A stretch of 64,000 nt of DNA from Candidatus Bathyarchaeota archaeon. Lineage in GTDB: Archaea > Thermoproteota > CALKCG01 > B24 > DRYS01. The first letter of the stretch is position 1; each line of letters opens with the position of its first letter. This document shows positions 1 to 64,000 of the stretch, in pieces. The translations under genes and the position numbers were made by a program. The notes under the pieces were generated by a model. That model was not told the DNA's origin. It saw only the letters and a program-made list of their open reading frames with translations, and did no database searches. The stretch covers positions 64,001 through 128,000 of the forward strand of contig JAGTQC010000003.1 in assembly GCA_018396535.1 (NCBI GenBank), written 5' to 3'.

Positions 1-1912
<1,912 letters not shown>

Positions 1913-1960
1913 CCTAACATAACCTATATAGCTAGTATACCAGCCTTCACAGTCTATGGG

Positions 1961-1973
1961 GAAATATTTAAAA
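1961..1973 (+). promoter_or_regulatory. BRE/TATA promoter of tRNA-Ile2
   Basis: GAAATATTTAAAA about 27 nt upstream of the tRNA 5' end. Confidence 0.6.
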
Positions 1974-2000
1974 GATCTACATCGATCTATCTATAGACTG

Positions 2001-2074
2001 GGGCCCGTAGCTCAGCCAGGCAGAGCGGCAGGCTCATAACCTGTTGGTCGCCGGTTCGAATCCGGCCGGGCCCA
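2001..2074 (+). tRNA. tRNA with CAU anticodon, most likely tRNA-Ile2 (agmatidine type)
   Basis: Cloverleaf with GGGCCCG/CGGGCCC acceptor, anticodon arm GCAGG-CTCATAA-CCTGT and TTCGAAT T-loop. The GGGCCC acceptor is typical of archaeal Ile rather than Met. No intron, no encoded CCA. Confidence 0.9.
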
Positions 2075-2263
2075 TACAGGTTTAGGCTTCTCCGATACCC
2101 CGGGGGGTTTAGCCATTATTTCTCTACCATAATTCTTCCATACCTATTTCATAGATCTGCTGTTTATACATGTATTTTCTATGATCGAAGTCTATGGTTT
2201 ATTAGAGGGTAGAGTTAATTAGCTGTGGTGTTCTAGGATATTCTGTTTCATGTAGGGGTTGGT

Positions 2264-3442
2264 GTGTTATCTATGTCTAGGATCGTATCTATGGGTTTAA
2301 TCGGTTGTGGAGGTATTTCTTCAGCGCATGTAGCTGGGTTGAGGGAGCTCTATACTCGTGGGCTTAGGGTTGTACGTGTGGATGCTGTATGCGATATAGT
2401 CTTGGAGAATGCTGAGAGGAGGGCTGGGGAGGTAGAGTTGATTCAGGGGTTTAAGCCTAGGGTATACTCTAGCTTAGATGATATGCTATCTAACGAATCT
2501 CTGGATGCTGTAGATATATGTCTACCACATGATATGCATCATAGCGTTGCTATACGCTGCTTAGATGAGGATCTGCATGTGATTATCGAGAAGCCTCTAG
2601 CTATAACTATGAGAGCTGCTAAGCTTATAATAGATAAAGCTTCATCTAGAGGTAGGATTCTAGCTGTAGCAGAGAATTATCGTAGAACACCTGATAATCG
2701 TACGGTTAAATGGATAATGGATAATCGTATGATAGGAGAGCCTAGAATGGTATTCTGGCTAGGTTTAAACTGGAGCCCTAAGCCATGGGGTTGGAGAGAG
2801 GATAAGCTTAAAGCTGGTGGAAGCTGGGTATTCGATGGAGGAGTACATATAGCAGATATCGATAGATACCATCTAGGAAGGGAGGCTTTAGAAGTATACG
2901 CTAAGAATAGGATATTCGAACCTGTAAAGGATGGTGTTAGATCAACCGTAGACGATGCTACCCTAGCTATAATAGAGTATGAAGGTGGGGTATACGTCCA
3001 ATGGTCATGGTCCCGTCTAGCCCCAGGCTACCCGTTAAATCTCAGAGTAATATACGGATCTAGAGGAGCAGTATACATGCCAGGCTTAGCAAGCTTCCCA
3101 TCAGGATACGTTAGGATACAGATGGATGGATACATAGAGGAGAGGAGTATAAGCTATATCAGAAGCGAGATAATGAAAGCTATGAAGCCTGAAGATATAG
3201 AGGAGCTATTCCCGAAGGGTATAACAGACCCGTTCGCTATAGAGATATACGATTTCTACAAAGCTATAGTAGATAAGCGTAGACCAGAAGTCGATGGGAT
3301 AGAAGCATACAGAGATATGGCTATACCTATAGCATTCTACGAATCAGCTATACTAGATAAACCAGTTAAAGTTAGGGATGTAGAAGAGCTAAGGATAGAG
3401 GAGTATCAAGCTGAGATAAACGAGTATCTAGGCTTAAAGTAG
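2264..3442 (+). CDS. Gfo/Idh/MocA family oxidoreductase
   Basis: GCGGIS Rossmann motif, EKPLA, DGGVH. Confidence 0.9.
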   Translation: MLSMSRIVSMGLIGCGGISSAHVAGLRELYTRGLRVVRVDAVCDIVLENAERRAGEVELIQGFKPRVYSSLDDMLSNESLDAVDICLPHDMHHSVAIRCLDEDLHVIIEKPLAITMRAAKLIIDKASSRGRILAVAENYRRTPDNRTVKWIMDNRMIGEPRMVFWLGLNWSPKPWGWREDKLKAGGSWVFDGGVHIADIDRYHLGREALEVYAKNRIFEPVKDGVRSTVDDATLAIIEYEGGVYVQWSWSRLAPGYPLNLRVIYGSRGAVYMPGLASFPSGYVRIQMDGYIEERSISYIRSEIMKAMKPEDIEELFPKGITDPFAIEIYDFYKAIVDKRRPEVDGIEAYRDMAIPIAFYESAILDKPVKVRDVEELRIEEYQAEINEYLGLK

Positions 3443-3452
3443 ATACAAAGAT

Positions 3453-4613
3453 TCAACGATAGACTACCTCAACCCTCCTACCAATCCTCGCAGATTCTAG
3501 TATAGCATCACAAACCTCCGCGCAGCGATACCCATCCTCGAAGCTAGCACCGTAAGGTTCTATAGGATTATCCTCAACCAAGCATCTTAGGAAGTGGTGA
3601 AGCTCGTTAACGAATGTATGCTCCCAACCGATTATATGACCTGAAGGCCAGTAAGCCTTGATAAACGGATGCACATCAGACTCCGTAACAAGTATCTCCC
3701 TCCAACCCTCAGTAGCTCTATCACCAACCATATAGATCCTCAACTCGTTCAACCTTTCAAGATTAAACTCTATAGAACCCCTCTCACCATTCACTTCGAA
3801 ACAATTATAGTTCTTCCTACCAGTAGCAAACCTACTAGCCTCCAGAGTACCTATAGCCCCATTCTCGAATTCGACAGTAGCTACAAACGCATCATCAACA
3901 GTAACCCTACCCCTCCTAGACGGATCACCCTCTAAAGGCCTCTCCTCTACGAAAGTCCTAGCTACACCAGTAACAGCCTTAACCTCACCTACAAGAAACC
4001 TAGCTAGATCGATTATATGACTCCCAAGATCACCTAGAGCACCAGACCCAGCCTCCTCAACCCTAAGCCTCCACACCAAGGGGAAGCTTGGATCCACTAG
4101 CCAATCCTGAAGATAACGCGCCCTGAAATGATATATACGCCCTAAAACACCATCCTCTATAAGCCTACGAGCAAGCATAACAGCAGGTACAAATCTATAA
4201 TTAAACGCACACATAGCTTTAACACCAGCTCTACGAGCTACATCCCTCATCTCCCTAGCTTCAGAAGCATTACGAGCTAGAGGCTTCTCACATACAACAT
4301 GCTTCCCAGCCTCCATAGCCTCTACACACGGATCCCTATGCATATAATTAGGCAAACCATTATCCACAACCTCAACCTCAGGATCCCTAACAGCCTCCCT
4401 CCAATCAGTCGTATACCTCCTATATCCATATCTCAGAGCAGCCTCCCTAACACGCTCCAAGCTCCTACCATATATCGTAACCAATCTAGGTATAGCTGGT
4501 GGAGGCCAGAAGAATAGAGGTATATCCCTCCAAGCATGGCTATGAGCCTTACCCATAAACGCATACCCAAGCATAGCTACACCAACTTCTCTAAGACTAG
4601 ACAATACGATCAC
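3453..4613 (-). CDS. Gfo/Idh/MocA family oxidoreductase (levoglucosan-dehydrogenase-like subgroup)
   Basis: GYAFMGKAH, CEKPLA, YLQDW, GALGDLGSHIID. Confidence 0.9.
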   Translation of the reverse strand: MIVLSSLREVGVAMLGYAFMGKAHSHAWRDIPLFFWPPPAIPRLVTIYGRSLERVREAALRYGYRRYTTDWREAVRDPEVEVVDNGLPNYMHRDPCVEAMEAGKHVVCEKPLARNASEAREMRDVARRAGVKAMCAFNYRFVPAVMLARRLIEDGVLGRIYHFRARYLQDWLVDPSFPLVWRLRVEEAGSGALGDLGSHIIDLARFLVGEVKAVTGVARTFVEERPLEGDPSRRGRVTVDDAFVATVEFENGAIGTLEASRFATGRKNYNCFEVNGERGSIEFNLERLNELRIYMVGDRATEGWREILVTESDVHPFIKAYWPSGHIIGWEHTFVNELHHFLRCLVEDNPIEPYGASFEDGYRCAEVCDAILESARIGRRVEVVYR

Positions 4614-4708
4614 CAGAATAATCTATAGACTCTACAACCCATTTAAAATTGTCGTAGATTCTCAAACCGTAAAATCTTAATAATCCAACTATAAGAGAGT
4701 ATGGTGTA

Positions 4709-5683
4709 GTGGTAGCTATGGTTATGAAGATAGGATTCCTAACCGTAGCATTCAACGATTGGCCTCTAGAAAAGGTTCTAGACCATATATCTAGGCTCGG
4801 ATACGAAGCTGTAGAACTCGCAGCATGGAAAGCTAGCAACCATCTAAACCTGGAAAGAATACTCTCCGGGGGTGCAGGCGAGCTTAGAAGAATAATAGAA
4901 TCTAGAGGCATGATCATCTCAGCTCTAAGTAATCATCTAGAATCCCAGCTTGTATTAGGGCCTCACGATACCTCTACAGATGAATGGTTTAAAGGTACAC
5001 CTGAGGAGAAGGCAGCCTATGGCGTAAAGCGTACGAAGATGACGATAGAAGCTGCATGCCTACTAGAAGTACCGGTCGTATGCGGCTTCGTAGGCCATCC
5101 AAACTGGGGTTCATGGTATATATTCCCACCAGCATACGAGAAGATGTGGGATAGATACTGGAAGATATTCGAAGAGAGATGGGGTGAGATAATCGATTAC
5201 GCATCAGAGCATAGGGTTAAATTCGCTCATGAAGTACATCCGCAGGAGATGGCCTACAACCTATACACAGCTAAGAAGGCTATAGAAGTTATTAAAAGAG
5301 AGAATTTTGGCTTCAACTTCGATCCAAGCCATCTAGTATGGCAGGGTATAGATCCGGTGGTATTCATACACGAGATAGGGGATAGGATATACCATGTACA
5401 CGCTAAGGATGTGGAAATAGTTAAGGAAGCTGTAGCCTACGATGGCATACTATCAACCGGACCATGGAGGAGGAGGGGTAGAGGTATGAGGTTCAGAGTA
5501 CCAGGCTGGGGTGATGTAGATTGGCGTCGCGTAATCACAGCGCTGATCGAAGTAGGCTACGACTACGTCCTCTCCTTCGAGCATGAAGACCCGATTATGT
5601 CACCAGAGGATGGCGTCGAGAAGGCTATATCCTATCTAAAACCACTCATAATAAGGAAGCCTCTAGAACGTGTATGGTGGTAG
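4709..5683 (+). CDS. Sugar phosphate isomerase/epimerase, xylose-isomerase-like TIM barrel (IolE/AP endonuclease 2 family)
   Basis: Metal ligands in FAHEVHP, NFDPSH, HVHAKD and SFEHED. Confidence 0.88.
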   Translation: MVAMVMKIGFLTVAFNDWPLEKVLDHISRLGYEAVELAAWKASNHLNLERILSGGAGELRRIIESRGMIISALSNHLESQLVLGPHDTSTDEWFKGTPEEKAAYGVKRTKMTIEAACLLEVPVVCGFVGHPNWGSWYIFPPAYEKMWDRYWKIFEERWGEIIDYASEHRVKFAHEVHPQEMAYNLYTAKKAIEVIKRENFGFNFDPSHLVWQGIDPVVFIHEIGDRIYHVHAKDVEIVKEAVAYDGILSTGPWRRRGRGMRFRVPGWGDVDWRRVITALIEVGYDYVLSFEHEDPIMSPEDGVEKAISYLKPLIIRKPLERVWW

Positions 5684-5752
5684 AAGCAGCTTAGAAAAAC
5701 CTATCCGATACCAATCATAGATCATAGAGGTAGATAAGGGTGTCTTACACCT

Positions 5753-7414
5753 GTGAAGATAGTAGAAGCTATAGTTAAAACCTTAGAGAAGCTAGGCGTA
5801 GAGTACATCTTCGGTATACCTGGATCCCAGACATGCCCGTTCTACGATGCACTATACTCATCCAGTATAAAGCATATACTAGTTAGACATGAACAATCAG
5901 CCGCATACATGGCTGACGCTTATGCTAAAATCACTGGTAGACCAGGCGTCTGCGATGGTACAGGCGGACCTGGAGCAACCAATCTGATAACAGGTGTAGC
6001 TACATCATGGACAGATCGTACACCTGTAATCGTATTCACAGGTCAACAACCGTTAAGCGAGCTAGGTAGAGGAGCATTCCAAGAGCTCGATCATAACGCT
6101 ATATTCGCCCCCATAACCAAGATATCTATAAGAATATCAAACTCTATGAGTATCACATACATAATCAGAGAAGCCTACAGGATATCGGTAGAGGGGAGAC
6201 CTGGACCCGTACATATAGATATGCCGCTAGACGTTCAGGTAGCCGATCTACTGGTAGAAGATATAGATCTCCAACCCCCACCACAAATCTCAGAATCTAA
6301 GATAGATATAGAAGCTGTGAGAAAAGCTACCTCCCTCCTAGCATCATCCAATAGACCTTTAATAATCGCTGGTGGAGGCGTCCACTATTCAGGTATAGGC
6401 GCATGGATAGAGGTTAAAGCTCTAGCAGAGTATATGGCTATACCCGTAGCTACAACATTCAACGGTAGAGGATCGTTCCCAGAGGATCACCCCCTATCAG
6501 CTGGTAGGATGGGTGTAAACTCCGCATCTTATACAGATGAGGTAGCATCATCAGCTGATACCATACTAGCAGTAGGATGCAGATTCGCAGCCCTCAGCAC
6601 ACGCCGTTGGAGTATACCAAACCCTAAAGCTACGTTGATACATGTAGATGTAGATCCATCAGTGATAGGTTTAAACTACAAGGCTACCATAGCTATAATC
6701 GGAGATGCTAAGACAATCCTAAGATATATGCTAGAAGAAGCTTCTAAGCTAAGCGATACCGGTATATCTAGACGTAGAGATTGGCTTAGATTCCTAGAGG
6801 AAGCTAAGGAGAGATGGAGGAGATCAGAGTATTTCTCCAAGATATACTCAGATAACACCCCTCTAAAACCTCAAAGAGTATGCTACGAGATAAGAAGGAT
6901 ATTCGATAGATCGACGATATTCACCCTAGATGCTGGTAATAATAAGCTATGGGCTTCGACGTTTATAGAGATATACGAACCTAGAACATGGATACAATCA
7001 GGATGCTTCGGCCCTATGGGCTACGCGTTACCAGCAGCTATATCATGCAAACTTGTAAAGCCTGATAGGATAGTAGTAGCTATATGTGGTGATGGAGGCT
7101 TCTATATGAGTCTACACGAGCTAGCTACATCGATCCAGGAGGATATACCGGTTATAGTATGCGTATTCAACGATGGCGCCTTAGGCACTATAAAACATCG
7201 TCAAACACTAGCCTATAGCGGTAGATACATCTCGGTAGATCTATCAAACCCAAGCTTCGCTAAGATAGCGGATGCATTCGGATGCTACGGTCTAGAAGCT
7301 GAGACACCTATACAACTTAGATCAGCTCTAGATGAAGCTCTAAAAGCTAATAGAACTAGTGAAACAGTCGTGGTAGATATACGTATAGATGGATCAGAGC
7401 TTCTACCACCCTAA
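5753..7414 (+). CDS. Thiamine-diphosphate-dependent enzyme, acetolactate synthase large-subunit-like
   Basis: FGIPGSQ, RHEQSAAYMA, GPGATN and the GDGG...N ThDP motif. No small subunit adjacent. Confidence 0.88.
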   Translation: MKIVEAIVKTLEKLGVEYIFGIPGSQTCPFYDALYSSSIKHILVRHEQSAAYMADAYAKITGRPGVCDGTGGPGATNLITGVATSWTDRTPVIVFTGQQPLSELGRGAFQELDHNAIFAPITKISIRISNSMSITYIIREAYRISVEGRPGPVHIDMPLDVQVADLLVEDIDLQPPPQISESKIDIEAVRKATSLLASSNRPLIIAGGGVHYSGIGAWIEVKALAEYMAIPVATTFNGRGSFPEDHPLSAGRMGVNSASYTDEVASSADTILAVGCRFAALSTRRWSIPNPKATLIHVDVDPSVIGLNYKATIAIIGDAKTILRYMLEEASKLSDTGISRRRDWLRFLEEAKERWRRSEYFSKIYSDNTPLKPQRVCYEIRRIFDRSTIFTLDAGNNKLWASTFIEIYEPRTWIQSGCFGPMGYALPAAISCKLVKPDRIVVAICGDGGFYMSLHELATSIQEDIPVIVCVFNDGALGTIKHRQTLAYSGRYISVDLSNPSFAKIADAFGCYGLEAETPIQLRSALDEALKANRTSETVVVDIRIDGSELLPP

Positions 7415-7469
7415 CTATAGATAGATTATTAATCTTCAAAGATGCATCTGTATACGGTGTTCACAATCC

Positions 7470-8648
7470 ATGTACAATCTAGCATATGGAAGCCTCAGAT
7501 CGTATGAGATTAAGCTTCCTAAGAAGATAGTATTCGGTATAGGCTCCCTAGATAAGCTAGGTTTAGAAGCTAAAACCCTAACCGAAGGTAGGAGTACGCT
7601 CATAGTCACAGATGAGAATATAGCTAGGATAGGTATAGCTAGTAGAGTTGAAAGGATACTCCTAGACGAAGGCTTCAAAATAGAAATCTTCGATAAGGTG
7701 GAATCAGAGCCATCCATAGATACTGCTGAAGCTATATCGAGATACGCTAGATCTGCTAGATTCGATCTAGTCATCGGGGTTGGAGGTGGAAGCGTCATGG
7801 ATATGGCTAAGATAGCTTCGATAGCATCAACCAATCCTAAACCAGTTAGAAACTATATAGGCATCAACCTAGTAGAGAAGCCAGGCCTACCCCATATACT
7901 CATACCAACCACAGCTGGTACAGGCTCAGAAGCTACAGATATAGCGGTGGTAACGCTACCAGAGGATGAGGTTAAATCCTCCGTGATAAGCCCTTACCTA
8001 CTCCCAGATACAGCCTTAATCGATCCAAGCCTAACATACACGCTTCCACCTAGAATAACAGCCTCGACCGGTCTAGATGCTATAAGCCATGCACTCGAAG
8101 CATTAATGTCGGTAAACTCAAACCTTATAACAGATATACTAGCATTAGAAGCTTTAAAGCTAGCATATATATACCTACCAGAAGCATACAGCTCACCAAA
8201 CCCTGAGAATAGATACTATATGAGTCTAGCAGCCCTACTCGCAGGTATAGCGTTATGTAACGCAGGCGTATGCCTAGGACATGCATTAGCATACACATTC
8301 GCTGTAAAATATAGAGTACCGCATGGAGTATCATGCGGCTTAACCCTACCATACGCGTTCGAATACAACTCTATAAGCATCGATCGGAAGATACCATGTA
8401 TAGCGAAATCAATGGGTGTAGAGGTGGAAGGTAGAAGCATAAAGGAGTTATCCAAAACAATAAAAGATAATCTACTCAAACTACTAGAAAAGCTAGGTAT
8501 ACCTACAAAGCTAAGACAGCTAGGCATAGAAAGAAACGATATACCAACCCTAGCTTCAAAACTCCTATCCCTAGAAAGACTACTAAAACGCAATCCTAGA
8601 ACAGTAACTATATATGAAGCATTAGAAATCATAGAGGAAATGTGGTAA
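7470..8648 (+). CDS. Iron-containing alcohol dehydrogenase
   Basis: GGGSVMD, PTTAGTGSE, DAISH, GHALA, HGVSC. Confidence 0.92.
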   Translation: MYNLAYGSLRSYEIKLPKKIVFGIGSLDKLGLEAKTLTEGRSTLIVTDENIARIGIASRVERILLDEGFKIEIFDKVESEPSIDTAEAISRYARSARFDLVIGVGGGSVMDMAKIASIASTNPKPVRNYIGINLVEKPGLPHILIPTTAGTGSEATDIAVVTLPEDEVKSSVISPYLLPDTALIDPSLTYTLPPRITASTGLDAISHALEALMSVNSNLITDILALEALKLAYIYLPEAYSSPNPENRYYMSLAALLAGIALCNAGVCLGHALAYTFAVKYRVPHGVSCGLTLPYAFEYNSISIDRKIPCIAKSMGVEVEGRSIKELSKTIKDNLLKLLEKLGIPTKLRQLGIERNDIPTLASKLLSLERLLKRNPRTVTIYEALEIIEEMW

Positions 8649-8820
8649 ACCCAAGGCATCCAGGTAAAAACCTAGCATATCATAGAAGCATGCGACCCCA
8701 TCTCGAACAACACTCATGTAGTATGTATAGTTAGAACGAGGTTAGCTAAGATTTAGTTATAAACAATCATGTTAGCATAATTATATCTAGTCGTAGTGTA
8801 GCAGTTTTATACAACCCGCT

Positions 8821-10722
8821 ATGAATAGCGGTAGCGTTAAAGATATACTTCTAATAGGTCTCGACGGTGCTATGTATCACTTCATAGAGGAGCTTGTAAA
8901 AGAGGATCTACTACCCAATATATGTAGGCTTATGGATGAAGGTGTGTATGGTGAAGCACTCCCCTGCCCCCCAACCGATACCCCTACCAACTGGACGACG
9001 ATAGCTACAGGCTCATCTACAGCTACGCATGGTGTTACAAGCTTCTACATACATATACCTGGCGAACCCTATGAATTAGGGCAGAGAAATAGGTCTAGGG
9101 GGCAGCTTAGAAGGTACTGTAAAGCTGAGTATATATGGGATATCGCAGATAGATATGGTATAAGATCGCTAGTTCTAAACTATCCAGCCGGATGGCCTGG
9201 AGGAATGAGGAACGGCTACGTATGCCTATATACCTGGCCTATGCCTGAATCCGTTCCTCGGATCCTAGCTGGAGCTAGGGATTATACTCTAGAGAAGGGT
9301 GTAGCTGTAGAACCGTTTAGAAAGGATATAGAATCAGCTTATAGATTTAGGCTTAAGGTTGAAGGAGGCTTTATAGATGAATCTGAAGCCTTCGATCTAT
9401 ACCTAACTAGATTGAAGGATAGCAGCGAATATAGGCTTGCTATACCTAGAGCTGAAGATTACGAGTTAATCAAACCTGGAAGATGGAGTGATTGGATAGA
9501 AGCAACGTTTAAGATAGTTGGTAGCAGGTCGGATGTTCAGATGTTTAGCGGGTTTATCAAAGGTATTTTTAAGCTTAAGTTTTTAGAAGCTTCTGAGAAC
9601 CGTTTGAAAATTCAAGTTAGCGAAATCTACTCTACCAGAGGCTGGATGGATCCTGGAGGCTTGGAGCGGGATACCATCGCATATACGCATTACCTAGCTG
9701 ATGAGGAGTCTATATTAGAGTATGGTAGAAGCAGGTTTATATACGATATTTCGGGTATGGAGGCTGAGTTTTTAGCTAGACAGAGGATCGAAGCTTACAG
9801 GCTTGCCAGAATTACGAAGTATCTCAGGGAGCGTATAGGTTGGCATCTATGCTTCCTCCACTACCATATCATGGATAGCGTGAATCATAGATTCCTAGGT
9901 TTGCTGGATCCGAAATTCCCATTCTATGATGAGGAGAAGGCTAGGTATGCGTGGAGATACTTCATAGAATCTTATAAGATCATCGATGAGTTTATAGGCC
10001 TACTATTAGAATCATGCGCTACACCAGATACGCTTATCATAGTTGTCTCAGATCATGCAGCAATACCTGCATGGAGGGTCGTCAACATAAGAAGGATCTT
10101 CATCAACGAAGGCTTACTATCCTATAAGGCTAGTCCAGACGGTTATCTCGTAGATTGGAGTAGAACAAAAGCCTTCCCATGGATTGAACCCCTCATGGTT
10201 TGGATAAACCTTGTAGGTAGAGATCCAAACGGTATAGTAGAAGCGAAGGATTATGAAGATCTAAGAGAGCAGGTCGTAGATATACTTCAAAACCTAAGGG
10301 ATCCTGATACAGGTAGGAAGATAACTGCCATGGTTTTGAGAAGAGAGGAATCTGTCAACATAGGGCTTGGAGATGAGAGGACAGGTGATATAGTCTACTT
10401 CCTAAAACCACCGTATACCATATGGCATGGCCCTACAGAAGATCTACTAACCTATAAAGCAACCGAGGATCATCTGAAAGATTGGCTTGTAAGAGATCAA
10501 TCTAGGATTACAGGTATACATGGATACTATCTACCAAACGAAAGGATGGATAGATTCTCAAACACCGCTATATTCATAATGAATGGGCCTCACGTAAAGA
10601 AAGGTGAAAAGCTAAAGAAGCCTATAAGATTAACAGATATAGCTCCGACAATATCATACCTACTCGGGATCCCAGTACCGAGAGACTGTGAGGGTAGAGT
10701 TATCTATGAAGCTCTAATCTAA
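8821..10722 (+). CDS. Alkaline phosphatase superfamily, nucleotide pyrophosphatase/phosphodiesterase type
   Basis: IGLDGA, Thr nucleophile region PPTDTPTNWTTIATG, DSVNH, VSDH, GIHG, DIAPT. Confidence 0.88.
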   Translation: MNSGSVKDILLIGLDGAMYHFIEELVKEDLLPNICRLMDEGVYGEALPCPPTDTPTNWTTIATGSSTATHGVTSFYIHIPGEPYELGQRNRSRGQLRRYCKAEYIWDIADRYGIRSLVLNYPAGWPGGMRNGYVCLYTWPMPESVPRILAGARDYTLEKGVAVEPFRKDIESAYRFRLKVEGGFIDESEAFDLYLTRLKDSSEYRLAIPRAEDYELIKPGRWSDWIEATFKIVGSRSDVQMFSGFIKGIFKLKFLEASENRLKIQVSEIYSTRGWMDPGGLERDTIAYTHYLADEESILEYGRSRFIYDISGMEAEFLARQRIEAYRLARITKYLRERIGWHLCFLHYHIMDSVNHRFLGLLDPKFPFYDEEKARYAWRYFIESYKIIDEFIGLLLESCATPDTLIIVVSDHAAIPAWRVVNIRRIFINEGLLSYKASPDGYLVDWSRTKAFPWIEPLMVWINLVGRDPNGIVEAKDYEDLREQVVDILQNLRDPDTGRKITAMVLRREESVNIGLGDERTGDIVYFLKPPYTIWHGPTEDLLTYKATEDHLKDWLVRDQSRITGIHGYYLPNERMDRFSNTAIFIMNGPHVKKGEKLKKPIRLTDIAPTISYLLGIPVPRDCEGRVIYEALI

Positions 10723-10894
10723 CATGCTGCACAACTATCGTATGATAATAGAAGCCAAATCTATGATTAGGAGGATTATACAAGAAATATTAGCCTATGT
10801 CGGTTTCAATAAAACCAGTCGAGCATCTGAAACCCTTATATCTAATAATGTTAGTCTAATTATCGACATATCCATCATGTTAGTAAGCCGTGGT

Positions 10895-12880
10895 TTAACT
10901 TTCTGTTTCATGTTCGAGAGCTCCTATATCAGGTGCTTTTCCATAGTAGTTATCGTTGAAATTCGGTATGTATACTCCTGCATCTATGCACGGGCTATTT
11001 GAGGATAGTCTAAAATCCATTATATCAGGTGAGATGAAAAGGCTATCTGCAGAGATACCATTCTTTTCTAGGTTTAGTAAAGTTCTTAGTGTATATAGGG
11101 TTGTATATTCTTTTCCCTGTATAATCACGAACTTTGAATGAAGCCCGCTTATGTACATGTTATCATAATCGTAGCTACTCTCATCGTATACGGTATCTGC
11201 TAATATGTAATTGTCTGATGATAAATGTAGTATATTGTTACGTGTAATTAGACGTGAGAATTTAGCGCTTGTATCTCCTATACCTATAGGGGGTTGTCTC
11301 CATTCTGGTGAAGGCTGTGTTATCGATGAATAGAAGGTGTTATGGTATAGGTATTTCCATCCGCTGGATGCGTATCCGCTATTCAGTTTCACACCCATTA
11401 AACGGAAGTCTATACAGATGTTTCTGAAGACGTATATAGGTCCGTATGTTATCGGAGCTAGGGATATAGCACATAAGGAGTTTACTATGAAGTTATTCCA
11501 CATCCTAAAATTTATCCCAGATCCTTCCGGTTCTAATCCATCATCTCCTACGTTCGCTATATAGTTATCGTGTATATCTGTATCCCTTATTATCGTCGTA
11601 TTATAGAGATCTCCCCATGAGGATGCTGCTATACCGTTGAATAATCCCTCAATCCTGTTAAACCTTACGACATTCCCAGATCCTGCATGACTGAGAGATA
11701 CGCCAGAACCCTCTGCTTCTGTACCTTTAACCATATCCCATGGCCATTTGATTATACCTGTATCCCAGATAACATTATTCTGGATTATACAATCTGCTAC
11801 ACGTTGGGAGAGTAGGATACCGGTATTAACGTTATGTATATGGCATCCTTCGATTATACATCCTCTATAACCTCTCCTCACAGCTACCCCGCATGATGCA
11901 TAGGCTACTTCTATATCAGCTATCCTTACATAATTACCGGATATCCGTATCAGATAATCTACGAACGATACATGTAGCTCCACCCTAGATGGATGAGCAC
12001 CATCGAGTGTAGCTATGTATAATCGGCCTGTCGAAGAATCGTAGAACCAGCCACCCCTATATCCTACCCTCGCTGCTAGGAGATCTTCAAGAGATGTATA
12101 ATGGTAGAGCCTCTCTACTCCTTGAGCGATATAGGTTGGCTCTCTACGAACATCTAAGAAGTATACCCCTTCCCTATATTCTATCCACTCCACTCTGCCA
12201 TCCAGTATACTCCTATCCGAACCATATAGTGTAGCTATCTCGTCAGGGTATCCTTTAATCGTTATATATCTATCTGGGAGACCTGATATAGCTACATCTA
12301 CAGTTCCATTTACATAATATACTCCCCCCCTCAAGTATAGTGTATCGCCTGGCTGAAGCTCTGATACAGCTCTAGATATAGTTCTCCAAGGCTGCTCGAA
12401 GCTTCCAGGATTCCTATCATCACCATCCGGCGATACGTAGAACACCCTCCCTATGGCACCATATACATCACTAGGTTCAGATCTAGTTTTGAAGACTGTA
12501 TGTAATTCAGATCGATCCACACCATCTGGATCTTCGATAGTGATTATAATCTCGTACTCTGTACCAGGATTAAGGTACACTAGGCTTCCGGCTAGTTGCT
12601 TCAATTCTCTTAGAGGTGAAAGAGGATGCCCCTCCCTCCACACCCTATCTACCGTAGATCTAAACCTAACAGAGGCTTTATTATTAAAATTCTCATCGCC
12701 TTGATAAGTAACTATTATCCCGGCAGAGTTTATAGTTGGGTAGACAGCTACATCTAAGATTCTAGTAGCTTTCTCAGATCCTAAGACGAAGTAGAAGATA
12801 GAGATGGTAGCAGAAGATATTGAAATAGCTATGATTAAAAGAATAGCAATCAGCTTCCTTCTATTCATCAGAATCCCCAT
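10895..12880 (-). CDS. Membrane-anchored extracellular right-handed beta-helix protein (DUF1565/polysaccharide lyase-like) with FN3-like N-domain
   Basis: N-terminal TM helix, LNPGTEYE FN3-like motif, YVSPDGDDRNPGS..PWRTI, beta-helix repeats, C-terminal SPCIDAG...APDIGALE. Confidence 0.8.
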   Translation of the reverse strand: MGILMNRRKLIAILLIIAISISSATISIFYFVLGSEKATRILDVAVYPTINSAGIIVTYQGDENFNNKASVRFRSTVDRVWREGHPLSPLRELKQLAGSLVYLNPGTEYEIIITIEDPDGVDRSELHTVFKTRSEPSDVYGAIGRVFYVSPDGDDRNPGSFEQPWRTISRAVSELQPGDTLYLRGGVYYVNGTVDVAISGLPDRYITIKGYPDEIATLYGSDRSILDGRVEWIEYREGVYFLDVRREPTYIAQGVERLYHYTSLEDLLAARVGYRGGWFYDSSTGRLYIATLDGAHPSRVELHVSFVDYLIRISGNYVRIADIEVAYASCGVAVRRGYRGCIIEGCHIHNVNTGILLSQRVADCIIQNNVIWDTGIIKWPWDMVKGTEAEGSGVSLSHAGSGNVVRFNRIEGLFNGIAASSWGDLYNTTIIRDTDIHDNYIANVGDDGLEPEGSGINFRMWNNFIVNSLCAISLAPITYGPIYVFRNICIDFRLMGVKLNSGYASSGWKYLYHNTFYSSITQPSPEWRQPPIGIGDTSAKFSRLITRNNILHLSSDNYILADTVYDESSYDYDNMYISGLHSKFVIIQGKEYTTLYTLRTLLNLEKNGISADSLFISPDIMDFRLSSNSPCIDAGVYIPNFNDNYYGKAPDIGALEHETES

Positions 12881-12931
12881 TCTAGAAAATCTATCTTTAT
12901 CATAATAAGTTTTAGCCTATCGTTTAAGAAA

Positions 12932-13005
12932 GGCCGCCGCCGGGATTTGAACCCGGCCTCCAGGCTCCACAGGCCTGTGCGCTGCCAGGCTACGCTACGG
13001 CGGCC
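12932..13005 (-). tRNA. tRNA-His(GUG) with genome-encoded G-1
   Basis: Reverse strand: G-GCCGCCG...CAGGC-CTGTGGA-GCCTG...TTCAAAT...CGGCGGC-C; G-1 lies opposite the C73 discriminator. Confidence 0.95.
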
Positions 13006-13089
13006 GTTATTCATCAGGGTTTAATGTATAATCCCCTCTATATAGGTTTGAATACTTAACTATAAGGGTTTAGGCTCTTCACGATATAG

Positions 13090-14706
13090 TTGTGGTTGGT
13101 GATAACCGTGGGGTTTAATAGGTGGGATGCTGAATCTTGGATCGACAGAGTTGAGCCTAGCTGGTTTACTCCTAGACTAGGTCGTAGAGTTTATAGGTTT
13201 ATAAAGCCTATTAGAGAGTTTAAGTTATGGTCTGGTAGTGGAGAGATATTCTGTTCTCGTATACCGCCAGATGCATCTATAGATTCTATCCCATCCTACA
13301 ATTATTCTACAGCATATCTTCTAACGTCTGGTATACTTTCGTCTATAAGATCCGTTAGTAAGGTTCTAGTAAAACCCAATAATACAGGCTTTATAGGAGC
13401 TTTTATAAGCGATCCCAGGCTTCGTAAGATTATGCGTATCCATGGTATCAGCTTGGATCCAGATCTACAGCCTATAGCCTCTCAACCCTCTATGATCGCA
13501 GGTATAGTAGATGCTCTCATAGATCATGGAGTAGATGTAATCGATATAGGTGAGAATATGCTTTGGCGTGGTGGCACTCCTAGAGCCTTCTGGGAGACTG
13601 GATACCTAAAGATATTCAGGGGTGAAAGGTATCGTGGTAGAGTATTCTTCGTAGATTTCTATGAAGGTGAATCTATAGAGTTAGAGACTATAAAGTTGGA
13701 TAGTGTTGACGGGTATGATCTAGGATTCTATACCGAAGCTAAGCCTCCTAGAGCGTTATTCGATGAAAACTATGATCTAGTAATAATAGCATCGTTAGCT
13801 AAAACCCATAATTGCTCATACTACTCGCTTATAGCTAAAAATTTTAGTGTAACATGGAATCCTAGAAGGATTAGATGGCGCATACACGGTATACCTTTAA
13901 GGATATTCAATGATAGAGGTTATATCGAAGATATACTCGGATTAGAAGCTGCGGAAGGTATAGAGTATAGGGTGTATACGATTTCATCAAACGATAAACG
14001 TTACGTGATAATATCTAATGGCTTACTCTCCTCATCCCCCCTATCAGTATACGAAGTTGGAGGAGAACTGCTAGCTCAAGTCGATCCGCACCATCTAGAA
14101 GGTCTCAGCCTCTCTACATTGATGATAGGTATAGGATACCTGATAGCGAGATTTTCGGTAATATACTCCGCGATCGTTAAAAAACTTAAAGCTAAAGGTG
14201 CTAAGATCGCTGGGTTGATATCGGGTATAGTCGGTCAAGAAGGTGAGGGTCCACTTATATACGGTTACAGGAGGTTCGGAGGGTTTGCTTTAGCTGGTTT
14301 CGATACACCAGCTCTAGAAAGCTTAGCTCTAGATATAATGTTCGGTTATAGCAATCTAAATTTCATAGATCAGATGCGTATATTGAATCGTAGATTAGCT
14401 AGAAGATATAGGGTAGAGAAAGCCATACCAGATATATCATACCCATGGACTATAGATCTACTAGCTAAACTTACAGGAGAACATCTAGATCCGAGAGATT
14501 TAACAGTTACATTGATAGATTTCGTAGGGAGGGAGATAAGAAACCCGTGGGATATAAGATCTGGAAGACCGTTCAAACCTTCTAAAGCATTATACATCCC
14601 TCAACTAGAGTGGATTAAGCTATTGTACACGGATAGACGTATCTTCAAAAGATCTATGGACTACGTAGATAAGGGTATAGAGATACCGTTAATACCACCA
14701 TCATGA
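13090..14706 (+). CDS. DUF362-domain protein
   Basis: VLVKPN, KTH...SLIAKN and GQEGEGP motifs. Start codon uncertain. Confidence 0.7.
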   Translation: MWLVITVGFNRWDAESWIDRVEPSWFTPRLGRRVYRFIKPIREFKLWSGSGEIFCSRIPPDASIDSIPSYNYSTAYLLTSGILSSIRSVSKVLVKPNNTGFIGAFISDPRLRKIMRIHGISLDPDLQPIASQPSMIAGIVDALIDHGVDVIDIGENMLWRGGTPRAFWETGYLKIFRGERYRGRVFFVDFYEGESIELETIKLDSVDGYDLGFYTEAKPPRALFDENYDLVIIASLAKTHNCSYYSLIAKNFSVTWNPRRIRWRIHGIPLRIFNDRGYIEDILGLEAAEGIEYRVYTISSNDKRYVIISNGLLSSSPLSVYEVGGELLAQVDPHHLEGLSLSTLMIGIGYLIARFSVIYSAIVKKLKAKGAKIAGLISGIVGQEGEGPLIYGYRRFGGFALAGFDTPALESLALDIMFGYSNLNFIDQMRILNRRLARRYRVEKAIPDISYPWTIDLLAKLTGEHLDPRDLTVTLIDFVGREIRNPWDIRSGRPFKPSKALYIPQLEWIKLLYTDRRIFKRSMDYVDKGIEIPLIPPS

Positions 14707-14713
14707 TATACTA

Positions 14714-15928
14714 ATGTTGTATCGTATACTAACCCTGGGGGTGGCTGCTATACCATCAGATACAAGTAGAATATATATCGTTAAACAAGCTATGGAAGAT
14801 TACGGTATAGATCTACTAGTATGTAGAAATCCTGAGAACGTACTTTTCCTCTCAGGTTACTGGCCTCTAACAGGCTGGTCGCTGATCCTAATACCGCTAG
14901 ATGGCGATCCAGTACTCATCATACCTAGATCTGAGATAGATTATGTCGAGGATTCTTGGGTTAAGAATGTATATACATATGAAGCTGAAAGATTAGAGTA
15001 TACATGGAATCCATACAGATTCATAATGGAGATACTCGAAGAAATAGGTTTACCTAGAGGTATTAGAGTTGGATGCGAACTCGGCATGGAAACTATAGCT
15101 ACAGGTACGATCGCAGGGGAGGCGAGCTATGCATGCACACCTACCTTCGACCTATTGAGAAAAGTATTTAAAGCTATACTAGTCGATGCTACACCTCTAC
15201 TTTCTAAGCTTAGGATGGTTAAATCCAATTTAGAAGTGGAGAAGGTTAGGTTAGCTTCAAAAATAGCATCTATAGCTATCGAAAAGCTAATAGAAGCGGT
15301 AAAAGAAGGTTTAAGAGAATCTGAGCTTGCAGCTTTAGCTGAATACATAGTTTATTCTGAAGGTATAGGATTCGAGGGTAGGGTTAAGAGAGCTAGAGGC
15401 TTCGCATTCATTATGTCTGGTATAAATACTTCTAGAGCATGGTATCCATTCAATATATCGACGAATCGTAGAATCTTGAGAGGTGATCCAATACTAATAG
15501 AGTTTAACGTATGCGTGGATGGATACTGGATAGATATAACTAGAACATGGATTCTAGGTAGGCCTACAGATGAACAAGAAGATATATTTAATACTCTAGT
15601 AGAAGCTCAGGAATCCGTATACAGATCTGAGAATCCAGGTCTTAGAGCCTGCGATGTAGATGATATAGCTAGAAGTATCGTAAGGGCTAGGGGTTACGAT
15701 CGATTCTTCCCACATAGGCTCGGTCATGGTGTTGGATTAAGGCTGCATGAGGAACCTATAATCCATCCATTATCGACTACGCTTATCGAGAAGAATATGA
15801 TTCATACTGTAGAACCTGGTATATACACAGATAGATATGGGTTGAGATTAGAAGATGTAGTTTTAATCTTAGAGAAAGGTGTAGAAAACCTTTTCCCAAG
15901 ATATAAATTCTTAAGTCTTAGTGAATAA
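14714..15928 (+). CDS. Xaa-Pro peptidase family protein (M24B)
   Basis: Creatinase-type N-domain, DITRT, HRLGHGVG, HEEP, EPGIY, RLED. Confidence 0.9.
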   Translation: MLYRILTLGVAAIPSDTSRIYIVKQAMEDYGIDLLVCRNPENVLFLSGYWPLTGWSLILIPLDGDPVLIIPRSEIDYVEDSWVKNVYTYEAERLEYTWNPYRFIMEILEEIGLPRGIRVGCELGMETIATGTIAGEASYACTPTFDLLRKVFKAILVDATPLLSKLRMVKSNLEVEKVRLASKIASIAIEKLIEAVKEGLRESELAALAEYIVYSEGIGFEGRVKRARGFAFIMSGINTSRAWYPFNISTNRRILRGDPILIEFNVCVDGYWIDITRTWILGRPTDEQEDIFNTLVEAQESVYRSENPGLRACDVDDIARSIVRARGYDRFFPHRLGHGVGLRLHEEPIIHPLSTTLIEKNMIHTVEPGIYTDRYGLRLEDVVLILEKGVENLFPRYKFLSLSE

Positions 15929-16176
15929 CAGATAACTTCTCTCCCACATCCCCTCTTCTATCTTATAGTTTTCCTTATCACTTAGATCCATGTATATTTA
16001 GCTCATTTCGTCTAATCTTGACTTCGATTACTTCTAGATTTTCAAGTAGATGGATATATTAGTATAGCATTAAATGGATATGCTTATTTCAACCTATGTA
16101 TATTTAGCTTTTGCTGATACTATCTTCTGCAAAATATTTAAATATATGCTACCTACATCTATTTTTGTGAGAAGCT

Positions 16177-16539
16177 ATGAGTAGAGGTGTACGTAGAAAA
16201 ACTGTCCTTTCAGAAACTGCTGAGGTATTTTATAAGGGAAGATGGGTTAAAGCATCTGAGATAGTACCTGAAAGAGTACCTAAAACTAAGATAGAGGAAG
16301 CAAGAAGTGAGATTGTACGAAGAGTTATAAGCGAGATACAATCTTCAACTGAATCATCACTTACAAGACCAGAACTGATAAAGATATGTGAAGAAGTATC
16401 TAAAGAGAGAGGATTAAAGAGGAAAGTAAACTATCGATTCCTACTAGAAAGAGGAATCCTAGGTAGACTTAAAGGTACTAGAAGATACTTCCTAACAGAG
16501 AAAGCTAAGGAACTTTACCCAGAACTCTTCCCAAGCTAA
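16177..16539 (+). CDS. Basic hypothetical protein, possible C-terminal winged helix
   Basis: Preceded by AAAATATTTAAATA promoter-like sequence; LLERGIL...YFLTEKAKE resembles a wHTH wing. Confidence 0.6.
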   Translation: MSRGVRRKTVLSETAEVFYKGRWVKASEIVPERVPKTKIEEARSEIVRRVISEIQSSTESSLTRPELIKICEEVSKERGLKRKVNYRFLLERGILGRLKGTRRYFLTEKAKELYPELFPS

Positions 16540-16665
16540 ACCATAGCGGAATAATAGCTTAGCATAAAGTATCCTCCTTCAACCTATTTTGAACACCATT
16601 CTACACCACATATTTATCCCAGCTACAACCTTTAATAGCGAAGTATATCTACTAGATGCTATCGT

Positions 16666-16743
16666 GGGCCGGTAGCTCAGCCTGGTATGAGCACCCGGTT
16701 CGCACCCGGGAGGTCGCGGGTTCAAATCCCGCCCGGTCCACCA
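16666..16743 (+). tRNA. tRNA-Ala(CGC) with encoded CCA
   Basis: GGGCCGG/CCGGTCC acceptor with G3:U70, CCCGG-TTCGCAC-CCGGG anticodon arm, ACCA end. Confidence 0.96.
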
Positions 16744-16821
16744 TCCTTTAAGTTTAGCTCTCTTAAATATGACATCTTCATCACCATGTTTTAGTAGTTG
16801 TTGATTTAGCAGGCTAAAATA

Positions 16822-17377
16822 TTGTTATCGTTAAACGACGTTGATATTAGATATCTCAGTATAATAATGTTGCTAGAGGTTAGGGTTGCTTCCACCGTTT
16901 ATCTCTGTTCCTTCCATAAGCGTTTCAAAAACTTCTTCAAGATTCATGTAGCGGTAATACCGCCTCACCTATACCGAAATAATTCTCATAGTAAAAATGA
17001 ATCTCATCTCTTCTACCACAGGTCTCAACCGCTTATGGAACACTATCTCAGAGTTTAGGTAGCAGAAGAGTAGATCAGTCTTCTCGGTTATCGTCTTCGA
17101 TACACTAGAACATAACTGTAGTAAAGATAAGTTGCTAAAGGCTTTGGGCGAAGACTTAGCGAGGATAAGGAACTTTGAGGATGTAAGGCTTAATATTATT
17201 AGGCCTGAGTGCGCTATAGCTAACCACCTGAGCTCCATAGCCGATATGCAGGTAATCGTCAGGGAGATATGTGGTGCTACATTCCCTGTAGGGGTAAAGC
17301 CGAAAACACCGCTACTAAACATCGAGTTACATGAAGATGAGGTGGTATCGGAAATTAGGTTAACGCCAATACTATAG
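16822..17377 (+). pseudogene. Decayed gene fragment, possibly the C-terminus of a GvpD/RecA-superfamily ATPase
   Basis: Protein-like frame RLWNTISEFR*QKSRSVFSVIVFDTLEH...GVKPKTPLL...IRLTPIL with an internal stop and no credible start. Family assignment is from recalled similarity only. Confidence 0.35.
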
Positions 17378-17598
17378 CCATTCTTAGAGATGGTGTTACT
17401 CTGTAACTAGGAGCTAAAATACATTCATTAAAAGTTTAATCCCATCTTCTATACGTTTAATAGAGTGAAACTTAAATCTAAACTCTAACTTCTATTTCAA
17501 ATCTAAGTTGGTTGTTAAGATATTACTTATAATTTCAGACATTATAGATATTATTCCAGCAACTTCTTCATATTTTTGAATTATGTTATTATAATGTT

Positions 17599-19614
17599 TT
17601 AAACCTTCTTCCAAAGTACGATAGCGATCACTACTATAGCTATGAGGAATGCGGCTGCTAGAATCCATGAATTCTCATACCATGCTCTCTCAGGCTCCAT
17701 TATCGTGATTGATAACGGGGCTTCCTTCACAACTTCGCTATAGATTGCCTTAACGATCAGGATATGTGTTCCAGTAGGCGCATCTCTTGATGCTGTTATC
17801 GTTAGTATAGCGCTGAATGGCGGGTAATCAGGCTCCCCATAAAACCTATACGAAACCCCTCTTGGAATACCTGAAAGCGAAAGCCTAATCTCCCAGCGGG
17901 CTTCTCCAGCAGTACGCTCTACCTGAATACTTACGTTCACAGACTTCCCCTTGTACACGGATATGCTACTTGGGATCAAGTTTATATGATAATCGAATTT
18001 CTCGATGAACTCAGCAACTATATCTATTGAGCCTCCCAGCCAGATAATCGTCGGATTGCTATATCGATCATACGTTACGTCAGCCGTCGCAACCGCCTTC
18101 CACATTTTAAATTCATACTTCGGCTCAGGGATTGCTGTTACATTCAAGTATGTTTCAGCATCAAACCAGTATATCCCCGGAGGCGGGTTGGTTGTACCTT
18201 TACCAGTCTCAGCTCCTATCCCAACCCTATACTGAGTCCTATAGATAGCTTCGATAAAGCCCCCTTCAGGTGGAACCGTTATGTAGCCCAAAGGTTCGTT
18301 TGAAAGTCCTGTTACAGAGTCTAGCCTAAACCTTGTATCCTCAACTATTGATTCAGCTATCTCAGCCCATGCATATACGTGGGTCGAGCCAACCTCCCAA
18401 GTGAAGGTTACAGGTAGCTGATCGGCTCCATAGAACTGGTTATCCACAACTAGGATAGACCTAGCAGGTGAAGGGTTTGTAAGACCGCTTACTGCAAACG
18501 TAACGGTCGCCGTCTGCCGTCCACCGTTGGGGAGGGCTCCGCTTGGAGTGGGCTGCATATATGCTGCTATCGTCATGTTCGAAGTGACGACTATGCTTCT
18601 CGGGTTTGATGTTGAGTAATCGCTCCAACCGATGAAGATGTAGCTGATATCTGGACTCGGAGAGTAGGGCGAAGTAACTTCAACCGTATGGTTTCCTGGA
18701 GATACCTTTACACTAACCTTACCCTCCATATCTGTTGTATAATCGATACTGTCGACTCTAACAGTTACGCCATGAATCCCAGTATTAGCATAGTAAACAT
18801 AGATTGTTAATGTGAAAGCTTCTGAGGATGTTTGGGTGGTGTACACCGTATAGAGCGTATATAAGACATCTGTGATATAGTTTACAGCAAGGTTGAGCGA
18901 TTCAAGAACCCTCCCGACGAAGATAGGATTGCTCCAATCGTAATTCCTATCCATCCAGACGCATGTTAAACCTCTCCCAGATCTATCGAATGTTGTATCA
19001 TAAGCTAGTTCAATAGCTGCATCATATGCTGTGATGAATCTAAGCTCCCCGTCAAAGGATAGATATATACTCCACTCCGAATTGTAGCTTGAAGTTTTCT
19101 TACCTACGTAATCTTCGTAGTCGCTGTGGTGTACTTCAGCACCCCACTCTGTACTAGAGCCCATTACATGAGCGAAAACAGCCATATCCGCTATGTAATG
19201 GGTCATAGCTCCAGCATACTTTGCAGCTGAAGCAAAGTCTCCGAGAAGCATGAATGTCAATGCTTGATTAAACGTTGCGTTAGCCCTACGGGCGGCTACA
19301 TCGTCTATCAGAACTCTATCCATGCTGAAATATATATGGTGGAGGCCTGTATCACCTATACCATCCGGAGCCCGCCCATTATCAGGAAGCTCTGTTCCAT
19401 ATAGGTAGAGGTTCAGGTTTGTGATTATCCACTGCTTAGCATCGTTTGGAAGCCAGTCTAATGCATGTTCAGCAAGCCAGTCGTGTGTCCCATATTTCAG
19501 AGTGTTCGGGCTGGAGCTATATCCGCCATTACCCCATGCATAACACTCTACGATCAAATAAAACTGCATAAACAGGATTAAAAGCAAAGCAAGGGTACAG
19601 GTTTTTCTCTTCAC
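17599..19614 (-). CDS. Cell-surface zinc-dependent phospholipase C/S1-P1-like protein with beta-rich repeats and C-terminal TM anchor
   Basis: Signal peptide followed by mature N-terminal Trp (A-WG), THDW, PD, HH, THYIAD..AH and HHSDYE tri-zinc ligands; Ig-like stalk; TM plus KKV tail. Confidence 0.8.
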   Translation of the reverse strand: MKRKTCTLALLLILFMQFYLIVECYAWGNGGYSSSPNTLKYGTHDWLAEHALDWLPNDAKQWIITNLNLYLYGTELPDNGRAPDGIGDTGLHHIYFSMDRVLIDDVAARRANATFNQALTFMLLGDFASAAKYAGAMTHYIADMAVFAHVMGSSTEWGAEVHHSDYEDYVGKKTSSYNSEWSIYLSFDGELRFITAYDAAIELAYDTTFDRSGRGLTCVWMDRNYDWSNPIFVGRVLESLNLAVNYITDVLYTLYTVYTTQTSSEAFTLTIYVYYANTGIHGVTVRVDSIDYTTDMEGKVSVKVSPGNHTVEVTSPYSPSPDISYIFIGWSDYSTSNPRSIVVTSNMTIAAYMQPTPSGALPNGGRQTATVTFAVSGLTNPSPARSILVVDNQFYGADQLPVTFTWEVGSTHVYAWAEIAESIVEDTRFRLDSVTGLSNEPLGYITVPPEGGFIEAIYRTQYRVGIGAETGKGTTNPPPGIYWFDAETYLNVTAIPEPKYEFKMWKAVATADVTYDRYSNPTIIWLGGSIDIVAEFIEKFDYHINLIPSSISVYKGKSVNVSIQVERTAGEARWEIRLSLSGIPRGVSYRFYGEPDYPPFSAILTITASRDAPTGTHILIVKAIYSEVVKEAPLSITIMEPERAWYENSWILAAAFLIAIVVIAIVLWKKV

Positions 19615-19861
19615 GTTAACCCCCTCCTCTAAAGATATTAGGCTAGTAATCGTTAAATCTTTATTATAACAAGCATTTATCGAGCACCGTTACGGTGAAA
19701 ATCATACAGGCTGAGTCGAAGAAATATGAGGATTGTAAGAACGATGATAAGCTTGGAAAATAGCGTCTACTAGATATATCATTCATCTAATATTTTATAT
19801 CCATGTAGGTATGAATATGCTTATATCTCTCATAATACATACGTTACTATTCTGATAATCG

Positions 19862-20836
19862 TTACACTACTCTGTATCCTCCAAAAATTTCGATTAGGAA
19901 TAGTATGTAAAGGGAGAATAGGAGTATACCCTCCCTCCATCCTATCCTCCTATTCGAGAGGAGGTACCATAGTATTAGGCATACCATTATCGTGAACGTA
20001 GCCATACTCGTATAGGATGCCATGTTAACTACAAACTCCCTCCCTATCAAAGCTACTCCTAATATAAGCGTTATATTCGTAAAGCAGCTTCCGACTATAT
20101 TTCCTATAACTAGCTCTAGATAACCCTTTAAAGAGGATTTTAATCCAATCGTAAATTCTGGTAAACTAGTTCCAAAGGCTATTATAGTAGCACCTATCAC
20201 TGTGGTAGGAATACCTATATACTCTGCGATGTATGAAGCTGTATCTACTATCAGGTATGCGCTTGTAATAACAGCGGTTAATCCAAGGATTGTTAGAGCT
20301 AAATATCTCTTCAAGTTATTAGATACCCTCTCAGCTCCCCCTACCTCTTCAACCCTCCTTCTCTTCGATATATTGTATATCTCGTATACGAAGATTGATA
20401 CGAGAATTATACCTACAACTCTACTAGCGTATCCTATGTAGATTAGAACTACAGGAATAAGCGAAGTTATGAAAAGTCCGAAATGCAGGGTTCTAACCTC
20501 TTCTTTGACCGTGATATATAGCTGGGGGCTCCTTAGAGAAGTTATCAGAAATATTAAACCAAGTATGAAACATACATTCACGATATTTGAACCTAGAACG
20601 TTCCCGATAGCTATACCTATATCCCCGACTCCCATAGCGATGAGGATAGATACGCTAAGCTCGGGTAGAGTAGTGATTAACGCTATTAATGCGTAACCTA
20701 TAGTAGTTTTTCCTAAACCTGTTATCTCAGAAACTTTAACAGCGTTATCGATAGCTATATCGCAAGCTTTATCGAGAACGTAGAGTGAGATTAAGAGAAT
20801 CAATACATTACCAAGTAAGCCTAATTGTTCAAACAT
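19862..20836 (-). CDS. Ca2+/Na+ (cation) antiporter, CaCA family
   Basis: Two alpha repeats, TTLPE...GNVLGSN and GTSLPE...GNIVGS; about 10 TM helices. Confidence 0.92.
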   Translation of the reverse strand: MFEQLGLLGNVLILLISLYVLDKACDIAIDNAVKVSEITGLGKTTIGYALIALITTLPELSVSILIAMGVGDIGIAIGNVLGSNIVNVCFILGLIFLITSLRSPQLYITVKEEVRTLHFGLFITSLIPVVLIYIGYASRVVGIILVSIFVYEIYNISKRRRVEEVGGAERVSNNLKRYLALTILGLTAVITSAYLIVDTASYIAEYIGIPTTVIGATIIAFGTSLPEFTIGLKSSLKGYLELVIGNIVGSCFTNITLILGVALIGREFVVNMASYTSMATFTIMVCLILWYLLSNRRIGWREGILLFSLYILFLIEIFGGYRVV

Positions 20837-21061
20837 GATGGATTACCCCTCTACCCCTTCCTCTCCACCCATCCCTAGCTCTTCATAACGGTTAAGATTA
20901 GCAGTAGCGGGGTATGCTATATTCTACTTAATAAATATTTTGTTTAATACGATCCCATATATCGGTGACAGAATATCTACTTGTAATTTATCTTGTAATT
21001 TATTAAGTAAAAATTACGGCTGTATAATATAAAAATAAGAGTAATAATGTAGAAATTACGA

Positions 21062-22189
21062 TTATACTGCTCTATATTCTTCGAACCATTTCTGATACCT
21101 GGTTATAGTAACATTGCTTACACTAGGTTTCCTCCTACTTAAGGCATCTGTGAAATCCCTCATATTTACTGGTCTAGGATAGCTTTTCGGATCATCCACC
21201 CTTCCTGTTTCGAAGAATTCTCTAACCACTATAGCATATGCCTCCCTTACAAGCTCTGTAAGATCATGGAACGTATACCCTTCAGTAACTCTAGCTATCT
21301 TCTCTAGATCTACATCATCATCTAGCATCAGATTCTTCGTAGCTTTCTTCAGCAGAGCTAATCTACCATTATAGTCTGGTGGAGGTATATAGATACGTTT
21401 CTGGAATCTCCGGATGAAGGGTTCATCTAGATCCCAAGGCTTATTAGTTGCTCCTATAACGTATACATAGCTATACCTTCCCTTCTCTAGTATTCCATCC
21501 ATCTCCTTTAGAAGCTGATTTCTAACCCTAACCTCTCCTCCAACCTCCTGGCTCCTTATCCCCGCTATCGAATCTATCTCATCTATGAATATTATAGCAG
21601 GCTTACCTTGTTCAGCATAACCCCTTGCTTCAGAGAATAAGGCTGCTACATTCTTCTCACTCTCCCCCAGCCATTTACTCATAATCGTAGCCGCATCGAC
21701 ATCGAAGAAGACAGCATCTATCTCGTTAGCTACAGCTGCAGCTAGCATAGTCTTACCGCATCCTGGTGGACCGAAGAATAATATACCTCGAGGCCATCCT
21801 AACGGGAATAGATCAGGCCTCTTTAAAGGGTATACTATAGCTTCGGTTATAGCCTTCTTTGCCTCTTCCAGATCGACTATATCATCCCATCTTATCGATG
21901 GTTTAGAAGCTAGGATAGCCGTGGAAGCTTGTCTAGAAAAATCGCCGCTACCTAGAATCTGAGGTTGAAGTTTAGATCGGAGTTCTTCAACCCTACGTTG
22001 ATAGGCTTTAATCCTCTCCTTATATACATGTATATATGGCAGCTCTGGGTAGTACATGCAGATTCTACTAAGGATTTCTATAGCTCTACTATACTTCTCG
22101 ATAGCTCTATCATACTGTCCACTCCGATCGTAGTCTACTGCTTCTGAAGCACTCTTAACGGCAAGCTCTTCGAGTTCACGCATATCCAT
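21062..22189 (-). CDS. cdvC: Vps4/CdvC AAA ATPase with N-terminal MIT domain
   Basis: MIT (AVDYD...AIEKY..AIEIL), FPLGWPRG, GPPGCGKT, SKWLGESEK, ATNKPWDLD; located in the Cdv operon. Confidence 0.95.
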   Translation of the reverse strand: MDMRELEELAVKSASEAVDYDRSGQYDRAIEKYSRAIEILSRICMYYPELPYIHVYKERIKAYQRRVEELRSKLQPQILGSGDFSRQASTAILASKPSIRWDDIVDLEEAKKAITEAIVYPLKRPDLFPLGWPRGILFFGPPGCGKTMLAAAVANEIDAVFFDVDAATIMSKWLGESEKNVAALFSEARGYAEQGKPAIIFIDEIDSIAGIRSQEVGGEVRVRNQLLKEMDGILEKGRYSYVYVIGATNKPWDLDEPFIRRFQKRIYIPPPDYNGRLALLKKATKNLMLDDDVDLEKIARVTEGYTFHDLTELVREAYAIVVREFFETGRVDDPKSYPRPVNMRDFTDALSRRKPSVSNVTITRYQKWFEEYRAV

Positions 22190-22236
22190 TAACTACACCC
22201 CGTTAACCTTCATTCCTCATATCTATATCGGTATGG

Positions 22237-23061
22237 TTAACGGCTCAAGACTATCTTTCCTTCCTCTTCGAGTGCTTTTAACGCACGAACAACATCCTCT
22301 GGAGATACCTGTAGCTCTTTAGCGCACACCGATATCTTTAAAGCACCTCTATTACTCTGTAAATATTCTAGTATCTTCGTTTTCAATTCGTCGAAACTCG
22401 GTATCGGAGGGCTAACGGACGGCGCCCCCCCGGTTTGGGTCGGTGTAGTTTTTGGAAGTACGGCTTCAGCTTCTGCTACAGGGATTCTCTGATTCTCCAA
22501 CCCCTCCACCGGTAGTTCTGGGAAGCTTTCCCTAATCTTCTGTTCAGCTATGAATGCAGCCTCCTCTATAATCCTCTTAGCTTCATCGTTTAACTCTATC
22601 TCCTCGAGTTTATGCCCGTTTACAACCTTCATCTCGCTAACGGTAGTTATCAATAATCGACTAACCTCCTCTAACCCGTTAGCAACATCTGGTACAATAT
22701 TCGCTATCTGTTTCCTCATCTCTTTTACAAGTCCGAGTACTGGTGCAAGCTGGATCATTAGATCGCTGAACTCCTGTATAGTCTCCAACCTTAGGATTAC
22801 ACGTTCTAAAGCTAGCTGTATGCTTAAGAGTAGTTTAGCTATATTCCTAACTTCAGAGCATTCGTTTGCATACATTTTACTCCTCGCATAATCCTTAGAT
22901 AGATATGCTCCAACGCATCTCTCAAAGATCTCCCTATCTCTACGCTGGAGTTTAGCCATTATGTGTTCTAACCTCTCCTTCTGAGATTCAAGCTTATATA
23001 TTGCTATATTTATACGCTCCTTTAAGGATCTTCTAGGAGATGAGAAGAATTTACGTATCAA
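22237..23061 (-). CDS. cdvB: ESCRT-III CdvB with MIM2-like motif and C-terminal winged-helix domain
   Basis: Snf7 core (YANEC.EVR, LERVILRLETI), FPELP, Pro/Thr linker, wH tail; between cdvA and cdvC. TTG start. Confidence 0.9.
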   Translation of the reverse strand: MIRKFFSSPRRSLKERINIAIYKLESQKERLEHIMAKLQRRDREIFERCVGAYLSKDYARSKMYANECSEVRNIAKLLLSIQLALERVILRLETIQEFSDLMIQLAPVLGLVKEMRKQIANIVPDVANGLEEVSRLLITTVSEMKVVNGHKLEEIELNDEAKRIIEEAAFIAEQKIRESFPELPVEGLENQRIPVAEAEAVLPKTTPTQTGGAPSVSPPIPSFDELKTKILEYLQSNRGALKISVCAKELQVSPEDVVRALKALEEEGKIVLSR

Positions 23062-23090
23062 CCTTCATCCCCCGCCGTCCGTTAGCCCTC
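22407..23090. repeat. Perfect 18-bp GC-rich inverted repeat (arms 22407-22424 and 23073-23090)
   Basis: GAGGGCTAACGGACGGCG at 22407-22424 is the exact reverse complement of CGCCGTCCGTTAGCCCTC at 23073-23090. Confidence 0.92.
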
Positions 23091-23106
23091 GCCTATCTTT
23101 ACCTAT

Positions 23107-23820
23107 CTACTCTTCTAGCTTCACTACCAACGGCTCTACATGTTTAGCTGATGTAACTTCTATCTTAGATTCTACAACACCACCTGTCCTAGCCTCGCTT
23201 TTAACACTACTCTCCACTATAGGTATGAACCCCTTCTCGGCTACATCTATGAACTTCTCTATATCCTCCTTCTCGCTTCTATAGTAGTTTATACCCTTCT
23301 CTATCGTCGATCTAGCTTCGTTGAACGTTTCAGGTAGTATCTCACCTAGAGTGTACTGTAGCTTTAGTACTGCTAAAACGTATTCTAGATCCTTAATCCT
23401 ACCTTCAAGGATCTCCACTCTCTTCTTAAGAGATTCTATAAACGATACCTTCTTGGATTCCAGCTCCTCTATAGCTGAATCATACATAGTCTTAAGCTTA
23501 CTATATGCTTCCTCGGTTATCTCGCCATTCTTGTAAAGTATATCTAGAGCTCTAAGTCTAGCTAGACTTACAGTATATACTCTCTCTAGTATGTTTGCTT
23601 CAACTCTCCATCCATACGTGTATACTAGCCTCCCATTCCTTATCCTTACCCTATCTCCTCTAAGTTTACGATACTCCCCATCGCATGTTTCGACATCGAA
23701 CGTTTCGACTTCATTCTTCGCATTAACAGTGAAACCTACTACCCTACCTAGGTTTCTACCATAGTTATCTACTATAGGTTTGCCAAGAAAATTCTTAACA
23801 TGTTCAAATCTAAGTGGCAA
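23107..23820 (-). CDS. cdvA: Cell division protein CdvA
   Basis: N-terminal PRC barrel (GKPIVDNYGRNLGRVVG), coiled coil, C-terminal EPLVVKL CdvB-binding-like peptide; upstream of cdvB-cdvC. Confidence 0.9.
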   Translation of the reverse strand: MPLRFEHVKNFLGKPIVDNYGRNLGRVVGFTVNAKNEVETFDVETCDGEYRKLRGDRVRIRNGRLVYTYGWRVEANILERVYTVSLARLRALDILYKNGEITEEAYSKLKTMYDSAIEELESKKVSFIESLKKRVEILEGRIKDLEYVLAVLKLQYTLGEILPETFNEARSTIEKGINYYRSEKEDIEKFIDVAEKGFIPIVESSVKSEARTGGVVESKIEVTSAKHVEPLVVKLEE

Positions 23821-23832
23821 GATATAACCCCC

Positions 23833-24459
23833 CTATATCTTCCTATTAGCAGACTCCTTCGATGGCACTTCTGTAGATGGTATCTCTGGTAGAGCCTCCT
23901 TCATCTTCTGTTCAGCTACGAAAGCAGCCTTCTCCAGTATCTGTCTAGCCTCTTCACTTGCAGCTTCTATCTCCCAGCTTCTACCAGTAGCTTCTCCTAC
24001 CTCTGCTACTATACCATTAAGCTCCTCTCCTATAGCTCCAAGCTCATAGCTTACCTCAGGTATGATACCTGAGAGCTGCGTCTTAAGTACGTTAACTACG
24101 CTAGCTACAGGAGCCATAACGGCTACTACATCTCCAAACTCCTGCACTGTCTCCAACCTTAGTATAGCTTGCTCTATAGCTAATTGTGCTCTAAGCATTA
24201 TATTCAGCATCTTCCTTATCTCAGCACATTCGTTAGCATACATAGCCGCTCTTATAGGATCCTTCGCTAGCTGTGCTTCTACACACTTCTCGAAGAGGTT
24301 CCTATCTTGCTTCTGCATACGTGTAGCAGCCATCTCAAGCTTATCCTTCTGTATCTTAAGCCTATAGATAGTCTTCCCTATCCTCTCTTTAAGCGGAGGC
24401 TGCTTCTTAAGTAGCCCCGTCCCTTTCTCCCATGCTTTGAATAGATCTCTCGTGCTCAT
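23833..24459 (-). CDS. ESCRT-III paralog (CdvB1/B2-like, no winged helix)
   Basis: Snf7 core paralogous to CdvB, LPEIPS MIM2-like tail, GGAGGTG SD. Confidence 0.9.
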   Translation of the reverse strand: MSTRDLFKAWEKGTGLLKKQPPLKERIGKTIYRLKIQKDKLEMAATRMQKQDRNLFEKCVEAQLAKDPIRAAMYANECAEIRKMLNIMLRAQLAIEQAILRLETVQEFGDVVAVMAPVASVVNVLKTQLSGIIPEVSYELGAIGEELNGIVAEVGEATGRSWEIEAASEEARQILEKAAFVAEQKMKEALPEIPSTEVPSKESANRKI

Positions 24460-24509
24460 CTTAAGCCCACCTCCTAGGCTAAGCCCGAGGGGAGAGAGGT
24501 CGGCGAAAC

Positions 24510-24525
24510 TATAAATACCATTTTA
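24510..24525 (-). promoter_or_regulatory. BRE/TATA promoter of the ESCRT/Cdv operon
   Basis: Reverse strand TAAAATGGTATTTATA about 50 nt upstream of the first ATG. Confidence 0.5.
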
Positions 24526-24689
24526 ACAGTATCTATCAAAATATGCACATTACATAGGTAAATGTTGATTTTACCGCTAAGATACTTGGATCATTACATA
24601 CATACTACAGTAATACTCAAATTATATCTAGAGTATTCGGAGTTGTAAATTTATGAACAAGTTTCGTTAAAATAAATGATTGACCCGAC

Positions 24690-25379
24690 TTGAATAGGAT
24701 AGTAGCTATACTAGGTGGAACTGGTAGTCAGGGTTTCGGTTTAGCTTTAAGATGGCTTAAGGCTGGTGAATATGTAATCATAGGATCCAGATCTAGGGAG
24801 AAAGCTCAAGCTAAAGCTGATGAAGCTAGGAGGATACTAGGTAATGGAGTAAGGGTTGAAGGTTGTACTAATAGTGAAGCAGCTGATAAAGCTGATATTA
24901 TCGTATTAACTGTACCATTCGATGCTCAACTTAGTATAATTAGAAGGATAGCGCCATACCTATCCCAAGGGAAGATCCTCGTAGATGTTACAGTCCCATT
25001 AGCATCGATTATAGGAGGAGATCCGTGGAGGATCCTATACCCATGGGATGGCTCTGCAGCTGAACAGGCTGCACGCTATATTCCTAAAGGTGTAAGGATC
25101 GTATCAGCTTTCCATACTATAGGCTCTAGCATACTGTACGATCTAGATAGAGAGGTAGATTGCGACGTATTGATATGTGGTGATGATGTAGCAGCTAAAC
25201 GTATAGTCGCAGAGCTTGCTGAAGAGATACCTGGTGTTAGAGCGATAGATTGTGGTCCACTAGAGAACTCTAGGCTAACAGAATCTCTAGCCTCCCTGAT
25301 GATATACCTCTGTAGACTGTACAATGTTAAAGCTGTAGGTGTAAGGATTACAGGTATACGTAACCTTAGATCTATCTAG
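24690..25379 (+). CDS. npdG: NADPH-dependent F420 reductase (Fno)
   Basis: ILGGTGSQGFGLALR, IGSR, VDVTVPL, GSAAE, VSAFH, DVLICGD. Confidence 0.9.
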   Translation: MNRIVAILGGTGSQGFGLALRWLKAGEYVIIGSRSREKAQAKADEARRILGNGVRVEGCTNSEAADKADIIVLTVPFDAQLSIIRRIAPYLSQGKILVDVTVPLASIIGGDPWRILYPWDGSAAEQAARYIPKGVRIVSAFHTIGSSILYDLDREVDCDVLICGDDVAAKRIVAELAEEIPGVRAIDCGPLENSRLTESLASLMIYLCRLYNVKAVGVRITGIRNLRSI

Positions 25380-25960
25380 CCTGCTTTCTTAGCTCTCTCG
25401 TACATACGCTCAAGGGTCCATCTAACAGCGCTCTGTATATCCCTGATCCTAGCTGTATCGTATAGGTTATTGAGTATAAGTTCTCTAAGCACGCCTTCTT
25501 CAACCTTCAATTCATAGTTAAAAGCTCTATCAGGCGGTATCCTACCTCTACTCACAGCCTCCAGATCCTGAGATGTTATCGGTTCTAAAACCTTCCTTAT
25601 AAGGAAGGCTCTGAAAGGCTGTATATCCTCTCTTAGAGCTAGTTCTCTAGAGAATACTATCCTCATACGCGTATCTTCACGATATATCATGGCTAGTAGA
25701 GTACCATCAGATGATCGTATAGGTATACCCCTAGCCTGCTCGACTTGTACCGGCTTAGGTTTAGGTTGTTCAGGAGTAGCTTGTTCTCGAGCAAGCGTCG
25801 ATGCTGGCTGAAAGCTCTTCTCAGCTATAACCATACTCAACATAGAGGATAGAGCCGAGAGTATCTCTATCTCACCCTTTAGCTCTCCCACCCTCTTATC
25901 TATCCATTCTTTTAACTCTACCAACTTCTTTACGTCTAGCTCCTCTTTCTCAGATGTCAT
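25376..25960 (-). CDS. Hypothetical protein with N-terminal coiled coil
   Basis: 194-aa ORF with native codon style; no recognised motif. Confidence 0.7.
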   Translation of the reverse strand: MTSEKEELDVKKLVELKEWIDKRVGELKGEIEILSALSSMLSMVIAEKSFQPASTLAREQATPEQPKPKPVQVEQARGIPIRSSDGTLLAMIYREDTRMRIVFSRELALREDIQPFRAFLIRKVLEPITSQDLEAVSRGRIPPDRAFNYELKVEEGVLRELILNNLYDTARIRDIQSAVRWTLERMYERAKKAG

Positions 25961-26089
25961 CTAGACGCTCTCGTAGTATACTTCACTACTTTTTCAGATT
26001 AATCTTTCCCTTCTAAACATGTATAGCTCTGTTTAACCTGTAGCATACTCTTATGCTCTGATCGGTTATGGTGATCCATGTTTAAGGAT

Positions 26090-26158
26090 ATTAGTCAGCT
26101 TATTGAGCCTATATCAAAGCCTAGCTAGGGCTCATTCGAAAACTCCTTCATCATCCCG
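26090..26158 (-). ncRNA. Box C/D 2'-O-methylation guide sRNA
   Basis: Reverse strand: ATGATGA (C) - AGGAGTTTTCGA - ATGA (D') - hairpin - TTGATA (C'-like) - TAGGCTCAATAAG - CTGA (D). TTTAAA TATA about 25 nt upstream. Intergenic. Confidence 0.75.
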
Positions 26159-26264
26159 ATTATAAAACCTAGCAATACTGTAGTTTAAATATTGCTTTTC
26201 ACAGCTATTAAACCAGAATTACCTGGGAAACAGTTTAGCATATCTTCGGTACGGTGTATCCGGC

Positions 26265-29129
26265 GTGGAGGCTGAGATCAGAGAGCTGCCATACCCGTTT
26301 AATCTATTAGCTAAACCTATAAGAGATGCTTTACTCGAACGTAGGTTTCTAAAACCTACCGAACCACAGGTAGAGGTTATACCTAGGATACTTAGAGGTG
26401 AGAATATACTACTCTCAGCTCCAACAGGTACTGGTAAAACTGAAGCAGCTGTACTTCCGGTACTAGATATGCTTCTAAAACTACCTGAACGCAGATCTGG
26501 AATATATGCACTCTACATAACACCTCTAAGGGCTTTAAATAGGGATCTATTAGATAGGATTGGATGGTGGTGTGGGAAGGTTGGTGTAACAGTAGCTGTT
26601 AGACATGGCGATACCGATAATAGGGAACGTGTACTACAAGCTAGGAATCCGCCAGAGATGCTTATAACAACACCTGAAACCCTACAAGCAATCCTTACAG
26701 GTAGGATTATGCGTAAGCATCTATCTAGTGTTAGATGGGTTATAGTAGATGAGATACACGAGTTTGCAGAGGATAAGAGAGGTAGTCAGTTATCTCTAGC
26801 TTTAGAGAGACTTACTCTATTAACTTCTAGGGATTTTCAGCGTATAGGATTATCAGCTACTATAGGTAGTCTCGAGGAGGTTGGTAGATTCCTAGTAGGT
26901 GTAGGTAGAAGGGTATCTGTGGTTAAAGTCCCGGTTGCTAAACATATGAAGCTAGATGTTCTATATCCTCAACCCCAACCTGAAGATTACGATTTAGCTG
27001 ATAAACTGTATACTAGGCCTGAGGTAGCTGCGAGACTTAGACTTCTTAGGAAGCTTATCGAAGAATATGAATCCGTCCTCCTCTTCACGAATACACGTTC
27101 GATAGCAGAAGTTCTAGCTAGTAGATTCAGGGTTTGGGATGATAGTATACCTATAAGTATCCATCATAGTAGCCTCTCTAAACCTGCACGTATAATGGCT
27201 GAGGTAGGCTTAAAGAAAGGCGATCTTAAGGGTCTCGTATGCACTTCTAGCCTAGAGTTAGGTATAGATATCGGTAGAGTAGATCTTACTGTTCAATACA
27301 TGAGTCCTAGACAGGTTACGAGGCTTGTACAGAGAGTTGGACGTAGCGGGCATAGCTTAGGTAGGACTTCGAAGGGTATAATAGTCACTATGGATGGCGA
27401 TGATACCCTTGAAGCTATAGTCATAGCTAGGAGAGCATTAAAGGAGGAACTCGAACCAGCTAAGATACCCTACAAGCCTTACGATGTATTAGCTCATCAG
27501 ATAGCAGGACTGCTTATGTATAGGAGGCGGTGGAGGTTCGATGAGATTCTAGAAGCATTTAGGAGAGCCTACCCCTATAGGGATCTCTCAGAGGAGGATA
27601 TGGTTAAGGTTCTATCATATATGCATGATAGATATCCTAGATTAGCATGGGTTTCATTCGAGGATAGGATAGTGGTTAAACCTGTAAGGGGTAAAGCTCT
27701 GTATGAATACTATTTCGAGAATCTATCGATGATACCTGATGAGAAGCAGTACCTCGTATACGATGAAGTCAACGATATGCCTGTAGGTATACTCGACGAA
27801 GCCTTCGTAGCCGAGTACGGTGAGCCAGGTATCAAATTCATATGTCAAGGTAGACCTTGGATGCTTATGAGTATAGTAGGCGATAGGATATACGTAAAGC
27901 CTGTAGATGATCCTACAGGAGCTATACCAAGCTGGGTTGGTGAAGAGATACCTGTTCCATTCGAAGTTGCATCGGAAGTTGGACGTATAAGGGGTAAGCT
28001 TGAGGAATACTTCAATAAGGGTTTAAGTCTCGAATCATCTGCTAGAAGAATAGCTAGACTATACCCGGCCGATTCATCGACTATCCTAGAAGCTTTAAAG
28101 GAGAGTTGGAGCCATCTAGCTCAGGGATACCCCCTACCTACTGATAGAAGGATGGTTATAGAGGGTTGGGGTGATTATATAATATTACATGTACATGGAG
28201 GTAGCTTAATCAATAGGAGTTTAGGTAGGATTTTAGGTGATATAATCACAGATAGGTATGGTGTAAGCGTAGCTGTACAACAGGATCCATATAGAATTAT
28301 AATACATGTACCCGGTGGATCTATAGCTCCCTCTGAGATCGCTTCGATAATCAAATCCCTTTCTTCCGATGAGGTTCGGGTTAGGGGTCTAGAAGCTGCT
28401 AGGAAGACCGGGTTATTCAAACGTAGACTGGTTCACGTCGCTAGAAGATTCTCAGCTATAAGTGAGGATGTCGATTTCACTGATGTATCGCTTAATCAAA
28501 TAGCTGAAAGTTTGAAGGGAACGGTAGTGTATGAAGAAGCTTTGAAGGAAACCTTGGAGAAGGATATGGATATAGATGGCTTGATAAAGGATATAATAGA
28601 GCCTCTACATAACGGCTCGATGGAGATTATCGTTGTAGAGTCTAGTGAGTTATCTCCACTAGCTAAGATGGGTATAGAGAGGATAGGTAGGAAGACGGAT
28701 ATAATACCTGCAGATAAGATGAGGAGGATTATCCTTGAATCAGTTAAAGCTAGACTTATGAATGAATCTAGAACCCTAGTATGTACAGAATGTTTCAAGT
28801 ATATAGAAACCGTAGTCTTAAAGCTGCTGTCAGATGTTAGATGTCCTTTATGCGGATCGAATCGTTTAGTTCCTTTAAACATGGATGAGAACGATGCGTA
28901 TAAACTAGTTTTCAAGGTTAAACGTGATGATAGACTATACGATGAGCTTATCAGAGCTGGTTCGATCGTATCGAGGTATGGGCTACCAGCTATCTACGCT
29001 CTCTCAGCTAGAGGTGTAAACCTAGATGATGTAGAAGCTATACTGGAAGATGAACCTAGGCTCACGGATAGATTCTTCGAGCTTATAATGGATGCTGAAA
29101 GAAAGGCTTTAGCTAGAAGATACTGGTAG
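26265..29129 (+). CDS. lhr: Lhr-like SF2 helicase with C-terminal Zn ribbon
   Basis: APTGTGKT, TPLRAL, DEIH, SAT, SSLELGID, QRVGRSGH, CxxC...CxxC. Confidence 0.92.
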   Translation: MEAEIRELPYPFNLLAKPIRDALLERRFLKPTEPQVEVIPRILRGENILLSAPTGTGKTEAAVLPVLDMLLKLPERRSGIYALYITPLRALNRDLLDRIGWWCGKVGVTVAVRHGDTDNRERVLQARNPPEMLITTPETLQAILTGRIMRKHLSSVRWVIVDEIHEFAEDKRGSQLSLALERLTLLTSRDFQRIGLSATIGSLEEVGRFLVGVGRRVSVVKVPVAKHMKLDVLYPQPQPEDYDLADKLYTRPEVAARLRLLRKLIEEYESVLLFTNTRSIAEVLASRFRVWDDSIPISIHHSSLSKPARIMAEVGLKKGDLKGLVCTSSLELGIDIGRVDLTVQYMSPRQVTRLVQRVGRSGHSLGRTSKGIIVTMDGDDTLEAIVIARRALKEELEPAKIPYKPYDVLAHQIAGLLMYRRRWRFDEILEAFRRAYPYRDLSEEDMVKVLSYMHDRYPRLAWVSFEDRIVVKPVRGKALYEYYFENLSMIPDEKQYLVYDEVNDMPVGILDEAFVAEYGEPGIKFICQGRPWMLMSIVGDRIYVKPVDDPTGAIPSWVGEEIPVPFEVASEVGRIRGKLEEYFNKGLSLESSARRIARLYPADSSTILEALKESWSHLAQGYPLPTDRRMVIEGWGDYIILHVHGGSLINRSLGRILGDIITDRYGVSVAVQQDPYRIIIHVPGGSIAPSEIASIIKSLSSDEVRVRGLEAARKTGLFKRRLVHVARRFSAISEDVDFTDVSLNQIAESLKGTVVYEEALKETLEKDMDIDGLIKDIIEPLHNGSMEIIVVESSELSPLAKMGIERIGRKTDIIPADKMRRIILESVKARLMNESRTLVCTECFKYIETVVLKLLSDVRCPLCGSNRLVPLNMDENDAYKLVFKVKRDDRLYDELIRAGSIVSRYGLPAIYALSARGVNLDDVEAILEDEPRLTDRFFELIMDAERKALARRYW

Positions 29130-29132
29130 TAT

Positions 29133-29615
29133 TTAGCTAGCGAGTTTAGCTTTCATAAGGTATGCATCCTCTCCATCCAGATAATAGAAGGGTATTTGTG
29201 AAACTATTTCAAACCCAAACTTTCTATACAGATTTATAGCGATAGAGTTTGATACTCTAACCTCTAGTATACATTCCTCCAGCCTCCTCTCCCTCATGGA
29301 ATCTAAAGCTTTAGCTAGCAGGGATTTACCTATACCCCTATTCCTATATTCTGGTAGAACAGCTATAGATATTATATGTCCTCTACGTTTAGCTTTAAGT
29401 CTAGGTAGATCGAAGCCTGCTGTCTCCTCCCTACACATGATGTATCCTACGATCTTTCCATCTACTTCGGCTACGTAGAATAGATCTGGATACTTCTCTC
29501 TAATCTCTTCGAAGAATATCGGTGCGTAATTCTCAGGTAGACACCTTCTATTGATCGCTATAACTTCCCTTATATCTTCCCTCCTACATTCCCTTATCCT
29601 ATACTCATTACTCAA
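29133..29615 (-). CDS. rimI: N-alpha-acetyltransferase (Ard1/RimI)
   Basis: LPENY, GHIISIAV..YRNRGIG, LEVRVSN, YYLDGEDA. Confidence 0.92.
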   Translation of the reverse strand: MSNEYRIRECRREDIREVIAINRRCLPENYAPIFFEEIREKYPDLFYVAEVDGKIVGYIMCREETAGFDLPRLKAKRRGHIISIAVLPEYRNRGIGKSLLAKALDSMRERRLEECILEVRVSNSIAINLYRKFGFEIVSQIPFYYLDGEDAYLMKAKLAS

Positions 29616-29721
29616 CTCCTAGATAGGAGTAAACCCTCGCTGACAGGTATATAACGGTTACTAAGGTTTACACAACCTTTTTCTATAGGTGATAGCATCT
29701 CACTTCGATTTGTGATCTATC

Positions 29722-30357
29722 TTGAGTTGGAAGAGTGAAGCTACCCTCTACCTATGCAATATACTTGTGCGTCTCGGCGCTCTGCAATTCGGTATGTTTA
29801 AGCTTACGAGTGGTAAGATAAGCCCATACTATATAGATCTGAGGATAGTCCCAAGCTTTCCATCAGTATTTAAGAAGGTATGTGAATTCTATGTTAAACT
29901 ACTAGAGGAGGAGGTAGGTATCGATAGATTCGATAGAATAGCGGGTATACCTACAGCTGGGATACCGTTCGCATCGATAACAGCATACCTTCTAGACAAG
30001 CCTTTAATCTATGTTAGGAAGGAGGAGAGGGCTCATGGACGTGAACGTATGATAGAGGGTGTAGTTAAACCTGGTGATAGAGCTGTAGTTCTCGATGATC
30101 TTATAACAACGGGTAAGAGTATACTTAACGCTGTTAAAGCTTTGAGAGGAGAGGGTGTAATCGTAGAGGATGCTGTAGTCCTTATAGATAGGATGGAGGG
30201 TGGTAGGGAGAAGCTGGAGGAGGATGGTGTGAAACTCCACTCGGTAGCATCTATACTCGATATAGCTGAGATACTAAGCAATTCTGGTGTAATAGCTGAT
30301 GAACAGTATAAGGCTATAGCTAAACAGGTGAGAGGTACAATACATTCATGTAGTTAA
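29722..30357 (+). CDS. pyrE: Orotate phosphoribosyltransferase
   Basis: FKLTSGKISPYYIDLR, VRK, VLDDLITTGKS PRPP motif. Confidence 0.95.
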   Translation: MSWKSEATLYLCNILVRLGALQFGMFKLTSGKISPYYIDLRIVPSFPSVFKKVCEFYVKLLEEEVGIDRFDRIAGIPTAGIPFASITAYLLDKPLIYVRKEERAHGRERMIEGVVKPGDRAVVLDDLITTGKSILNAVKALRGEGVIVEDAVVLIDRMEGGREKLEEDGVKLHSVASILDIAEILSNSGVIADEQYKAIAKQVRGTIHSCS

Positions 30358-30456
30358 CCCGTCTAGGCTTAGATAACATTTTTCTCTCCCTACTATTAGT
30401 GAAGAATATATCTGCGTGATTCTACATGGTTATATCATCGATAGAAAGCTGGCAGC

Positions 30457-31797
30457 GTGATAGGTATGGTTAGTAAGATAGATCTAAGGAAGAGGGTAAG
30501 GATAGCAGATGCACAGTATGGTGAGGTTGTACTAGCAGGGTTTGTACAGGATGTTAGAGTTTTAAAGAATGTAGTCTTCATGATCTTAAGGGATGTATCT
30601 GGTATAACCCAGATAGTATTCAAGAAGGGTTCTGTACCAGATGATGTATTCGAAGAAGTTTGCTCTATACCTAGGGAGAGTATCGTAGCAGTAAGGGGTA
30701 TTATGATCGAGAGCTCTATAGCTAAACTAGGTAGAGAGGTTATTCCTATAGAGTTTGAAGTTTTAAGTGAAGCCTCACAGCCTCTTCCGATAGAATTCCT
30801 CAACCCATCGGTTGAAACAGGGCTTAGCAGGAGGCTAGATTATAGGTTTATCGATCTAAGGAATCCTAGGGTTTTAGCTATATTCAAGATTCAGAGTGCT
30901 ATCACAGGTCTACTACACGAATTCTTCAGGAGTAGAGGTTTCATAGAGGTTCATACACCTAAGATAGTAGCTGAGGCTACCGAATCTGGTGCATCAGTTT
31001 TTCCAGTAGACTACTTCGGTAGGAAGGTCTTCCTAGCTCAAAGCCCACAGTTCTATAAGCAGATGCTTATGGCTTCAGGCTTCGAGAAGGTTTATGAGAT
31101 AGGTCCTGTATTTAGAGCTGAACCACATCATACACCAAGACATTTATGCGAATATACGAGTATAGATTTCGAAGTTAGCTACATAGAGAGCTACCATGAC
31201 GTTATGGATATAGTAGAGGATATGGTGGTGTACATAGTGAATCGTATAGGAGACATATGTAGTAGAGAATTCGAGATACTCAATGTTAAACCACCTAGGA
31301 TGGATAAAGGATTACCGAGGATAACGGTTAGAGAAGCGTATAGACTCGTAGAATCTAGAGGCTATAAGCCGACATATATGGAGGATCTAGATACTCGTGG
31401 AGAGAGGGTATTCTCTAAAGCTGTAGAAGAGGAGTATGGGTATAAAGCTGCTTTCCTCATAGAGTTTCCGTGGAGATCTGGGTCTAGGCCCTTCTACGTT
31501 ATGCGTAAGCTTGATGAGCCTGACTGGGCTTATAGTTTCGATCTAATATGGGATGGTTTAGAAATAACAACTGGAGGTCAGAGGGAGCATAGGTATGATA
31601 TACTTAGAAATCAATGTATCGAGAAAGGGTATAACCCAGATAACTTTGGTTTCTATCTAGAATTCTTTAAGTATGGTGTACCTCCGCATGGGGGTTCGGG
31701 TACGGGTTTAGAACGTCTAACTATGAAGATAGTGGATCTAGAGAATATAAGGGAGGCTGTATTACTCCCTAGGGATCCTGAGAGAGTTAAACCTTAA
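30457..31797 (+). CDS. aspS: Aspartate--tRNA ligase, archaeal type
   Basis: OB domain, RLDYRFIDLR, LAQSPQFYKQ, FRAE, PPHGGSGTGLERL. Alternative ATG at 30466. Confidence 0.95.
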   Translation: MIGMVSKIDLRKRVRIADAQYGEVVLAGFVQDVRVLKNVVFMILRDVSGITQIVFKKGSVPDDVFEEVCSIPRESIVAVRGIMIESSIAKLGREVIPIEFEVLSEASQPLPIEFLNPSVETGLSRRLDYRFIDLRNPRVLAIFKIQSAITGLLHEFFRSRGFIEVHTPKIVAEATESGASVFPVDYFGRKVFLAQSPQFYKQMLMASGFEKVYEIGPVFRAEPHHTPRHLCEYTSIDFEVSYIESYHDVMDIVEDMVVYIVNRIGDICSREFEILNVKPPRMDKGLPRITVREAYRLVESRGYKPTYMEDLDTRGERVFSKAVEEEYGYKAAFLIEFPWRSGSRPFYVMRKLDEPDWAYSFDLIWDGLEITTGGQREHRYDILRNQCIEKGYNPDNFGFYLEFFKYGVPPHGGSGTGLERLTMKIVDLENIREAVLLPRDPERVKP

Positions 31798-31842
31798 GCT
31801 TTTTAAAGAATTAATAAATCATTTTGATGCGAGGAGATAGAT

Positions 31843-32070
31843 ATGAGTCGATGCCGTATATCTAAGAGATATATCGATGAAGCTTTATCAATAGTACTTC
31901 AAGGTAAGGGTGCAGGTAAGGTTCCGCCAGATAAAGCTTTAGCCATGTTGAGATATGCATCTGAAGGTAAATTATCCTCCTCATCTGGGTTTCAATCTCT
32001 CCTAGAAGTACTGGAGTATATGGATCCAGAGAAGGCTAAGGATATAAGATCTAAGTGTGGTCTCCAATAG
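31843..32070 (+). CDS. Small hypothetical protein upstream of mer
   Basis: GAGGAG SD upstream; fills the aspS-mer gap. Confidence 0.55.
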   Translation: MSRCRISKRYIDEALSIVLQGKGAGKVPPDKALAMLRYASEGKLSSSSGFQSLLEVLEYMDPEKAKDIRSKCGLQ

Positions 32071-32083
32071 GGGGTTATCCTAT

Positions 32084-33079
32084 ATGAAGTTTGGTGTAGA
32101 GTTTGTTCCTAGAGAACCCTTCTGGAGGACGACTCTATATACTATAGAAGCTGAGAGGCTTGGATTCGATTACGTATGGATTACAGATCATTATAATAAT
32201 AGGAACGTCTTCACTACGCTCACTACCGCAGCGATATATACTAGAAGTATAAAGCTAGGTGTAGGTGTAACGAACCCGTATATAAGGCATCCGGCTGCTA
32301 CGGCATCAGCTGTAGCATCCCTAGCTGAGATGGCTCCTGATAGGGTGGTCTTAGGTATTGGAGCAGGGGATAGAGCTACACTTGAAGGTATCGGTATCGA
32401 GATAATTAAGCCTTTATCAGCTGTAAAGGAGTCTGTACATATAATTAAGGAATTACTAGCTGGAAACCAGGTCTCCATCGATGGGAGTGTATTCAAAGTT
32501 AAATCTGCTTCGTTAAACTTCAAATGTAGATCTCATGTACCCATCTATATAGGTGCTCAAGGCCCGCTGATGCTATCCCTAGCCGGTGAGATCGGTGATG
32601 GTGTGCTCATAAATGCAAGTCATCCCAAGGATTTCAGGTATGCTATAGAATATGTTAAGAAGGGGGTTGAGAAAGCTTCGAGAGATGTTAAGAGCGTGGA
32701 TATAGTAGCTTATACATCCTTCTCGGTAGCGGATGATGAAGCTAAAGCTGTGGAAGCATCTAAACAGGTGGTAGCTTTCATAGTAGCTGGAAGTCCTGAA
32801 GCTGTACTAGAGAGGCATGGTATAAATCTCGAGACTGCTTCTCGTATAAGAGAGCTTATAGTATCTGGGCGTTTCGGTGAAGCATTTAAATCCGTAACTA
32901 CCGATATGATCGATGCATTCAGTGTTTCAGGTAGCCCATCATCTGTAGCTAAGCGTATAGATGAATGCTTAAAGGTGGGTGTGACGCAATTCGTAGTAGG
33001 TTCACCTATAGGTCCACAGCCTTATGAAGCTATGAGGATTATCAGCTCTAAGATAATACCTATGTTTAAAGCTGAATAG
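32084..33079 (+). CDS. mer: F420-dependent methylene-tetrahydromethanopterin reductase
   Basis: MKFGVEFVP, WITDHYNNRN, GVTNPY, GAQGP, VLINASHPKDF, GSPIGP. ATG at 32084 preferred over GTG at 32057. Confidence 0.88.
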   Translation: MKFGVEFVPREPFWRTTLYTIEAERLGFDYVWITDHYNNRNVFTTLTTAAIYTRSIKLGVGVTNPYIRHPAATASAVASLAEMAPDRVVLGIGAGDRATLEGIGIEIIKPLSAVKESVHIIKELLAGNQVSIDGSVFKVKSASLNFKCRSHVPIYIGAQGPLMLSLAGEIGDGVLINASHPKDFRYAIEYVKKGVEKASRDVKSVDIVAYTSFSVADDEAKAVEASKQVVAFIVAGSPEAVLERHGINLETASRIRELIVSGRFGEAFKSVTTDMIDAFSVSGSPSSVAKRIDECLKVGVTQFVVGSPIGPQPYEAMRIISSKIIPMFKAE

Positions 33080-33158
33080 CACTTCTAACACATTATTTTA
33101 GTCTCTATAAATAATTCTTAAGCCACGTATCTATACCGACATCCTATCGGTGTAGTCT

Positions 33159-34166
33159 TTGAAGAGTGTAAGATACGCTGTTATCGGTCTAGGTAGGATA
33201 GGTAGATTGCATTGTGAAACGCTTAGATCGAGAGTCGATAAAGCCGAGCTTGTAGCTGTATGCGATCTATCAGAGGATCTAGCTAGATCTATAGGTGAAA
33301 AGCTTGGTGTAGAATGGTGTTCAGATTATTCGAAGATTCTTGTAAACCAGTATATAGATGCTGTAGTCGTAGCTACACCTACCTTTACCCATAAATCTAT
33401 AGTCTTAGAAGCTTTAGAGGAGGGGAAGCATGTATTCGTAGAGAAGCCTCTAGCTCCATCATCAAGCGAAGCTAAGGAGATAGTTTCTATAGCTAATAGG
33501 AAACGTCTTAAGGTTATGGTAGGTTATCAACGTAGATTCGATTACGCGTATAGGGAGGCTAAGCTTAGGATAGAGGAGGAGGGTATAGGTAGGCCTATAT
33601 GCTTCATCGATATAGCTAGGGATCCGCAACCCCCTTCAGGCTGGGCTGCTGATCCGAAGCTGAGTGGAGGTATATTCGCAGATATGCTTACACACGACTT
33701 TGATATAGCGAGATGGCTCCTAGGCTTGGAAGTATTGAAGGTATACGTATTAGGTGGAAACTTCTTCTATAACGATTTGAAGATGCTTGGAGACTTAGAC
33801 TTCGCTAATATTATGCTTGAATTTGAAAACGGTGTTCAAGGTTTAATACAGGGTTGTAGGAGATCTGTATACGGTTATGATTTGAGGACAGAGATTCTAG
33901 GGACAGATGGCACGATCTCTATCGGTTGCAGCTTCGATTACTCATTCTATCATGGTACTCCTGAAGGTGTAAGGTTTCGCGGGGCTCCGTGGTTTGAGAG
34001 AAGGTTTTATGAAGCTTACGTCGATGAGTTGAGGAGCTTCACAGAAGCTATACTAAACGACTCACCTCCTCAGGTTACCGTGGAGGATGGGTATAAAGCT
34101 CTATGTATAGCGGATGCATGTTGGAAGTCCTTTAGAGAGGGGCGAGTTGTATCTGTAGTCTATTAG
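33159..34166 (+). CDS. iolG: myo-inositol 2-dehydrogenase-like Gfo/Idh/MocA
   Basis: GLGRIG, EKPLA, GYQRRFD, RDP, GGIFADMLTHDFD, YGYD.RTE, RFYEAY; leads iolM/N/O-like genes. Confidence 0.8.
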   Translation: MKSVRYAVIGLGRIGRLHCETLRSRVDKAELVAVCDLSEDLARSIGEKLGVEWCSDYSKILVNQYIDAVVVATPTFTHKSIVLEALEEGKHVFVEKPLAPSSSEAKEIVSIANRKRLKVMVGYQRRFDYAYREAKLRIEEEGIGRPICFIDIARDPQPPSGWAADPKLSGGIFADMLTHDFDIARWLLGLEVLKVYVLGGNFFYNDLKMLGDLDFANIMLEFENGVQGLIQGCRRSVYGYDLRTEILGTDGTISIGCSFDYSFYHGTPEGVRFRGAPWFERRFYEAYVDELRSFTEAILNDSPPQVTVEDGYKALCIADACWKSFREGRVVSVVY

Positions 34167-34226
34167 AGTATTTGAGCTTTAAATCCCTAATACTCATTAG
34201 TCTACTCGTAGTGGGGGATAGGTGGG

Positions 34227-35417
34227 ATGCTAGCTGCAGTTCTCTATGCAGATTTCGATCCACGTAGAGGTTATGCTATATCTAGGGATGAAGTTGCTTC
34301 TCGTAAAGTTCGTGAAGGTAGTAGTGTATGGAGGAATCCTAGGCTTAGGCTAGAGGAGAGAGATATTCCAAAACCTAGGGGTAGGGAGGTGTTGATTAGG
34401 GTTAAAGCTGTAGGGATATGCGGTAGCGATATCCATATGGTGGAATCCGATAGCGAGGGCTATATGCTATACCCGGGTTTAACCAGGCTACCTGTAGTAT
34501 TAGGGCATGAATTTAGTGGTATCGTAGAGGAGGTTGGTGGAGGGGTTAGAAGCGTTAAACCTGGCGATATGGTTACTAGTGAGGAGATGCTTTGGTGTGG
34601 TGAGTGTTTGATATGTAGATCGATAGATGTGAATCATTGTACTAGGCTTAACGATCCCGGAGACCTTGAGTTTGGGGAGTTAGGTTTCACACATGATGGC
34701 GCTATGGCTGAATACGTCGTAGTTCATGAAAAGTATCTATGGAGTATAAACTCGCTTCTAGATAGGTATAGAAGTGAGGATAGGGTTTTCGAAGCAGGTA
34801 GCCTAGTGGAGCCTGCATCTGTAGCGTATAGAGCGATATTCAATAGAGCTGGAGGATTCGATCCAGGTAGTTATGTAGCTGTATGGGGTGCAGGACCTAT
34901 AGGCTTATCGGCTATAGCTTTAGCTAAAACTGCAGGTGCTAGTAGAGTTATAGCTTTCGAAGTAAGTTCTATCAGGATTGAGCTAGCTAGATCTATGGGT
35001 GCGGACTACGTATTCAATCCTATAGAGCTTGAGAGGATGGGTGTACAGCCTTGGGAGAAGATAATCGAGGTTACAGATGGATGGGGTGTAGATCTACACG
35101 TAGAAGCTTCGGGTGTACCTGAGCTACTTACTCAGATGGAGCGAAGTCTAGCTATAGGAGGTAAGATTGCATGGATAGGTAGAGCTCCTAGATCTGTATC
35201 GATGTATCCTGAGATATTCCAGGTTAGAAGGGGGCAGATATATGGTAGCCAAGGCCATTCTGGATGGGGTATATTCAGAAATGTTATAAGGTTAATGTCC
35301 TCTGGATCTATAGATACTACGAAGATGATAACTAGCAGGTTTAGGTTGAGTGAGATATTCAAAGCATTCGAGAGAGCTAGGCAGAGGGTGGATGGTAAGA
35401 TAACGTTGAAGCCTTAG
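34227..35417 (+). CDS. iolM: Zn-dependent scyllo-inosose 3-dehydrogenase
   Basis: N-terminal extension ...GSSVWRNP, GICGSDIH, YPGLT.LPVVLGHEFSG, EEMLWCGEC and GSQGHSG match the Thermotoga IolM pattern as recalled. Confidence 0.82.
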   Translation: MLAAVLYADFDPRRGYAISRDEVASRKVREGSSVWRNPRLRLEERDIPKPRGREVLIRVKAVGICGSDIHMVESDSEGYMLYPGLTRLPVVLGHEFSGIVEEVGGGVRSVKPGDMVTSEEMLWCGECLICRSIDVNHCTRLNDPGDLEFGELGFTHDGAMAEYVVVHEKYLWSINSLLDRYRSEDRVFEAGSLVEPASVAYRAIFNRAGGFDPGSYVAVWGAGPIGLSAIALAKTAGASRVIAFEVSSIRIELARSMGADYVFNPIELERMGVQPWEKIIEVTDGWGVDLHVEASGVPELLTQMERSLAIGGKIAWIGRAPRSVSMYPEIFQVRRGQIYGSQGHSGWGIFRNVIRLMSSGSIDTTKMITSRFRLSEIFKAFERARQRVDGKITLKP

Positions 35418-35475
35418 GATATAAGGATAGAGTTATTTCCTCAGATTATACCTGCATATATTCTGGTGTCTAGGC

Positions 35476-36435
35476 ATGACCTGTATAGTTAGTAGCCGTT
35501 GGTCTCAGCCAGTACTAGATCGCTTTAATCGTAAGATATACCTAGATCAGATGAGTACTAGTGAACTTGAAGGGAAGGTGAAGGAGAATGATATAGTCTT
35601 CCTTCCAGTCGGATCCTTAGAGGCTCACGGTCCTTTTGCACCGTTAGGTGAGGATACTATAATAGGCGTCTCCATAGCTGAGAGGGTAGCCTACGAGACA
35701 GGTGTTACGGTAGCACCACCTATACCTTACGGTAGTCATCCTAGTCATCACTACGGTATACCCGGTACTATCCCTGTTAAAGCTACGCTGCTAGCTGAGT
35801 ATGTAGCAGAGGTTATTAGATGGCTTTCTAACGCTGGGTTTAAGAAAATATTCATATGGAATAGTCATGGGCAGGAGTATGTTCTTCCGATAGCTAAGGA
35901 TTTAGCTATAGTAGAGAAGAGGGTACATGCGCTTATACTCGTTACTAGCTGGTGGGCTTGGGTTCAAGATATATTGAGGAAAGCTGGTAGTGGTGAAGAA
36001 GTAGCTCCGGGTGTAAGGATAGAAACACCGTTTATACATGCAGATGAGGTCGAGACAAGCATCATATGGTATCTAGCTCCGGATCTAATCGATGAAGAAA
36101 AGTTGAGGAAGGAGGGTGAATGGGGTGTATATAGGCCGCTACCACCTAGGTGGGTTAATACAGCTGGTAACGTGTTTACGGATAGACCGTTTAACTGGTA
36201 TGATGTAAGCGCTCTACCCGAGTTCTACTATTATCGTAAGGGTTTCGTAGGCTACGCTAATCTCGCAGATCCGGCTAAGGGTAGGATTATAGTCGAGAAG
36301 GTTATCGAGAGGGTTGTAGAATTTGTCGAATGGCTTAAGAGGAGTTATCCAGCTGGTAGGATACCTAGGACTTGGATAGAGTTTGAGGAGCTGTATTTCG
36401 ATAAGCCTAGATCGTGGTGTGAACCTAAAGGTTAG
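35476..36435 (+). CDS. iolN: 3-dehydro-scyllo-inosose hydrolase (creatininase family)
   Basis: PVGSLEAHG...GEDT, YGSHPSHH.GIPGT, HGQEYVLP, ETPFIHADEVETS. Confidence 0.82.
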   Translation: MTCIVSSRWSQPVLDRFNRKIYLDQMSTSELEGKVKENDIVFLPVGSLEAHGPFAPLGEDTIIGVSIAERVAYETGVTVAPPIPYGSHPSHHYGIPGTIPVKATLLAEYVAEVIRWLSNAGFKKIFIWNSHGQEYVLPIAKDLAIVEKRVHALILVTSWWAWVQDILRKAGSGEEVAPGVRIETPFIHADEVETSIIWYLAPDLIDEEKLRKEGEWGVYRPLPPRWVNTAGNVFTDRPFNWYDVSALPEFYYYRKGFVGYANLADPAKGRIIVEKVIERVVEFVEWLKRSYPAGRIPRTWIEFEELYFDKPRSWCEPKG

Positions 36436-36453
36436 AAGTTTACGGTTGATGAT

Positions 36454-37263
36454 TTGTTGAAGCTATCCGTAGTATATCTATTAACATCGGATCCCAGGTT
36501 TAGTCTAGGTGTAAGAGGCCCCCTAGATAGTCTACTACCGAAGATTAGATCTTTGGGTATAGATGGCGTAGAGTATAATATACCTAATCCTTTCGATATC
36601 GACGGCGTTAGGTTACGTAGGATTACCCACGATTACGGGTTAGATATACCTGTGCTATCGACAGGCTTATCGCATATCCTATATGGGATTAGTCTATCTA
36701 GTATAGATGAATATTCTAGATTGAAAGCTGTGGGGTGGATACGTCGATATATAGACTTGTCTTGCGTACTTGAATCGTATAGAATCGTCCTAGGATTGGT
36801 TAGGGGTAGGTGTGACGATCGTGATCTAGGTATGCGGTTTCTGATATCCTCCTTAATAGAGCTTGATCGTTATGCACATGATAGGGGTGTGGATATATTG
36901 TTAGAACCGTTAAGTAGTAGTGAAACAAATCTTGTGAATAATGTGGGGGAAGCTTTAAGACTTGTAGATATGTTTAGATCTGTACGTATCCTATTCGATG
37001 TTTATCATGTGTTAAACGAAGAGGGTGATATAGCTAGATCTCTAGAGTATGCTGGAAGATATATAAGGCATGTACATATAGCTGATAGGTGTAGAGGGGT
37101 ATCTGAGTTAGGGAAGCTTCCTGTAGATCAGCTTCTAAAGACTTTAAGTTTGATAGGGTATAGAGGATATATAAGCTTGGAAGCTAGGATCGAGTATAGT
37201 ATCGAAGAATCTATCAAGAAATTTGTAGATATTGTTAAAGGCTTCTCTCAGATTATAGGTTAG
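36454..37263 (+). CDS. iolO: 5-keto-L-gluconate epimerase-like TIM barrel
   Basis: MLKLS..., GLVRGR, EPL, DVYH, HIAD, SLE; follows iolN. Confidence 0.7.
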   Translation: MLKLSVVYLLTSDPRFSLGVRGPLDSLLPKIRSLGIDGVEYNIPNPFDIDGVRLRRITHDYGLDIPVLSTGLSHILYGISLSSIDEYSRLKAVGWIRRYIDLSCVLESYRIVLGLVRGRCDDRDLGMRFLISSLIELDRYAHDRGVDILLEPLSSSETNLVNNVGEALRLVDMFRSVRILFDVYHVLNEEGDIARSLEYAGRYIRHVHIADRCRGVSELGKLPVDQLLKTLSLIGYRGYISLEARIEYSIEESIKKFVDIVKGFSQIIG

Positions 37264-37350
37264 CTCTAGGATTACTCTAAGGTTATTATTATGGATAGGT
37301 AAGGGTAGAGGTAAAGTTATTAGTATAGATTAAACTCGTATAGATATAGC

Positions 37351-38412
37351 TTGTGGAGCTTTACTAGATCAGCATACCTAATCCATATACTACTCATCTA
37401 CACAGTTATAGGATCGTCTACGTATCTTAACCCTGGGTTAAGATACGTTGAGTATAGAGTTTACGATGTTAAGGATATAGCTGTCCTAACCTATCTAGGT
37501 TCTAACAAGACTGTTTATGTAGATTGGCTTGTACCTATGAATAATAGCCATCAAGTATCCTATATACTAGATTTGAATCCTAGCGTGTACGAAAGGTTTA
37601 CCGATAGATGGGGTAATACTATTTATAGGTTTAGGATCGATATAGATTTATATGGATCAACCTTCAGGATGGAGGGAAGATATCGCGTCGTATGCTATAC
37701 TTCTATACCTGCTATAGCAGCTGGAGGGTATGGTAGGGTTGAGGATATTCGCTTAGATGATCTAGATCCGATATACCTAGCTCCGAGTTTCTGGTGGAAT
37801 TTCACAGATCCAATGATATCCAGACTCATCGACAGGGTTAGATCAGCTCTACCAGGAGAATCTCGTATAGATGTATTGATCTTAGAGGCTAAGAGGATCG
37901 TCAATTCTAGACTATCATATAGGAGGGTGGATGAGAGGCTCGGTGCTTCTGAAGCTTTAAGGAAAGGTTATGGGGATTGCTCCGAGTTTTCAGATCTGCT
38001 AATATCTATAGCTAGGGGTTTGGGTATACCTGCTCGAAGGGTTTTAGGCGTGTACGTAGAGGATTCCGAAGTTAAAGGATGGCATGCATGGGTTGAGGTG
38101 TGGAGCCCATACTTAGGATGGATACCTATAGAAGCTACCGAACCCGTATTCCAAGCTAAAACTCTAGGCTATATCACATCGAATTATCTAGCTCTATATG
38201 TAGAAGGGTATCCTGAAGAGGTATCTAGTGATGATTTCAGGGATGAGGAGATAGTATTCGATGTTAAATTAATCGAGTATAGGAAGCTTATAGATGATCC
38301 TATTCTAGTTATAGCTAGGGATCTCGCTATATCATTATCGATAGCTGTGGTAGCTATAATATCCATCCATACAGTTGTTAAGAGGGTTTATAGGATTAGA
38401 AGACTCTGTTAG
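37351..38412 (+). CDS. Membrane-anchored transglutaminase-like (cysteine protease fold) protein
   Basis: GDCSEF, GIPAR, HAWVEV, GWIPIEAT; hydrophobic N- and C-termini. Confidence 0.85.
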   Translation: MWSFTRSAYLIHILLIYTVIGSSTYLNPGLRYVEYRVYDVKDIAVLTYLGSNKTVYVDWLVPMNNSHQVSYILDLNPSVYERFTDRWGNTIYRFRIDIDLYGSTFRMEGRYRVVCYTSIPAIAAGGYGRVEDIRLDDLDPIYLAPSFWWNFTDPMISRLIDRVRSALPGESRIDVLILEAKRIVNSRLSYRRVDERLGASEALRKGYGDCSEFSDLLISIARGLGIPARRVLGVYVEDSEVKGWHAWVEVWSPYLGWIPIEATEPVFQAKTLGYITSNYLALYVEGYPEEVSSDDFRDEEIVFDVKLIEYRKLIDDPILVIARDLAISLSIAVVAIISIHTVVKRVYRIRRLC

Positions 38413-39821
38413 GCTTCGTAGAGTCTGAATTCATCATGTATCGCTCTCACAGCTTCCTCTCCATCCTCCTCTTTAACTACGAATGATATATTGTATTCTG
38501 AGGAACCTTGCGCTATCATACGTACGTTTATCCCTTTCGAAGCTACAGCTTTAAATACCCTAGCTGCTACACCCGGTGTCCCCCTCATGCCAGCTCCTAT
38601 CACGGATACTATGCATACATCCGGCTCATAGTATATACTGCTAACTAGCGAGCCTGTAACAGTCGATTCTAAAGCTGAAACCCCTTTATCTAGTGAGCTT
38701 CTATCTACGACCATAGTTATATTTGCTTCAGAACTACTTTGTGAAATCATGAGTATATTCACGCCAGCTCTACCTAATGCTTCGAAAACCTTAGCAGCTA
38801 CTCCTGGTAGGCCAACCATACCCGTGCCTTCGACGGCTAGTAAGGCTACATCTCTTATCAATACCACAGTCTTAACTATACGTCTATCGATCTCAGGTTT
38901 ACCAGGTCCTATAAGTGTCCCTTGCCTACTCTTATCGAATAGATTCCTGATTCTAACAGGTATACCTTTAGAGATCACAGGGTCGAATACCCTTGGATGT
39001 AAGCCTTTAACACTGAATCTAGCTAGTTCTACAGCCTCCTCGTAGCTTAACCTATCTATAGTCCTAGCCTTCCCTTCGATCTTAGGATCGGCTGTCATTA
39101 TACCATCTACATGAGTCCATAGGCAGACTTCATCTGCATCTAAACATGCAGCTAAGATTGTAGCAGTGTAATCAGCTCCCCCACGTCCAAGGGTTGTTAT
39201 ACTACCATCAACCGTCGCACCGGAGAAGCCTGCTATTACAGGTATCGTACCGCGATCTACTAGAGGCTTTAATCTTCTAGAAACTTCTACTCTACTATTC
39301 TCTATCAGTGGGGTAGCATCTCCGAATCTACTATCTGTAACTATCCCAGACTCCCACCCTGCTAGATCTACAGCTTCGACCCCCTCCTCCCTTAACCTAC
39401 TAGCTACTATTATAGATGATAGAACCTCGCCGGTGGAGGCTATGTAATCCCTAGCTCTAGGAGTAACTTCTCTAAGCTTCAGACAGGTGTATAGAGTCGA
39501 TTTGATATCCTCTAGGACTTTATCTATCCTCTTAGAGACCGATTCCCTAGACTCGACTCTACGTAGAGCCTTCTCTACTAGACTTGAATGGGTTCTCCTA
39601 ATCAAATCTAAGTATTCTTCGATCTTCCCTTCGATACCTAGTTCGCTATACCTGCAGAGTGTTAAGAGACTATCTGTTACACCTTCGATAGCTGCTACGA
39701 CTACTACAAGCTTCCATCCGCTACCCACAGTGTCTCTTACTACATCGACTATCCTATCTATACCGTCAGCTGTAGCTACACATTTCTCACCAAACTTATA
39801 GACCAATATATCACTACCCAT
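38409..39821 (-). CDS. Aspartokinase-family protein with two ACT domains and divergent catalytic motifs
   Basis: AAK fold (TTLGRGG, VDGIMTADP) plus ACT domains (ILMISQSSSE, MIAQGSSE). True start is probably the ATG at 39821. Confidence 0.85.
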   Translation of the reverse strand: MGSDILVYKFGEKCVATADGIDRIVDVVRDTVGSGWKLVVVVAAIEGVTDSLLTLCRYSELGIEGKIEEYLDLIRRTHSSLVEKALRRVESRESVSKRIDKVLEDIKSTLYTCLKLREVTPRARDYIASTGEVLSSIIVASRLREEGVEAVDLAGWESGIVTDSRFGDATPLIENSRVEVSRRLKPLVDRGTIPVIAGFSGATVDGSITTLGRGGADYTATILAACLDADEVCLWTHVDGIMTADPKIEGKARTIDRLSYEEAVELARFSVKGLHPRVFDPVISKGIPVRIRNLFDKSRQGTLIGPGKPEIDRRIVKTVVLIRDVALLAVEGTGMVGLPGVAAKVFEALGRAGVNILMISQSSSEANITMVVDRSSLDKGVSALESTVTGSLVSSIYYEPDVCIVSVIGAGMRGTPGVAARVFKAVASKGINVRMIAQGSSEYNISFVVKEEDGEEAVRAIHDEFRLYEA

Positions 39822-41106
39822 GACGAGCCTCCCATCTTCTAGGTAATCCGTGTAGAGCTTTAAGTTTAGCCAGCTCGTCTGCGAGCATTGGTAGAAATAC
39901 ACCTACATCCGATATTACGCCTATAGATTGAGCTGTCCCTCTATCGAGGAGTTTAATCGGTACAGCCGGGTTTATATCTACGCATACGACCTTAACCGTG
40001 GAGGGTATCATATTCCCTACAGCTATAGAGTGTAGCATAGATGCTAGCATCAAAACTAGGTTAGCATCCCTAAGATGCTCTCTATACGCCTTCTGTGCTT
40101 CAACCATATCCGTTATAACATCTGGTATTGGACCATCATCTCTTATCGAGCCTGCTAGTACGTATGGTACACCGTTAACTATACACTCGTAAAATATCCC
40201 GCTTCTCAATACACCTTTCTCCACTATCCCACGTAGACCACCATACTTTATCACTTCGTTTATAGCTACTAGATGATTCCTATTCCCACCGGGTACTCTA
40301 TATCCTTCATCAACCTTTAATCCGAGTGATGTACCGAATAGAGCGTATTCTACATCATGGACTGCTAACGCATTACCAGATAGTAGAGCATCGACGTATC
40401 CCATACGTATGATTCGAGCTAGGTGTTCAGCACCTCCTGTATGTACTACTGCAGGTCCAGCTACGACTACGATCTTACCTCCAGAAGCCTTCACTTTATG
40501 CATCTCCTCAGCTACCCTTCTAACTATGGTAGGTGTAGGCTTCTCTGATGATGCTCTACTACTCATAAACTCGAAGATACCGGCACCAGTTCTAGGATAC
40601 TCTGGAAGTTTAACTCTTACCCCTTCATCACCTACTACTATGAGATCTCCTCTACGTACATCCCTAATACCTTTACAATAAGCTTTACAATTCACTGGGT
40701 CTACGACTATAATTTTATCCATACATATATCCTCGACCGGTATCCATCTACCCTTATACCTTACCCATGTAGGATGATTCGTAGTAACATAGAATCCATC
40801 TGGTAGAACCATATCGTTCGGCGCCTCCTCTAACCTAACATCCTCTATACATGCTGGTACAGCTCCTAAGCTTCTAAGCTCTTTAAGCATGTATTCAAGA
40901 TGTTCACGACTCCTACCTCTAACCATTATCCTAGCATAGCTTACCTCATCCTTCCTTCTCCCTATACGAAATTCTAATACCTCGAATTCTCCACCTAGAT
41001 CCATAATCCTATCGAAAACCTTCGGGAGTATATACGAATCTATAAGATGACCTTCAAGTTCGACTATCTCTGAATATTCATCGCTAGGTTTTTGGAAGGT
41101 AGTCAC
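39814..41106 (-). CDS. TIGR00300/LOR-SDH-domain protein, probable ornithine cyclodeaminase (ArgZ/AgrE C-terminal type)
   Basis: ELEGHLIDS, FYVTTNHPT, SSEKP, GPAVVHTG, GSIRDDGP, MLHSIAVGN, KLLDRG. Confidence 0.85.
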   Translation of the reverse strand: MTTFQKPSDEYSEIVELEGHLIDSYILPKVFDRIMDLGGEFEVLEFRIGRRKDEVSYARIMVRGRSREHLEYMLKELRSLGAVPACIEDVRLEEAPNDMVLPDGFYVTTNHPTWVRYKGRWIPVEDICMDKIIVVDPVNCKAYCKGIRDVRRGDLIVVGDEGVRVKLPEYPRTGAGIFEFMSSRASSEKPTPTIVRRVAEEMHKVKASGGKIVVVAGPAVVHTGGAEHLARIIRMGYVDALLSGNALAVHDVEYALFGTSLGLKVDEGYRVPGGNRNHLVAINEVIKYGGLRGIVEKGVLRSGIFYECIVNGVPYVLAGSIRDDGPIPDVITDMVEAQKAYREHLRDANLVLMLASMLHSIAVGNMIPSTVKVVCVDINPAVPIKLLDRGTAQSIGVISDVGVFLPMLADELAKLKALHGLPRRWEARHG

Positions 41107-41245
41107 CTGTCATATATACCACCTTAGTATGCCGGTTATACAGGGATGATCATAAGATCTATCTACACAGGTATTTAACGTTTCCTCCTATAGAAGTTAG
41201 CTTAATAAGATGTAGAGTTGCTAGTCTGTTATCGGTGATACATAG

Positions 41246-42403
41246 TTGAATCTGAGAGAAAGATTTCTTGAAGTAGCTAGATTCGGTAGACCCGATAGGA
41301 TACCGCTATCGCTTTGGGGTATTAGACCAGCTACGCTTAAGAGATGGTGGAGGGAGGGTCTACCACCCGGTATGGATGCAGCTACATACTTTAGGTTCGA
41401 TATATATGATATGAAATCTTTCAATTTGACATCCTGGCCTTCAGAGGGTTTCCTATGGGAGCCTAGTGATAGGCTTGTAAACCTAGGTCCTATACCCCCA
41501 TTCGAGTATAGGATTCTGAGGGAGGATGAGAGGTATAGGGTTTGGGTTGATAGTTTAGGTATAACTCAGTTAGGTTTTCAGGATGATTGGAAGGATGGGT
41601 GGAGCGGGTTTGCTACGAGGACATTCATAGATTTTCCAGTTAAGGATAGGGGTGATTTCGAACGTATAAAAACTAGGTATGATCCCCATCATCCGGATAG
41701 ATACCCGTCCAGATGGAGTGAAACCGTGGATTTCCTTAGGAAGAATAACGATGGAAGCTTCCTTACACATATGTCGTTGAGAGGAGCGTTCTGGTGGGCT
41801 AGGGATATGATGGGATTGGAGGCTACTCTTAAAAGCTTCTTTAAGGATAGAGCGTTGATCAATGATATACTCGATCTATACCTAGACTTCCATATAGAGG
41901 TTTTGAGAAGAGCTGTAGAAGAGGTTGAAGTAGATTATGTTACGCTTAACGAGGATATGGCGTACAAGCATGGACCTATGATCTCCCCACGTATGTTTAG
42001 AGAATATATATCGCCCATCTATCGGGAGCTTATAAAATTTCTCAGAGATAATGGTGTTAAAGTTGTTATAGTCGATAGTGATGGATATGTAGAACCGTTG
42101 ATACCTGAACTTATGTCTGTAGGTGTTGATGGTGTATCTCCGTGTGAAGTAGCAGCTGGTATGGATATAGTTGAGCTTAGAAGGAGGTATCCTAGGCTAG
42201 TTATGATGGGTGGTATAGATAAGAGGATGCTAGCATCATCTAAATCTGATATAGAGAGGGAGGTGTATAGGAAGGTTCCGCCACTAGTCGAGAGTAGAGG
42301 ATACTTTCCAGGTGTGGATCATGCAGTCCCGCCAGATGTATCCTTCGATAACTTCAGCTATTTCGTAGAGCTTCTGAAGAAGCTGTGCGGCTGGGTCGAT
42401 TAG
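41246..42403 (+). CDS. Uroporphyrinogen decarboxylase/MtaA-CmuA family protein
   Basis: MNLRERF...PDRIP, EDMAYKHGPMISP, DSDG, GGIDKR, DHAVPPDVS. Confidence 0.85.
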   Translation: MNLRERFLEVARFGRPDRIPLSLWGIRPATLKRWWREGLPPGMDAATYFRFDIYDMKSFNLTSWPSEGFLWEPSDRLVNLGPIPPFEYRILREDERYRVWVDSLGITQLGFQDDWKDGWSGFATRTFIDFPVKDRGDFERIKTRYDPHHPDRYPSRWSETVDFLRKNNDGSFLTHMSLRGAFWWARDMMGLEATLKSFFKDRALINDILDLYLDFHIEVLRRAVEEVEVDYVTLNEDMAYKHGPMISPRMFREYISPIYRELIKFLRDNGVKVVIVDSDGYVEPLIPELMSVGVDGVSPCEVAAGMDIVELRRRYPRLVMMGGIDKRMLASSKSDIEREVYRKVPPLVESRGYFPGVDHAVPPDVSFDNFSYFVELLKKLCGWVD

Positions 42404-42404
42404 G

Positions 42405-42929
42405 ATGGGTGGGTTTTATCCTCGAGTGATGTATTTTACTCCATATCGTTGAAGGACACTATGTAATCTAGTTATTAAGCTATGTGCTAGGATGGCTAAG
42501 ATTAGGAGATCTGCGGATGTCGTAGTCGCGGATTTGGTTAGGCTTAAATGTATGGATGTGGTGGCTATGGGGAGAGGCTTGCATGCCCCTCATACTCTCC
42601 GACATCTGATGAGACTAGAAGGAATACTGAGATTGTAATACTGGTAGAATTTCTAATTGAAGCTGATATCCATAGGGTTATGGCTAGATTTGAGAAGTAG
42701 GTTTTTCCTAGCTGAGTAATACTCTGCTTTCGCTGTGACTGTAGGTTCGTGTGAATTATATGAGGAGTGTACACTTAAGGATTGTAGATATCCGGAGATA
42801 GCTAGGCCATCGATGGAGGTGTGTGGTATATATTTCTACTTTACGGTTAGGAAGACTGGCTTCGATATAAGACTTCTCAAATCTCGCATGGATATCTCAA
42901 AATACTTCGGGTTACTAATAGCTAGATAG
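42405..42929 (+). pseudogene. DUF2284 Cys-rich metal-binding protein pseudogene
   Basis: Pieces in different frames: VRLKC / YGCGGYGERLACPSYSP / GSCEL.EEC..CRYPEIARPSMEVCGI, with at least 2 frameshifts and 3 in-frame stops. Confidence 0.8.
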
Positions 42930-42942
42930 GTATGGATGATAT

Positions 42943-43968
42943 CTAGCTGATCCACTTTACCTCTACATCCTCTATCCTCCATCTAGGTTTAACCACACTC
43001 TCCTCTATGCTTATCGTATCTCCTACGCTATAGTGTAGAAGCCCTGTCCAAGCTATCATAGCACCGTTATCTGTCGCATACTCATCCCGAACTACGTATA
43101 CCCTAGCTCCATGAGCTTTAGCCATCTCTGATAGCATCTCCTGTAGTCTCCGATTACGTGCAAACCCTCCTATAACTAGTATCTCTGATTTACCTGTATG
43201 TGCTAGAGCTCTCTCCGTAACTTCAACCAGCATGGATAGAGCAACCTCTCTTAGACTGTAGGCTACATCTTCAAGCCTATACCTCCCACTCCTATAGGCT
43301 TTTAGAGCAGCTGTTAGGAGTCCTGAGAACTGTAGATCCATCCCCTTCACAGTGTATGGTAGAGGTATATACGTAGATCCTTTATCAGCTACCTCATCGA
43401 ATACTGGTCCAGGCCAGGGATTCGATGGATCGTATAACCCGACCTCTCTAGCGAATACATCGAAACAGTTAGCTATCGTTATATCTAGGGTTTCACCAAA
43501 TACTCTATACCTTCCATCCTCGTATCCAAGGATCTGGGTATTCCCCCCAGTAACCAGTAGTGTAAGAGGATTCCGTGCATTCGTAGTAACCCTACCTATC
43601 TCTATATGTGCTAGTAGATGGTTTACCCCGACTAACGGTTTACTTATAGCTAGAGCTATAGCTCTAGCTACAGTCGCAGCTACTCTTAGGCATGGGCCTA
43701 ACCCAGGCCCCTGGGAGAAGGCTACTACATCTACATCCCTAACCTTTAGATTAGCTGAATCTAATGCTGTACGTATAGCTTCTCCTGCAACTATACTATG
43801 GTGTTGAGCTGCATCCCTAGGATGTATACCCATACCGGGTGGGGGTTTATACGATCTCCTAACGTTAGCTAGTATTCTTCCATCGCTAGTAGCTAATCCT
43901 ACACCGAAGGTATGAGCTGTCCCTTCTATTCCTAAGCAAACCTTAATATCTCTATCCACCTCTGTCAC
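42943..43968 (-). CDS. kae1: KEOPS N6-threonylcarbamoyltransferase Kae1
   Basis: LGIEGTAHT, GIHPRDAAQHH, GPGLGPCL, VNHLLAHIE, GETLDI, DNGAMIAW. Confidence 0.95.
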   Translation of the reverse strand: MTEVDRDIKVCLGIEGTAHTFGVGLATSDGRILANVRRSYKPPPGMGIHPRDAAQHHSIVAGEAIRTALDSANLKVRDVDVVAFSQGPGLGPCLRVAATVARAIALAISKPLVGVNHLLAHIEIGRVTTNARNPLTLLVTGGNTQILGYEDGRYRVFGETLDITIANCFDVFAREVGLYDPSNPWPGPVFDEVADKGSTYIPLPYTVKGMDLQFSGLLTAALKAYRSGRYRLEDVAYSLREVALSMLVEVTERALAHTGKSEILVIGGFARNRRLQEMLSEMAKAHGARVYVVRDEYATDNGAMIAWTGLLHYSVGDTISIEESVVKPRWRIEDVEVKWIS

Positions 43969-44128
43969 CTACCCCTAGGTTATGTATGGTAGAATAGAGG
44001 GTTAGCTATGCTATATCTAAACCTTCTAGATTATCCTCCGTATTATAAATTTAGCGGGGGTAGCGGATCTATATTCGTCGATCAGATTTATCTTTAATAC
44101 TATTCCTCAAATAATCTGTAGATAGACT

Positions 44129-44554
44129 TTGCCGTCTAATATCGATGTGGAAAGCGAGGTTAGAGGTACTACACTCAAAGTATACCTGTATATAATGGTT
44201 AACGGGCCTACTAGGATTAGGGATATACAGAGGGGTCTCGGTTTTTCTACGCCTAGTCTAGCATACTATCATGTAGAGAAGCTTGTTAAGCTAGGTCTAG
44301 TAGAGGAGGATGAGGATGGATTTTATAGAGTTTCGAAGAAGATAGAGCTATCGATACTAAAACCATACATAGTATTCAGTGGTAGGCTTATCCCTAGATT
44401 GATGTTCTATGCTGTATTCTTCATAAGCTTCCTCGTATCCTATATAATACTTTCATGGAGCGATCTAAACCTCTATACGATCATAGTTACGGCTATAGCT
44501 ACGGTTATCTTCTGGTATGAGACTATAAAGGCTTGGAGGAATAAACCCTTCTGA
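44129..44554 (+). CDS. Winged-helix regulator with two C-terminal TM helices
   Basis: RDIQRGLGFSTPSLAYYHVEKL wHTH followed by two hydrophobic segments. Confidence 0.8.
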   Translation: MPSNIDVESEVRGTTLKVYLYIMVNGPTRIRDIQRGLGFSTPSLAYYHVEKLVKLGLVEEDEDGFYRVSKKIELSILKPYIVFSGRLIPRLMFYAVFFISFLVSYIILSWSDLNLYTIIVTAIATVIFWYETIKAWRNKPF

Positions 44555-44610
44555 TCTTCTTTTCAAATAATTAGAGTTATAGCCTACCTAGTACTTAATC
44601 TATAATCGAA

Positions 44611-44934
44611 TTGAAGATCCTAGTAGCATACATGCTTCTAGCTTCTATACTAGGTTTAGCTACCGTATACGCTTTGAATCTAGTATTAGAGGGGTATGGA
44701 AATGCTGAACTGAAGCCTGTTGAATATACGCCTAGTAGGGCTAGCGATCTAGAGGAGCGGAAGAGCTTAACTATAGGTGGGGTTAGGGTTGTAGGTTTCG
44801 AATTCTATAGTCTTGTCATAGCTTTAATCTCAGCATCCATAACCTTCTATATCATTAAGCGTAGATCTCCTAGAATCTATGGATCTCTTAAAGCTTCTAG
44901 GATCTCCTCTAACCTATATGCTCCGTATGGGTAG
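44611..44934 (+). CDS. Small two-TM membrane protein
   Basis: Two hydrophobic segments and a KRR tail; 3' end overlaps sua5 by 58 nt. Confidence 0.55.
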   Translation: MKILVAYMLLASILGLATVYALNLVLEGYGNAELKPVEYTPSRASDLEERKSLTIGGVRVVGFEFYSLVIALISASITFYIIKRRSPRIYGSLKASRISSNLYAPYG

Positions 44935-45509
44935 ACTCTCTCTATCTTAGGTGGATCATAGGTTAAATCTACTATAGTGGATACGGGTCTTATAGGTAGT
45001 GATCCCTGATCGATTATCAAATCTACGCTACTACCTATCTGTCTCAATACATCCTCTATACTATATGGGTTTGCTTCTCCATGAATATTTGCGCTCGTAG
45101 CCGTTATAGGTTTTCCAAGCTTCTCAGCTATCATAGTAGCGATTCTATGACTCGATATTCTAGCAGCGAAAGCTCTAGGGTTAACTATATCTGGGAGTCT
45201 AGGCTTCTTCCATGTAGCTATGGTTAGTGGTCCTGGGTTGAATCGATCTATGAGTTTAAAAGCTCTCTCATCTAGGTATGCATACTCAATCCACATATCT
45301 ATACTAGATACTATCGCTGTAAGCGATCTATCTAACGGCCTCCTTTTCACCATATAGATTCTAGCTATAGCTTCTTCATTCGTTACATCCGCTGCAAGTC
45401 CGTAACATGTTTCTGTAGGGTATACTATTAATCCTCCCTGCTCTAGTATAGCTGCAGCCTCCTCTACTATCCTCTCTAAACCCTTCCCTACCCTTACTAT
45501 TCTAACCAT
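44877..45509 (-). CDS. sua5: L-threonylcarbamoyladenylate synthase (short TsaC/YrdC-type)
   Basis: YPTETCYGL, KRR, PGPLT, TATSANIHG, STIVD. Confidence 0.92.
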   Translation of the reverse strand: MVRIVRVGKGLERIVEEAAAILEQGGLIVYPTETCYGLAADVTNEEAIARIYMVKRRPLDRSLTAIVSSIDMWIEYAYLDERAFKLIDRFNPGPLTIATWKKPRLPDIVNPRAFAARISSHRIATMIAEKLGKPITATSANIHGEANPYSIEDVLRQIGSSVDLIIDQGSLPIRPVSTIVDLTYDPPKIERVYPYGAYRLEEILEALRDP

Positions 45510-45591
45510 TAGAATCTGGTGGGAATATGTGGAGAGTAAATATTAAAGTTTAAAGGGAGGGTGAATACATTTTCTTTCTTCTGGTGTCTCT

Positions 45592-46122
45592 ATGGCTGAT
45601 AGCTTAGCCCCCTTCGTACCATCACCTATAGAAGTGGTTAGACGTATGCTCTCTCTAGCAGAGGTCGATTCCAAGGATGTTGTCTACGATCTAGGATGTG
45701 GTGATGGACGTATACTTACGACCGCTATCACAGAGTTTAACGCTAGGAAGGCAATCGGATACGAGATAAGGACTGATCTATACCTTAAGATATTATCGAC
45801 TATACAGGAGCTTAAGCCAGTTATACCGGATATAGATAGTAGGATTAGGGTGTATAATAGCGATGCTATGAAGGCTGATCTATCAGAGGCTACTGTAGTA
45901 ACGCTATACCTTACGACTCTAGGTAATGAGAAGCTTAAGCCTAAATTTGAATCCGAGCTTAAACCTGGAGCTAGGATTGTAAGCCACGATTTCACGATAC
46001 CCGGATGGACTCCTGTGAAGATAGATAGATTCCAGGGTCACGTTATATACCTCTATATCGTACCTGATAGTTTTAAAGATCAATCGCTTAAAGCTAGAGA
46101 GAGGGTTTGGCGTCTATTCTAG
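45592..46122 (+). CDS. Class I SAM-dependent methyltransferase, aKMT/FAM173-like protein lysine methyltransferase
   Basis: PFVPSP..VVRRML, YDLGCGDGR, ATVVTLYL, ELKPGARIVSHDF. Confidence 0.8.
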   Translation: MADSLAPFVPSPIEVVRRMLSLAEVDSKDVVYDLGCGDGRILTTAITEFNARKAIGYEIRTDLYLKILSTIQELKPVIPDIDSRIRVYNSDAMKADLSEATVVTLYLTTLGNEKLKPKFESELKPGARIVSHDFTIPGWTPVKIDRFQGHVIYLYIVPDSFKDQSLKARERVWRLF

Positions 46123-46775
46123 GAGGTAGCGATCTAAAACTCATATATAGGGGTGCTGAAGCCGAGGTTTATGTAGGCTTATGGTATGGGAGGAAAGCTG
46201 TATTCAAGTATCGTAAACCTAAAAGCTATAGGATAAGGGAGATCGATGAGTATATAAGGAGTAGGAGAACGATACTTGAAGCTAGGATTCTGAGAGATGC
46301 TAAGAATGCTGGTGTACCATCACCAACGGTATACTATATAGATCCATCTGAAGCTCTACTAGTTATGAGCTATATAGATGGGCTTAGACTTAGAGAATAC
46401 ATAAACTCTACGAGTGTAGATGAAGCAGTATCAGTATGTAGAAAGGTAGGCTACTATATAGCTAAACTACATAAAGCAGGTATACAGCATGGGGATCCGA
46501 CAACATCTAACATGATACTGGTAGGTGATGGTAGAATATTCCTAATAGACTACGGATTATCACAGTATACATCTAAAGCTGAGGATAGAGCTGTGGATTT
46601 GATACTATTCGAGAGAGCGTTACTGAGCGTGCACTACAAGGTTTACGAATACTGTATGAAGGCTTTCATCGAAGAGTATGAGAGAATCCTAGGAGAAGAA
46701 TTTAGCGAGGTTAAGCAGCGTATAGGTGAGATAAAGGCTAGGGGTAGATATATATCTAGACGCTTAATGAGATAG
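46107..46775 (+). CDS. bud32: KEOPS kinase/ATPase Bud32
   Basis: GAEA, K.R.PKSYR, RT..EA, HGDPTTSN, IDYGL, EDRAVDL, RGRY. Confidence 0.95.
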   Translation: MASILGGSDLKLIYRGAEAEVYVGLWYGRKAVFKYRKPKSYRIREIDEYIRSRRTILEARILRDAKNAGVPSPTVYYIDPSEALLVMSYIDGLRLREYINSTSVDEAVSVCRKVGYYIAKLHKAGIQHGDPTTSNMILVGDGRIFLIDYGLSQYTSKAEDRAVDLILFERALLSVHYKVYEYCMKAFIEEYERILGEEFSEVKQRIGEIKARGRYISRRLMR

Positions 46776-46792
46776 GTTGCCTACTTGGTATC
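46776..46792 (+). promoter_or_regulatory. Candidate operator upstream of the ABC solute-binding protein promoter (second copy at 49480-49496)
   Basis: GTTGCCTACTTGGTATC vs GTTGCCTACTCGATAGC; imperfect dyad, each upstream of a BRE/TATA. Confidence 0.4.
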
Positions 46793-46849
46793 CATAGATT
46801 TAGGATAGAAAGATTTTTTAGATAGATGCAGCCATAGCTTTAGCCAGAT

Positions 46850-49432
46850 ATGAACATCAGGAAAAACCTTCAGACGTTATTATATGTGGTGCTCATCATC
46901 CTACCTACGATCCTAGTATGCGTTACATCATTATCAGCTGAGCAAGTACCATACGGGCCGTTCCCAGATAGAATCATAATATTTAGGCATACAGATGAAT
47001 CCACCGTCGTACCGATGATGGAGAAGGGTGAGATGGATGCATGGCTATACTATCTACGTCTCCCAGAGAATATAAAGAAAGCTGAGGAATCCCCCTATGT
47101 GAAGATAGTTGGTACATATGGAGGAGGCATCCAGCTGCTTGTAAACCCGCTAGAAACGACTGAAGGCTTTAACCCATTCTCTATAAGAGAAGTTAGAGAA
47201 GCTTTAAACTGGCTTATCGATCGTAGCTATATTGTTAGCGAGATATATCATGGTAGGGGTGTTCCTCGATGGACTATGTTCAGAGCTGTATCACCAGATT
47301 ATTCTAGGATAGTAGATTTCGCTAAGATACTCGAATCCAGGTATAGCTACGACTTCGAGAAAGCTAAGGTACAGATATTCGAGGCTTTATCGAAAGCTGG
47401 AGCAGAGTACAGAGAAGGGAAATGGTATTATGAAGGTAAGCCTATCACGATAAACTTCCTGATAAGACCTGAAGATGAGAGGAAGGATCTAGGAGACTAT
47501 GTAGCTTCACAGCTTGAGAAGCTAGGATTAACCGTAAACAGGTTGTATAAACCTAGTAGAGATGCATTCCTACTCTGGGGTGCTTTCGCACCTACTAAGC
47601 GTGGCGACTGGCATATATACACCGCTGGATGGGCTTTCACAGCTATAACAGCATACGATGATAGCGATCCATGGTTCTGGTACTCACCAGATAACGCACC
47701 GCTCTTCGAAGAATATAGCGGCCCACCGCTTCTCAGAGAAGCTATAAACAAGCTTAATAATGCTGAGTATAAGTCTATGGAGGAGAGATTAGAGCTCATT
47801 AAGAGGATTTGCGAACTAGCTTTAGAAGATGGGGTTCACGTATGGGTTCTAGATCAGCTTCAAATATATCCCTTGAACGCTAGGCTTGGAAGCTTCGTGA
47901 CGGATCTCTACGGCGGTACCCAGAGCTTCTGGTTCCTACGCACTCTTAGGCTAGCTGGAGCTACTGGAGGGGATATTAAGCTTGGTAATAGAGCGATGTT
48001 TATAGAGGGGTTCAACCCTATAGCTGGCTTCTCATGGCTTTACGATGTATACGCATACTATCTCGTAGCTGATCCAGGTGTATTCCCGCATCCGCATACA
48101 GGTATATACATACCTATTAGGGCTGAGTATACGGTTACTACAGCAGGACCTGATGGGAAGCTTGGTGTTCCAGCGGATGCCTTAAAATATGATCTATCAT
48201 CTGAGAGGTTTATCCCTGTCGGTGAGGGTGTTAAAGCTACGAGTAAGGTTACCTTTAAGTTTACACTTGGTAAATGGCATCATGGCCAGCCTATAACTAA
48301 AGCTGATATACTTTACGGTATAGCAGAGACTTTCAAGGTTACGTTGGAAGAATCTCCTCTCTACGATCCGGTTGCAGCATCTCCAGGTAGAGTGTTATTT
48401 ACGAGTTTACTTAGAGGTGTTAAGTTTATAGCTGATGATACGGTTGAAGTCTATGTAGATTACTGGCATGTTGATAGTAGCTATATAGCTAGTATGGCTA
48501 GTGTATGGGTTGATACACCGTGGGAGCTGCTAGTATTGATGAATGAAGCTGTCCTCGAGAGGAAGCTTGCATGGTCAGTCGATATGGCTGATGAATGGGG
48601 TGTGGATCAGCTGGACTTAACTAAGGGTCCTTCGATAGAGATCCTTAAAGACATACTGTATAGGCTTGTCGAGGAGAATCGTATACCATCCGAGCTTGAA
48701 GGGCTAGTATCTTTGGATGAAGCTAGAGTTAGATGGAATGCTCTTAGAAGCTTCTACGAGGCTAGAAAACACTTCTGGGTTAGTAACGGTCCATACATAT
48801 TCGGCTCGGCTGATACTGTAGCTCTACAGATGACTTTCGAAGCTTTTAGAGACTACCCGTTCAGAGCTGATAGATGGGATGGTATGATAACTATGAAGGT
48901 TCCAGGTGTACGTGTAGTTAAAGCTCCAGAGGATGTTATCCCAGGGTTGGAGGCTACTTTCAACTTAGCAGTCGAAGTAGAGGGTAAACCATACGATAGA
49001 GCGGTAGTGAAATATCTGCTATTAGATAGCTTAGGTAACCTAGTCGCTTCAGGAATAGCTAAACCTAAAGGTGGAGGAGCCTTCGATATAACCCTTACAG
49101 GTATAGAGACTGGTAGACTTGCTTTAGGAACGTATACACTGAAACTTATAGCTGTAGGAGAGGAGGCGGCTCTCCCATCGACATCATCCTATACGTTCAC
49201 CGTTACATCTCCGATCGCATACTTCGAACGTCTAGTTAAAGCTACTAGAGCCGATCTAGAAGCTAGAATTTCGACTATGGAAAGCCGTGTAAACACTATA
49301 TCTAGCGATATAGACCGTCTATCCACTACTTTAACAGGTATTCAGAGTACGGTTAACACCGTATTAGCGTTATCGGTGGTAGCTATAGTCGTAGCTGTAG
49401 TAGCTATAGTATTATCGCTACGTAGAAGGTAA
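46850..49432 (+). CDS. ABC transporter substrate-binding protein (Opp/Dpp family 5) with C-terminal Ig-like domain, coiled coil and TM anchor
   Basis: Signal peptide, NPFSIREVREALN.LIDR, WHHGQPIT.ADI, SNGPY, TM-RRR tail. Confidence 0.9.
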   Translation: MNIRKNLQTLLYVVLIILPTILVCVTSLSAEQVPYGPFPDRIIIFRHTDESTVVPMMEKGEMDAWLYYLRLPENIKKAEESPYVKIVGTYGGGIQLLVNPLETTEGFNPFSIREVREALNWLIDRSYIVSEIYHGRGVPRWTMFRAVSPDYSRIVDFAKILESRYSYDFEKAKVQIFEALSKAGAEYREGKWYYEGKPITINFLIRPEDERKDLGDYVASQLEKLGLTVNRLYKPSRDAFLLWGAFAPTKRGDWHIYTAGWAFTAITAYDDSDPWFWYSPDNAPLFEEYSGPPLLREAINKLNNAEYKSMEERLELIKRICELALEDGVHVWVLDQLQIYPLNARLGSFVTDLYGGTQSFWFLRTLRLAGATGGDIKLGNRAMFIEGFNPIAGFSWLYDVYAYYLVADPGVFPHPHTGIYIPIRAEYTVTTAGPDGKLGVPADALKYDLSSERFIPVGEGVKATSKVTFKFTLGKWHHGQPITKADILYGIAETFKVTLEESPLYDPVAASPGRVLFTSLLRGVKFIADDTVEVYVDYWHVDSSYIASMASVWVDTPWELLVLMNEAVLERKLAWSVDMADEWGVDQLDLTKGPSIEILKDILYRLVEENRIPSELEGLVSLDEARVRWNALRSFYEARKHFWVSNGPYIFGSADTVALQMTFEAFRDYPFRADRWDGMITMKVPGVRVVKAPEDVIPGLEATFNLAVEVEGKPYDRAVVKYLLLDSLGNLVASGIAKPKGGGAFDITLTGIETGRLALGTYTLKLIAVGEEAALPSTSSYTFTVTSPIAYFERLVKATRADLEARISTMESRVNTISSDIDRLSTTLTGIQSTVNTVLALSVVAIVVAVVAIVLSLRRR

Positions 49433-49458
49433 ATCCACCCTGATCATCCTCTACTACA

Positions 49459-49464
49459 TTTTTT
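49459..49464 (+). terminator. Oligo-T terminator after the solute-binding protein gene
   Basis: T6 run about 25 nt after the stop codon. Confidence 0.45.
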
Positions 49465-49552
49465 CTCCTCGACATATTTGTTGCCTACTCGATAGCTAGT
49501 GTGGAGAAAAGTTTATAGGTTAATGTATTAGCTTATGCTATGGTAAATCGGT

Positions 49553-50623
49553 ATGCGGCTGCCGCTAGCGATGTTAAAGTATCTAGCTAAGCGTATGATA
49601 CTGTTATTTGCTACGCTCGTAGTAGCTATATATCTAACCATAATCATAGCTAACGCTGGCGGTCTTATAGATGATATATTGAAGGCTCAGCTTAGATACG
49701 AGATAGCGAGTAATCTAGCTAGATCTCCAGGCTGGTCTCAGCTCACTGAGGAGGAACAGAGGAGGATTATAGATGAGAGATTTCAATCTGCTATAGAAGC
49801 TAAGGGGTTGGATAGACCGTTCCTAGAGCGTACGTTTAAATATCTCATAGATGCCTTAACGTTAAGTCTCGGTAGAGCTCTCTTCATAACGAGTGCTAGC
49901 GGATCTAAAGCGGTAGGCGATATAATACTGGAGAGGTTGCCGCAAACAGTGCTATTATTCACTACAGGTACCATACTTTACTCCATTATAGGTCTCCTCC
50001 TAGGATTGTATATGGCTAAACGTCCAGGCGGGTTTTTCGATAGGATATTCTCAGTCTTTGCTGTGGTAACTCAAGTTATACCTCCATGGTTCTTCGGTAT
50101 CCTCTTCATAATGGTGTTCGCATACTATCTCGGATTAGTACCGTTCGGGGGCATGGTGAGTGTACCTCCACCTAGGGATCCTCTGAACTATGTACTAGAT
50201 GTAGCTTACCATATGGCTCTACCGTTATTCACATGGATATTCTCGCTATTCGGTGCTTGGGCGTATATAGCTAGGAACCTTATAGTTCAGATAGCTGAGG
50301 AGGATTTCGTAAACACGGCTAAAGCTAAAGGTCTACCTGAGAATATTGTTATGCGTAGACATGTATTGAGACCTAGCCTCCCGCCTATCGTAACGGTTAT
50401 CTCGTTATCGCTTATAGCTTCATGGCAAGGAGCTATAATAACCGAGACTGTGTTCAACTGGCCTGGTTTAGGTACGTTATTCTATCAAGCGATAAACTCG
50501 TTGGATGCACCTGTAGTTATAGGGTTAACAGTTATATACGCTTACCTACTCGTAGCTACTGTACTCGTACTAGATCTAGTCTATAGTATACTAGATCCGA
50601 GGATAAGAGCTGGGAGGATTTAG
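49553..50623 (+). CDS. ABC permease, OppB/DppB family
   Basis: TAKAKGL EAA loop, ETVFNWPGLG, LDPRIR. Confidence 0.93.
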   Translation: MRLPLAMLKYLAKRMILLFATLVVAIYLTIIIANAGGLIDDILKAQLRYEIASNLARSPGWSQLTEEEQRRIIDERFQSAIEAKGLDRPFLERTFKYLIDALTLSLGRALFITSASGSKAVGDIILERLPQTVLLFTTGTILYSIIGLLLGLYMAKRPGGFFDRIFSVFAVVTQVIPPWFFGILFIMVFAYYLGLVPFGGMVSVPPPRDPLNYVLDVAYHMALPLFTWIFSLFGAWAYIARNLIVQIAEEDFVNTAKAKGLPENIVMRRHVLRPSLPPIVTVISLSLIASWQGAIITETVFNWPGLGTLFYQAINSLDAPVVIGLTVIYAYLLVATVLVLDLVYSILDPRIRAGRI

Positions 50624-50626
50624 ACT

Positions 50627-52009
50627 ATGAGTGCATCTAGGGGGTTACAAGATGTAGCGGATGCCGTACTAAGATCTAAAACCGGTTTGGTAGGATTATC
50701 CATCCTGGTAGCTATGGTGATCTTATCTATCCTAGCTCTAGCATATGTACCTTTCGACGTAGCTAGGGAGTGGAATAACCCATCATTCTGGCAGCGTAAT
50801 CCTAGACTTGCCCTACCGAGTTGGATAAATATATTCCTAGGTGGGAGACTCCCGGAGACTATAACACTCTCTAACGATAGCTTCCGTAAATACTCGTATT
50901 ATCTTGAAACAGTAGGATTGAAGTATTGTATACTCGAAGCGGATTTATCGTATTCGTATGGAGATTTCCCATCCGAACTGCGTCTCCTACTCTATATAAA
51001 AGGTGAGGAAGCTTTAACAACGGTGAGATGGATTCAACCTAACGGTGTGGATCTAACGGTATGGAAGGGTTCGTTTAAACGTGGTTCTAATACCATCTAC
51101 ATATCACGTCAGATAGATGTGCGTGAATTTATCAGGGATTCTTTGAAAAAGCTTAATCTTACAATACCATCAACAGTGAATCCTGAGGTAATCCTATTCG
51201 TAGATAATACTATGGTTCATAGCGAACTTACACCGGTTAACGGTAGGTATAGGATTAAGATAGAAGCTGTATCTTCAGATCCGTATACGGATGTAGAAGC
51301 TGAATTTATAGTCTATGGTAGGGTCTATGGTTTAGCAGGTACTGATGATAAGAGGCGTGATCTATTCGTAGGTCTAGTTTGGGGTGCACCTATAGCTTTA
51401 GCCTTCGGTTTAATCGCTGCTATAGCTACGAGCCTTCTACAGACGCTTATAGGTTCGTTGAGTGCGTGGTATGGAGGCTTTATCGATGAAGCTATCCAGA
51501 GGGTTACGGATGTATATATGATAATCCCCTTCCTACCTATACTTATCACTATATCGGTTATATATAGGATAGATATATGGACTCTTCTACTGGTAGTCGT
51601 AGGTTTAAGCTTATTTGGAGGAGCTACTAAGACTGCTAGGAGTATGACATTCCAGATTATGGCTGAGCAGTATATAGAAGCAGCTATATCCTATGGTGCT
51701 AGTCGTAGACGTATCCTTCTCCTATACATACTACCTAGGTTGATGCCTTATACTATGGCTAACATAGTATTATCTGTACCAGGCTATGTATTCCTCGAAG
51801 CAGCTCTAAGCGTATTGGGTCTGGGAGATCCTATGATGCCTACATGGGGTAAGATTATAAGCGATGCCTACTCTGGGGGAGCGGTTGTGCATGGGTTATG
51901 GTGGTGGATACTGCTACCATCAGCTCTTATAATACTTACAGCTATCTCGTTCGCATTCTTAGGGCTAGCTCTAGATAAGGTTGTTAATCCTAGGTTGAGG
52001 GAGAGGTAG
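50627..52009 (+). CDS. ABC permease, OppC/DppC family with large extracellular loop
   Basis: GTD..RRD, YIEAA.SYGAS, EAALS.LGLG, NPRLR. Confidence 0.93.
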   Translation: MSASRGLQDVADAVLRSKTGLVGLSILVAMVILSILALAYVPFDVAREWNNPSFWQRNPRLALPSWINIFLGGRLPETITLSNDSFRKYSYYLETVGLKYCILEADLSYSYGDFPSELRLLLYIKGEEALTTVRWIQPNGVDLTVWKGSFKRGSNTIYISRQIDVREFIRDSLKKLNLTIPSTVNPEVILFVDNTMVHSELTPVNGRYRIKIEAVSSDPYTDVEAEFIVYGRVYGLAGTDDKRRDLFVGLVWGAPIALAFGLIAAIATSLLQTLIGSLSAWYGGFIDEAIQRVTDVYMIIPFLPILITISVIYRIDIWTLLLVVVGLSLFGGATKTARSMTFQIMAEQYIEAAISYGASRRRILLLYILPRLMPYTMANIVLSVPGYVFLEAALSVLGLGDPMMPTWGKIISDAYSGGAVVHGLWWWILLPSALIILTAISFAFLGLALDKVVNPRLRER

Positions 52010-52015
52010 AACTGT

Positions 52016-52975
52016 ATGGATAGCCTCTTAAAGGTTAGGGGTTTGAAGCTATACTATAGGACTAGGAGAGGTATCGTTAGAGCTGTTGATGGTGTTAGCT
52101 TCGATCTACGTAGGGGTGAAACTCTAGCTATAGTAGGGGAATCCGGATGTGGTAAATCCTCTATGGCTATAGCTATAATACGGATACTCCCTAGAAATAT
52201 CGATACGTATGATGGTGAGATAATACTGGATGGGGTTGATATTATGAAGATCGATGATGGTAGATTTAGAGAGGAGGTAGCTTGGAGGAGGATCTCTATG
52301 GTATTCCAGGGTGCTATGAATGCTTTAAACCCTGTTATGAAGGTTGGATTCCAGGTTGCGGAGCCTCTGATACTTCATGGTAAAATGGATAAGGGTGAAG
52401 CCTTAGGTAAAGCTAGGACATTACTAGGGTTGGTAGGTCTACCTCCGTTTATAGCTGATAGGTATCCTCATGAACTTAGTGGAGGTATGAAGCAGAGGGT
52501 TGTTATAGCTATGGCTCTAGCTTTGAATCCAGAAATAGTTATACTAGATGAGCCTACATCTGCGTTAGATGTTATAACTCAAGCTAACATAATGAACCTG
52601 CTTAAGAAGCTTAAGAAGGAGAGGGGTCTCTCATACATATTTATAACGCATGATCTAGCTCTCGCAAGCGAGCTTGCAGATACAGTCGCGGTTATGTATG
52701 GGGGTAAGATAATGGAATATGGGGCTGCAGAACAGTTATACCTAGATCCGAAGCATCCATACTCTCAGAAGCTACTAGCTAGTATACCTACTTTGAGAAC
52801 TGATAAGAAGCTTGAATTCATACCTGGTGCTCCTCCAGATCTAGTATCTCCTCCACCAGGATGCCGTTTCCATCCTAGATGCCCCTACGCTATGCCTGTA
52901 TGTAGGGAGAGGGAGCCTATACTCGGAGAGGTTGAGAAGGATAGATACGTAGCATGCTGGCTATACGGTGGGTGA
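52016..52975 (+). CDS. ABC ATPase, OppD/DppD
   Basis: [21 protein letters not shown]-terminal Cys motif GCRFHPRCP. Confidence 0.95.
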
Positions 52976-53137
52976 TTTGAGCATAGCTAATCTACTCGAA
53001 GTTCGAAATCTAAGAGTCTGGTTTCCTATAAGAAGGTTGTTTAAAGAACCTTTATTTGTTAGAGCTGTTGATGGTGTTAGCTTCGATCTACGTAGGGGTG
53101 AAACTCTAGCTATAGTAGGGGAATCCGGATGTGGTAA
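52076..53137 (+). repeat. Perfect 80-bp direct repeat (52076-52155 = 53058-53137)
   Basis: Exact identity across the Walker A regions of the two ATPases. Confidence 0.93.
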
Positions 53138-53940
53138 GACGACTCTAGGTAAGGCATGTCTTAGGCTAGTCGAACCGACATCCGGTTCGATATTATACGA
53201 TGGGAGGGATATTACTAGTATACCGGATAAGGAATTGAAGTGGTATCGTAGAGAAGCTCAGATAATATACCAGGATCCATTCAGTAGTCTAAACCCATTC
53301 TTCACAGTATACAAGATTCTGGAGGAGCCTCTAATAGTAAACGAGGTTGGAGATGATAGATCTGAGCTTGTATATAAAGCTCTAGAAGATGTTAAGCTCA
53401 CACCGATCGAGGAGTTTGTAGGTAAGTATCCGCATATGCTGAGCGGTGGGCAGAGGCAGAGGGTTGCTATAGCTAGAGCTTTAATCTTGAAACCGCGTTT
53501 CGTAGTAGCTGATGAACCAGTATCTATGCTCGATGTATCGGTTAGGGTAGAGATACTCTACCTTCTCAAAGAATTGCAGGAGAGGTATGGTATAGCCTTC
53601 CTGTATATAACCCATGATATAGCTACGGTGAAATACTTCTCAGATCGTATAGGAGTTATGTATGCAGGTAACTTTGTCGAATCAGGTTTGATTAAAACCG
53701 TGGTATCGGATCCGCTACACCCGTATACGAAGGCGTTGATAGAAGCTATACCGGATCCGGATCCGAAGAATAGGTTTGTGGAGAGAAAGGTTGTAGCAGG
53801 TGAACCGCCTAACCCTATAGATATACCTCCAGGATGCCGTTTCCATCCTAGATGCCCCTACGCTATGCCTGTATGTAGGGAGAGGGAGCCTATACTCGGA
53901 GAGGTTGAGAAGGATAGATACGTAGCATGCTGGCTATACG
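52856..53940 (+). repeat. Perfect 112-bp direct repeat (52856-52967 = 53829-53940)
   Basis: Exact identity across the C-terminal Cys-rich domains of the two ATPases. Confidence 0.93.
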
Positions 53941-53948
53941 ATCGGTAG
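52968..53948 (+). CDS. ABC ATPase, OppF/DppF
   Basis: [33 protein letters not shown]. Confidence 0.95.
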
Positions 53949-53993
53949 GATAACTAAGAAATGGTATGGTTGGAGATTGTTTAAGCTATCCTT

Positions 53994-55157
53994 CTAACCT
54001 GTAAGTATTATCTTCTTAACGACGTCTATAATCCTAGCTTGATCGCCAGTCTCCCTAGCCTCCTCCAGCTCATCTCTCCTAGCGTATATTAGTAGAGCTT
54101 TCTTCATCAAGTTTCCGAATATCTCTTTACTAAGCTTCATAGCCTTCACCGGATCCATCCTATACGTGAATTGATCCTCTCCAAACCATCCATCGTAGCC
54201 TATATCTATAGCTGCGTATAGGTAGTCTACGAAACGCCATATATCTCCTGTACCGAATACCCTATCTTCATCGTTACTATGTAGTTTAGCAGTATTTATA
54301 TGGAATCCCACTATGGGTACACCCATACCATGTAATGCGTATACTGTGAATGCTGGTTCGACTGCATACATCTGTTCATGCCCATAATCTATGGTTACAC
54401 CCATAACCTTAGACCCCACCTCCTCGTTCACCTTATAGGCTATCCATCCAGCTAGGTGTGTTGTAGGAACTATCATATTCCCCTCTTTAGGCTCCTTAAG
54501 CTTAGCTTCGACACCGAATTTTAGATCAAGCTCTCTACACCTCTTCGAAGCTTGTCTACAAGCATCGAGGAACCATTCGAATTTACGTAGATAGTTTGAT
54601 TCGAAGTTGTAATCCCACCCATCCTGACCTGGCCATAGGCTTAGGCTAGGGCTTCCAACTTCTCTAGCTAGATCTGCAGCTTGTAGTAGTATTTCGAATG
54701 CCCTCTCCCTAACCTCTCTTATAGGGTTTGTTACAGATCCAAGCTTCCATCTGGGATCTGTGAACATATTTATATTCATATTCGATACCTTGAGGCTAAG
54801 CTTTTCGAGGATCGATTTAACCTTCACAACCCTATCCTCATCTATCCTTAGATTCTCATCTAGGAATAGTACATCGTGGAACTCAACCCCTTCTATACCT
54901 GCTTCAGCTATCCTCTTAAGCTGTGCTTCTATACTCGAATCCAACTCTGGGAAGTATCCTCTAGTAGCGAATCTATCTAGAAAATCTCCTGCAGACCAGT
55001 GTCCAGCTGCGAATTTTATATCGAAATCCTTGAAGAATCTATCCAGTACATCGCCTTCAAGATAACCCTTATACTCTGTTTCAAGCTTCGCAAGATTATT
55101 CTTAGATACCTTCAAGCCGCTATCACCCCGAATAGAAATTGTCGAATCTTTAACCAA
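53994..55157 (-). CDS. Xylose-isomerase-family sugar isomerase, substrate unknown
   Basis: VEFHD, LWPGQDG, EAKLKEP, DYGHE, DEDR metal ligands. Confidence 0.8.
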   Translation of the reverse strand: MVKDSTISIRGDSGLKVSKNNLAKLETEYKGYLEGDVLDRFFKDFDIKFAAGHWSAGDFLDRFATRGYFPELDSSIEAQLKRIAEAGIEGVEFHDVLFLDENLRIDEDRVVKVKSILEKLSLKVSNMNINMFTDPRWKLGSVTNPIREVRERAFEILLQAADLAREVGSPSLSLWPGQDGWDYNFESNYLRKFEWFLDACRQASKRCRELDLKFGVEAKLKEPKEGNMIVPTTHLAGWIAYKVNEEVGSKVMGVTIDYGHEQMYAVEPAFTVYALHGMGVPIVGFHINTAKLHSNDEDRVFGTGDIWRFVDYLYAAIDIGYDGWFGEDQFTYRMDPVKAMKLSKEIFGNLMKKALLIYARRDELEEARETGDQARIIDVVKKIILTG

Positions 55158-55165
55158 TATTAAAC

Positions 55166-56980
55166 TTACTCCTCCTCGATAGTAGCGGCTGTATAGTAGT
55201 ATTCACCCATCTCCTTCTGTATCCTATCCAGTCTCGAACCCTCCTTATTAGCTCTAGGCCTATACGTTTGTCTATCCCTTCTAAACGTTACTCCAAGCTC
55301 CTTGAGGAACATATTCATACCACTCCTCATATCCATAGGCTGATGCCCGTAACCATCGACTCCAGGTATACCTGAGAATACCATAAGCCTATCAGCTATG
55401 AAATCTTGGACTAGTATATCATGCTCGACGACGAAGGCAACCCTACCGAGATTTTCTACGATCCTACGAACAGCTCTAGCCATAGCTAACCTCTCCTCTA
55501 CATCTAGATATGCGCTAGGCTCATCGAGTAGGTATATATCAGCATCCATGGATAAACATATAGCTATAGCTAGCTTCTGAAGCTCACCGCCGCTTAGATC
55601 TGATACCCTCCTATCTAAGATCTTATCCAATCTGAAGGGTCTATATATCTCCTCTCTGAAGAAGCTGGACTCCATCCTATCGCCTAGAGTCTTCCTCAAT
55701 AATACTTCTACAACCCCATCGTAATCCCCGGATATATACTGAGGCTTATAACTAACCTTAACTCCACCTGGTAGGGCATCCCCCTCGTCAGGCTTCTCCA
55801 ACCCGGCTAGAAGCTTAACGAACGTAGTCTTACCGATACCATTCGGTCCTAGTATACCTATAACCTCGCCTCTACGTATGAATCCAGGTTCAACTCTCAG
55901 AGTGAATCCTCCAAGCTTCTTAACCATGAAGCCCCAGCTATACTCTATATCGATAGACTCAGCTACCTGGGTAGGTGGTTTAACCTGGAATCTTATAGGT
56001 TGACTCCTAAACCTTACATTATCGCTTGGAATATATCCTTCGAGAAACATGTTTATCCCATCTCTAACAGCTCTAGGATAGGATACTATACCGTATACAC
56101 CTGGATCACCATATAGAACCGATATCATATCAGACATGTAATCCAATACTATCAGATCATGCTCAGCTACGACTACCATAACATCCTGTTTAGCTAGCCA
56201 TCTGATAACCCTAGCTACCTTAATCCTCTGACGTACATCTAGATAGCTTGAAGGCTCGTCGAATATGTATACATCAGCATCTCTACATACAACCGCTGCT
56301 ATAGCAACCCTCTGTAGCTCTCCACCGCTAAGTACATCCACCCTTCTATCGATAACTTCTCTAAGCTCTAGGATCGATACGATATAATCCATAACGCCCC
56401 GCTCATCTAGCTTAGATAGGAGTCTACTAGCTTCGCCCTTAAACACTCTAGGTATAGCATCTATATACTGAGGCTTATACGCTACTCTAAGATTACCCGA
56501 GGCGAGTTTAGCGAAGTAGTCTTTAAGAGATGTACCTCCGAAGTACTCTATTATACTATCCCAGTCTGGCGGATCACCCTCCACTACTCCTAGGTTAGGT
56601 TTAAGCTTACCTGCAAGTATACGGAGGGATGTAGATTTACCTACACCATTCTTACCTACTAGACCTAGTACGGTAGATCTAGCTGGTATAGGTAGTCTGA
56701 ATAGTTTAAACCCGTTAACACCATATCTATGGATACATTCACCTTCAAGCTCTCCTGGAAGATTAACTATCGATATAGCTTTAAACGGGCATTTATTAAC
56801 ACAGATACCGCATCCTATGCATAGCTCCTCAGATATTATAGGCTTACCCTTATCATCCACCTTGATAACTTCGATCTTATTCCTAACGAGTGGGCATAGA
56901 CGTCTGCATAGTAGTCCACAATCTTCTACACGGCAGCTATCTCTATCTATTACAGCAATCCTGTTAGTCATAGCCGACAC
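55166..56980 (-). CDS. rli: Ribosome recycling ATPase ABCE1/RLI
   Basis: Two Fe-S motifs, two NBDs (GKNGVGKS, GPNGIGKT, LSGGELQ x2), TFRRD...RPRANK. Confidence 0.97.
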   Translation of the reverse strand: MSAMTNRIAVIDRDSCRVEDCGLLCRRLCPLVRNKIEVIKVDDKGKPIISEELCIGCGICVNKCPFKAISIVNLPGELEGECIHRYGVNGFKLFRLPIPARSTVLGLVGKNGVGKSTSLRILAGKLKPNLGVVEGDPPDWDSIIEYFGGTSLKDYFAKLASGNLRVAYKPQYIDAIPRVFKGEASRLLSKLDERGVMDYIVSILELREVIDRRVDVLSGGELQRVAIAAVVCRDADVYIFDEPSSYLDVRQRIKVARVIRWLAKQDVMVVVAEHDLIVLDYMSDMISVLYGDPGVYGIVSYPRAVRDGINMFLEGYIPSDNVRFRSQPIRFQVKPPTQVAESIDIEYSWGFMVKKLGGFTLRVEPGFIRRGEVIGILGPNGIGKTTFVKLLAGLEKPDEGDALPGGVKVSYKPQYISGDYDGVVEVLLRKTLGDRMESSFFREEIYRPFRLDKILDRRVSDLSGGELQKLAIAICLSMDADIYLLDEPSAYLDVEERLAMARAVRRIVENLGRVAFVVEHDILVQDFIADRLMVFSGIPGVDGYGHQPMDMRSGMNMFLKELGVTFRRDRQTYRPRANKEGSRLDRIQKEMGEYYYTAATIEEE

Positions 56981-57015
56981 CTAGAATGATTCCGCTATAG
57001 GTGAATGATAGTGGA

Positions 57016-57030
57016 AAGGGGAAAAAAGGT
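57016..57030 (-). terminator. Pyrimidine/oligo-T terminator after the Glu/Trp micropeptide
   Basis: Reverse strand ACCTTTTTTCCCCTT about 35 nt after the stop codon. Confidence 0.5.
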
Positions 57031-57061
57031 AACGGAAGGAGTGGAAGGTTGGGGGGCTAAG

Positions 57062-57169
57062 CTACCACTCCTCCTCTTCCTCTTCCTCCCACTCTTCCTC
57101 CTCCCACTCCTCTTCCTCCCATTCCTCCTCCCATTCTTCCTCCTCTTCCTCCTCTTCGAATCTGAACAT
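57062..57169 (-). CDS. 35-aa Glu/Trp micropeptide MFRF-E8-W-E3-W-E4-W-E4-W-E7-W (not in ORF track)
   Basis: ATG at 57169, TAG at 57062; GGAGGTG SD 7 nt upstream; BRE/TATA at 57220-57233; the triplet phase of GAG/GAA/TGG is kept throughout. Confidence 0.8.
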   Translation of the reverse strand: MFRFEEEEEEEEWEEEWEEEEWEEEEWEEEEEEEW

Positions 57170-57219
57170 GATCTAACACCTCCCCCTTAGCGGGGCTAAA
57201 GAAGCATCCCCACCGCTAG

Positions 57220-57233
57220 TTTAAAAACTTTTT
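57220..57233 (-). promoter_or_regulatory. BRE/TATA promoter of the micropeptide gene
   Basis: Reverse strand AAAAAGTTTTTAAA. Confidence 0.6.
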
Positions 57234-57284
57234 GATCATGAACGATCGCCATACATTCCCTCTCAATCTAAACTATACTAGTAT

Positions 57285-57360
57285 GGGATTGGGGTGCTTA
57301 GCACACTCAAGATCCCGCTCATCAGGATCGCAAGGGCCAGAGCTGCCATCGCACCCCGAG
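57285..57360. ncRNA. Candidate structured small RNA, class unknown
   Basis: GC-rich intergenic block closed by GGGGTGC/GCACCCC, with an internal GATCC/GGATC hairpin and CTGATGA on the minus strand. Confidence 0.4.
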
Positions 57361-57386
57361 ACTAGTATATATTAGATTCTTCTAGA

Positions 57387-58361
57387 TTAGCGTTTCCTCG
57401 ATACATCGTTCACAGGGTATCTGGGGGGCTCTCCATGTAGAACCCTTAGTATATCCTCCACAGCTGTCAGAGCCATCCTCCTCCTACATTCTGAAGTATT
57501 GGAAGCTATATGTGGTGTAAGTATTACGTTATCGAGATCTAGTAGAGGATCATCTAGGGGTAGAGGCTCCTCCCAGAATACATCTAATCCAGCTCCAGCT
57601 ATCCACCCCTCCTTTAAAGCCTTTACTAGAGAATCGTGATCCACTATAGGTCCTCTAGCTATATTAACTAGGATAGCTGTAGGCTTCATAAGCTTAAGCT
57701 CCTCCTCCCCTATCATACCGCGTGTATACTCTGTTAACGGACATGATACTACTATGAAATCGGATTCTCTAAGTAGATCTTCTAGAGATCTATACTCTAC
57801 TCCAAACTCTGCTTCTAGCTGAGGCTTCCTAACGATATCGTAGTATAGTATCTTCATAGAGAATCCTCTAGCACGTTTAGCTATAGCCGATCCTATCCTT
57901 CCTAAGCCTATTATACCTATAACCTTACCCCATACATCCATCCCTACGAATAGGAATGGATCTCTAATCCTCCATAACCTAGATTTGACATACTGAGATG
58001 ATCTACAGATATTCCTAGCTAAGCAGAGTATGTGAGCGAAAGCCATATCCGCTACGGTTTCATGGAGGACTGGGGTTATGGTAACCCATACCCCCCTCTC
58101 GGTAGCAGCATCTACATCAACATTATCGTATCCAACCCCATGCCTAGCTATTACTCTAAGCCTAGATGCCGATTCTATAACCCTCCTACTCACTCTCTCT
58201 ACATTAAGTGTTACGAGTATAGCGTCAGCATCTCTAACCGATTCTATAAGCTCATCCTCGGTAGGAGGTTTATCGAATACATATACATCAGTATACTTCT
58301 TCAATAATTCTAAAGCCTCGCTATGTATGGGAGCTGTTATTACCACATGGTATCTACCCAT
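57387..58361 (-). CDS. D-2-hydroxyacid dehydrogenase (glyoxylate reductase-like)
   Basis: GVGYDNVD, GLGRIG, NIARG, GLDVFWEEP, PHIAS. Confidence 0.92.
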   Translation of the reverse strand: MGRYHVVITAPIHSEALELLKKYTDVYVFDKPPTEDELIESVRDADAILVTLNVERVSRRVIESASRLRVIARHGVGYDNVDVDAATERGVWVTITPVLHETVADMAFAHILCLARNICRSSQYVKSRLWRIRDPFLFVGMDVWGKVIGIIGLGRIGSAIAKRARGFSMKILYYDIVRKPQLEAEFGVEYRSLEDLLRESDFIVVSCPLTEYTRGMIGEEELKLMKPTAILVNIARGPIVDHDSLVKALKEGWIAGAGLDVFWEEPLPLDDPLLDLDNVILTPHIASNTSECRRRMALTAVEDILRVLHGEPPRYPVNDVSRKR

Positions 58362-58497
58362 TCATCCATCCCCCGAATAGTATCCTACTACTTAACCCCA
58401 TCTACATCATACGGCTAGTACTAGGATAAAGGATTTAACTATAATATCACACCGTTAACTTCGATCCAGAACTAGCTAAATCTACTAATATGCATAT

Positions 58498-59787
58498 CTA
58501 TGTGTAGAGCTTCCTATCGAGTATCTTATAGACGCAGTATTCTCCACACATGGTGCATGTACCGCTCCTAGATTTCACTCTCCCATGAATCTCCGAAGCT
58601 TTCTCAGGATCCATAGATAGCTTAAACTGTGTTACCCAATCTAGACGTGCTCTAGCCTCCCCCATAGCTTTATCGATATCTAAAACCCTACCTCCAACCC
58701 TGTATAAATCTACAGCGTGAGCTGCGATCTTAGAAGCTATAACACCATGCTTTATATCTTCAGGTAGGGGTAAGCCTAGATGCTCTGATGGAGTAACTAC
58801 GCATAGGAAATCTGCACCAGCAAGCCCAGCTATAGCGCTTCCGATAGCAGCTGCTATATGATCGTATGGGGTTGCTATATCGGTAACTATAGGTCCTAGT
58901 AGATAGTATGGGGCTCCTTTACATACAGCCTTCTCTAAAGCTACGTTAGCAGCTATCTGGTGTATAGGCATGTGTCCAGGTCCCTCAACCATACACTGAA
59001 CATCCATCCCCCTACTCCTCTCTACGAGCTCCGCTACTGTTAGTAGCTCCATATTCTGAGCTATATCGTTCGCATCAGCTATACATCCAGGTCTAAGACC
59101 ATCACCTAAACTTATACATACATCATATTCTCTAGCTAACTCTAGTATGTAATCATAGTTCTCGTATAACGGATTCTCCCTACCATGATGTAGCATCCAC
59201 GATGCTATGAATGCTCCTCCACGGCTAACTATACCAGCAACCCTTCTACCCTTCTTCAAAGATTCTAGAGCTTTATAGGTTATACCACAGTGGAGTGTAA
59301 CGAAGTCTACCCCATCCTTGAAATGCCTCTCTATAGTGTTTAACACATCATCCTCGCTCATATCTATGATGGAGCCATACTTTCTAATAGATTCTATAGC
59401 AGCTTGGTATATCGGTACAGTACCTATAGGAGAGTCAAGTTCTCTAATAAGTAGTCTACGAGTATAGTCTAGATCTCCTCCAGTAGATAGATCCATAACC
59501 GTATCTGCTCCATATCTCAAACCAATCCTAGCCTTCTCGAGCTCCAGATATGGGTCGGATAGATCGACCGAAGTACCGACGTTAACGTTAACCTTCACGG
59601 TTAACCCCTCTCCTATAGCTACCGGTTTACCCAGCTTCCTATCCCTAGATGAATTACACGGTATAACAGCTACACCCCTCGCTACCATACTGGTAAGCTT
59701 TTCAGGATTAACCCCCTCTGATCTAGCTACCTCGACTACTATACCCGGTATAATACCCCTCCTAGCTTCACTCATGATAGTACCCAT
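58498..59787 (-). CDS. thiC: Phosphomethylpyrimidine synthase (ThiC family)
   Basis: KVNVNVGTS, MDLSTGG, GTVPIYQA, SRGG, EGPGH, CTMCGEYC. No riboswitch upstream; a BzaA/B/F-type role is not excluded. Confidence 0.9.
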   Translation of the reverse strand: MGTIMSEARRGIIPGIVVEVARSEGVNPEKLTSMVARGVAVIPCNSSRDRKLGKPVAIGEGLTVKVNVNVGTSVDLSDPYLELEKARIGLRYGADTVMDLSTGGDLDYTRRLLIRELDSPIGTVPIYQAAIESIRKYGSIIDMSEDDVLNTIERHFKDGVDFVTLHCGITYKALESLKKGRRVAGIVSRGGAFIASWMLHHGRENPLYENYDYILELAREYDVCISLGDGLRPGCIADANDIAQNMELLTVAELVERSRGMDVQCMVEGPGHMPIHQIAANVALEKAVCKGAPYYLLGPIVTDIATPYDHIAAAIGSAIAGLAGADFLCVVTPSEHLGLPLPEDIKHGVIASKIAAHAVDLYRVGGRVLDIDKAMGEARARLDWVTQFKLSMDPEKASEIHGRVKSRSGTCTMCGEYCVYKILDRKLYT

Positions 59788-59859
59788 AACTAACCTAGAT
59801 TAGATCAACCTACATCTCAAGATAAATCTTCCCATAGGCTAGGCGTTGGAGAATCGACC

Positions 59860-60384
59860 TCACTGTTTAAGCTTCTCTAACGTATAGTATCTAGCTATAT
59901 ATACGATCTCATCACCTCGATATAGGTCTCTTATAACGGCTTCCTCTCTAGCTCCTAGAACATTCTCATATAATCTACGAGCAGCTTCATTCGAAGAACT
60001 CGAGGATACTAGGATTAGTTTAAGCCTAGATCTAGGTTGACGTTCATCTAGATATATCTTAAGATAGCCTAACGAATCCTCTATAAGTCTACGACCTACA
60101 CCTAGCCTTCTAAACTCCGGATCAACAGCTATCTGCTCCAGCTCCCAGACGGATTCCTCTCTAAACCCACCCTTCTCAACCCAGAGTATATAACCGATAA
60201 CCCTCCCCCTATACAATGCTACGAAATACTGCATCCTAGGATAAGCTTTCATATTACATTCAAACCAGCGTTTAACGAGATCTTCACTACGCATCCCTTT
60301 GAAGGATGATAGGTATATCCTAACTACATCATCGATATCATTCTGCTCCATAGGTTTAACATAGATTTCAACTACTCCACTCAT
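59860..60384 (-). CDS. GNAT N-acetyltransferase
   Basis: ELEQIAVDPEFRRLGVG, N.AARRLY. Confidence 0.88.
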   Translation of the reverse strand: MSGVVEIYVKPMEQNDIDDVVRIYLSSFKGMRSEDLVKRWFECNMKAYPRMQYFVALYRGRVIGYILWVEKGGFREESVWELEQIAVDPEFRRLGVGRRLIEDSLGYLKIYLDERQPRSRLKLILVSSSSSNEAARRLYENVLGAREEAVIRDLYRGDEIVYIARYYTLEKLKQ

Positions 60385-60539
60385 ATCGATTACTAAATTT
60401 TACTATATAAAATTTAAACTATTCTCAAAATCTAATTTTGATATATAACTATTCCTTTATAAAATGTATGGAGGTATACTGAAAATACTCTTTAATAGTT
60501 AAAAAATATTTTAAGTATATGGTTAGCTCGGTAATATTC

Positions 60540-61610
60540 CTAGACTAGCTTCACATCCTCGTTACCAACCCTAACCTTTATAGAAACCTCCCCCTCGTAT
60601 ACTCTACCGATAATCCATGCTTTAATCCCCATCTTCTCACAGAAGTCTACTATATCCTCAGCTTCACTCTTAGGTGCTATCGTACAGAAGCCTACACCCA
60701 TATTGAAGGTACGGTACATCTCCCTATCGCTTACACCCCCCAACTCCTGTATTAGTTTAAAGATAGGTGGGGGTTTAGGCATAGAATCTAGATAGAAGCC
60801 TACTCTAGCTATTCGTGCTAATCTTATAAGCTTACTGAAAGCTCCACCAGTTATATGAGCTAATCCGTGAACTTCATATCTCTTCAATACATCGAGGATA
60901 GGTTTAACATAGATCCTTGTAGGTTTTAGCAACTCCTCACCTATACTACACCCGATTTCATCTAGATAATCATCGATTCTATACCTAGATAGGAGTATTC
61001 TCCTAGCTAGGGTTAACCCGTTGGAGTGTATACCACTACTAGCTAACCCTACGATACAATCTCCGATACCGATCCTATCCCCATAAACGATTTTATCTCT
61101 ATCCACAACTCCTATACACATAGCTGCTAGATCGAATCCGTAACCATCTCTAACACCTTTAACGATATCCTTCATCACAGCTGTCTCCCCACCTACTATA
61201 GCTACTCCAGCCTCCTCCGCTCCCTTAGCTAAGCCCTCCATTATAGGTACTACTAGATCCTCTCTAGGCTCCTCGACTACTAGATAATCTACTAAAGCTA
61301 CGGGTTCAGCTCCTATACATATAACATCGTTTACACACATAGCTACACAATCCACTCCTATAGTATCGTATCTACCCATCATCTGAGCTACGAGGATCTT
61401 AGTACCGACGCCGTCGACGTGCATCGCTAACGCTTTACCCCCACCGATATCTATGAGACCAGCATAATGCCCCACCTCTATCAATACCTCACCCCACCTA
61501 CCTCTCCTAGTTTTAAACGTCCTCTCCGCTATCCAAGCTATACGTCTATGAATCTCAGCTACCCTATCCACATCTACACCTGCTTCCCTATAACTTCTAG
61601 GTATACCCAT
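60540..61610 (-). CDS. purM: AIR synthase
   Basis: YREAGVD, DGVGTK, GGETA, SSGIHSNG, HITGG, TFNMG. ATG at 61610 has an SD. Confidence 0.96.
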   Translation of the reverse strand: MGIPRSYREAGVDVDRVAEIHRRIAWIAERTFKTRRGRWGEVLIEVGHYAGLIDIGGGKALAMHVDGVGTKILVAQMMGRYDTIGVDCVAMCVNDVICIGAEPVALVDYLVVEEPREDLVVPIMEGLAKGAEEAGVAIVGGETAVMKDIVKGVRDGYGFDLAAMCIGVVDRDKIVYGDRIGIGDCIVGLASSGIHSNGLTLARRILLSRYRIDDYLDEIGCSIGEELLKPTRIYVKPILDVLKRYEVHGLAHITGGAFSKLIRLARIARVGFYLDSMPKPPPIFKLIQELGGVSDREMYRTFNMGVGFCTIAPKSEAEDIVDFCEKMGIKAWIIGRVYEGEVSIKVRVGNEDVKLV

Positions 61611-61614
61611 ATCC

Positions 61615-62475
61615 TCACCTAAACTTCTCACCTGTAAGCCTTTCGTAAGCTTCTATATACCTTCTACTAACCTCTTCTATAAGCTCTCTAGGTAGGCTTG
61701 GAGGTTCAGGTATCGGATCCCCCCTCCTCCTAGCTTCCTCTAACCTCCTTCTATACCCTACCCTATCAAGCCAATCTCTAACAGGCTGTTTATCAAAGCT
61801 ATCCTGTAGGCGTCCCGGAGCGTAGCTAGATTTAACCCATAACCTAAACTCATCTGGACCTATAGAATCGCCTAGGATAATACTATCGCCATACCTACCA
61901 AACTCGATCTTCAAATCTGCGAGTATAAACCCAGCTTCCTCAGCCCTCCTATTCATAACTTCGTATATAGCTATAGATAGATCCTCTAACATATCATACT
62001 CAGAAGATGTAACCCATCCTCTAGCTATAGCCTCCCCCCTGGTTATAGGCCTATCCTTCTCTTCAAACTTAGTCGTAGGATCCAGTATCGGTTCAGGAAG
62101 TCTAGCTGCTAGTACCGGCTCTACAGGTAGATTAACCTCCCCTCTCAGCATCCTCTCATATAGGCTTCCATAGATGTAGCCGCGGACGATAAACTCTATA
62201 GGTATCATATCTAACCTCTTCACAACCATACAGTTAGGAGGCTCGATCCATAGCATATGATGCTTCACTCCAACCCTATCCTCTAGGTATCTAAACCAGA
62301 ATGCAGCCATCCGACATAGTACCTCACCCTTAAACGGTACGATAGAAGGTAGTACTATATCGAAGGCTGAAATCCTATCGCTAAAATAGAATAGTAGCCT
62401 ATCGCTATCTACAAGATAGATATCCTTAACCTTCCCCTTCTTAACCAGCTTAAACATCGATAGATCGAAACTCAT
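61615..62475 (-). CDS. purC: SAICAR synthase
   Basis: GKVKDIY, SDRISAFD, E.IVRGY, DLKIEFG, SFDKQ. Confidence 0.96.
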   Translation of the reverse strand: MSFDLSMFKLVKKGKVKDIYLVDSDRLLFYFSDRISAFDIVLPSIVPFKGEVLCRMAAFWFRYLEDRVGVKHHMLWIEPPNCMVVKRLDMIPIEFIVRGYIYGSLYERMLRGEVNLPVEPVLAARLPEPILDPTTKFEEKDRPITRGEAIARGWVTSSEYDMLEDLSIAIYEVMNRRAEEAGFILADLKIEFGRYGDSIILGDSIGPDEFRLWVKSSYAPGRLQDSFDKQPVRDWLDRVGYRRRLEEARRRGDPIPEPPSLPRELIEEVSRRYIEAYERLTGEKFR

Positions 62476-62486
62476 AGCAAAACCTC

Positions 62487-62975
62487 CTAGACAGCTTCTA
62501 AAGCTTTAGCATCCTCCTCAACCCTACGTTTAAGATTAACCCTATACTGTATAAGCCTCTCCCTAACATCAGATCTAGATAAAGCTACTATCTCAGCTGC
62601 TAATACCGCTGCGTTAACAGAATTATCGACGCCTACACATGCTACAGGTATACCTGGAGGGGATTGGATAGAGGATAGGAGAGCATCCAAACCCATGAAG
62701 CTCCTATTCAACGGTAGCGAAATAACAGGTTTAATAGTATACGCGGCAATCAATCCGGGAAGCATAGCGGATAAACCAGCTATAGCGATAAATACTTTAA
62801 CACCGTTAGCATCAGCCTCCTCCACGATCTCCCTTACCCTATCTGGGTGACGATGAGCTGAGGCTACTGTCAACAAGTATTTCACACCCAGCTCCCTTAA
62901 TATTCTACATACCGCTTCCCCATACTCTCTATCAGATAGACTACCCAGTACTACTAGAACATCCACATCATCCAA
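62487..62975 (-). CDS. purE: N5-CAIR mutase/AIR carboxylase
   Basis: GSLSD, SAHR, AGLSAMLPG, DALLSSIQSPPGIPV. Confidence 0.95.
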   Translation of the reverse strand: MDDVDVLVVLGSLSDREYGEAVCRILRELGVKYLLTVASAHRHPDRVREIVEEADANGVKVFIAIAGLSAMLPGLIAAYTIKPVISLPLNRSFMGLDALLSSIQSPPGIPVACVGVDNSVNAAVLAAEIVALSRSDVRERLIQYRVNLKRRVEEDAKALEAV

Positions 62976-63049
62976 GCTATATACACCCGGGAGGCTAATA
63001 GTTGAATACCTAGTTTAAAAATATTCGTGAAACCAGTATACGTTAAGCT

Positions 63050-63838
63050 TCATAATATATGAAGGTATGTATACTCTACAAGCGTCTTAAAGAATCTAAG
63101 ACAGTTATCCTCGAGTATGTTATCAAACCTGGTCCAGCTTGGATGTGTATATGGGTGGATATACTTCTCAGGATGAGGCATTAAACCTATTACATTACCA
63201 TCCCTATTACATATACCTGCTACATTATTCATCGAACCGTTAGGATTCCACCCCCTAGATATGCATCCACTAGGATCTACATACCTGAATACTATGTATC
63301 CATCATCTTCGAGTATATCAAGTATATCAGGTGGAGCTATGAACCTTCCCTCAGCATGATTTATAGGTGCATGGAGTATAGCTCCAGCTAGATCCTTCAA
63401 AGGTTTACAACGTGTAACTTCCTCACACCTAATATATACCCACCTATCTATGAAGAATCCCCCCTCGTTTAAAGCTAGAGTCGCTTCCTGCCTACTAAAT
63501 AACCCGCTCAAACCTGGTAGTAATCCTGCTTTAACTAAAGCTTGAAAACCATTACAAATCCCGAGTATAATCCTCCCCTCTGATACAATCCTCTCTATAG
63601 GCTTCCTAAGCCTATACTTAAGCTGGCATGCAAGTATCTTCCCAGCTCCGAGATCGTCTCCATAGCTAAACCCGCCAGGTATGCAGAATATATGATACTC
63701 ATCCAGGATTGACGGATCTTTTAAGAGACTATTTATATGCTTCACTTCTACTCGAGATCCAGCTTCTTCGAATGCTTCGATAGTCTCCTGATCACAGTTA
63801 GTACCCGGAGCTCTGAGTATAAGAGTCTTCACCTTCAT
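63050..63838 (-). CDS. purQ: FGAM synthase glutaminase subunit
   Basis: PGTNCD, PGGFSYGD, GICNGFQ, HAEG, MPHPE. ATG at 63838 preferred. Confidence 0.96.
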   Translation of the reverse strand: MKVKTLILRAPGTNCDQETIEAFEEAGSRVEVKHINSLLKDPSILDEYHIFCIPGGFSYGDDLGAGKILACQLKYRLRKPIERIVSEGRIILGICNGFQALVKAGLLPGLSGLFSRQEATLALNEGGFFIDRWVYIRCEEVTRCKPLKDLAGAILHAPINHAEGRFIAPPDILDILEDDGYIVFRYVDPSGCISRGWNPNGSMNNVAGICNRDGNVIGLMPHPEKYIHPYTHPSWTRFDNILEDNCLRFFKTLVEYTYLHIL

Positions 63839-63845
63839 AGATGCT

Positions 63846-64000
63846 TCACCAGTTGAAAGTGGATTTCCAAGCATCCTTCAAACTCCATATATCCTCCTCG
63901 TATACTCTACCGTTAACCCCATGAATTACAAGCCTCCCCTCTCTCGTAGTATACCCGATCCTCCTATATGGAAGATTATAGAATATCCTTTCGAAATAAT
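63846..64000 (-). CDS. purL: Probable C-terminal end of FGAM synthase PurL (partial)
   Basis: Open frame ...RRIGYTTREGRLVI...LKDAWKSTFNW* ending just before purQ. Confidence 0.7.
   Translation of the reverse strand, partial: YFERIFYNLPYRRIGYTTREGRLVIHGVNGRVYEEDIWSLKDAWKSTFNW

Follow-up and report, generated by a model that had tools for sequence, protein, structure and literature searches.

In the fold-back inhibition of hok/sok and in the coupled genes rplJ–rplL and infC–rpmI, distant RNA segments pair and keep an initiation region silent until it is opened by processing or by translation. In phage MS2, the Min Jou interaction and the kinetic control of the A-protein likewise depend on a helix that passing ribosomes open or that folding delays. 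The coding arm of the Min Jou interaction lies in the upstream gene, so that the two genes are coupled; the helix that joins it to the initiation region comprises about 7 bp formed over about 310 nt (PMC12143590). In Bacillus subtilis, a coding segment resembling an anti-Shine-Dalgarno (anti-SD) sequence can pair with the 5′ region of its own mRNA hundreds of nucleotides upstream, and 12-mers of this type placed more than 500 nt into the coding sequence still lower protein by 44% (Gill et al. 2025, PMC12697547). These bacterial elements were engineered, are 8–12 nt long, target the SD itself and are selected against in genomes (PMC12697547). Stable structure behind a stop codon, as in ribosome termination structures, which are local folds, insulates against re-initiation (Chemla et al. 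2020, PMC7518266).

The cdvB mRNA described here combines elements of these systems. With a probability that we put at about 97%, the mRNA in this genus has a selected helix of 17–21 bp that joins the spacer upstream of cdvB to a linker-coding segment about 650 nt downstream. As in the B. subtilis case, a coding segment hundreds of nucleotides downstream pairs with its own 5′ region, and a core of SD-like and anti-SD-like sequence is common to both; in contrast, the cdvB helix is natural, longer, archaeal and kept by compensatory change, and it ends just 5′ of a working SD. It shares with the Min Jou interaction the long-distance pairing of a coding region with an initiation region, but its coding arm belongs to the very gene whose initiation region it pairs with, downstream of that region, and the operon is a cellular one. 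Like a ribosome termination structure it is a stable structure soon after a stop codon and could insulate the next gene, although its partner lies about 680 nt downstream and its formation would thus be delayed. Unlike hok/sok, rplJ–rplL and infC–rpmI, it involves no antisense RNA, toxin or known repressor, and its 3′ arm is within the coding sequence. A literature search whose scope took in only the smaller part of the subscription journals found no report of such an interaction in an archaeal mRNA. The helix differs from the MS2 and bacterial pairings in being intragenic, long, and compensatorily and non-synonymously maintained, in an archaeal division operon.

The cluster is encoded on the minus strand of the window, the 64,000-nt stretch of DNA analysed, and runs in the order ESCRT-III paralogue, cdvA, cdvB, cdvC. 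The first gene (23833..24459) encodes an ESCRT-III protein without a winged helix, and is followed by cdvA (23107..23820; PF18822), by cdvB (22237..23061; ESCRT-III with a C-terminal winged helix, 274 aa, UUG start) and by cdvC, the Vps4 ATPase (21062..22189; MIT, AAA+ and Vps4_C). The cdvB gene lies between cdvA and Vps4, as expected for the winged-helix CdvB of a cdvABC operon, and its homologues carry the name CdvB at JGI; the winged-helix domain itself (about aa 227–273, 22243..22383) gave a weak Pfam match, below the cut-off. The cdvA–cdvB–cdvC operon of Sulfolobus has the same gene order, a winged-helix CdvB and a paralogue lacking the winged helix, and its known control is by transcription and proteolysis (PMC12909875; 10.1101/2024.02.06.579148). 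There the proteasome clears CdvB at division, and the winged helix controls the cyclic degradation of the protein (PMC12909875). A third ESCRT-III paralogue, more distant and unlinked, is present in this assembly (1.41 Mb, 93% complete) at C14:22854-23327. In two of the homologous loci a gene of the cluster is split into two called genes (cdvB in L073, 218-977; cdvC in L037, 1735-2862), probably through assembly or sequencing errors.

A reading made from the sequence alone had pointed out an exact 18-bp inverted repeat with 648 nt between its arms, and both values are correct: minus-strand 23090-23073 is the exact reverse complement of 22424-22407. The SD at 23072-23065, the UUG start at 23061 and the linker peptide are also as that reading described them. 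The 5′ arm (23073..23090) occupies positions –29 to –12 relative to the cdvB start, within the 46 nt that separate the cdvA stop (23107) from the UUG. It begins 16 nt past the stop, opens with the SD-like GAGGG, and its last base adjoins the putative cdvB SD (23065..23072), which was assigned as such from its sequence; this SD is conserved in the homologue alignment and has the form GGAGG in L033. The 3′ arm (22407..22424) carries the anti-SD-like CCCUC end and corresponds to CdvB codons 213–219, in the linker between a MIM2-like PELP motif, read from the sequence, and the winged helix downstream. Directly before the 3′ arm is a G-run (22425..22431) encoding Gly-Gly as GGG GGG, and within the arm is a stop codon, UAG or UAA, in the –1 frame (22412..22414).

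The 18-mer is unique in the assembly even when up to four mismatches are allowed. When the strongest pairing of each leader with its own coding sequence was ranked over 1152 open reading frames of the assembly, cdvB came first at –38.3 kcal/mol; the runners-up were a self-palindrome at –31.6 and then a pairing at –21.7, and the median was –10.2 kcal/mol. It was also first of the 1678 uninterrupted helices of at least 15 bp, with loops of 60–1500 nt and G-U pairs allowed, found in the whole assembly. Elsewhere in the genome, C1:39970-40136 contains an inverted repeat of 57 bp without mismatches, whose arms are 53 nt apart. Within the window, the longest inverted repeats that are imperfect (296-1563 versus 21339-21892) reflect homology between the Vps4 gene and a Cdc48-like AAA gene on opposite strands.

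Local misassembly, raised as a possible refutation, is ruled out by contigs from sequencing runs. A DNA contig (X6), possibly from the source sample, spans 20900-24700 with zero differences. A contig from an RNA run (X14, record 21), representing a 98%-identical strain, is colinear over both arms, where it has one change, at the inner terminal pair; such contigs neither prove a single transcript nor exclude an origin from DNA. The depth in X14 is 57 over cdvB and 4–16 over its neighbours, values that cannot be used to rank genes, and the contig over cdvB ends at 23214, in adapter. Between 21881 and 23214, A>G changes on the mRNA strand are over-represented among the differences of this strain from the window (17/35). 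RNA editing was rejected as the cause: most of these changes are alleles shared with the genomes of relatives, and are therefore polymorphism.

Homologues gathered from genomes and metagenomes provided seven distinct genus-level sequences, with 82–97% protein identity to the query; two further sequences merely repeat variants already in the set. All seven keep the helix, as 17–21 bp. RNAalifold, given the whole 887-column alignment, finds it unaided, and both sides have changed in seven of its 18 pairs; among all 235 predicted pairs there are 15 such pairs, these seven included. Of the 126 cells in register, all but two are paired, and these two lie at a helix end or beside one. Simulated independent evolution on the cdvB tree, with the number of variable columns matched and draws taken from finite pools, gave 21.1 ± 5.0 unpaired cells, and none of 200,000 draws was as low as 2. 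The earlier statement that the repeat is very unlikely by chance is thus borne out, both by this null and by the genome-wide ranks, and the compensatory changes that it proposed to look for in relatives were found in both arms, together with wobble changes. Where only one side of a pair has changed, the result on the mRNA strand is almost always G-U or U-G: there are about five independent changes to G-U, as opposed to a single A-C at a terminal pair. One homologue (L031) carries a U-G pair, intermediate between C-G and U-A. These changes point to selection on the RNA, and specifically on the mRNA strand. Changes in the 3′ arm include non-synonymous ones (S/N, V/A and S/P). Taken together, the alignments strongly support a long-range RNA pairing. 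It is predicted to hold at 80–90 °C, with a mean pair probability of 0.96–0.99 at 80 °C in the predicted fold of the whole mRNA.

A more distant homologue (L034, 65% identity) has a core of 8–9 bp at the same two places, extended outward through two internal loops. Its duplex energy alone is marginal (–39.5 versus a null of –30.8 ± 3.7), and the duplex counts as evidence because its position and core match the helix of the genus. In all eight sequences the invariant core is the SD-like GAGGG paired with the anti-SD-like CCCUC, and the 5′ arm fills the spacer from the cdvA stop to the cdvB SD. The arm begins 13–18 nt past the cdvA stop among the homologues and the helix ends 0–2 nt before the G-run of the SD; in L034 it ends about 12 nt before the SD, near –26. 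Five of the seven genus sequences start cdvB with the weak codon UUG.

The helix is restricted to the genus or at most the family. Close relatives have been deposited as ‘Ca. Bathyarchaeia’ from hot springs; the lineage may be a small sister class rather than core Bathyarchaeia, since the GTDB class of this genome gave only 16 genomes. Among other families of the class and phylum no equivalent helix stood above codon-shuffle nulls, apart from a marginal case in L013 and unreplicated single cases, and the ESCRT-III paralogue of the cluster has no comparable helix above the same kind of null. The marginal case, from another family, is a 14-bp helix in L013 and L014 (genomes G005 and G008) that pairs the actual cdvB SD with coding sequence at about +444. 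It is weak against codon shuffles (p 0.02 and 0.22), and one of its pairs is A-U in one genome and G-U in the other; the same control may have arisen there independently. Candidates in L015–L017 were not homologous to one another, and one in L071 was not significant. The purF leader (C8:140137; L065) has the same core with a 15-bp partner in its own coding sequence at +85, but the pairing is absent from G001 and G002 and is therefore probably due to chance. The cdvB genes of other families in the class use as their SD a GGAGGG that follows closely on the cdvA stop, and the 5′ arm may for this reason derive from an ancestral ribosome-binding site. CdvB in those families (L004–L017) has an N-terminal extension of about 15 residues with a conserved Trp, which is absent in this genus; cdvB of L015 likely starts at AUA, and in family f3 (L004–L011) cdvB mostly has UUG starts and, apparently, a local hairpin within codons 1–10.

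The helix leaves both the SD core and the start codon uncovered throughout; only the upstream SD-like motif is covered, and by the strict definition, in which SD or start codon is paired, it is not an interaction that occludes the ribosome-binding site. The arm at –29 to –12 would overlap a 30S footprint of the bacterial kind, which is assumed here for archaea. Equilibrium folding at 70 °C, a model that leaves coaxial stacking outside, gave a slightly higher probability of an unpaired SD when the 3′ arm was present, in all members of the genus. A local hairpin is predicted between the SD and early coding sequence (23035..23072) and could stack on the long helix. It is not stronger than a synonymous null, is predicted to melt by 85 °C, and is compatible with the long helix, so that the two do not form mutually exclusive folds. 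No second conserved conformation of the cdvB leader was found, as a riboswitch or other two-state element would have, and Rfam gave no match for the helix region at E ≤ 1.

Several further features of the leader were considered. The sequence-only reading had noted a five-codon mini-ORF overlapping the start; it is present as described (23068-23051), its AUG forming part of the SD. A regulatory role for it was rejected as its frame changes among the homologues, being in frame with cdvB in L003, and the mini-ORF is an incidental by-product of the AUGA of the SD. L001, L002 and L031 have an in-frame UGA two codons ahead of the start, and a longer N-terminus or a non-canonical start codon within the arm was rejected on that account. 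Re-initiation behind the helix, which would yield a free winged helix, was rejected because several homologues have UUA in place of the in-frame UUG there. Inspection by eye of the alignment of the cdvA 3′ region showed no conserved internal TATA box.

The mechanism that we favour, at about an even chance, is that the helix acts as a self-limiting clamp on cdvB translation. On the nascent transcript the leader would be free until the linker is transcribed, and cdvB could be loaded de novo or by ribosomes finishing cdvA. Because the partner lies some 650–680 nt downstream, the helix should close only when the 3′ arm has been made and is free of ribosomes. Once closed, it would bury the SD-like GAGGG together with the 5′ half of the region on which the 30S subunit lands, as far as the SD, and ribosomes could no longer pass from the cdvA stop to re-initiate. 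Those already translating cdvB would reopen it briefly when crossing the linker, so that a busy message would stay on and an idle one would turn off, and the clamp would limit the CdvB made per transcript. The 3′ arm is probably located in the linker owing to the tolerance of the protein for amino-acid changes there. As CdvB must be destroyed on time in Sulfolobus, a brake on its synthesis makes sense, and by this analogy a clamp would suit a ring protein that has to be cleared for division. The precedents for repression and for a block to re-initiation are bacterial. Points against the clamp are that the helix spares the core of the SD, that folding at 70 °C predicts the SD to be at least as accessible with the 3′ arm as without it, that the SD hairpin does not exceed its synonymous null, and that the helix of L034 stops about 12 nt short of the SD. 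Of the earlier proposal of a long-range RNA switch controlling CdvB initiation, the RNA pairing is thus upheld by the compensatory and wobble changes, and control of initiation appears to be the best mechanism; a switch is not established, because the helix spares the SD core and start codon and the leader has no second conserved conformation.

Several rival roles for the helix were considered. It could set the fate of the mRNA, not initiation, as a roadblock to 5′–3′ decay or as a processing signal, so that cdvB, with or without cdvC, outlasts cdvB1–cdvA, or so that a panhandle fragment is stabilised. That the helix is very stable, lies where two genes meet and leaves the SD free is consistent with this, as are two β-CASP/RNase J-like matches in the assembly, which lie below the family cut-off, and long-range pairing with the ribosome-binding site alters decay in bacteria (PMC12697547). 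However, no RNase III was found in the 93%-complete genome, no U-tract follows the 3′ arm, and the panhandle fragment would be without a stop codon, and we regard this role as unlikely. It is more doubtful still that the helix favours correct initiation, by masking GAGGG as a decoy or vestigial SD, and perhaps also by bringing the downstream G-run into competition for the anti-SD in early cdvB, which would free the true SD. The invariant core is exactly such an SD-like/anti-SD-like block, SD accessibility rises with the 3′ arm throughout the genus, the GGG GGG is invariant, and an AUG lies 7 nt behind GAGGG in L003, L031 and L033. Yet the increase is slight, L001, L002 and L037 lack the decoy AUG, the invariance of the G-run carries little weight when 31% of fourfold sites are invariant anyway, and losing a decoy through a point mutation would cost less than covering it with 18 bp of helix. 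Stalling or frameshifting that yields a truncated CdvB is a minor possibility. The helix might be a roadblock at which ribosomes pause and slip –1 at or before the G-run, giving a CdvB of about 217 aa without the winged helix, which would bear on CdvA binding and the timing of degradation. The GGG GGG directly before the arm is followed four codons on by the –1-frame stop in all seven genus sequences, the stop is retained through the S/N change, only 58 of about 2130 Gly-Gly pairs are encoded as GGG GGG, and the domain that would be lost is the one governing cyclic degradation in Sulfolobus (PMC12909875). Against this, a conserved in-frame X XXY YYZ heptamer is missing from the stretch 5–9 nt ahead of the helix, the G-run sits just 1 nt away, and L034 keeps the helix core but has neither the G-run nor the –1 stop at that place; the bases of the stop are constrained by the helix in any case, and the cluster already has a paralogue without a winged helix. 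We therefore consider frameshifting improbable. We give equally little credence to a dual device, in which the helix times the loading of cdvB and also diverts some ribosomes to the –1 frame, giving two forms of CdvB. If true, one gene would yield both a CdvA-anchored, cyclically degraded CdvB and a form lacking the winged helix, amounting to RNA-level isoform control of the archaeal ESCRT-III division ring.

The geometry of the helix resembles that of pre-rRNA processing stems, and it might be a stem for the splicing endonuclease, by which the segment coding for the ESCRT-III core is excised or circularised. The lineage does have an mRNA intron, in cbf5 (C1, about 62860-62900), with a clear bulge–helix–bulge (BHB) and an 11-bp inner helix. 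A relaxed BHB scan detected this positive control and missed a second one. No conserved BHB or BHL register was found at either end of the helix in the eight homologues, the RNA contig runs colinear over both arms, and no spliced or circular joint, whether by skipping or back-splicing, was present at the arms in the contigs, which drop rare forms. Such processing is very improbable. The least probable explanation, and one to which we attach almost no weight, is an element at the level of DNA: an invertible segment, as the sequence-only reading had suggested as an alternative, or arms homogenised by template switching without function. The repeat is perfect on both strands in this genome, which has one serine recombinase, on another contig. 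About 700 nt after this sole serine recombinase gene, at C11:34576-34654, two copies of a 16–18-nt palindrome flank the start of a transporter-like gene, and the palindrome also matches C9 near 116818. The G-U changes at cdvB are specific to the mRNA strand and therefore point to a conserved RNA duplex rather than a DNA element. No inversion joint occurred in the contigs of four runs, the orientation is identical in all homologues, no recombinase gene is nearby, a search of the 93%-complete assembly yielded no tyrosine recombinase, and inversion would break cdvB.

Whichever of these roles it has, natural compensatory variants make the function of the helix directly testable, and scans for covariation between leaders and their own coding sequences can detect elements that Rfam and local folding overlook. 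A kind of pairing that bacteria avoid is here retained even at a cost in amino acids, and the presence of a selected helix in cdvB suggests a third, RNA-level layer in the control of archaeal ESCRT-III division.

Follow-up and report, generated by a model that had tools for sequence, protein, structure and literature searches.

A Family of Glutamate- and Tryptophan-Rich Microproteins Often Encoded Next to ABCE1 in Thermoproteota

Upstream of the gene for the ribosome-recycling ATPase ABCE1, the window analysed here (the whole stretch of DNA under study, 64,000 nucleotides from a Candidatus Bathyarchaeota archaeon) carries a 35-codon gene whose product consists, after four N-terminal residues, of glutamate and tryptophan only. 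This microgene has its own transcription unit—comprising a TATA box, a Shine-Dalgarno (SD) sequence, and an oligo-T end—and belongs to an undescribed microprotein family that is widespread in Thermoproteota, a phylum name used here in the GTDB sense. That the microgene truly codes for a protein and is under selection is very likely. Its product probably acts in trans as a multivalent ligand in which acidic runs are combined with aromatic anchors. The explanation that accounts best for the data as a whole, a coding microgene whose polyanionic peptide acts in trans and is linked to translation, stands an even chance of being correct. We describe the anatomy of the gene, the purifying selection acting on it, its distribution, and its synteny; we infer its translation, its action in trans, and the nature of its partner.

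Anatomy of the Microgene

The first-pass annotation of the window had described a 35-residue ORF with 26 Glu and 5 Trp, and direct reading of the minus strand reproduced this exactly: the peptide is MFRF-E8-W-E3-W-E4-W-E4-W-E7-W, immediately followed by the stop codon (Table 1), so that all 26 Glu and all 5 Trp follow the initial MFRF. The N-terminal codons are ATG TTC AGA TTC, and the glutamates are encoded by a mixture of GAA and GAG. Glutamate accounts for 74% of the residues, a Trp occurs every 4–6 residues, and Lys is absent; the predicted product is a fully acidic, probably disordered 35-mer. The BRE/TATA promoter, the GGAGGTG SD sequence, the oligo-T tract, and the 81-nt gap to ABCE1 claimed in the same annotation are all present, the gap being 81 nt when counted to the listed GTG at position 56980 and 90 nt when counted to the ATG at position 56971. 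The latter start is favoured because of the alignment with ABCE1 orthologues, and direct reading places an AGGTG motif 7 nt 5′ of it. The T6 tract in the spacer is probably an archaeal oligo-T terminator, possibly a leaky one. A scan for bacterial-type promoters and terminators at the microgene was empty, as expected for an archaeal host.

Table 1. Features of the microgene locus in the window
Feature	Position	Strand	Remarks
BRE-like purine-rich CAAAAAG	57234..57228	minus	Directly precedes the TATA box; archaeal promoter 57220..57234
TATA box TTTTTAAA	57227..57220	minus	About 55 nt 5′ of the microgene ATG; sequence read directly
Shine-Dalgarno GGAGGTG	57183..57177	minus	7 nt 5′ of the microgene ATG; sequence read directly
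Glu/Trp microprotein gene	57169..57062	minus	35 codons + TAG; ORF list
Start codon ATG	57169-57167	minus	
Final TGG codon	57067-57065	minus	
Stop codon TAG	57064-57062	minus	
T6 tract in C/T-rich spacer	57027..57022	minus	Begins 35 nt past the microgene stop; sequence read directly
ABCE1, ribosome-recycling ABC ATPase	55166..56971	minus	N-terminal 2x[4Fe-4S] domain; ORF list; directly 3′ of the microgene
Antisense Leu/Phe/Pro ORF, 61 aa	57005..57190	plus	Opposite the microgene

Selection on the Encoded Peptide

In the six reading frames of the entire source genome (1.41 Mb, 41% GC, 14 contigs), the microprotein constitutes the only acidic run of at least 10 residues. Since this run is the sole one genome-wide and since the ORF is conserved, the microgene lies far beyond what chance would produce. 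The same gene is found in two further genomes of the genus, between the same neighbours, a 2-hydroxyacid dehydrogenase gene upstream and ABCE1 downstream. The peptide is identical in all three copies. Their pairwise DNA differences (9, 16, and 11, or 36 in total) are all third-position exchanges between GAA and GAG; the stop codon is TAG, TAA, or TGA at an unchanged position, and the flanks of the three copies are only 64–87% identical. Within-genus comparisons in five lineages—the genus of the window plus same-length pairs from four other lineages—yielded 61 synonymous codon changes versus a single non-synonymous one. Across the 56 distinct peptides of the microprotein family, 1315 Glu codons are set against 51 other all-purine codons (Lys, Arg, Gly), and the constraint therefore acts on glutamate, not on purines. 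The earlier proposal of selection on the peptide, as opposed to a simple microsatellite, is thus strongly supported by the 61:1 ratio and by the purely third-position changes that leave the peptide identical within the genus. Frame-breaking length variation, which had been named as evidence that would speak against a gene, was not seen in relatives: the 56 peptides span 18–61 aa, and every one of them keeps the frame.

Distribution of the Family and Shared Sequence Features

The EEEWEEE DNA pattern is present in 220 of 400 Thermoproteota genomes, as compared to about 7 for a reversed-pattern control. It also occurs in 4 of 251 genomes of the phylum of Methanosarcina and in 1 of 66 genomes of a third archaeal phylum, where the matches fall within large proteins. 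For the family as a whole, the strict pattern gives too low a count. When the locus was compared by blastn to 40 relatives, the purine tract was matched in many genomes, each match being a short ORF of the same kind. The closest named relative, an uncultured Candidatus Bathyarchaeia MAG, harbors the same peptide and an ABCE1 with 87% identity. About 100 loci were extracted to assemble the family set, which comprises the 56 distinct peptides. In searches that started from ABCE1, an acidic/Trp micro-ORF was found upstream of it in 15 of 16 loci of family f21 (genomes of 1.4–3.0 Mb), in an EEDW flavour that diverges from the main motif, and in 10 of 10 loci of family f12. None was found upstream of ABCE1 in the 12 loci of family f5 or the 9 loci of family f16, and an acidic upstream ORF was likewise found in none of the ABCE1-based related loci, mostly from Euryarchaeota, that constituted the outgroup.

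Family members start with Met and 0–11 non-acidic residues, followed by the first acidic run. The residue preceding this run is Phe in 17 of the 56 members and Ile or Leu in 14 more, and the run begins at residue 2–10 in all members except three (53/56). The body of the peptide consists of runs of 3–8 Glu (with some Asp) that are split by single Trp or Phe residues, the commonest aromatic spacing being 5. A point against a trans-acting ligand is that a Trp spacing of about 5 yields no single hydrophobic face on a helix. The last residue before the stop is Trp in 44 members, Phe or Tyr in 6, and Leu, Met, Val, or Glu in the other 6, with Glu in only 2. The gene signals recur along with the peptide: a TTTAAA or TTTATA box is located 45–55 nt upstream of most micro-ORFs, SD sequences of the GGAGG/GAGGTG type are recurrent 5–10 nt before the start, and a run of at least five T residues follows within 70 nt of the stop in 45 of 59 loci (median offset 24 nt), at ABCE1-linked and unlinked loci alike. 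The window peptide shows the defining features of the family, namely (E/D)3–8 runs, single W/F spacers, and an aromatic last residue before the stop, and its gene likewise shows a promoter of its own, an SD sequence, an oligo-T tract, and purifying selection on the Glu/Trp frame.

Linkage to ABCE1 and Other Neighbours

Of about 62 family loci, some 40 have ABCE1 downstream of the micro-ORF in the same orientation. ABCE1 follows immediately in 32 of them, at a distance of 49–130 nt, and is the second gene in 8, where a gene intervenes for a protein of 92–103 aa whose N-terminus is a TFS/RPB9-like zinc ribbon and whose C-terminus is acidic. The ABCE1 of the window shares 46–87% identity with the ABCE1 genes that trail micro-ORFs elsewhere. 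Upstream of the family loci, genes for THUMP, Sua5/YrdC, and Cgi121 proteins recur. Several arrangements depart from this layout. The micro-ORF is divergent from ABCE1 and about 1.5 kb away in two genomes (G018 and G098), it lies 1.4 kb upstream of ABCE1 with two genes intervening in another (G126), and one genome (G027) possesses two copies, one linked to ABCE1 and one unlinked. In 14 genomes from 11 families, the sole copy and ABCE1 are over 20 kb apart or on different contigs, and in these genomes nothing acidic was found within 1 kb upstream of ABCE1. The gene next to an unlinked copy is convergent at several loci, and the neighbours vary, including MoeA, NfeD, glutamate dehydrogenase, NAD synthase (NadE), HhH-GPD glycosylase, and fucose isomerase. 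In family f26, the Glu/Trp tract forms the C-terminal tail of an 85–90 aa protein with a LysW-like zinc-ribbon N-terminus (PF21344 at 27.1 bits with a cut-off of 27; NF041070 at an E value of 2e-9, below its cut-off), and the gene for this tailed protein is unlinked to ABCE1. Synteny with ABCE1 is frequent, not universal, and the true partner of the microprotein may be another molecule.

Expression Data and Database Searches

In public metatranscriptome data, one contig spans positions 56790–57026, which corresponds to the 5′ end of ABCE1 up to the T6 tract. RNA depth over the purine tract stems from partly fitting reads of other organisms, and three raw-read RNA runs contained no reads of the Bathyarchaeota source organism.

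Searches of Pfam (E up to 10) and NCBIfam with the microprotein returned no family; composition-bias filters in Pfam could mask a weak match, e.g., to DSS1, and this test alone is insufficient to exclude homology. A profile built from 35 members retrieved nothing from 5.8 billion proteins, probably as a result of composition-bias filtering. Ten exact family peptides were all absent (0 of 10) from a collection of 15 billion proteins, from which it follows that annotation pipelines miss members of the family. In the ESM Atlas, the window peptide is present letter for letter, along with unnamed look-alikes at 0.80. No match was obtained in a PDB profile search with the family or with Rfam over the microgene region, and the literature search found no paper describing a Glu/Trp microprotein family. 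A complex prediction from an ABCE1 alignment and a peptide alignment returned a score of 0.00, which is not evidence either way.

Comparison with Known Acidic Proteins

The C-terminal tail of the archaeal stalk protein aP1 resembles the microprotein in that a flexible acidic stretch is combined with hydrophobic or aromatic anchors at the C-terminus (PMC6125642). aP1 is functionally tied to ABCE1, whose gene the microprotein gene often adjoins, and it is present in multiple copies per ribosome, which parallels the multiple EEEW units per microprotein. The tail of aP1 (P1/P2 in eukaryotes) binds ABCE1 NBD1 as well as translational GTPases (PMC6125642). In contrast to the microprotein, which is devoid of any domain, aP1 is about 105 aa long and includes a domain for dimerisation. 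The aP1 tail of the source genome is Glu/Lys-mixed and ends in EALEGLAALFG (…KEEEKEEALEGLAALFG), whereas the microprotein lacks Lys and ends in EEEEEEEW; the GLxxLFG-type C-terminal motif that follows a Glu/Lys-rich hinge in aP1 is absent from it. No match between the microprotein and the aP1/P1 profile (PF00428, Ribosomal_60s) was found in Pfam at E values up to 10, and the true aP1 of the source genome lies elsewhere (G000:C10, 53.4 bits).

A second likeness concerns the N-terminus of eIF3j/Hcr1, which is also an acidic, disordered segment; it contacts ABCE1 near the first nucleotide-binding site and assists both splitting and the 40S-bound state (PMC7780240). This resemblance is compositional only: eIF3j is a dimeric protein of about 30 kDa that contains a helical bundle and places its C-terminal tail in the mRNA channel, the microprotein does not match the eIF3j profile in Pfam or NCBIfam, and 35 aa are too short for the helical-bundle core. 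The acidic N-terminal segment of eIF3j contains Trp. To our knowledge, archaea do not possess eIF3j, which leaves a niche.

DSS1/Sem1 is similarly very small and hyper-acidic, with aromatics embedded in acidic runs. It wraps the basic grooves of the proteins it binds, and DNA mimicry has been ascribed to it. We know of no DSS1 in archaea and of none of its partners (PCI proteins, BRCA2) in the genomes considered here. Unlike the microprotein, DSS1/Sem1 comprises about 70–90 aa with two distinct motifs and is not a repeat, and its profile (DSS1_SEM1, PF05160) gave no match to the microprotein in Pfam at E values up to 10.

LysW and ArgW, finally, are small acidic amino-group carrier proteins whose acidic tail bears a Trp near the C-terminus. 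The C-terminal Glu of LysW (EDWGE) serves as the attachment point. LysW needs a zinc-ribbon domain (PF21344, NF041070), whereas the window peptide lacks a ribbon and has Trp as its last residue: in Pfam, PF21344 was absent from it and restricted to the f26 fusions. A LysW-type C-terminal Glu is missing from the window peptide (and present in only 2 of 56 members), and no lysX-type genes were seen adjoining the window microgene.

Possible Roles in Trans

Given the recurrent ABCE1 neighbourhood across many families, the translation apparatus is the best guess as to the target of a trans-acting microprotein and the likeliest one, an assignment we make tentatively and at less than even confidence. 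In such a ligand, the Glu runs would lie along basic surfaces of the partner, and hydrophobic pockets would be plugged by the side chains of the Trp residues, that of the free C-terminal Trp among them. ABCE1 itself would be a candidate target, possibly at the NBD1 patch for which binding of the aP1 tail and, in eukaryotes, of the N-terminus of eIF3j sets a precedent; the small subunit, which retains ABCE1 after splitting, would be an alternative candidate. In the window, the T6 tract would probably end most microgene transcripts, and expression of ABCE1 would come from read-through of T6 or from a weak promoter in the 90-nt spacer. At linked loci in general, the short spacers and the SD sequences before ABCE1 suggest read-through of the T-tract.

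Synthesis of such a peptide raises a difficulty of its own. Acidic runs at the N-terminus make ribosomes unstable during translation, an effect that is counteracted by bulky residues just ahead of the runs (bioRxiv 10.1101/2021.02.02.429294; see also PMC12673854). The MFRF ahead of the acidic run, together with the periodic Trp, may let the ribosome complete the acidic chain. The Phe-rich N-termini and the periodic Trp in the family fit either a need to finish the peptide or a tuned leader. Since bacterial and eukaryotic translation has been reported to abort on N-terminal poly-acidic chains, efficient archaeal synthesis of the microprotein is an assumption.

A more specific version of the translation-linked ligand, which we regard as unlikely, would make the microprotein a dedicated ribosome-recycling cofactor that docks on the NBD1 patch of ABCE1 or on the ABCE1-bound 30S subunit and tunes the ATPase or the release of ABCE1 before initiation. 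It would imply that archaea have a functional counterpart of the acidic eIF3j N-terminus, or even its forerunner. The C-terminal 18-mer of aP1 and the N-terminus of eIF3j bind a similar patch near ABCE1 NBD1 (PMC7780240, PMC6125642), and the parallel with the microprotein would be one of analogy, not of family membership. The stalk tail of the source genome (…KEEEKEEALEGLAALFG) is unlike the microprotein, a point against the translation-linked ligand in general.

Action in trans might also involve a target unrelated to ABCE1. The microprotein would then be a polyanion that, for instance, acts on basic DNA- or RNA-binding proteins of chromatin or the ribosome, either by mimicking nucleic acid or as their chaperone, much as DSS1/Sem1 or prothymosin-alpha do, or that buffers Mg2+ or polyamines, and the ABCE1 neighbourhood would be a mere convenience of co-expression. 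We consider this unlikely. The suggestion in the first-pass annotation that the peptide may mimic single-stranded nucleic acid or bind basic proteins is plausible where components of translation are concerned. A composition of 74% Glu with spaced Trp would suit such a molecule, as would the retention of the gene at unrelated loci in many lineages and the fusion to an acidic zinc ribbon that resembles the carrier LysW, in which the tract works as a generic acidic tail. However, synteny with ABCE1 recurs in many families and survives rearrangement (adjacent, with one gene between, or divergent within 1.5 kb), it exceeds that of a random housekeeping neighbour, and a C-terminal Trp that hardly ever varies points to a specific pocket, not to bulk charge.

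A Possible Leader Peptide in Cis

The first-pass annotation had also raised the possibility that the micro-ORF acts as a leader that couples translation to read-through into the ABCE1 gene (rli). As a uORF, it would destabilise or stall the ribosome by means of its acidic chain (intrinsic ribosome destabilisation, IRD, as in bacterial MgtL) or would terminate slowly at the W-stop; ribosome occupancy near the T6 tract would set the continuation into ABCE1 and thereby constitute a feedback on recycling capacity, with the peptide as a by-product. The layout in the window fits this idea, since the ORF precedes ABCE1 by 90 nt in the same orientation with the T6 tract in between, and base pairing is possible between its last codons and a CCACTCCTTCC box immediately ahead of T6. 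The same layout is seen in many families (gaps of 49–130 nt, a T5–6 run 10–35 nt past the stop), several of the ABCE1 genes carry an SD sequence, and gaps of 52–62 nt leave scant room for a separate promoter. Moreover, the early onset of the acidic run (residue 2–10 in 53/56) coincides with the region where IRD is maximal (10.1101/2021.02.02.429294).

As the main role of the family, however, coupling to ABCE1 is not sustained. At least 11 families possess a copy unlinked to ABCE1, in several cases ahead of a convergent gene and with the same W-stop and T-tract; the arrangement is divergent in the two genomes G018 and G098; the zinc-ribbon gene separates micro-ORF and ABCE1 in 8 loci; and at some linked loci ABCE1 has a TATA-like box of its own. 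In f26, a protein carries the tract as its tail. Furthermore, conservation of the whole peptide including its last residue exceeds the needs of an IRD trigger, and no alternative RNA structure is conserved. A pure leader role is therefore quite unlikely in view of the unlinked, divergent, interrupted, and fused copies; a contribution of the micro-ORF in cis at ABCE1-linked loci is possible.

The comparison with MgtL-type leaders (10.1101/2021.02.02.429294) leads to a similar picture. These leaders share with the microgene a short ORF with an N-terminal acidic run ahead of another gene, and bulky residues before the run modulate ribosome stability, a position occupied by MFRF in the microprotein. 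They always act in cis and rely on alternative RNA structures, whereas the microprotein family has a terminator of its own, is not linked to a constant downstream gene in many lineages, and displays no conserved RNA switch. The 5′-leader position, obligatory in MgtL-type systems, is found in the window and at some 40 of the approximately 62 loci and is not found in at least 11 families and at the divergent loci. The window has the potential to form a hairpin because the purine tract adjoins the pyrimidine spacer. A hairpin between ORF end and spacer is not conserved over 43 family loci (median z −0.16), and a hairpin-plus-T6 attenuator was on these grounds rejected as a feature of the family.

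The Improbable Case of a Non-Coding Tract

The view that there is no gene at all, and that a purine/pyrimidine tract is open by composition while functioning as H-DNA-forming or SD-rich RNA element or encoding an antisense ORF product, is extremely improbable and close to refuted: the purine tract does leave all three forward frames open by default, as well as antisense frames, it scores as a degenerate tandem repeat of 9–15 nt, and it contains many GGAGG words, yet, read in the Glu frame, substitutions affect third codon positions only, a purine-only constraint would permit the Lys, Arg, and Gly codons that are in fact rare (51 vs 1315), and the start, the SD sequence, and a mostly aromatic-plus-stop ending are kept in frame across variants of 18–61 aa. 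The 61-aa antisense ORF was examined as a candidate and rejected as a real product; its peptide changes freely between genomes of the same genus.

Implications

All archaea and eukaryotes have ABCE1 and depend on it, and its loading, activation, and release are still being worked out. If the microprotein is a trans-acting ligand linked to translation, a phylum-wide conserved gene that travels with ABCE1 and has been missed by annotation would add a component to a machine deemed fully catalogued. Even with another target, few natural polyanions under selection would be as extreme as the microprotein. The peptide offers a simple experimental handle, i.e., a synthetic peptide of 20–60 residues with built-in Trp fluorescence, and it tests whether archaeal ribosomes can cope with poly-acidic N-termini, on which bacterial and eukaryotic translation aborts. 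The case also shows that conserved genes can be hidden by length cut-offs and low-complexity filters. Judging from its sequences and their genomic setting, the Glu/Trp family may represent an unrecognised small player in protein synthesis.

Neighbours of the micro-ORF and of ABCE1

In eight pattern-selected loci spread over several families, the interval between the Glu/Trp micro-ORF and ABCE1, the gene of the ribosome-recycling ATPase, holds a gene for a small protein whose N-terminus carries a single TFS/RPB9-like zinc ribbon and whose C-terminus is acidic. The same gene separates the two in 10/10 of the ABCE1-first loci of family f12, and it still adjoins the micro-ORF in one genome where the latter is divergent from ABCE1. 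In several lineages (L005, L018, L059, and L063), an orphan ABC ATPase resembling the nucleotide-binding domains of ABCE1 precedes both, giving the order ABC ATPase, micro-ORF, ABCE1. One genome harbors two family members (L052 and L053): the copy of 18 aa immediately precedes ABCE1, and the other, of 22 aa, is located elsewhere, in front of a DUF1805 gene.

In the f26 genomes represented by L065, L066, and L081, the sole gene bearing the EEEWEEE motif encodes a protein in which a LysW-like zinc ribbon (CPxC...CPxCG) precedes a Glu/Trp tail of 45-50 residues that ends in W. This gene follows a PmbA/TldD-type peptidase gene and is not adjacent to ABCE1. Another case of a ribbon plus acidic-aromatic tail, the L113 ORF, was encountered outside Thermoproteota, in the phylum of Methanosarcina.

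Coordinates of the features discussed (L-numbers, extracted loci)
Feature	Position	Strand	Remarks
Protein with TFS/RPB9-like ribbon, 92-103 aa	L069:2438-2713; L075:1289-1597; L007:1756-2040	-; +; +	
Orphan single-cassette ABC ATPase, ~245 aa	L005:~590-1330; also L018, L059, L063	same as micro-ORF	upstream of micro-ORF
LysW-like ribbon + Glu/Trp tail protein, 85-90 aa	L065:2768-3022; L066; L081:2774-3043	- (L065, L081)	family f26
ORF, <=89 aa	L113 (G639:C103)		CxxC zinc-ribbon-like start, acidic Phe/Trp/Tyr tail (…EEDFEEEEEFEEEEEWEEEEYDYDYDEY)
Small hairpin, AGCGG.GGGG ... CCCCGCT	window 57189-57217	-	flanked by micro-ORF TATA box and SD
Structured RNA candidate, ~66 nt	window 57291-57358	-	GGGGUGCGAUGGCAGCUCUGGCCC...GAUGAGCGGGAUCUUGAGUGUGCUAAGCACCCC

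Start codon and RNA elements in the window

The ORF list places the start of ABCE1 at GTG 56980 (-), yielding MSAMTNR.... We favor ATG 56971 (-), yielding MTNRIAV..., as the probable start because it agrees with the orthologue consensus MxRVAVLD and is preceded by AGGTG 7 nt upstream. The small hairpin lies at about the expected transcript start of the micro-ORF. Its core, GGGGATGCTTCTTTAGCCCC, is conserved in both genomes of the same genus, L003 carrying a single C>T change in the loop; its folding energy is no better than that of shuffled sequences.

Between the upstream 2-hydroxyacid dehydrogenase gene and the micro-ORF promoter lies the structured RNA candidate (MFE -34.1 kcal/mol, z -2.6), for which Rfam returned no match and a tRNA search no call. 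Its sequence is 85-95% identical throughout the order, and compensatory changes occur at three pairs of the closing stem among nine sequences. In other genomes, the candidate is found at loci that bear no relation to the micro-ORF.
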